Part shown: piece by piece, positions 1 through 24,991 of the stretch
Layout: the number at the start of each line of letters is the position of its first letter
Numbering within the stretch: position 1 is the first letter of the stretch
Assembly: GCA_016839765.1 (NCBI GenBank)
Contig: JAEOTP010000052.1
Coordinates: 1 to 24,991, forward strand
Reading direction: 5' to 3'
DNA: 24,991 nucleotides
Source of the DNA: Promethearchaeota archaeon
Lineage (GTDB): Archaea > Asgardarchaeota > Lokiarchaeia > Sigyniarchaeales > SOKP01
Position numbers and translations under genes: made by a program
The notes under the pieces: model-generated
Databases searched by the model: none
Told to the model about the DNA's origin: nothing
The model's input: the letters and a program-made list of their open reading frames with translations, nothing else

Positions 1-399
1 GAATATGGACACACGGCTGATGCAGTTATTCAAGATGATAATCAAAATATAATATTAATTAAAAGAAAATATGCTCCTTTTAAAGGAAAATATGCACTTC
101 CTGGTGGTTTTATTAAATATAATGAAGATCCTAAACAAGCAGTAATCAGAGAAGTTAGAGAAGAGACTAATCTTGCGGTAGAAATTATAAATAAGATTGG
201 AGTATACGATCAGAAAGGTCGTGATCCCCGCGGTAAGATTGTATCAACAGCATTCAAATGTCGCCTTGTGCGAGATCTTTCAAGAATGGTAGGCGGAGAT
301 GATGCAGCTACTGCTGAAGCAATACCAATTAATAAGATTAGAACTATGGATTTAGCATTTGATCATAAGAAAATTCTTAAAGATGCAGGTATTTTTTAA
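1..399 (+). CDS. Nudix hydrolase, ADP-ribose pyrophosphatase-like (5' truncated by window edge)
   Basis: Not in ORF track. Frame 1 reads EYGHTADAVI...YALPGGFIKYNEDPKQAVIREVREETNL...GRDPRG...GGDDAA...LAFDHKKILKDAGIF* (TAA 397-399). It has a Nudix box plus the RDPR / GDDA / LAFDH motifs of the ADPRase-like subfamily. Confidence 0.9.
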   Translation, partial: EYGHTADAVIQDDNQNIILIKRKYAPFKGKYALPGGFIKYNEDPKQAVIREVREETNLAVEIINKIGVYDQKGRDPRGKIVSTAFKCRLVRDLSRMVGGDDAATAEAIPINKIRTMDLAFDHKKILKDAGIF

Positions 400-519
400 A
401 AAACAAAATCTAATTTTTATTTTAATTTCTTTTGTTTAATTAAAACCAGATAAGCTCTATTTTGATGAGTTAGATCTATTTTTAAAAATAATTTATTAAG
501 TAAAAAAAATAGAATTAAA

Positions 520-2151
520 TTATTTTTTTATCTTTCCTTTACTTCTTTTCTTTTCTATTATCTCCTTCTCTAAATCATGTGCAAATTTTATGATATAATT
601 ATAGATATTTTCTTTAAATTTATCAAATTCCATAGGATCAAATTCTTGTCCAAGTTCTCGATTAATATTTAAGTTTTCTAAATCTTCCCATCTTAAATTA
701 ACTCCTAAGACAGGCGTAATTTCAATGTTGAGTTTACGTGCTATTTTTAGTTCATTCATGCAATCTTCTGAATTTAAAGAATTTTCTGTAGAGAAAAAGA
801 TCAAAAGTTGACACCGTGGTACGGTCTTTTTCATCCAGTCGTCTATATTTCCCGTAAGATCTTCTTCGCAAAAGTACACATGATTGATTTCTGGATAAGA
901 TTCCAAATATTTAGCTATTTCGCCAATTCTATATTTATTGAAATCGTCTACAGCATGGCTAATAAACACTCGGATTCCTCTTACTTTTAATTTTCTCCGT
1001 TTAACTATATAAATAACTCCTACTATTGCTAAGATTATTAAGCCAATAAGACCAATCAACCTTGTATAATAACCTAAACTGATTGCTTGGGTCGGAATAC
1101 TTCTATCAATTAAATAGAGTTTGTTAGCTAATGCTGTTGCTATATAATTACAATCGGCACTTATCGCAACATATCCTCCACTATTGATTTCAGATTGAGA
1201 CCATAATGGATTTTGTTCTGATTTGTGAAAACAATATGTAATTTCAATACCTCCCACTGCTACATAATCACCATTCAAGCATAAAGAAACTGACATTATT
1301 TCAGTATTAGTTTTATAGTCCCATAACGGAGTAGAACTTGAATTTTGAAAAAAGTATACATGTTCATCTTTTCCCCCTGCAGCTATATAACGTCCATCAG
1401 AAGATATATCTACTGAAATTATTTGGTCATAAGCAGAATGAATCCACATAGGAGTAGAACTGGATCTTTCAAATAAATAAACATTATCGTCCCATGAACC
1501 CGCAACTATATAATTTCCATTAGAACTTATAGCCACCGAAGCTGCTTTCTGAGTCAAAGCATAATTTTGTTCAGGTAAAGAACTGGTTTTGTTAAACCAA
1601 TAGATGCCATTATCACTTCCAGCAACAAAGTAGTTTCCATCAGAGGAGATAGCTAATGTTTCCACAACTATTCCTGCTGAACTATTCCATAGAGGAGTGG
1701 AACTAGATCTATCAAAAAAATAAATCTCACCGTCTTCACATCCAGCTACAATATAATTTCCATCAGATGAAATTGCGACTGAACAGACATCACTTCCCGT
1801 TGTATTAATCCATATTGGAGTTGAACTAGCCTTATTAAATAAGTATACTCTCTTATCTCTACTTCCAGCAACTATATAGTTCCCATCAGATGAAATTGCT
1901 ACTGACTTAACCTCGAGATTCGCTTCACAGGTCCAGACTGGTTCTGACCTCGATTTTTCAAAAAAATAGAGATTATGGTTAATATGTCCAGCTACTATAT
2001 AGTTTCCATCAGATGAAATTGCTATAGATGTAAAGCCAGATTCTGTATGATAGAACCATGAAGCTAAAGGTAGCATAAGTGGTATGAATTGTATAATGAG
2101 GAGTGCAATAATATATAAACATACTATTAAGATTTTTGTCCGTTTCTTCAC
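520..2151 (-). CDS. Membrane protein: N-terminal TM/signal anchor, 8 WD40/PQQ-like repeats, TM, C-terminal TIR domain
   Basis: GTG start with AGGTG SD-like motif upstream. MKKRTK + hydrophobic segment aa 7-29; 8 repeats of W...S[VI]AISSDGNYIVAG...YFF (aa ~32-350); TM aa ~365-383 followed by KRRKLK; TIR signature RVFISHA...LLIFFSTENSLNSEDCMNELKIA...ITPV. Confidence 0.88.
   Translation of the reverse strand: MKKRTKILIVCLYIIALLIIQFIPLMLPLASWFYHTESGFTSIAISSDGNYIVAGHINHNLYFFEKSRSEPVWTCEANLEVKSVAISSDGNYIVAGSRDKRVYLFNKASSTPIWINTTGSDVCSVAISSDGNYIVAGCEDGEIYFFDRSSSTPLWNSSAGIVVETLAISSDGNYFVAGSDNGIYWFNKTSSLPEQNYALTQKAASVAISSNGNYIVAGSWDDNVYLFERSSSTPMWIHSAYDQIISVDISSDGRYIAAGGKDEHVYFFQNSSSTPLWDYKTNTEIMSVSLCLNGDYVAVGGIEITYCFHKSEQNPLWSQSEINSGGYVAISADCNYIATALANKLYLIDRSIPTQAISLGYYTRLIGLIGLIILAIVGVIYIVKRRKLKVRGIRVFISHAVDDFNKYRIGEIAKYLESYPEINHVYFCEEDLTGNIDDWMKKTVPRCQLLIFFSTENSLNSEDCMNELKIARKLNIEITPVLGVNLRWEDLENLNINRELGQEFDPMEFDKFKENIYNYIIKFAHDLEKEIIEKKRSKGKIKK
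1102..2058 (-). repeat. Intragenic tandem beta-propeller repeats, 8 x ~40-41 aa (~123 nt)
   Basis: Repeats 1-3 share the nucleotide core ccatcagatgaaattgc on the + strand (near 1760, 1883 and 2006). The protein core AISSDGNY recurs with variation in all blades. Confidence 0.85.
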
Positions 2152-2229
2152 CTAAAAGCACCTGAATTTAGTTAAAAATTTCCTAAAACATTTTTTGGAT
2201 ATTCATTTAGTAATTAATATTTGTATATG

Positions 2230-2255
2230 TTGTAAATCTTTATAAATCTTTACAA
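2230..2255 (-). promoter_or_regulatory. Putative TATA box inside an imperfect palindrome upstream of the TIR receptor gene
   Basis: TTGTAAA-tc-TTTATAAA-tc-TTTACAA. The outer 7-mers are inverted repeats and the centre is TATA-like; it lies ~80-100 nt upstream of the GTG at 2151. Confidence 0.35.
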
Positions 2256-2340
2256 AATTGTACGTATATACCTTCTAAAATGGCAAAAGATGAGGAAAAA
2301 TTCAGATATTTTATCAATAATTCTTATTATAATTATTACT

Positions 2341-2856
2341 TTATGCTAACTTTTCAGGTCTTACTATACAAGGTTCTTGGGGTTGTTTATGTGCTTTTCT
2401 TTTTGTCATTCTATTTTCTCTCCTTTTTTTTGCCTCCTCATAACGTTTCTTTTCCTCTTCAGTTTCAGTTATGAGTTGCGGAATTGGAATTGGAATATCT
2501 TCTTGATTTAAAGCTACGAAAGTTAGATAAGCTGATGCAATATGCGTATGTCTGCCTGTCTTTAAACATTCTGCTTCAACTCTGACTCCCACTTCCATAG
2601 AAGTTCTGCCAACATAATTTAAAGATGCTTTGGCGAATACTAAATTTCCCACATATGCTGGAGATATAAATGACATGCTATCAACGCTCGCGGTTACGAC
2701 ATTTCTATGTGTATGGCGAGCAGCCACAATAGCTCCTGCTTGATCTATTAATTTGAGAATATTACCTCCATGAACATTTCCAGCGGGATTTGCATGTTCT
2801 GGATACATTACTTGGGCAAGTTCAACTTTGGATTCAGATACTGGTTTTTGTTCCAT
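2341..2856 (-). CDS. Acyl-CoA thioesterase (hotdog fold, YciA-like)
   Basis: Motifs ANPAGNVHGGNILKLIDQAG, VVTASVDSMSF, VGRTSMEVGVRVEAE and AYLTFVAL. Confidence 0.93.
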   Translation of the reverse strand: MEQKPVSESKVELAQVMYPEHANPAGNVHGGNILKLIDQAGAIVAARHTHRNVVTASVDSMSFISPAYVGNLVFAKASLNYVGRTSMEVGVRVEAECLKTGRHTHIASAYLTFVALNQEDIPIPIPQLITETEEEKKRYEEAKKRRENRMTKRKAHKQPQEPCIVRPEKLA

Positions 2857-3044
2857 TATTATATCTACCTAAAATTGTATTTTCTCATTATTAACCTATA
2901 TATAATATTTATAGTCAAAAAAATTGTCCTTTTAGATTATAATCAAATTAAAAATCTTAAAAGAAAAATTGGTAAATTTAAGATAAAAGTTGTGAATTAA
3001 TTATAGCAACAATTTTAAATGAAATGTTTATTTATCTTTTATAA

Positions 3045-3063
3045 TAATTTTGAATAATTATTC
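3045..3063. promoter_or_regulatory. Palindromic operator candidate (GAATAATTATTC) upstream of osmC-like gene
   Basis: Perfect 12-bp palindrome at 3052-3063, 18 nt before the ATG at 3082. The same motif occurs at 15025-15036 and, with 1 mismatch, at 17051-17062. Confidence 0.5.
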
Positions 3064-3081
3064 TTTTAAAAGTGAATAAAA

Positions 3082-3591
3082 ATGCCAAGTTTTAAAGAAA
3101 CATATGAAGCCATCAAGGCTGATTGGAACGCAGGGGAGAAAAACTTTAACATTGAATGTGAAATGTTGCCTGATGGAATGCAAGTAAACTGTAAAATGGG
3201 AAATCCTGCTGGAGAGCCTTTTGAATTACTCATAGACGCTCCAGGTGGATTAGATGGAACTAATAAAGCACCTTCTCCTTTATTAGTAATTTTATCCTCT
3301 ATTGGTGCTTGTATTATAGCAGTTACTAAATTTTGGGCCAAAATAATGGATATTGATATCCAAGAACTGAAAGTTTTTTCTCGTGGGCATATCAATCTTG
3401 GGGCAATTTTTGGAATTGATGATAATAAACTTGCTGGCTATGATAAACTGGAACCCGTAATAAGAATTAAAGCTGATGCCTCAGAAGAAAAAATTAATGA
3501 ATTAATGGAAAAAGTTTTTACCCATTGCCCTGTTATCACCAATTTTGGTGGAGCGTCTCAAATCCAACCAAAGGTTCAAATCAGAAAGTAG
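3082..3591 (+). CDS. OsmC/Ohr family protein
   Basis: DAPGGLDGTNKAPSPLLVILSSIGAC...HCPV carries both family cysteines and the D-x-P...G...P-S-P motif. Confidence 0.88.
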   Translation: MPSFKETYEAIKADWNAGEKNFNIECEMLPDGMQVNCKMGNPAGEPFELLIDAPGGLDGTNKAPSPLLVILSSIGACIIAVTKFWAKIMDIDIQELKVFSRGHINLGAIFGIDDNKLAGYDKLEPVIRIKADASEEKINELMEKVFTHCPVITNFGGASQIQPKVQIRK

Positions 3592-3597
3592 AATATA

Positions 3598-3622
3598 TAT
3601 TATTCTCTTTTTTTTATTTTCT
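3598..3622 (+). terminator. Oligo-T archaeal-type terminator candidate
   Basis: ttctctttttttttattttc immediately after the osmC stop. Confidence 0.35.
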
Positions 3623-3697
3623 TGTAAAATTTAAATCTCATCCTATTATAATACATTTATAACTATTCGAATAACTAGGTTATAATGGTAGATTAAA

Positions 3698-4135
3698 ATG
3701 GCCGAAGAAATAAATAATTTAACGGAAAAGGAATTTAGAGAGCTTTCTGAAACAGATAAATGGAAGTTACTAGAAACCATAAAAAAACTAATTCACGATT
3801 TAAAAATTAAAGCAGATAAGAACTGTGAAGAATGTGAAAAAAATTTGTTATCTGTTGATGATGTAAATATAGATTTATTTTTTCAAGATTGGCGTTCATG
3901 TGCTGAATATTGTGATGAATGTGGAGAAGAAGAAAAAAGAAATATGTGCCATATTCAATTTGAACTAATGAATCATATTGCAAATACATTACTTGAACTC
4001 CAAAGGAAACAAAATGTACTTACTCAACTATTACTTAAACGGGATGAGACAGGGAGCAAATTGTTAAAAGAATTTATGAAGAAGAAAGAAGATTATGAAA
4101 AAAAGGATGAAGATTCATATGACATATATCAATAA
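3698..4135 (+). CDS. Hypothetical helical Cys-rich protein
   Basis: 145-aa ORF with coding-like composition; CEEC, CAEYCDEC and MCH motifs; coiled-coil-like C-terminus. No family recognised. Confidence 0.75.
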   Translation: MAEEINNLTEKEFRELSETDKWKLLETIKKLIHDLKIKADKNCEECEKNLLSVDDVNIDLFFQDWRSCAEYCDECGEEEKRNMCHIQFELMNHIANTLLELQRKQNVLTQLLLKRDETGSKLLKEFMKKKEDYEKKDEDSYDIYQ

Positions 4136-4153
4136 AAATTATCTTTTTTTTTC

Positions 4154-4999
4154 TTAAAGTAGGGGATATTTGGGGTCTCTTTTCTCGAAAAAAGCACTTG
4201 AAGCTTCTTTTATATCTTGTGAACTAAATGTTAATACAATCGAGCTATTTTCAAGTTGTAGTACATTTTCCAAACTTGGGGAATCCATTGACAAATTAAT
4301 GGCTTGTTTAGTCATTCTTAAGCCTAACGGACTTTTTTTTAGCAATTCTTCTGCGAGTTCCAATGCAGAAGCCAACAGATCATCCTTTTCTACCACTTTA
4401 ATTACTAAACCACTCTTTCTAGCTTCCTTTGCATCAATAATTTTCCCTGTATAGAGGATTTCAGCTGCTTTAGACATACCAATTAACCGAGGAAGAAAAT
4501 AGCTACCTCCTACATCTGCTCCAGATAACCCAATGTTTATTGAAGCATTGATAAATTTTACATCAGTACTAGCAATTCTTATATCAGAAGCCATAGCGAA
4601 TCCAAATCCTCCTCCTGCTGCAGCGCCATGTACTATTGTTATTACTGGTTGACTTATCTTTCTCATCTTCACATAAATTTGGCTAATTCTCCATTGATGA
4701 TACATTTTTCTTTTTATTGGTTCAGACACATTAAGATAATGAAATGAATCATAACCAGGAGGATTTTTCTTAGAGTTTAAGATAAGTCCCTCTTGAAGGT
4801 CCGTACCTGCGCAAAATGCCCGACCCTCTCCTTTAAAAATAAGAACTCTACAATTTAAATTAACCATTAACGAATCCAATAAATTATGTAATTCTTCTTC
4901 CATTTGAAAGGAAATCGCATTTAATTTTTCCGGTCTGTTTAAACTAACTATGCCTATTCCATTTTCCTTTAGTTCAAATTTAATAGTCTTAAAATCCAT
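4154..4999 (-). CDS. Enoyl-CoA hydratase/isomerase (crotonase) family protein
   Basis: LNRPEKLNAI, FCAGTDL, GAAAGGGFGFAMASDIRIA, LPRLIG and SPLGLRMTKQAIN. Confidence 0.95.
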   Translation of the reverse strand: MDFKTIKFELKENGIGIVSLNRPEKLNAISFQMEEELHNLLDSLMVNLNCRVLIFKGEGRAFCAGTDLQEGLILNSKKNPPGYDSFHYLNVSEPIKRKMYHQWRISQIYVKMRKISQPVITIVHGAAAGGGFGFAMASDIRIASTDVKFINASINIGLSGADVGGSYFLPRLIGMSKAAEILYTGKIIDAKEARKSGLVIKVVEKDDLLASALELAEELLKKSPLGLRMTKQAINLSMDSPSLENVLQLENSSIVLTFSSQDIKEASSAFFEKRDPKYPLL

Positions 5000-5122
5000 T
5001 TTATATCTCTTTAATATTAATTAGTATTACTAAAATTTGGCGTGAATTAAAATTTACTTAAAGTAAGCTTTTGATAAATTATCTCAGGATCCATCATCTT
5101 TTGAAAAATAATAAAGATTTAA

Positions 5123-5977
5123 TCATTTTAAGGGATATTTTGGGTCTCTTTTTTCGAAAAAGGATTGCACCCCTTCCATTAAATCATCAGAAACAGAGCA
5201 AAGCATTTGCGTGCGATTTTCTAATTGTATCATCGTTTCCAAACTTGGAGAATCAAGGGATAAATTAATAGCTTGCTTAGTCATACGTAATCCTAAGGGA
5301 CTCTTCTTAAGTAATTCTTCAGCTAACCCAATAGCAGCATTTAATAACTCAGTATCATCAACAACTTTAGATACCAATCCTATTTTTTCTGCTTCTTCAG
5401 CACTAATAAACCGACCAGTATAAAGTATTTCTGCTGCTCTTGACATTCCAATAAGCCTAGGGAGATGATAACTACTAGCTAAATCGGAACCGGAAAAACC
5501 AATATTAATAAATGCATTATTAAATCGCGCTTTTTGACCAGCTATTCGTATATCGGCTGCTAAAGCAAATGCAAAACCCGCTCCTGATGCTGGACCATTT
5601 ATTAATGCTATGATTGGTTGGGAGATTTTTCGCATCTTAACTATAAGTTGACTAGTATACCATTGAGCGTATATCTTGGCTTTTATTGTATCCTTTTCTG
5701 GGACATTAATGAAGAAAAATTTCTCCTTTAATTCTTGAGGTTTCTTTTTCGATTGTAGGATTGTTGACTCTTTTAAATCCAAACCAGCACAAAAAACTCT
5801 TCCTTCAGCTTTCAGAATTAATACACGACAATCTAAATTTATTATCAAATGGTCAAATATTTTATTTAAATCTTCAATCATCTGAAAGGACATAGCATTC
5901 AGCTTTTCAGGCCTATTTAAAGTCAATAACCCAATTCCATTTTCTTTTAATTCAAATTTAATAGTTTCAAAATTCAT
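5123..5977 (-). CDS. Enoyl-CoA hydratase/isomerase (crotonase) family protein, tandem paralog
   Basis: LNRPEKLNAM, FCAGLDL and GPASGAGFAFALAADIRIA. N- and C-termini are nearly identical to 4154..4999. Confidence 0.95.
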   Translation of the reverse strand: MNFETIKFELKENGIGLLTLNRPEKLNAMSFQMIEDLNKIFDHLIINLDCRVLILKAEGRVFCAGLDLKESTILQSKKKPQELKEKFFFINVPEKDTIKAKIYAQWYTSQLIVKMRKISQPIIALINGPASGAGFAFALAADIRIAGQKARFNNAFINIGFSGSDLASSYHLPRLIGMSRAAEILYTGRFISAEEAEKIGLVSKVVDDTELLNAAIGLAEELLKKSPLGLRMTKQAINLSLDSPSLETMIQLENRTQMLCSVSDDLMEGVQSFFEKRDPKYPLK

Positions 5978-6058
5978 ACTTAATCACTTTTTATTTTATA
6001 AAATCTTGTAATTATAATTATTTAATTCACATAAAGAAAAGAATATGTGGTTTTTTAC

Positions 6059-6910
6059 TCATTGCTCATCAAATACTCTTAAAATAGCATCCAATCGCTC
6101 CTTTATTAAATCTTTTATAATAGATTGAGTATGCGTTAAAATGTAAAATTTTTCTTGTCTAATGGCTTGAAAAACAACATCTGCCACCTGTTCAGGTGAT
6201 ATCATGGGCGATTCTGTCAATATTTTTCGGTAAATTTCTACTTCTCTGTCTCGATCGTGGATGTCGATCTTATTCACTTGTTTGTTTTGATACTCTTTCG
6301 GACGGTTTAATTCAGATGTGAAGATCTTTGTATCAACCAACGCAGGACATAAAACAGAAACATTTATTTTTGCTCCTATTTCTTCAAAATTATTCTTTAA
6401 TACCTCAGAAAGGGCAACTATTCCATGTTTAGCAACGCGATATGGTGCACCTCCAGGACCTTTGGACCCTAAACCTTCTATAGAAGCGGTATTCACAATA
6501 TGACATTTAATTTCTTGCTTAAGCATGATCGGCACAAAAACTCGAATACCATAAATTACACCCCATAAATTTACCCCTAATACCCATTCCCAATCTTTTA
6601 AAGTATATTGCCAAGCAAGCCGTGGTAATGCTACACCAGCATTATTAAACAGTAAATGAATTAATTTATAATTTTCAAGTGTCTTTTGAGCTAAATTTTC
6701 AACTTCATTATATTTTGAAACATCAGTTTTTATAGTTAAAACTTCTCCTCTCGCTCTTTGGATTTTTCTTTTAACCCTTTCTAGGCTTTTCTCATTAATA
6801 TCAGCAAGTACTACTTTCATACCCTCTTGAGCGCATTTAATAGCGATCGCTCGGCCGATCCCACTCCCTGCACCTGTGATTACTGCTGTTTTGTTTTTGA
6901 ATTCTTTCAA
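6059..6910 (-). CDS. Short-chain dehydrogenase/reductase (SDR)
   Basis: TGAGSGIG, NNAG, NTAS and catalytic YRVAK (YxxxK). TTG start with GGTGA SD. Confidence 0.95.
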   Translation of the reverse strand: MKEFKNKTAVITGAGSGIGRAIAIKCAQEGMKVVLADINEKSLERVKRKIQRARGEVLTIKTDVSKYNEVENLAQKTLENYKLIHLLFNNAGVALPRLAWQYTLKDWEWVLGVNLWGVIYGIRVFVPIMLKQEIKCHIVNTASIEGLGSKGPGGAPYRVAKHGIVALSEVLKNNFEEIGAKINVSVLCPALVDTKIFTSELNRPKEYQNKQVNKIDIHDRDREVEIYRKILTESPMISPEQVADVVFQAIRQEKFYILTHTQSIIKDLIKERLDAILRVFDEQ

Positions 6911-7040
6911 ATTTTATAGATCACCAATTGTATGAGTAATTTTATTAAGGACTTATCTTTTAAAATTTTAAAATTTTTATAGAATTAAGAAATAAGATAA
7001 TAAAATAAAAATCTGATAATTTTTTTAATGGAGTTTAAAT

Positions 7041-9440
7041 TTGGCTACTACAACTAATTCTGAGCGAATTAATAGATTAAAAGAAAACCTACTATCAAGT
7101 AAATATGAATTGTGCATTGAGCGTATGAAATTTTTTACTGAAATTTATAAAAGAAATCCAAATGACTCTGAAGTCATTAAAAGAGCGAAATCAGTGGCCC
7201 ATACATTAAGAAATATGACAATTTTCATTAGACAGAATGAATTGTTAGTTGGAAATGAAACAAGCAAGAATCTAGGTGAAAAAATCAATTTAGACCTACA
7301 AAGATATGATAATAGTCTAGAGAAAAGGATAACATTTAAGAAATTAGCAAGAAGAAAACTTCAACCTTTTTTTATAGAGGAAAAAGAAATTGAGGATTTA
7401 TTAGAAATTATCCCTTTTTGGAAGGATAAAGCATTGATTGATTGTAGAATCAATAAGAGACTCCTTGAAGAAGGGCTTATACCTGGAACAGGAATAATTT
7501 CTTCATTAACTCCTAATATTGCAATTCAAGTAGGTCCTACAGAAGGTCATTTATGCGCGGGATATAAAAAAATATTAAATTTAGGATATAAAGGAATTAT
7601 TGAAGAAACGGAATTATATCAAAATAAATTAGATAAGAATGATAAAGATTTTCAAGAAAAATACGATTTCTATGAAGCAGTAATGATATACTATAAAGCT
7701 GCTATAGTTTTTTCTAAAAGGTTTTCAGATTTAGCTTTTTCTATGGCTAAGAAAGAACTAAATGAAAGGCGTAAGGTTGAATTAGAAGTTATAGGAAAAA
7801 TGATGAATAAATTCTGTTCAGAACCTCCAACATCTTTTTATGAAGCTGTTCAATTTATTTGGTTTACTCAAAATATTATTAATATTATTTATCAGAGAAG
7901 CGTTGTTGCATTAGGGCGTTTAGATCAGATCCTATGGCCATATTATGAAAAGGATATCGAATTAGGTGTTTTAACTCGAGATTTTGCCTTAGAATTAATA
8001 GAGGAATTAAATTTAAAGCTGACGTGGAACGTGACTTTACTACCTACTGATTTTACAATGGTTGCTAATGCCCTTGGTCAAAATACTCAAACAGTTACGA
8101 TATCTGGAATGGATACGCAAGGGAATGATGCAACAAACGAAATTTCATATTTATTCCTTGAAGCATATAAAAATGTGAAAGTTATTACGACTGATTTATC
8201 TGTAAGAATTCATCAAAATACTCCAAAAGATTTCTTTACAGAAGCTGTCAAATTATTTAGATATACTTCTGGAATTGCTTTTTATAATGATGAGATAATT
8301 ATTCCTGCTTTAACCAAGGCCGGTTATAATCTAGAGGATGCTCGAGATTATGTAATTATTGGATGTGTTGAACCTACAGGTCAAGGAAATAGTTTTGCTG
8401 CCACAGCACGTATGTTTATGAATCTACCTGGCGTATTAGAATTAACATTAAATAATGGTTATAATAATATGTCAAATACGATTGCTGGCCTACAAACAGG
8501 GGATATCTCAAATTTTTTAACACTTGATGATTTATATACTGCTTTCATCAAACAACTTCAATATAATATTGAAAGAAGCATAAAGATAGCTGAAATTGGA
8601 GATATAGAAGCAATGAAATATATGCAACACCCTTTTATATCAGCTACTTTAGATGGATGTTTGGAAAGCGGAAAAGATTACGTTTGCGGTGGAGCAAAAT
8701 ATAACTACTCATCTATCACGGCTTATGGATTTGCCACCTTGGTTGATTCTTTCTATAATATAAAAAAAGTCGTTTATGAAGAGAAGTTGTTAACTTTACC
8801 TGAATTAGTAAAAATTCTGAATAATAATTTTGAAGGACAAGAAGCGTTTCGACAGCAATTAGTTAATAAATACGGTAAATGGGGAAATGATAAAGAGGAA
8901 ATTGATGCTTTAGCTGTAAAATTATGGAAACTATTCACATCGGAAGTGACCAAGCATAAACCTATTAGAGGAGGTAGATATAGCGCGGGGGCTTATTCTA
9001 TGGGTATTCATGTTATGGAAGGTTTTTTTACCCAGCCAACTGCTGATGGGAGAAAAGCAATGCAGGCTATATCAAATAGTTTATCTCCAGTAAATAAAAC
9101 AGAAAAAAATGGAATTACCGCCATTTTGAATTCACTTGCCAAATTAAATTATAATAATGCAACTAATGGAGTAGCCGTGAATGTGCGTATCCATCCTCAG
9201 AATCTTCAAAATGAAGAAAATATTGAGAAATTTTATAATTTAGTAAAATCTTATTTCGATTCTGGAGGAATGCAAATTCAACCTACTGTAGTATCAACAG
9301 ACACACTTAAAGATGCTCAAAAACATCCCGAAAATTATCCAGACTTAATTGTAAAAGTTGGAGGATATAACGCTACTTTCATCGATCTTGGGACACCTAT
9401 CCAAAACGATATCATAGATCGATTAGAAAATAAGTTCTAA
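7041..9440 (+). CDS. Glycyl radical enzyme, PFL2/dehydratase-like clade (substrate unknown)
   Basis: 799 aa; ELLVGN, LGRLDQILWPYY, active-site Cys loop IIGCVEP, TADGR and C-terminal glycyl loop AQKHPENYPDLIVKVGGY. TTG start after GGAG. Confidence 0.92.
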   Translation: MATTTNSERINRLKENLLSSKYELCIERMKFFTEIYKRNPNDSEVIKRAKSVAHTLRNMTIFIRQNELLVGNETSKNLGEKINLDLQRYDNSLEKRITFKKLARRKLQPFFIEEKEIEDLLEIIPFWKDKALIDCRINKRLLEEGLIPGTGIISSLTPNIAIQVGPTEGHLCAGYKKILNLGYKGIIEETELYQNKLDKNDKDFQEKYDFYEAVMIYYKAAIVFSKRFSDLAFSMAKKELNERRKVELEVIGKMMNKFCSEPPTSFYEAVQFIWFTQNIINIIYQRSVVALGRLDQILWPYYEKDIELGVLTRDFALELIEELNLKLTWNVTLLPTDFTMVANALGQNTQTVTISGMDTQGNDATNEISYLFLEAYKNVKVITTDLSVRIHQNTPKDFFTEAVKLFRYTSGIAFYNDEIIIPALTKAGYNLEDARDYVIIGCVEPTGQGNSFAATARMFMNLPGVLELTLNNGYNNMSNTIAGLQTGDISNFLTLDDLYTAFIKQLQYNIERSIKIAEIGDIEAMKYMQHPFISATLDGCLESGKDYVCGGAKYNYSSITAYGFATLVDSFYNIKKVVYEEKLLTLPELVKILNNNFEGQEAFRQQLVNKYGKWGNDKEEIDALAVKLWKLFTSEVTKHKPIRGGRYSAGAYSMGIHVMEGFFTQPTADGRKAMQAISNSLSPVNKTEKNGITAILNSLAKLNYNNATNGVAVNVRIHPQNLQNEENIEKFYNLVKSYFDSGGMQIQPTVVSTDTLKDAQKHPENYPDLIVKVGGYNATFIDLGTPIQNDIIDRLENKF

Positions 9441-9587
9441 GCAATTTCTCTATTTGTCTCTTAAAAATATTTGTTTAAACCAGATAAAAATAATTTTATA
9501 TTTATGAGATTCAATTAAATATTGTTACCTAAATAATATAATTTTATTTATACGATTTTGTATTCTTTATTTAGGAGGAATCTGAAA

Positions 9588-10556
9588 ATGGAATACTTAA
9601 AAGAAGATAATGATAGAGCTAGAAAAATTCTTTTTACCGGATTAGATACAGCAGGGAAAACTTCAATTATTTTGACTTTAAAGAAGGAATTTTCCAAGAT
9701 TGCTGTAATCTCACCAACACAAGGAGCCCAAAGAAGAATATTTGATTTTTTAGATATTGAAATAAGTGAATGGGATTTGGGAGGACAAGAATCTTACCGA
9801 ATTTCTTATTTAAGAAATCCAAATATGTATTTTGATAATACTGAAATTGCCATCTTCGTGATAGATATCCAAAATGAGGAGAGAATTCCTGAAGCAATAA
9901 GTTATTTAAAAGATGTTATTGACCAATTTTACAAGTTAAAAATTCAGCCCCCTATTAACATCTTTTTTCATAAGTATGATCCTGATTTCCCTGATGATAT
10001 TAAAGAAAATTGGGAAGAACTCATTAGTAAATTAAAACAGGAAATTAATAATGAAACTCAATACGACAAACTTTCTTTTTATATAACCTCTATATATAAC
10101 CTCCCCTCAATAATGTTTACAGTATCTGAAATTCTATTAAATTTATACCCAAAAGCTCAATTGATTAAAAAGACTATTAGTGAATTTTGCAATAAAATAA
10201 ACTGCTCCAGTATGCTAATTTTAGATCAAAATGGGCTAATTATTGGTTCATATTTTAAAGAAAAAGAATCTAAAGAGCTTATTAAACAAATTATACCATA
10301 TTTCATTAAATTTGATAATAAAATTCAGAAGGATAATAATTTAGGCGGTGATATCAAGGATCAGTTAATTTTTCAACGATCAAAATATTATTTCTTATTT
10401 AGAAGGATACTATTAGAAAATGCTCCTTCTCCTTGGTATCTCATCTTACTTAAGAAGGGATATTATTTCTTTAAAGAACAAGTTTTTGAACCATTAATTA
10501 ATATGCTTAAACCGATTATTTATAGACAAATTTTAAGCAAGCCTTATGCGTTTTAA
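9588..10556 (+). CDS. Small GTPase (Arf/Rag-like) fused to C-terminal roadblock/longin-like domain
   Basis: G1 GLDTAGKTS, G2 PTQG, G3 WDLGGQ, G4 HKYD, G5 TSI; C-terminal MLILDQNGLIIG roadblock-type hairpin. Start moved from TTG 9558 to ATG 9588 because AGGAGG sits just upstream of it. Confidence 0.88.
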   Translation: MEYLKEDNDRARKILFTGLDTAGKTSIILTLKKEFSKIAVISPTQGAQRRIFDFLDIEISEWDLGGQESYRISYLRNPNMYFDNTEIAIFVIDIQNEERIPEAISYLKDVIDQFYKLKIQPPINIFFHKYDPDFPDDIKENWEELISKLKQEINNETQYDKLSFYITSIYNLPSIMFTVSEILLNLYPKAQLIKKTISEFCNKINCSSMLILDQNGLIIGSYFKEKESKELIKQIIPYFIKFDNKIQKDNNLGGDIKDQLIFQRSKYYFLFRRILLENAPSPWYLILLKKGYYFFKEQVFEPLINMLKPIIYRQILSKPYAF

Positions 10557-10624
10557 AAAATCTTTTTGATCATCAATAAAAAATAAACTTAACATTTTTA
10601 AGATAAAGTATTAGTTTAGATATT

Positions 10625-10777
10625 ATGAGCTCTGTAAATTTGAAAATTAATGAGAAAGAGATCCCATTAAACGAATTAATGGAAAATATGTTAACAAACA
10701 TAATTTTAGGGTATTTAAAATCAGCTAAGAAGACTCCTGAAGAAATAGAGCATATAAAAATCGAAATTGAATTATAA
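10625..10777 (+). CDS. 50-aa small protein resembling the C-terminal extension of archaeal MobB proteins
   Basis: Below the ORF-track cutoff: MSSVNLKINEKEIPLNELMENMLTNIILGYLKSAKKTPEEIEHIKIEIEL*. It is followed by an oligo-T tract. The family resemblance is from memory of the V-x-L-x-I-N-x-x-x-I-P-L-N pattern. Confidence 0.7.
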   Translation: MSSVNLKINEKEIPLNELMENMLTNIILGYLKSAKKTPEEIEHIKIEIEL

Positions 10778-10900
10778 TTTTTTTATTTCTTATTTTTTTA
10801 TACTTAGTTCTTTATTAAAATTATAAATTTTTTTATACTGTAAAAAACAATCTATTTTTAAAATCTTAAATTTAAATTACAAATCTTAAATTGAGCAAAA

Positions 10901-12244
10901 ATGTCTGAAACTAAATCTGTTGGAAAATTCAATACTAAATTGATTTTTTTCATAGCTTTAGCTTTTTTTACGACTGAATTAGCATGGAGTTTATATAACG
11001 CAAGGGTGAGTAAGCTATTATTTGATTATTTAGGCCTTTTAAGTCTTGTAGGAATATGGATGGCACTTGATAATTTAATTGGTGTTATCCTTCAACCCAT
11101 TATGGGTTCGATTTCTGACAATACACGTTCTAGATTTGGAAGAAGAATGCCTTACATCATAATTGGCATACCTGCTGGTGCTCTTTTTTTTGCTTTAATT
11201 CCAACACAACAAAACTTAACGCAATTGATAATTTGGATGTTTCTTTTTGGAATCGCTATGGGATTTTATAGAGCACAGGCTGTTTCACTAATGCCAGATT
11301 TTATTGAGCCTGTAAATAGGAGTAAAGGTAATGCTATCATTAATATGATGGGAGGACTTGGAGGAGTAATTGGATATGGATTAAGTTTAGTAGCAGGATT
11401 AATAACATTACAGGGTGCTTTCATTGTAGCTTCAGTTTTAATGGTAGTATCTTTATTTATTTTAATATGGAAAGTAGATGAGAAAGAATCTTATGGCTAT
11501 AAAGCATTGCTCGAGAGAGAAGAGTTAGAAGGCAAAAAGATCAAAGAAGGCAAGAAGAAACCAAGTATAATTACAAGTTTTAAGGATATTTTAAAAGAGG
11601 AAGATAAAAGTACTATAATAATGGGATTATCAATTTTCTTTTGGTTTATCGCCTTTCAAGGATTAGCTGCACTTCTTACTATATATGGTACAAATGTTTT
11701 ATTACAAAATGAAAACTTTTCGGGGTTTTTAGCCTTTTTTGTAGCATTACCTATCATAATATTTGCGTATCCATTCGCGATTGTAGCTGGAAAAATTGGC
11801 AGGAGAAATGCGATCAAAATAGGATTAACAATTATGGTAACATGTTTACTTTTAATATTCTTTATTGGATGGAGTATGAGAGCAGAAGGTTTAATTTTCA
11901 TAATTATACTTTTAGTTATTGGGGGAATAGGTTGGTCTTTTGTAAATGTTAATTCAATTGTTATCATTTGGGAATTAGCCCCTACAGATGAAAAAATAGG
12001 CACATATACGGGTATTTATTACTTTTTTAGTTTTTTAGCAGCCATTACAGGCCCTTATGTATTGGGAGGTCTTACTGACCTGTTCAATAATCCATTATTA
12101 GGGATCCCACCTTATACTCTAGTATTAAATGCTGCCATCTTTCTCATAATTGCATTAATCCTAATGTTTTTCGTCAAAAGAGGAGAAGTTAAACTTACAG
12201 AAGAGGAAAAAATAGCAAGACAAAAAGCTATAGCAGAATTATAA
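10901..12244 (+). CDS. MFS transporter (GPH / maltose-sucrose permease-like)
   Basis: About 12 hydrophobic segments; QPIMGSISDNTRSRFGRRMPYI and KIGRR loop motifs. Confidence 0.9.
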   Translation: MSETKSVGKFNTKLIFFIALAFFTTELAWSLYNARVSKLLFDYLGLLSLVGIWMALDNLIGVILQPIMGSISDNTRSRFGRRMPYIIIGIPAGALFFALIPTQQNLTQLIIWMFLFGIAMGFYRAQAVSLMPDFIEPVNRSKGNAIINMMGGLGGVIGYGLSLVAGLITLQGAFIVASVLMVVSLFILIWKVDEKESYGYKALLEREELEGKKIKEGKKKPSIITSFKDILKEEDKSTIIMGLSIFFWFIAFQGLAALLTIYGTNVLLQNENFSGFLAFFVALPIIIFAYPFAIVAGKIGRRNAIKIGLTIMVTCLLLIFFIGWSMRAEGLIFIIILLVIGGIGWSFVNVNSIVIIWELAPTDEKIGTYTGIYYFFSFLAAITGPYVLGGLTDLFNNPLLGIPPYTLVLNAAIFLIIALILMFFVKRGEVKLTEEEKIARQKAIAEL

Positions 12245-12260
12245 CTTTCTTTTTTTTTTA
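12245..12260 (+). terminator. Oligo-T terminator candidate
   Basis: ctttc followed by a long T run directly after the MFS stop codon. Confidence 0.35.
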
Positions 12261-12371
12261 TTATTAACACGTTCAAAAATTTAATTATACATTTAAAAGA
12301 ATTTTATAGTTTTTCTTAATTTTAATGAAATATATTTAATGAACTATATAATTTAATTTGGGGGTAAAAAA

Positions 12372-13256
12372 GTGCAACTCGAACCTGAATGTATTGGCTG
12401 TTTATTTAATCAAATTTTAAGAGCGTTTAAACTTTTAGATCCAAACATTTCACGTGAAAGGATTCTTAATGCTCAAAAAAAGTTAATGAAATATCTAATT
12501 AATTTAGATTTCAATAAAAATGCATCTCCTATTGTGGGGAAAAAAGCATATGGATTAGTAGCAGAAACATTAGGTTTTACTGATCCTTACTTATCTCTGA
12601 AAGAACAACAAAATCAACTTGCTTTAGGTATATATGATGAAGTTAAAAAGATAGTAGAAGCTGCAAAGGACCCTTTATTTGAAGCTATTGGAGTTGCGGC
12701 TCTAAGTAATACAATTGATCTCGCAGCACAACATAAAATTGATTTTATTAATGATATAAAGAATTTTTCACCTGAGAATTTAGTTATAAATGATTATAAA
12801 GAATTTAAAAAAGCTCTTGAAGCATTACCTCATCTTTTAATCATTGGAGATAATAATGGAGAAATTGTATTTGACAAATTACTTATTGAAACTATTTTAA
12901 AGCTATATCCTAATTTGAAAATAGTTTATTCTGTAAGATCTGCCCCTATCATTAATGATGTAACCATACAGGATGCACAATTTATTGGAATTACGGATTT
13001 AGTAGAAGTTATAGAATCAAGTCCGACTCCTGGGGTCGATTTATCCAGTTCCACTAATGAATTTAAGAAATATTTCTTTTTACCAGAGGGAATAATTTTA
13101 TCAAAAGGTCAAGGAAATTTTGAAAGCCTATATGGAATGGAAATTCCAAATAAGCAATTGTTCTATTTATTGAAAGCAAAATGCACTTTAATGGAAAGAA
13201 TATTCAAGGTCGAGCTAGGAGATTTAATATTTAAGAAAAAAACATCTAATTTTTAA
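12372..13256 (+). CDS. DUF89 / ARMT1-like damage-control phosphatase
   Basis: N-terminal ECIGC, DPY, N-x-I-D, DNNGEIVFD, PIINDVT, SKGQGNFESL and LLKAKC. GTG start 6 nt after GGGGT. Confidence 0.92.
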   Translation: MQLEPECIGCLFNQILRAFKLLDPNISRERILNAQKKLMKYLINLDFNKNASPIVGKKAYGLVAETLGFTDPYLSLKEQQNQLALGIYDEVKKIVEAAKDPLFEAIGVAALSNTIDLAAQHKIDFINDIKNFSPENLVINDYKEFKKALEALPHLLIIGDNNGEIVFDKLLIETILKLYPNLKIVYSVRSAPIINDVTIQDAQFIGITDLVEVIESSPTPGVDLSSSTNEFKKYFFLPEGIILSKGQGNFESLYGMEIPNKQLFYLLKAKCTLMERIFKVELGDLIFKKKTSNF

Positions 13257-13286
13257 TCAAGATGGCAAAAAGATACACTTTATATA

Positions 13287-13769
13287 TTAATCTTCGTGGT
13301 TCCTCATTCTAGTAATAGTTTCTGTGAAAAAACCAAAATCTCCTGAGCCTTTAAGTTTTTCAAAATATTCTTTTATTTGTTGAAATAAGATTTTTTTAAA
13401 GGAATCAAACATACATACATCCACACACTCATTAATTTCATTCTTATAAAGAGAATAAAACATATCTAATGATTTTTCGGCTTCTTCTCGAATATTGTGT
13501 TTCATAAATTCCTTATCCATTATTGCAATTAAAATAAGGTTATGCTTACTCACAATTATCATCTGTATATCCAAGCCTTTAATAGTAATCTCTTGGATTT
13601 TTCCCATATTCTCCTCTCCGAATAGAGAAAGTGCTCCAACAAAAGAAGAAAGCAAAATTGGATTAATTTCTGAATCTAAAATTAAATCTAATAAATATAC
13701 CCCAGTTTCTTTGCAAATAACAATTCCTTTTAATAATTTCGAAACTTCAGTTTCAATGTCTAAACTAAT
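13287..13769 (-). CDS. Longin/roadblock-like domain protein
   Basis: The ORF track starts at TTG 13655, but the frame stays open upstream and encodes ISLDIETEVSKLLKGIVICKETGVYLLDLILDSEINPI, the first strands expected before LLSSFVGALSLFGEE. Proposed start is ATT at 13769, 6 nt after GGGGT. Confidence 0.72.
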   Translation of the reverse strand: MSLDIETEVSKLLKGIVICKETGVYLLDLILDSEINPILLSSFVGALSLFGEENMGKIQEITIKGLDIQMIIVSKHNLILIAIMDKEFMKHNIREEAEKSLDMFYSLYKNEINECVDVCMFDSFKKILFQQIKEYFEKLKGSGDFGFFTETITRMRNHED

Positions 13770-13981
13770 TTTAAAACCCCATAACTTGTAATTAGATGAT
13801 TTCTAAAAATGCAATAACATAATAATATTAATCCTTTTAAACTGTTTTCATATTTAGCAAGATTCATAATATTAGAAGATATAGCTTGAAAACTTTTTAA
13901 ATTGTAGAATTTCTAAAATTTCGTTATTAAAAGAATACTAATTATTTGAAAAATAAAAGTGGGAAGTATAAAAAAAAGATT

Positions 13982-14851
13982 TTATTCTAAAGTTTCCCTA
14001 ATTTTTTTCACAATCGATTTAAACGCCTTAGCACTTTCAGTATCTGGATTTTTTAAAACAAATGGTAACCCTTGGTCTCCTTGTTGACTAATTTCAGTTT
14101 CAAAAGGTATCTTTCCTAAAAGAGTAATCCCAAAATCTATAGAAGCTTTTTCAGCTCCCCCTGGGGGATAGAGATCAATATAATTATTACAATGAGGACA
14201 ACTAAAACCAGACATGTTCTCAATAATTCCAAGAACTTTTCTCTGCATTGTTTGTGCCATCGCTATTGTTTTTCTTGCATCCATGAGGGCAACCTCTTGA
14301 GGCGTGGATACAACAATTATATTTTCATCAGGTATCAATTGTAAAATATCTAAAGTCTCATCGGATGTACCAGGTGGTAAATCACAAATCAAATAATCAA
14401 GTTCACCCCATACAGCATCACCAAGAAACTGACGTACTGCTCCCATTTTCATTGGACCTCTCCAAATAACAGGAGTATCACTGTTTTGGGTTAAAAATGC
14501 CATACTCATTACTTTTATATTTAGTGGGCCATTTACAGGATAGAACCTTTTGGCCTCAGGATCAACCCGTGGCCTGATTTCAGGGTTAATTCCAAGCATC
14601 TTATTTACATTAGGTCCAGTAATATCCACATCTAATAATCCTACTCTCAATCCTATACTTGCTAAACTCATAGCAAGATTTACTGCCACAGTTGTCTTAC
14701 CGACACCACCCTTTCCCGAAATAATCACTATTTTATGCTTGATTTTTTCCATATTATTTCTTATATTTTCCATCCGCTCATCTAAAATTTCTTGCTTGGA
14801 CTCTTGGATAGTTTCTTTCAAATTGATATCAGGAATTTCGTTTTCTCCCAT
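13982..14851 (-). CDS. mrp: Mrp/Nbp35/ApbC Fe-S cluster carrier ATPase
   Basis: SGKGGVGKTT, DVDITGP, PVIWRGPMK, DLPPGTSD, STPQEVA and ENMSGFSCPHC. There is no N-terminal Cys cluster. Confidence 0.95.
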   Translation of the reverse strand: MGENEIPDINLKETIQESKQEILDERMENIRNNMEKIKHKIVIISGKGGVGKTTVAVNLAMSLASIGLRVGLLDVDITGPNVNKMLGINPEIRPRVDPEAKRFYPVNGPLNIKVMSMAFLTQNSDTPVIWRGPMKMGAVRQFLGDAVWGELDYLICDLPPGTSDETLDILQLIPDENIIVVSTPQEVALMDARKTIAMAQTMQRKVLGIIENMSGFSCPHCNNYIDLYPPGGAEKASIDFGITLLGKIPFETEISQQGDQGLPFVLKNPDTESAKAFKSIVKKIRETLE

Positions 14852-14910
14852 AATCTATACTCATCTAATTTTAGATTTTTAATTTCTTTCTTTTCTTAAT
14901 TTATTACTTT

Positions 14911-14954
14911 AATATTAAGGATTCATTAAAGTCCTTTAATTTATTCTTAATATT
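14911..14954. repeat. 44-nt imperfect inverted repeat upstream of mrp
   Basis: aatattaag-gattc-attaaag-tc-ctttaat-ttatt-cttaatatt, with nested 9-bp and 7-bp arms. Confidence 0.45.
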
Positions 14955-15020
14955 TTGAAATCTCTAACAAGATTTAAATTATATTTTCACTAGTATCAAA
15001 TGAAAAATATTATAAAAAAT

Positions 15021-15038
15021 TTTTGAATAATTATTCTT
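15021..15038. promoter_or_regulatory. Palindromic operator candidate (GAATAATTATTC) in the intergenic region upstream of mrp
   Basis: ttttgaataattattctt is identical over 18 nt to 3048-3065. Confidence 0.4.
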
Positions 15039-15045
15039 AATTTTG

Positions 15046-16272
15046 TTATCCAAAAAACAGCATCAATAGGAAGGCGATTATTGTGGTGAAGAATAATAAA
15101 CTTATAATTCCACAAATAATATAGATTATTCTTTTATATACTTGAAAATCTATTAATTTCCTTATATTTCTTTTATTACTTTTTTTCAGTGCATTAATTA
15201 ATTGAGCAGAATGATAAATTATTACCCCAATAATTAATGAAATTGGAAGAACCCAAAAATTTGGAAACCCTATCAAGCTATAAATTTCTCCTGTATTAAA
15301 ATCCATGATTATTATTGTGCCTGTCGTTAGACCACCAACTATAAGTCTTCCATCTTCTAATAAATCTGCTTCATAAGGATTAGAAAAAAAAGGTGATTTT
15401 ATTTCTCGAACTATTTTCAATGAATTCATATCATAAACTAATAAGCGATTATTACCCGAATCCGTAATTAATCTTTTATTATCCCCTATATCATCGCAGT
15501 CTCTTACCCATCTGAATTTTCCATACGGAGAAATGTTATCTAATTCCCACACAACTTCTTTAGAAGTAGTATTAATTTCAATAATTCTTTCATTTCCAGA
15601 ATCACATATTACAGTATTACCATTTTCATAGCGATCTGGATTGTGTTGATGATTTAGAAGTGAATAATTACCAGGTTCTCCATACCACCAAACTACTTCC
15701 TTTGTCTCACTATAATTAATTTCTAAGACTAAATCGAAATTTCTTAATGATATTAAGATTGAATTATAATTGCGTCCAAATTGAGAACCATTAATAAAAT
15801 CAACATCATTTAAATGAGTCCAGTACATTCCAAAGATACTCATTTCAGGTGTATAATCAATTTCATCCCATCCCTGTTCATAAGCAAATGAAGTCCAATT
15901 AATATCCAAGGGATTACTTGCATCCCAGGACCACACAATAGAAGATGCGTTATCTATATCTACCTCTATTACCCTATCATACGAAATGTCCGCTATTAAT
16001 ATATTTCCATTGGGTAGCATATCACAGTCGTGAATAAAATCACCATTTAAATTTGTTTGCCATTTTTCTTTTCCATAAGAGTCAATAATTCGTGCTGGAC
16101 CAGAAACGTCAGAAACCAAGTAATATCCTGCATATTTTCCTTCTGAAATATAGTCTACATCCATTGGATTTTTAACTGGCATAAAAGAGGGCAACACTAC
16201 GAATGATGTTATTGAAATTGAAGTGTATATTACTAATATAACCACTATTATGAGTTGTTTTCTTTTTTGCAT
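15046..16272 (-). CDS. Membrane-anchored arylsulfotransferase (ASST)-like beta-propeller protein
   Basis: N-terminal TM; FIHDCD, WTHLNDVD, ISLRN, HQHNPD and PYEAD motifs; two C-terminal hydrophobic segments. Confidence 0.8.
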   Translation of the reverse strand: MQKRKQLIIVVILVIYTSISITSFVVLPSFMPVKNPMDVDYISEGKYAGYYLVSDVSGPARIIDSYGKEKWQTNLNGDFIHDCDMLPNGNILIADISYDRVIEVDIDNASSIVWSWDASNPLDINWTSFAYEQGWDEIDYTPEMSIFGMYWTHLNDVDFINGSQFGRNYNSILISLRNFDLVLEINYSETKEVVWWYGEPGNYSLLNHQHNPDRYENGNTVICDSGNERIIEINTTSKEVVWELDNISPYGKFRWVRDCDDIGDNKRLITDSGNNRLLVYDMNSLKIVREIKSPFFSNPYEADLLEDGRLIVGGLTTGTIIIMDFNTGEIYSLIGFPNFWVLPISLIIGVIIYHSAQLINALKKSNKRNIRKLIDFQVYKRIIYIICGIISLLFFTTIIAFLLMLFFG

Positions 16273-16294
16273 CTAAAATTTGTACCAATATTCT

Positions 16295-16663
16295 TTAAAA
16301 TCCAATATAAAAGGATAAACTAGCACTAATTAAAAATATTGTGAAGAAGATACCTGAAGACTTTAATGTCAAGCGCCAATTGCTGAATTTTACTTGTTTT
16401 CCTTTTGTAAAATAAGTTTTAGAGAATTTTATTATTAAATAGAATAAAATATGGAAAAGAGATATATATCCAAAAATTTCTATGAAAAGTATAAAGCCCC
16501 TTAGTAAATCTGGAATATAAAAAAGAACTTCTTCAAATAAAACCATTTGTATAGTATAGTGCAAAATACCTCCAATAATCCCAAATGAAAATTTTAACCA
16601 AAAAATGAAAATATCTAATTGATTGGTATCATTCAAATTATCTTCTTTTTTAGTTGCATCCAT
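16295..16663 (-). CDS. Small hypothetical membrane protein (about 3 TM)
   Basis: 122 aa with three hydrophobic segments; co-oriented with and 22 nt from the ASST-like gene. Confidence 0.65.
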   Translation of the reverse strand: MDATKKEDNLNDTNQLDIFIFWLKFSFGIIGGILHYTIQMVLFEEVLFYIPDLLRGFILFIEIFGYISLFHILFYLIIKFSKTYFTKGKQVKFSNWRLTLKSSGIFFTIFLISASLSFYIGF

Positions 16664-16683
16664 ATTGAATCACGAGCATTTAT

Positions 16684-16881
16684 TTAATGCTTTGAGAAAA
16701 TCTCATTCATAATATCTTCAACTAGACTAAAAATATCAAAATCTCCATTCTAGTCTTTTAATATATATTTATAAATACTTTCTATCTTTAAAACTAATTC
16801 TTTTGAATAATAGTCGAATCTTTTCAATTCTTCTTTGCTGATTAAAACTCAAGTAAGGATCTTTATTAGATTTGTATCCAT
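16684..16881 (-). pseudogene. Decayed longin-like domain remnant
   Basis: One frame reads MDTNLIKILT*VLISKEELKRFDYYSKELVLKIESIYKYILKD*NGDFDIFSLVEDIMNEIFSKH*, with internal TGA (16849-51) and TAG (16750-52). The tail resembles the Y...L..WNGD...F...I.EIF ending I recall from Loki longin-like domains. Confidence 0.5.
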
Positions 16882-17043
16882 TATTTTTCCAAAGTGTAAA
16901 AAGTGAAACCACTTTTAGTCAAATATAACTTAATAATTTTAATATTTTTATTAAACTAAAAATAGTATTAACAAACAATTCAGATTTTATTCTATATTAT
17001 TAAGAATAAGTTTTTAAGCTAGAAAATGTTTTTTATATATAAG

Positions 17044-17065
17044 TAATTTTGAATAATCATTCAAA
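17044..17065. promoter_or_regulatory. Palindromic operator candidate between TATA-like box and the NifX/IssA operon
   Basis: TTTGAATAATCATTCAAA (16/18 self-complementary), just downstream of tttttatatata (~17030-17041); the core ends 26 nt before ATG 17089. Confidence 0.55.
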
Positions 17066-17088
17066 TTAAAATTAAGGATGAAGATAAA

Positions 17089-17448
17089 ATGAATAGAATA
17101 ATAGCGATTCCTTCCAATGGACCTGATATCACAAATTATATTTCTGAGCATTTTGGTCATTGTGAATATTTCGTTGGCATTGAAATCGATAATTTTGGTA
17201 GTTTTAAAGAAGTCTTTTCTTTACAAAATCATGGACATTCAGGATGTATGGAGCCAGTTATTAATATGGTAAAAAGAAATGTCAAAGATATGATTGTTGG
17301 TGGTATAGGTGGTAGACCTTATATGGGATTTATTCAATATAATATAAGACTCCATAAAGGAATTAATGGGACTTTGAAAGAAAATATTGAAAATTTAATA
17401 CAAGGAAAATTAAAACCTTTAACAGGACCAATGTGTAGAGGTCATTAA
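17089..17448 (+). CDS. NifB/NifX (COG1433) metal-cluster binding protein
   Basis: IAIPS...ISEHFGHCEYF, HGHSGC, IVGGIGGRP and C-terminal MCRGH. Confidence 0.9.
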   Translation: MNRIIAIPSNGPDITNYISEHFGHCEYFVGIEIDNFGSFKEVFSLQNHGHSGCMEPVINMVKRNVKDMIVGGIGGRPYMGFIQYNIRLHKGINGTLKENIENLIQGKLKPLTGPMCRGH

Positions 17449-17489
17449 TATAATTATAGTCTAAATTTAAATTTTGAGGTGATAAATAT

Positions 17490-17897
17490 ATGAAAATCGC
17501 AATAAGTACTGAATCTAATCAAGTTAGTGCCCATTTTGGGAGAGCTCCAACATTTACATTTATTACTATTGAGAATGATAAATTAGTAAAGAGAGAGGAA
17601 TTTTCTAATCCCGGACATACTGTTGGGAGCATTCCTGAATTTGTGAACAAACATGGAGCAGAGTATATGATTGCTGGAGGAATGGGACATAGAGCTATGG
17701 CTTTTTTCGAACAATATGGAATCAACGTTATAGTTGGAGTCCAAGGAACAATAGATAATGTAATTGAAAGGATTTTAGATGGTCAAATTAAAACTATGGG
17801 TGGTGAGAGCCTCTGTGCTCCCGGCGGAGGAAAAGGCTATGGTGTTGAAAAGATTCACACCGAAGCTGATAACAACCATGAACATCATCATCATTAA
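17490..17897 (+). CDS. NifB/NifX (COG1433) protein with His-rich tail
   Basis: MKIAIST...VSAHFGRAPTF, NPGH, IAGGMG and tail SLCAPGGG...NHEHHHH. GAGGTGA SD. Confidence 0.9.
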   Translation: MKIAISTESNQVSAHFGRAPTFTFITIENDKLVKREEFSNPGHTVGSIPEFVNKHGAEYMIAGGMGHRAMAFFEQYGINVIVGVQGTIDNVIERILDGQIKTMGGESLCAPGGGKGYGVEKIHTEADNNHEHHHH

Positions 17898-17965
17898 ATC
17901 TGAATTTTTAGTATAAAATTATTTCAAATAAAAGTTAATTAAAAAAAATGAGGTTTGTATAAAGA

Positions 17966-18427
17966 ATGGTTATAATTGCTGTACCTTCAAATGGAAATGG
18001 TGGATTGAATGAGCAAATGAATCCCCGATTTGGGCGATGTCCTAGTTTTACTTTCGTAACAGTTGAGAATAATGAAATTAAAGAAGTAAAAGCAGTACCT
18101 AATCATGCAGCAGATGCTATGGGAGGTGCTGGTATTCAAGCAGCTCAGATTGTGGGTAATAATAGCGCTAATGAAGTAATTGTTGGTTCTTTAGGTCCCA
18201 ATGCAGCTCAATCACTGAGTTCTTTGAAGTTAAAGATATATCAAGCCCCAAATCAACCAATTTCAGTAAAAGAGGTTATAAATTTATATCTAGAGCATAA
18301 ATTACAATTGATTACTTCTGCAAATGTTTCATCTCACTATGGAATGGGTAGAGGTGGAGGTATGGGCGGTGGTCGTGGTATGGGTGGTGGTCGTGGTATG
18401 GGACGTCAAAATAGAAGTCCATTTTAG
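17966..18427 (+). CDS. NifB/NifX (COG1433) protein, IssA-like, with Gly/Met/Arg tail
   Basis: IAVPS...PRFGRCPSF, GGAGIQAAQ, GPNA and tail GMGRGGGMGGGRGMGGGRGMGR. Confidence 0.9.
   Translation: MVIIAVPSNGNGGLNEQMNPRFGRCPSFTFVTVENNEIKEVKAVPNHAADAMGGAGIQAAQIVGNNSANEVIVGSLGPNAAQSLSSLKLKIYQAPNQPISVKEVINLYLEHKLQLITSANVSSHYGMGRGGGMGGGRGMGGGRGMGRQNRSPF
18341..18406 (+). repeat. 18-nt coding tandem repeat (GMGGGR units)
   Basis: ggtatgggYggtggtcgt occurs twice (18359-18394), with degenerate flanking copies. Confidence 0.7.
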
Positions 18428-18463
18428 ATAATATTAGTTACAGTTTAAATAATTTGGATCATC

Positions 18464-19375
18464 ATGGCAAAAATCATTTGTATTACTGGTGGGAAAGGAG
18501 GTACTGGAAAGACATTAATAGCTGTAAATTTGGCAACATTATTCAAAAATCATGGATTTAATGTATTATTAGTTGATGGAGATGTTGAAAACCCTAATAC
18601 ATATCTATTAATGAATGGAAAGCTTGAGAATTCTAGCGAAGTATCTTTTTTTGAACCTAAAATTGATGAACATAAATGTACCAAATGCGGGTTATGCGCA
18701 GAAAATTGTATATCTCACGCTCTACTGTATATTAAAGATGCTATTCCAATTCCCATATTGAATGTTTGCTCTGGATGTAAATTATGCTATAAAATCTGCC
18801 CAACAGAGGCCATAATAGCGGATTCAAGAGTAATCGGTTTGATTTATAGTACGAAAGTAAATAATATCGATTTGCTAATCGGTGAATTAAAACCTTCAGA
18901 AGCTAGATCGGCTGTTATCGTGAAAGCTTTAATGGAGAAAATAGATATACTTTTAAATGATAAACATGAAAAGTATGATGTTATCATTTTTGATACAGCT
19001 CCAGGAGCACATTGTGATGTTGAAGAGTTGATTCAAAGAGCTGATTATGTAATACCAGTTACGGAACCAACGAGATTTGGGAGATTAGATTTATTAAGAA
19101 TAATTGAATTAATTGATCTTCTAAACAAAGAATACAGAGTTATTGTAAATAGATCATCTCTATTGGGTTTTAGAGATCAATTTTTAAATGAACTTAATGA
19201 TAACGATATTCAAGTATTAGGTGATATTCCATTAGATGAAGATATAGTGAAATCATACTGCATTGGAGTTCCACTAATGGATAATCATAGTCGTTTCGAT
19301 ACACAGGGAAAAGGATATAAGTCTTTTCAAATAATTTATGAAAATTTAGCTAAATGGAGCGGCATAAAAACATGA
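18464..19375 (+). CDS. MinD-superfamily P-loop ATPase with inserted 2x[4Fe-4S] ferredoxin (COG1149)
   Basis: GGKGGTGKT, DGDVENPN, CTKCGLCAENC, CSGCKLCYKICP, DTAPGAHC and TEPT. Confidence 0.92.
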   Translation: MAKIICITGGKGGTGKTLIAVNLATLFKNHGFNVLLVDGDVENPNTYLLMNGKLENSSEVSFFEPKIDEHKCTKCGLCAENCISHALLYIKDAIPIPILNVCSGCKLCYKICPTEAIIADSRVIGLIYSTKVNNIDLLIGELKPSEARSAVIVKALMEKIDILLNDKHEKYDVIIFDTAPGAHCDVEELIQRADYVIPVTEPTRFGRLDLLRIIELIDLLNKEYRVIVNRSSLLGFRDQFLNELNDNDIQVLGDIPLDEDIVKSYCIGVPLMDNHSRFDTQGKGYKSFQIIYENLAKWSGIKT

Positions 19376-20298
19376 AAAGAAAGATTGTTGCAGTTATTTC
19401 AGGAAAAGGAGGTGTTGGAAAGACATCATTAACCGCATCTTTAAGCACTCTTGGTAGTAATGATTCTAATATTAATCCTATAGTGCTTGATTGTGATGTT
19501 GATGCTCCAAATTTAGCATTGATTTTAACTCCGAAACGTAAGGAACAAATTCATTCGGAAGATGTTTTCGCAACATTAAAAGCAAATTTAATAGAAGAAA
19601 GATGCATCCAATGTAAAGAGTGTATTGATAATCATTTTTGTGAATTTAATGCATTAAGATGGTTAGAAGATAATCAAATACCGGAAATAGATTATTTAGC
19701 ATGTGAAGGATGCGGTGCATGTAAAGTATTATGTCCTGAACATGCTTTTGAAATTAAAAGTGTTAAAAGTGGTGAGATAATATCTTATGAAACAATATTC
19801 CGATTCCCTTTAATTTATGGCAAAACTAGGTTAGGAAGTACCACTTCTGGAAAATTAGTAGCTGACGTAAAACAATTTGCCCAAAATTTAAGGGAATTTC
19901 AAGCATCAAATATAATTTTAATTGATGGACCTCCTGGAATTGGATGTCCCGTAATATCTGCTATTTCAGGAGTAGATTATGTTATTACTATTACAGAACC
20001 CACTCCTTCAGCTTTACATGATTTAATAAGAACAATAGAATTAGTAGAACAATTTAATATTGATTTTGGAATAGTAATAAATAAAGCAGACTTAGAAAGC
20101 CCCTTTCAAGAAAAATTTAAGCACCTCATTGAAGAAACTGGTTATAATATCCTAGGAAAAATTAAATTTGATTTATCTATACCCGAAGCAATGTCATATG
20201 CAAAACCTGTTGTTAATTATGCCCCAAATTCCTCTGCTAGTATAAGCATTATGGAAATTTACGATAGACTTAAAAATATATTATGGAATCATCAGTAA
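19372..20298 (+). CDS. MinD-superfamily P-loop ATPase with inserted ferredoxin (COG1149), second paralog
   Basis: SGKGGVGKT, DCDVDAPN, CIQCKEC, CEGCGACKVLCP, DGPPGIGCP and TEPT. Start set at the ATGA overlap (19372) rather than 19354. Confidence 0.92.
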   Translation: MKRKIVAVISGKGGVGKTSLTASLSTLGSNDSNINPIVLDCDVDAPNLALILTPKRKEQIHSEDVFATLKANLIEERCIQCKECIDNHFCEFNALRWLEDNQIPEIDYLACEGCGACKVLCPEHAFEIKSVKSGEIISYETIFRFPLIYGKTRLGSTTSGKLVADVKQFAQNLREFQASNIILIDGPPGIGCPVISAISGVDYVITITEPTPSALHDLIRTIELVEQFNIDFGIVINKADLESPFQEKFKHLIEETGYNILGKIKFDLSIPEAMSYAKPVVNYAPNSSASISIMEIYDRLKNILWNHQ

Positions 20299-20458
20299 AT
20301 TTATTTACCTTTTCTATTTTTTATAATAAGACTTTATTTCTTAAAATTTATAATCAATAATCTAAAGAAATTAATAAAGTAGGGAATATTTATACTCACG
20401 AGAGAGATTTAATAAATTCTACTTAAATAGGTGAAATATCATCCCTGTTCAAAATTTC

Positions 20459-20923
20459 ATGGAATTATACAAATATTTGCCAAAAACAAATTGTAAACTA
20501 TGCGGAAAGACTTGTATGGCTTTTGCTTTAGATCTTCTACAAGGCAAGGTAAAAGCTGATGATTGCCCTCCACTTTTAGAACCAAAGTATAAAAAACAGT
20601 ATGAAACCTTAAAAGAATTGCTTGGTTCTGAAGAAGGTGTAGAAAAAGAATTAAGAATAAATGTTGATACTGATCTCTGTGATGGATGTGGAATTTGTGT
20701 AACTATTTGTCCCGTAAATGCAAGATATTGTCCCCCTTCACTAAGTGGAAAAGCTCCCGACTATCCCCCCGAAAAACATCAATTATTTCAAGTTAAAGGT
20801 GGAAAATGTGAATTACTTGAACTTAAATATTGTCGAAGAATTGAAGCAGAGGGTAGAGAAAGAGAATGCCGAGTATGTGAAACGTATTGTCCTCGTGAGG
20901 CAGTAAAAATAGAATATGTATGA
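20459..20923 (+). CDS. fwdG: Formylmethanofuran dehydrogenase subunit G-like ferredoxin with N-terminal Fe-S domain
   Basis: YKYLPKTNCKLCGKTCMAFA...CPPL domain, plus CDGCGICVTICPVNA...SGKAP and CRVCETYCP. The true start may be ATC 20441. Confidence 0.75.
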   Translation: MELYKYLPKTNCKLCGKTCMAFALDLLQGKVKADDCPPLLEPKYKKQYETLKELLGSEEGVEKELRINVDTDLCDGCGICVTICPVNARYCPPSLSGKAPDYPPEKHQLFQVKGGKCELLELKYCRRIEAEGRERECRVCETYCPREAVKIEYV

Positions 20924-20959
20924 TTTGTGCTGATATTAATATACTTTTAGTGATTATTT

Positions 20960-22267
20960 ATGAAAAGATCCGTCTGTTCTGGTTGTTCTTTGTTATGTGA
21001 TGATATCATGGTCAAAAGTGATGGCATTTACATTGATGAGGTATTTGGTGCTTGCCTTAAAGGAAAAGAAAAGTTTGACCAGGTTACCTCTCAAAATAGG
21101 ATTTTAAGTCCTTTAATACGCAAGGATGATACCCTTCAAAAAGCATCTTGGGATGAAGCTTTACAAAGAACGGTTGACCTTATAAAAAAATCAAAAAAAC
21201 CCTTAATATATGGACTTTCTAATTCAAGTTGCGAAGCTCAATTAAAAGGAATTGAGTTAGCAAAATTAATTAATGGCTTTATTGATTCTAATGCTTCAAT
21301 ATGTCAAGGAAAAGTATTAGATAATGCTGTTAATTCGGGAATTACTCTTACAACAATTACAGAAATCATAAATAAAGCGGATTTAATTTTACTATGGGGT
21401 TCAAATGCCGCTGAATCAATCCCCCGACTCTTAAATAAAGTACTTTTTTCTAGGGGTAAATTTCGGATGACAGGACGAGAAATTAAAACTCTTATAATAA
21501 TCGATCCTGTTAAAACTGCATCTTTTAATACTATGGGAGTAAGAGATGTTGCATTAAGGATAACACCAGGAAAAGATATAGAATTAATTAAAGTGTTGAA
21601 AGAAGAATGTTGTGCCGCAGATAGTATTCCTTCTGAAGGAGTTGCTGGTCTTGATAAAGATGATATGAAAAGATTATTGCAACATCTAAGCGGAGCTGAA
21701 TATGGTGTGATTTTTGTAGGGCAAGGTTTATTAACACCCCAGAAAAACTCCAATTTAATTAATGAATTACTAGAGTTAGTACAAATGATTAATATAAAAC
21801 AAGAGAGAGGAAGAATAACTCTTGCTATGATGGGCGGACATTTCAATATGAATGGATTTGACCATGTAGCTTTATCTATGTATGGAAAAAGGGGAAATTT
21901 ACATTTTAAAGATAATCAGATTTTAGAAACAGATGAAAATATTATTTCAAAAATTGAAAATGAAGATTTTGATTGTTCTATATTTATTGGAACTGATCCT
22001 ATTTCACATTTTCCTATGAGTTTAAGCTCGAAACTAGCTAAAAAACCAATTATTTTAATAGATAATCGTAATTCTGCTACATTACAGCTAGCAAGCATAG
22101 TATTGCCTACAACTATAACTGGAATTGAATGTAGTGGTTTAGCCTATAGATTAGATCATATCCCAATTGAATTAAAGAAAATTATAAATCCTCCAAGTAA
22201 GATTCCTACAGATGAGGAGATTCTAAACCAAATTATTCAAAAACTTAAGAGTGATGGAGGTAATTAA
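20960..22267 (+). CDS. fwdB: Formylmethanofuran dehydrogenase subunit B-like (divergent)
   Basis: CSGCSLLCDD...ACLKG Fe-S motif, PLIYG, DSNASIC, ADLILLWGSN, GHFN, DPISHFP and GLAYRLD. Confidence 0.88.
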   Translation: MKRSVCSGCSLLCDDIMVKSDGIYIDEVFGACLKGKEKFDQVTSQNRILSPLIRKDDTLQKASWDEALQRTVDLIKKSKKPLIYGLSNSSCEAQLKGIELAKLINGFIDSNASICQGKVLDNAVNSGITLTTITEIINKADLILLWGSNAAESIPRLLNKVLFSRGKFRMTGREIKTLIIIDPVKTASFNTMGVRDVALRITPGKDIELIKVLKEECCAADSIPSEGVAGLDKDDMKRLLQHLSGAEYGVIFVGQGLLTPQKNSNLINELLELVQMINIKQERGRITLAMMGGHFNMNGFDHVALSMYGKRGNLHFKDNQILETDENIISKIENEDFDCSIFIGTDPISHFPMSLSSKLAKKPIILIDNRNSATLQLASIVLPTTITGIECSGLAYRLDHIPIELKKIINPPSKIPTDEEILNQIIQKLKSDGGN

Positions 22268-22643
22268 AACGGATTTCATTCTTAATACTGTAAGGCGTAT
22301 GGAAAATGATCAATCAAAAGAATTTTCTTTCGGCGATAAAAAATCCTTAGTAGAAAAATTAGCTATAGCTTTTATTAATCCTAAAGACTTCGATAAATTA
22401 AATCTAAGTAGCAAGCCAAATTTAAAAATTTCAAGCAATTTTGGAATAATAATTGTTAAAGGAATAGCGGATGAAGATGTACCTGAAGGAACTGTTCTTA
22501 TGCCAATATCTATCTGGTCAAATCAAATAACGGGAGTAGAAAATTCAGAGCTTAGATACAAAAACATGAGGGTGGATGTCGATATTACTGAAGAAAAAAT
22601 TAATGATCTTAATTCACTCATTAACAAAATAAAGGAGGCATAA
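22251..22643 (+). CDS. fwdD: Formylmethanofuran dehydrogenase subunit D-like (divergent)
   Basis: FILNTVR, AFINPKDFDKL, ISSNFG, VPEGTVLMP..IWSN and YK, typical of the molybdopterin dinucleotide-binding fold. Start uncertain (GTG 22251, ATG 22254 or ACG 22269). Confidence 0.82.
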   Translation: MMEVIKTDFILNTVRRMENDQSKEFSFGDKKSLVEKLAIAFINPKDFDKLNLSSKPNLKISSNFGIIIVKGIADEDVPEGTVLMPISIWSNQITGVENSELRYKNMRVDVDITEEKINDLNSLINKIKEA

Positions 22644-22647
22644 TTAA

Positions 22648-24312
22648 ATGAGTAAATTAATTGTTAAAAACGGAATTGTGTTTGATCCCATTAATAAAAT
22701 TGAAGGCGAAATTAAGGATATTCTTATTGAAAACGGTAAAATTGTAGAAAGGTTCTCGAATCAAAGCGATATTAAAGAAATAAATGCTAAAAATAAAACA
22801 GTTATTCCTTCAGCTATTGATATTCATTCTCATATAGCATCTCAACAAACCAATTGGTTACGATTACTTGGTAGTAAACATAAATCTTTTCAAGAATATT
22901 GGAATAACCTAAGTTTAGAGTATATTGCCAAAGCATATATATCAAATGGTTATACCTTTATTCTCGAGGCTAATGTATATCCCTCCTTATCAAAACAAAC
23001 AATGTTCAATTTCACACAGCTACCGGTGTTAGATAAGGCTATGTTATTGAATGTTAGTAATATCTGGGCTTTAGAATTAGAATACCAGCGAGAAATGGTG
23101 AATGAAGCTTCAACTTTTCTTTCAGATTTGTTGTTGAAAACAAAGGGATTTGGTTTCAAAGTCTATAATCCTTTTGAAGCTGAAAATTGGAATTTTCAAA
23201 AATTAAGAAATGATCTAACAAATAAAGGTAGATTGTTTAACTTTTCTCCTATCGATGTTTATGAAAAAATGACAAAATATAATGAGGCATTAGGCTTACC
23301 TCATTCAGTTCACGTCCATGTAGAAGGTTATGAACAAAGTTATGCGGAAGAAAATTTAAAGCTGATCTTACATAAAATAAAATCTCTAAATTTAATATCA
23401 AGTAAAAGTAATTTGAATATAAACCGTTCACAAATATTTCATCTTGCTCATGCATCTTCATATAATATTGACGGTGATAATTCAGGTTTAATCAAATTTT
23501 ATAATGACAATCAAGAATTTGATCTAGATCTTGGATTCATGGGATTTGATCCTATTAATCCTTTAATTACAAGCGATAGAAGATTAATCAACTCCTTAAT
23601 TGCAGCTGAAAGTCCTTTTAAAGTAATTACTACTGCAGTTGAGTCAGAAGGAGACACATTTTCTACATTAAGGATATTTAATAAACAAAATGAAACAGAT
23701 TGTATTTTATGGGCAAACTCTCTAGATTTAGCGCTTAATATTAAAAATATGTGGCAAATGCAATTATCAATTAATTTCCCTAATTATTCTCATATTAACA
23801 AAATACCTGAAATCGCAACTTTGCTCTTAAGTTCAAATGCTAGAAAGAAGTTTTTAGAAAATTTGAATAAAGAATTTGTAAGAAATAATAAACTAATCAA
23901 TAACAATAAAGAACTTACCTTTTATGATTTCATAATATTAACTCGTTCAAGTCCAGCTAAGTCATTGGGTATAGGTACAGTTAAAGGAAATTTAGGAAAA
24001 AATGCAGATGGAGATTTAAATATACTAAATATTAATATCGATGAAATAGACACTTCAAAAGACATTGAAAAGATAAAGAATTCTTTAAAAAGCATTGAAT
24101 ATGTAATTAAAGAGGGTAAAATCATTAAGAAGGATGACTCAATTGATATCACTCCAAACGGGAAGATATTTTGGAGTTCAGGCACATTTGAATATGAAGA
24201 TAAAAAGTTAATAATGAATCGAAAGAAAGATTTTTACCAGAAATATTACTCGATTTTTTATGATTCTCTTAACACTTCAATAGGTAATGAATTTTTAAGG
24301 GAATTTAATTAA
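22648..24312 (+). CDS. fwdA: Formylmethanofuran dehydrogenase subunit A-like amidohydrolase (divergent)
   Basis: IVKNGIVFDPIN, IDIHSHIA, GYT, GFKVYNP, LGLPHSVHVH, TRSSPAKSLG, KGNLG and YVIKEG. Confidence 0.9.
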   Translation: MSKLIVKNGIVFDPINKIEGEIKDILIENGKIVERFSNQSDIKEINAKNKTVIPSAIDIHSHIASQQTNWLRLLGSKHKSFQEYWNNLSLEYIAKAYISNGYTFILEANVYPSLSKQTMFNFTQLPVLDKAMLLNVSNIWALELEYQREMVNEASTFLSDLLLKTKGFGFKVYNPFEAENWNFQKLRNDLTNKGRLFNFSPIDVYEKMTKYNEALGLPHSVHVHVEGYEQSYAEENLKLILHKIKSLNLISSKSNLNINRSQIFHLAHASSYNIDGDNSGLIKFYNDNQEFDLDLGFMGFDPINPLITSDRRLINSLIAAESPFKVITTAVESEGDTFSTLRIFNKQNETDCILWANSLDLALNIKNMWQMQLSINFPNYSHINKIPEIATLLLSSNARKKFLENLNKEFVRNNKLINNNKELTFYDFIILTRSSPAKSLGIGTVKGNLGKNADGDLNILNINIDEIDTSKDIEKIKNSLKSIEYVIKEGKIIKKDDSIDITPNGKIFWSSGTFEYEDKKLIMNRKKDFYQKYYSIFYDSLNTSIGNEFLREFN

Positions 24313-24446
24313 TATATTAATTTTCTTTAAAATTCCTTTTTAGAAAAAACTCATCAAAATATCAAAGATTTAATTACTTATGTCCTATATATTCATTATT
24401 CATATTTTTAAATGAACTTTAAAATTAAATAATCAGTGTGAAGAAA

Positions 24447-24991
24447 ATGAATAAAAAGAATCCAGAAAAAGTTTGTCCTTCTTGTAATCAGGTTAATTCA
24501 ATCTCAAATCAATTTTGTATTGAATGTGGATTTAAATTCACTGATGTAGAATCTGGAAAATTTGAAATAATCGAACATTACAAAAGATCTCTAATCGGTA
24601 GTATTGTTTGTATAGCCATTTTTGTTGCATTTATGGTATTAGTAACAATTGCCGTTCCTTTTGAATATGGTGCATATGGTCTTATTGCAATTCCAATTAT
24701 TTGGCCATTAACGATTGGTTTCCTATTTTGGGCAAGACACTATTTACGAGGGTTGTCTAAACTTAGAAGATTTACAATTACTGATAAATATATCGAGATT
24801 AATGTACCTCATAAACCTCATTTTCGAATTAATTGGTCTGATTTTAATTCCATTGAAATAACAAAGAGAGAGTCAATGACAACATTACCAACTCCAGACG
24901 GGCTAATATTAGGTCCTCGATTTGTCTATTTCAAGTTGATTTTTAAAGGATCAAATTATGAGCAAAGCTATGAATTTGAATCAGGTAAAGA
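24447..24991 (+). CDS. Zinc-ribbon, 2-TM membrane protein (3' truncated by window edge)
   Basis: Not in ORF track: MNKKNPEKVCPSCNQVNSISNQFCIECGFKF, two hydrophobic segments, then RRFTITDKYIEINVPHKPHFRINWSDFNSIEI. The frame is open to the window end. Confidence 0.82.
   Translation, partial: MNKKNPEKVCPSCNQVNSISNQFCIECGFKFTDVESGKFEIIEHYKRSLIGSIVCIAIFVAFMVLVTIAVPFEYGAYGLIAIPIIWPLTIGFLFWARHYLRGLSKLRRFTITDKYIEINVPHKPHFRINWSDFNSIEITKRESMTTLPTPDGLILGPRFVYFKLIFKGSNYEQSYEFESGK

Follow-up and report, generated by a model that had tools for sequence, protein, structure and literature searches.

Organization of the Locus

The stretch of DNA analyzed here in full (the window, 24,991 nucleotides from a Promethearchaeota archaeon, an Asgard archaeon of Lokiarchaeia type) contains a Fwd-like cluster of four genes on the forward strand at positions 20441/20459–24312. 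The first open reading frame (FeS-Fer, 20441–20923, first ATG at 20459, putative ATC start at 20441) codes for an iron–sulfur protein. It is followed by B′ (20960–22267), coding for a FwdB-like Mo/W-bis-pterin subunit of the Arg-less "FwdB2" type (TIGR03129, PF00384, and alignment to 5T5I_B), by D′ (22251–22643), coding for a FwdD-like pterin-dinucleotide-binding cap subunit (PF01568 and alignment to 5T5I_D), and by A′ (22648–24312), coding for a FwdA-like subunit with an amidohydrolase fold (TIGR03121 and alignments to four solved FwdA chains). The solved Fwd/Fmd complexes used as references were that of M. wolfeii (5T5I) as well as 7BKB, 8RJA, and 9SW6. The start of D′ overlaps the 3′ end of B′ by 17 nt, and D′ and A′ are spaced by 4 nt. 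None of the four frames contains a frameshift or an internal stop, and their order is strictly kept across 15 related loci with identities spanning 58–99%.

In the intergenic region upstream of the operon (20299–20440, forward strand), the preceding gene is followed by a T-run, and there are also a TATA-like stretch rich in AT and a ribosome-binding motif (GGTG) that is kept in 15 of 16 loci. These elements suggest that a promoter of its own probably drives the cluster. Translation of FeS-Fer probably starts at ATC 20441 and not at ATG 20459, in agreement with the sequence-only reading of this DNA, which had placed the beginning of the first gene at 20441. The six codons ahead of the ATG encode a conserved I-P-V-x-N-F motif with variation at every third position, a stop codon lies immediately upstream of the ATH-start extension in 6 of 16 loci, and in 15 of 16 the ATH codon is preceded by GGTG at a distance of 6–8 nt.

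Downstream of A′, the next open reading frame (from 24438) encodes a Zn-ribbon/membrane protein, and neither fwdC nor fwdF occurs before the contig ends at 24991. Likewise, fwdC is missing from the 15 related loci, for which as much as 10 kb of downstream sequence was covered; the source genome contains a single copy of this gene, inside the canonical operon. The absence of fwdC and fwdF that the sequence-only reading had stressed is therefore real, but the missing fwdC weighs less as evidence than was implied, because Fwd isoenzymes share subunits: in Methanothermobacter, FwdA is common to the W and the Mo enzyme (PMC3087415). Such sharing favors the idea that the cluster still encodes an isoenzyme of formyl-methanofuran dehydrogenase in which Lys118 of B′ and Glu226 or Glu177 of A′ compensate for altered residues and the single canonical FwdC is borrowed. 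We consider this explanation improbable, and the active sites described below contribute to this judgment.

Subunits and Active-Site Residues

FeS-Fer combines an N-terminal PF04060 [4Fe-4S] domain (44 bits) with a 2×[4Fe-4S] ferredoxin (Fer4). At its N-terminus the protein is similar to the N-terminal cluster domain found in the corrinoid Fe-S protein, and at its C-terminus to the ferredoxin repeats of FwdF/G. The protein is encoded immediately upstream of B′ in all 15 loci (78–99% identity), and its 12 cysteines are invariant among 12 diverse homologues. The earlier assignment of this gene as fwdG did not hold: the PF04060 domain and the 12 cysteines distinguish the protein from the classical FwdG of the solved Fwd complexes, an 80-residue protein with 2×[4Fe-4S]. 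By domain composition FeS-Fer belongs to a different protein family, which accompanies the Arg-less FwdB branch.

B′ aligns with M. wolfeii FwdB (5T5I_B) with 253 bits. The four cysteines for the [4Fe-4S] cluster (C6, C9, C13, and C32) are retained, as is the metal-ligating cysteine (Cys118 in 5T5I_B, C115 in B′, codon 21302–21304). In contrast, the neighboring His119 is replaced by Q116, and Arg288 is replaced by G292 (codon 21833–21835). The surrounding motifs SICQGK and GGH[FY]N do not vary among 15 orthologues, and Lys118 is a new residue near the metal site that is fixed in the clade. B′ matches PF00384 and passes as FwdB in NCBIfam (TIGR03129, 360.5 bits, cutoff 327.8), which could be read in favor of an isoenzyme. 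On the other hand, every Fmd/Fwd enzyme studied so far has, without exception, the His/Arg pair and the catalytic Asp of FwdA (PMC11656701).

D′ is the least conserved subunit, with identities of 46–100%. It aligns with 5T5I_D with 48.8 bits, matches PF01568 with 34.7 bits, and scores 54.6 bits against NF042908, under the cutoff of 175. The sequence-only reading had correctly recognized that NTVRRMEND takes the place of the canonical (L)NTGRT..QG; this exchange (TGR to TVR) leaves the Arg in place. Less precise was the claim that D′ lacks a "TGMP" motif, which is absent from M. wolfeii FwdD and from the source genome's own canonical FwdD as well; what D′ does show is a deletion of three residues ahead of [YF]K. 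B′ carries DPV where canonical FwdB has DPR; both this position and that of the TGR-to-TVR exchange contact the pterin in the Fwd family, and these changes speak against a working redox center.

A′ aligns with the solved FwdA chains with 194–215 bits and retains five of the six ligands to the binuclear site (numbering of 5T5I_A and 7BKB_G): His57 and His59 correspond to H60 and H62, Lys178 to K171, His231 to H224, and His271 to H268. The sixth ligand, the catalytic Asp385, is replaced by N376 (codon 23773–23775), and the gate residue Lys64 by Q67. None of the six positions (H, H, K, H, H, N) varies across 120 orthologue clusters, an alignment in which only 13% of all columns are invariant. Glu226 and the pair Phe176-Glu177 are new, clade-fixed residues near this site. 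Relative to FwdA, two deletions of about 12–20 residues have occurred, and the score against TIGR03121 (299 bits) lies under the cutoff of 392.75. An AlphaFold2 model (pLDDT 91.3) superimposes on 8RJA_A, 5T5I_A, and 7BKB_G with a TM score of 0.90; according to this prediction, A′ keeps the FwdA fold.

Alignments to the solved structures thus bear out the proposal that an intact Fwd derivative has exchanged catalytic residues at both sites while largely keeping its metal ligands. These concerted changes, joined by those of the gate Lys and of D′, argue against an isoenzyme, even though the residues that might compensate are fixed to at least 98–99%.

Selection, Distribution, and Phylogeny

The source genome also contains a canonical fwd(F/G)DBC-fdhD operon plus fwdA, which answers the question raised by the sequence-only reading as to other fwd copies. 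Within one GTDB family, 114 of 135 genomes carry the four-gene cluster, never in more than one copy and normally alongside canonical fwd genes. Canonical FwdA was found in 110 and FwdC in 106 of these 135 genomes. In five near-complete genomes the paralog is accompanied by Ftr, FwdC, and (in four cases) canonical FwdB, but canonical FwdA is missing, which favors an isoenzyme. However, the lack of FwdA (25 of 135) is no more common than that of FwdC (29 of 135), and therefore looks like ordinary incompleteness of metagenome-assembled genomes.

The ratio dN/dS, predicted to lie below 1, ranges from 0.03 to 0.11 for FeS-Fer, by far the most constrained subunit, from 0.10 to 0.31 for B′, from 0.21 to 0.38 for D′, and from 0.12 to 0.26 for A′. 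The substitutions are indeed fixed across the clade, as seen in the B′ and A′ orthologues. The loss of catalytic residues in three subunits and the scores of A′ and D′ under their family cutoffs could have signaled decaying remnants of a duplicated fwd operon. Given this purifying selection, the intact frames in the window, the conserved gene order, the wide distribution, and the invariance of the replacement residues themselves, this explanation is effectively refuted.

In FwdA and FwdB trees, the cluster falls on a separate, well-supported branch, as the sequence-only reading had suggested examining. All Arg-less FwdBs, sampled from the GTDB family of the cluster, Kariarchaeaceae, Frey-/Jordarchaeia, a Methanolobus-type contig, and Methanomethylicia, group together and are set apart from canonical FwdB by a split with 100/100 support, and the His/Arg pair is fully conserved in all 95-plus canonical FwdBs sampled. 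Judged by this tree, the cluster is not a one-off but a member of a wider FwdB2-type branch that also occurs in the Methanolobus-type contig and in other Asgard classes. Methanomethylicia are methyl-reducing methanogens that are not known to have the methyl branch, and the presence of Arg-less FwdB in these organisms also speaks against a formyl-methanofuran dehydrogenase isoenzyme.

Genomic Context and Cofactor Supply

A conserved neighbor in divergent orientation is a gene for an Mrp/NBP35-type Fe-S cluster carrier with a MrpORP-like ATPase domain (13982–14851, reverse strand; PF10609, 313 bits; NF041136, 329.8 bits over model positions 1–250). It lies upstream in 13 of 15 related loci, and the stretches of the other two (L006 and L008) end short of its site. 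This carrier is a possible maturation factor for the complex. An accessory module similar to the ORP complex (17089–20298, forward strand; Pfam and NCBIfam assignments) encodes three NifX/NifB-type cofactor-binding proteins (PF02579) and two ferredoxin-containing MinD/ParA ATPases. Since this module separates mrp from the operon in 6 of 15 genome loci, as well as in the metagenome locus L037, but is missing at that site from 7 others, it is not an obligatory part. The gene neighborhood gives no pointer to a substrate.

MoaC, MoeA, and the C-terminal domain of MoaA were not found in the source genome (95.9% complete). MoeA is absent from 30 of 42 and MoaC from 31 of 41 genomes of the source genus; both genes reside in one gene cluster. 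These gaps leave the pterin supply of B′ unexplained, and equally so that of the retained canonical FwdB. They lend some weight to a non-catalytic or cofactor-poor complex, in which an Fe-S module for electron transfer, storage, scaffolding, or regulation is kept under selection as a pseudo-enzyme, and the pterin pocket and the A′ site are structural. Sister Asgard clades contain full-length A′ proteins without any metal ligand, so that A′ may be a scaffold only; the strong constraint on FeS-Fer points in the same direction, and FhcB provides a precedent for a Fwd subunit retained as a scaffold (PMC10100899). We nevertheless regard a pseudo-enzyme as rather unlikely. Invariance of Cys115 and of the six A′ ligand positions in the orthologue clade is unexpected for purely structural remnants. 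Furthermore, the same Moco-less genomes keep canonical FwdB with intact catalytic residues, and the canonical operon of the source genome keeps fdhD; the absence of moa and moe genes therefore does not prove the absence of the cofactor.

Proposed Function

Based on these sequence comparisons, the cluster is most likely a functional, neofunctionalized Fwd derivative. Our preferred reading, held with modest confidence, is that the four gene products form one complex that arose from Fwd by an old duplication within the Arg-less FwdB2 branch and is a working redox enzyme, not a formyl-methanofuran dehydrogenase. Of the alternatives posed by the sequence-only reading, a new enzyme seems more probable than a pseudo-enzyme. 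In the enzyme we propose, low-potential electrons would enter through the three [4Fe-4S] clusters of FeS-Fer, be relayed by the N-terminal [4Fe-4S] cluster in B′, and arrive at a Cys115-ligated W/Mo-bis-pterin center capped by D′. We infer that pterin and metals are present and that electrons flow in this direction. In canonical Fwd the His/Arg pair binds and activates CO2/formate, an Asp deprotonates the methanofuran amine, and roles are also assigned to the gate Lys and to FwdC (PMC11656701). In B′ the second sphere would be formed by Gln116, Lys118, and Gly292, and since the pair is gone, we propose that CO2/formate chemistry has been lost and that a different small substrate is reduced or oxidized there. 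With Asn376 in place of the Asp and Gln67 in place of the gate Lys, A′ would not support Asp-assisted condensation of formate with an amine; A′ could bind a metal and a ligand, or merely scaffold B′D′. A low-potential redox role fits the neighbors of the module in Kariarchaeaceae and Methanomethylicia, where it adjoins an HdrA-MvhD fusion and a polyferredoxin.

The cluster should not be counted as evidence for carbon fixation by the Wood-Ljungdahl pathway. As had been anticipated, routine annotation invites such a count: NCBIfam passes B′ as FwdB, and JGI calls A′ "formylmethanofuran dehydrogenase subunit A".

Comparison with Known Systems

The homology of B′, D′, and A′ to FwdB, FwdD, and FwdA extends along the whole of each protein (253, 49, and 194–215 bits). 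FwdC and FwdF belong to the canonical systems and not to the Asgard cluster, and electrons enter through FwdG/FwdF in the former but would enter through the PF04060 plus ferredoxin protein in the latter.

Fhc from methylotrophs (FhcABCD, 6S6Y) is likewise derived from Fwd and no longer performs all of the ancestral chemistry; among structural matches to the A′ model, FhcA ranks next after FwdA (TM 0.86). As the sequence-only reading had argued, the Asgard derivative is of another kind, and Fhc appears as its mirror image. FhcB is a scaffold without pterin, Cys, or Fe-S cluster, and FhcA has a complete catalytic site. The Asgard cluster keeps the ligands and the wiring on the redox side (Fe-S cysteines and Cys115 of B′, a dedicated three-cluster subunit), whereas the hydrolase side lacks the catalytic Asp. 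Unlike Fhc, it encodes no FhcD/Ftr subunit.

A further relative is found in methanogens. M. acetivorans contains a constitutively transcribed fwdG2B2D2 cluster (PMC2838876), and a Methanolobus-type (Methanosarcinaceae) contig shows the same order of Fe-S protein, B, and D as this cluster and the Asgard cluster; taxon and gene order suggest that the two methanogen clusters are orthologous. The Methanolobus-type Fe-S protein has the PF04060 plus 2×[4Fe-4S] architecture and is 46% identical to FeS-Fer. Its FwdB (SFCQGP and PMAGHYN) shares the Cys-Gln motif with B′, has Ala at the Arg position, and is grouped with B′ by the 100/100 split. In the GTDB family of the cluster, B′ forms a long branch with Gly at this position. 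The methanogen fwdG2B2D2-type cluster contains no A-like gene, whereas the Asgard cluster adds a coevolving A′.

In the FwdB tree, the paralogs from Kariarchaeaceae, Freyarchaeia/Sigynarchaeia, and Jordarchaeia share the side of B′. Their FwdA-like proteins form one group with A′ (support 100), but the paralogs are only 30–35% identical to the cluster. Their FwdBs have replaced Arg by Ile (Kariarchaeaceae) or Ala (Frey/Jord) and retain the His beside Cys where B′ has Gln116. In Kariarchaeaceae the FeS-Fer partner recurs (41% identical), and the two loci examined contain no fwdC; the A protein of this family retains the catalytic Asp in place of Asn376, and the genes are arranged as separate D-A and FeSFer-B pairs that flank the HdrA-MvhD fusion and polyferredoxin. 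The FwdB2-type branch itself was already annotated; the 100/100 split of Arg-less FwdBs, the identity of FeS-Fer, the lack of moaA, moaC, and moeA in the source genome, and the ligand-free A′ proteins of sister clades are new here.

A Divergent fwd-Type Gene Cluster

The window is one complete contig of a metagenome-assembled genome of 3.3 Mb (95.9% complete, G+C content of about 30%), and it also encodes both a GTPase of the Rag/Gtr1 type and a WD40-TIR protein. With the closest public relatives labelled Promethearchaeia/Promethearchaeota, these genes mark the host as an Asgard archaeon of the Lokiarchaeia type. The operon under study comprises four reading frames on the forward strand. The first (FeS-Fer, 20459–20923 counted from the first ATG) joins a PF04060 Fe–S domain to a ferredoxin by Pfam and NCBIfam matches. 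It is followed by homologues of FwdB (B′, 20960–22267; TIGR03129 score of 360.5 bits, with the cut-off at 327.8), FwdD (D′, 22251–22643; NF042908, 54.6 bits against 175), and FwdA (A′, 22648–24312; TIGR03121, 299.2 bits against 392.75). By these curated NCBIfam cut-offs, B′ lies above the limit and A′ and D′ lie below it. The subunits appear to be translationally coupled. The reading frames, the family matches, and the structure-based alignments described below bear out the sequence-only reading, which had described a four-gene Fwd-like cluster with altered catalytic positions.

The same genome contains ordinary fwd genes. Contig C76 carries a canonical operon of polyferredoxin, fwdD, fwdB (609.5 bits, with the motifs CHG and MRGHYN), fwdC, and fdhD, and contig C46 carries a stand-alone canonical fwdA (760.8 bits). 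With this canonical set and its single fwdC elsewhere in the genome, the operon in the window must be a paralog. As had been noted earlier for the window, the paralog lacks fwdC, and the gene is missing at 15 related loci as well; in genomes of the family this gene is present once, within the canonical operon. Pfam and NCBIfam searches also found no Ftr/FhcD gene in the cluster. It is possible that the paralog complex borrows the canonical FwdC, the β-helix subunit that links A with BD and stabilizes the cavity between the two active sites (PMC11656701). Subunit sharing among Fwd enzymes is known (PMC3087415), and a less likely rival reading would make the paralog a normal Fwd isoenzyme in which other residues compensate and FwdC comes from the canonical set.

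The Fe–S Protein FeS-Fer

The label fwdG, previously given to the first gene, did not survive comparison: with its PF04060-plus-ferredoxin architecture, FeS-Fer is unlike FwdG of the solved complexes. Its N-terminus resembles the cluster domain of corrinoid Fe–S proteins, its C-terminus resembles ferredoxin repeats, and 12 invariant cysteines are enough for three [4Fe-4S] clusters. A word-index search with FeS-Fer returned matches in Asgard proteins only, and the ESM Atlas holds a look-alike cluster of the same architecture from methanogens under the automatic name "FwdG family". Genes coding for PF04060 and two [4Fe-4S] units stand directly upstream of a FwdB homologue in the window, at the 15 related loci, in Kariarchaeaceae, on a Methanolobus-type contig, and on one more contig (L034). 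On a Methanomethylicia contig, the FeS-Fer and FwdB genes are 1.7 kb apart.

The six codons before the ATG at 20459 encode a conserved I-P-V-x-N-F, with every third position variable across 16 loci. A stop codon directly precedes this extension in 6 of the 16, and GGTG lies 6–8 nt ahead of an ATH codon (ATC, ATT, or ATA) in 15 of them (20429–20461 in the window). The conserved peptide, the upstream stops, and the GGTG spacing support the ATC start at 20441 that had been read from the sequence. Judged from this alignment, FeS-Fer appears to start at a non-canonical ATC, ATT, or ATA codon, six codons before the first ATG.

Active-Site Residues of B′, D′, and A′

Alignment of B′ with Methanothermobacter wolfeii FwdB (5T5I, chain B) showed that the Fe–S cysteines C6, C9, C13, and C32 are retained and that Cys118, at the position of the Cys or Sec ligand to W/Mo, corresponds to C115, all of them invariant in 15 orthologues. 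The catalytic histidine beside this cysteine (His119, Q116 in B′) and the active-site arginine (Arg288, G292) are gone; the pattern C-H...R was present in all 96 canonical-type FwdBs sampled. Among B′ orthologues, the motifs SICQGK and GGH[FY]N are invariant. Elsewhere, the arginine site is likewise occupied by a small or hydrophobic residue: alanine on the Methanolobus-type contig, alanine in the Frey and Jord FwdBs (CH...Ala), and isoleucine in Kariarchaeaceae. D′ contains NTVRRMEND in place of the canonical NTGRT..QG and lacks three residues ahead of [YF]K. An ESM Atlas search with B′ returned generic FwdB clusters only. As a side observation, B′ has a vicinal Cys-Cys pair (C217-C218, 21608–21613) that is invariant in 15 of 15 orthologues, where the canonical FwdB of the same genome has Leu-Arg.

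A′ was aligned with four solved FwdA chains. In M. wolfeii numbering, His57/His59 correspond to H60/H62, Lys178 to K171, His231 to H224, and His271 to H268 of A′, Asp385 is replaced by N376, and the gate residue Lys64 by Q67. In the enzymes studied previously, four histidines, the aspartate, and the carboxylysine are perfectly conserved, and the aspartate takes the proton from the methanofuran amine (PMC11656701). A non-catalytic Fe–S or scaffold complex is the other rival reading of the cluster. All 120 sequences compared nevertheless share the residues at the six A′ ligand sites (H, H, K, H, H, N), where the alignment as a whole has only 13% invariant columns, and Q67, E226, and F176-E177 are likewise fixed. 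An AlphaFold2 model of A′ (pLDDT 91.3, pTM 0.93) superimposes on FwdA of 8RJA, 5T5I, and 7BKB with a TM score of 0.90 and on FhcA with 0.86; as modeled, the fold is intact.

Conservation, Selection, and Distribution

At all 15 genome loci compared, the genes run FeS-Fer, B′, D′, A′. Pairwise dN/dS values (NG86) are 0.03–0.11 for FeS-Fer, 0.10–0.31 for B′, 0.21–0.38 for D′, and 0.12–0.26 for A′, compared with 0.04–0.10 for the neighboring mrp gene. Since these values are low for all four genes, simple decay can be excluded. Two checks proposed with the sequence-only reading thus came out in its favor: all four genes are under purifying selection (0.03–0.38), and the substitutions are fixed among orthologues, in the SICQGK and GGH[FY]N motifs of B′ as well as at N376 and Q67 of A′.

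Among 400 genomes searched across the phylum, orthologues (at least 53% identity) occurred only in the GTDB family of the window, in 114 of its 135 genomes; other families gave canonical-level matches or none. Close homologues of A′ form more than 120 clusters (58–100% identity), every named one from Asgard archaea, and are called "amidohydrolase family protein" by NCBI and FwdA by JGI. Of the 135 family genomes, 110 have canonical FwdA and 106 have FwdC, in no case with a second complete copy. Five near-complete genomes contain the paralog, Ftr, FwdC, and (in four of them) canonical FwdB, but no detectable canonical FwdA. We did not adopt the idea that A′ replaces FwdA, because FwdC is absent about as often (29 of 135 genomes, against 25 for FwdA).

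The surroundings of the operon do not allow a substrate to be inferred. A divergent Mrp-type Fe–S carrier is usually encoded upstream, in many cases accompanied by a DUF89 phosphatase and by an MFS transporter (15 loci); the transporter gave weak, GPH-like matches only, and its assignment as a formate or oxalate transporter was rejected. The module of three NifX and two MinD-ferredoxin genes seen in the window recurs at only 6 of the 15 loci. At six loci (L007, L009, L014, L017, L018, and L019), a convergent three-gene set follows A′ directly, coding for proteins of about 500 and 330 aa without a Pfam family and one of about 547 aa that ends in a GNAT domain; with no family or GNAT only, these genes gave no clue to the substrate. 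At L011 the first gene of the set is seen too, in truncated form, and the set is absent from the window, whose contig ends there. In one genus of the family, canonical fwdC lies about 0.2–1.7 kb from the A′ gene on the opposite strand (G145:C228, G147:C3, and G149:C1), and the canonical and paralogous systems are therefore physically linked there.

A Wider Branch of FwdB Homologues without the Arginine

An HMMER search of 1.84 billion representative sequences with A′ identified one full-length cluster, of the 50%-identity level, for the orthologues, the next matches reaching at most 33% identity. The A′ orthologues belong to a group of 16 rows (support 100) in a tree built from 75 members of the FwdA family. 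This group also holds Frey-/Sigynarchaeota proteins (Asn, ligands retained), Jordarchaeia, a JGI protein type that recurs in Kariarchaeaceae loci and has the canonical Asp, and several Promethearchaeota clades without any of the A′ metal ligands. The FwdB tree separates 18 rows without the arginine from 20 canonical rows (split support 100/100); it is unrooted, and its Methanolobus and Methanomethylicia rows are long branches. Both trees are consistent with the earlier proposal of a distinct Fwd derivative.

The Kariarchaeaceae loci encode a FeS-Fer homologue (41% identical) directly before a FwdB with CHG and Ile at the arginine site; a D-A pair is close by, as are genes for an HdrA-MvhD fusion and a polyferredoxin. 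On the Methanomethylicia contig, FeS-Fer and a divergent FwdB occur together with an HdrA-MvhD fusion and a polyferredoxin. At L022 and L025 (Kariarchaeaceae) and L033 (Methanomethylicia-type), the FeS-Fer/FwdB2 pair adjoins the polyferredoxin and the fusion, a protein of about 787 aa that joins HdrA to MvhD/FlpD. This arrangement in two distant lineages suggests that FeS-Fer/FwdB2 is coupled to flavin-based electron bifurcation.

Scanning metagenomes with the FeS-Fer alignment led to a contig whose FeS-Fer falls in a Methanolobus cluster. It encodes, in this order, two hybrid-cluster proteins, an FtrB-like protein, FeS-Fer, FwdB (SFCQGP, PMAGHYN), and FwdD; genes for an A or C subunit are lacking. 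The same order of the Fwd-type genes is known as fwdG2B2D2 of Methanosarcina, where fwdB2 is constitutively transcribed (PMC2838876). The tandem hybrid-cluster (hydroxylamine reductase family) and FtrB-like genes lie directly upstream on the same strand (L032:1472–5924), which may hint, from this one locus, at a context of redox stress or N-oxides. Separately, a metagenomic locus of 63% G+C (L039) encodes in a row a fused PF04060-ferredoxin protein, a FwdB-like protein that lacks the Cys ligand, and an amidohydrolase of 470 aa, and looks like another Fwd/Fhc-type derivative.

Canonical fwd Genes and Cofactor Supply

The canonical fwdA of the host genome (G000:C46:2859–4607, minus strand) contains a 30-nt insert with an in-frame TGA just after the GDGPW codons. 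Five genomes of two genera (the host and L027–L030) share an insert at this site, which is absent from the 99%-related L026; excision of exactly 30 nt recovers GPWE[FY]ALHH. The predicted RNA folds into a bulge-helix-bulge (BHB) of textbook form, with two 3-nt bulges that contain both junctions and flank a 4-bp helix of CATG:CATG or the compensatory CTTG:CAAG, and the intron hairpin shows compensatory changes too. The six-genome comparison and the folding point to a removable 30-nt BHB element rather than to a pseudogene. We take the insert to be a probable BHB intron of a Lokiarchaeia coding gene, for which crenarchaeal cbf5 is the known precedent (PMC2738675). In a related genome (L052; G260:C46:5000–6500), canonical fwdB carries a hairpin-forming insert of 30 nt, including an in-frame TAA, between CPFCG and TLCDD of the Fe–S motif; this could be another mini-intron of that type, its motif being less regular.

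Searches of the 95.9%-complete host genome detected neither a MoaA C-terminal domain nor MoaC or MoeA. Across the family, MoaC occurs in only 66 of 135 genomes. In the genus of the window, MoaC and MoeA share one contig in 10–12 of 41 genomes, MoeA is absent from 30 of 42, and both are absent from more than 12 genomes that are 97–100% complete. Canonical fwdDBC-fdhD and the paralog are retained despite the missing molybdenum cofactor genes (paralog in 24 of 30 genomes of the genus without and 9 of 12 with them), so pterin supply is a puzzle for canonical FwdB and paralog alike. The missing genes lower our confidence in any pterin-based mechanism without singling out the paralog. Retention of both Fwd-type enzymes without recognizable molybdopterin biosynthesis poses the question whether syntrophic Asgard archaea salvage the cofactor.

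Interpretation and Comparison with Known Enzymes

Since the redox wiring is retained, the replacement residues are themselves invariant, the subunits are apparently translationally coupled, and the genes are under purifying selection, we argue for a functioning complex, in which the ancestral cofactor framework may have been turned to different chemistry. More tentatively, and with considerable doubt, the FwdB2-type module could represent an unrecognized family of W/Mo-pterin oxidoreductases, ranging over Methanosarcinaceae, Methanomethylicia, Archaeoglobales-like, and Asgard archaea, that reduces a small molecule other than CO2 with low-potential electrons from bifurcation. Lokiarchaeia would have added a retooled binuclear-metal FwdA, and the resulting enzyme would have two sites and novel chemistry. 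Its substrate might be a heterocumulene resembling CO2, or else an N- or S-oxide with a link to redox stress, the latter hinted at only by the two hybrid-cluster proteins and the FtrB-like gene of the Methanolobus-type locus. Because the branch extends to Methanosarcinaceae and the genus Methanosarcina is genetically tractable, its function is directly testable.

Our literature search found no description of the substituted residues of the paralog or of the branch without the arginine; 83 FwdB homologues from Asgard archaea appear, with no subdivision, in a survey of the MopB family (PMC10100899). Fwd genes serve as archaeal Wood–Ljungdahl markers in metabolic reconstructions of Asgard archaea. 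The earlier warning about such counting was justified: common pipelines name this cluster FwdB/FwdA although residues for the reaction are missing, and gene counts can therefore overstate the capacity for CO2 fixation. The group also presents a graded natural remodeling of a two-site channeling enzyme, in which the arginine is lost first, then the histidine and the aspartate, and then all hydrolase ligands.

Compared with binuclear amidohydrolases (HxH, carboxylated Lys, His, His, and the strand-8 Asp), A′ has the PF07969 fold and five of the ligands, with an invariant Asn in place of the Asp. The methylotroph Fhc complex departs from Fwd in a different way. FhcB lacks both the pterin ligand and the Fe–S cluster, whereas B′ retains the cysteine and the Fe–S motif. 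Conversely, FhcA has a complete catalytic site, whereas A′ is without the aspartate, and the FhcD subunit of Fhc has no counterpart in the cluster.
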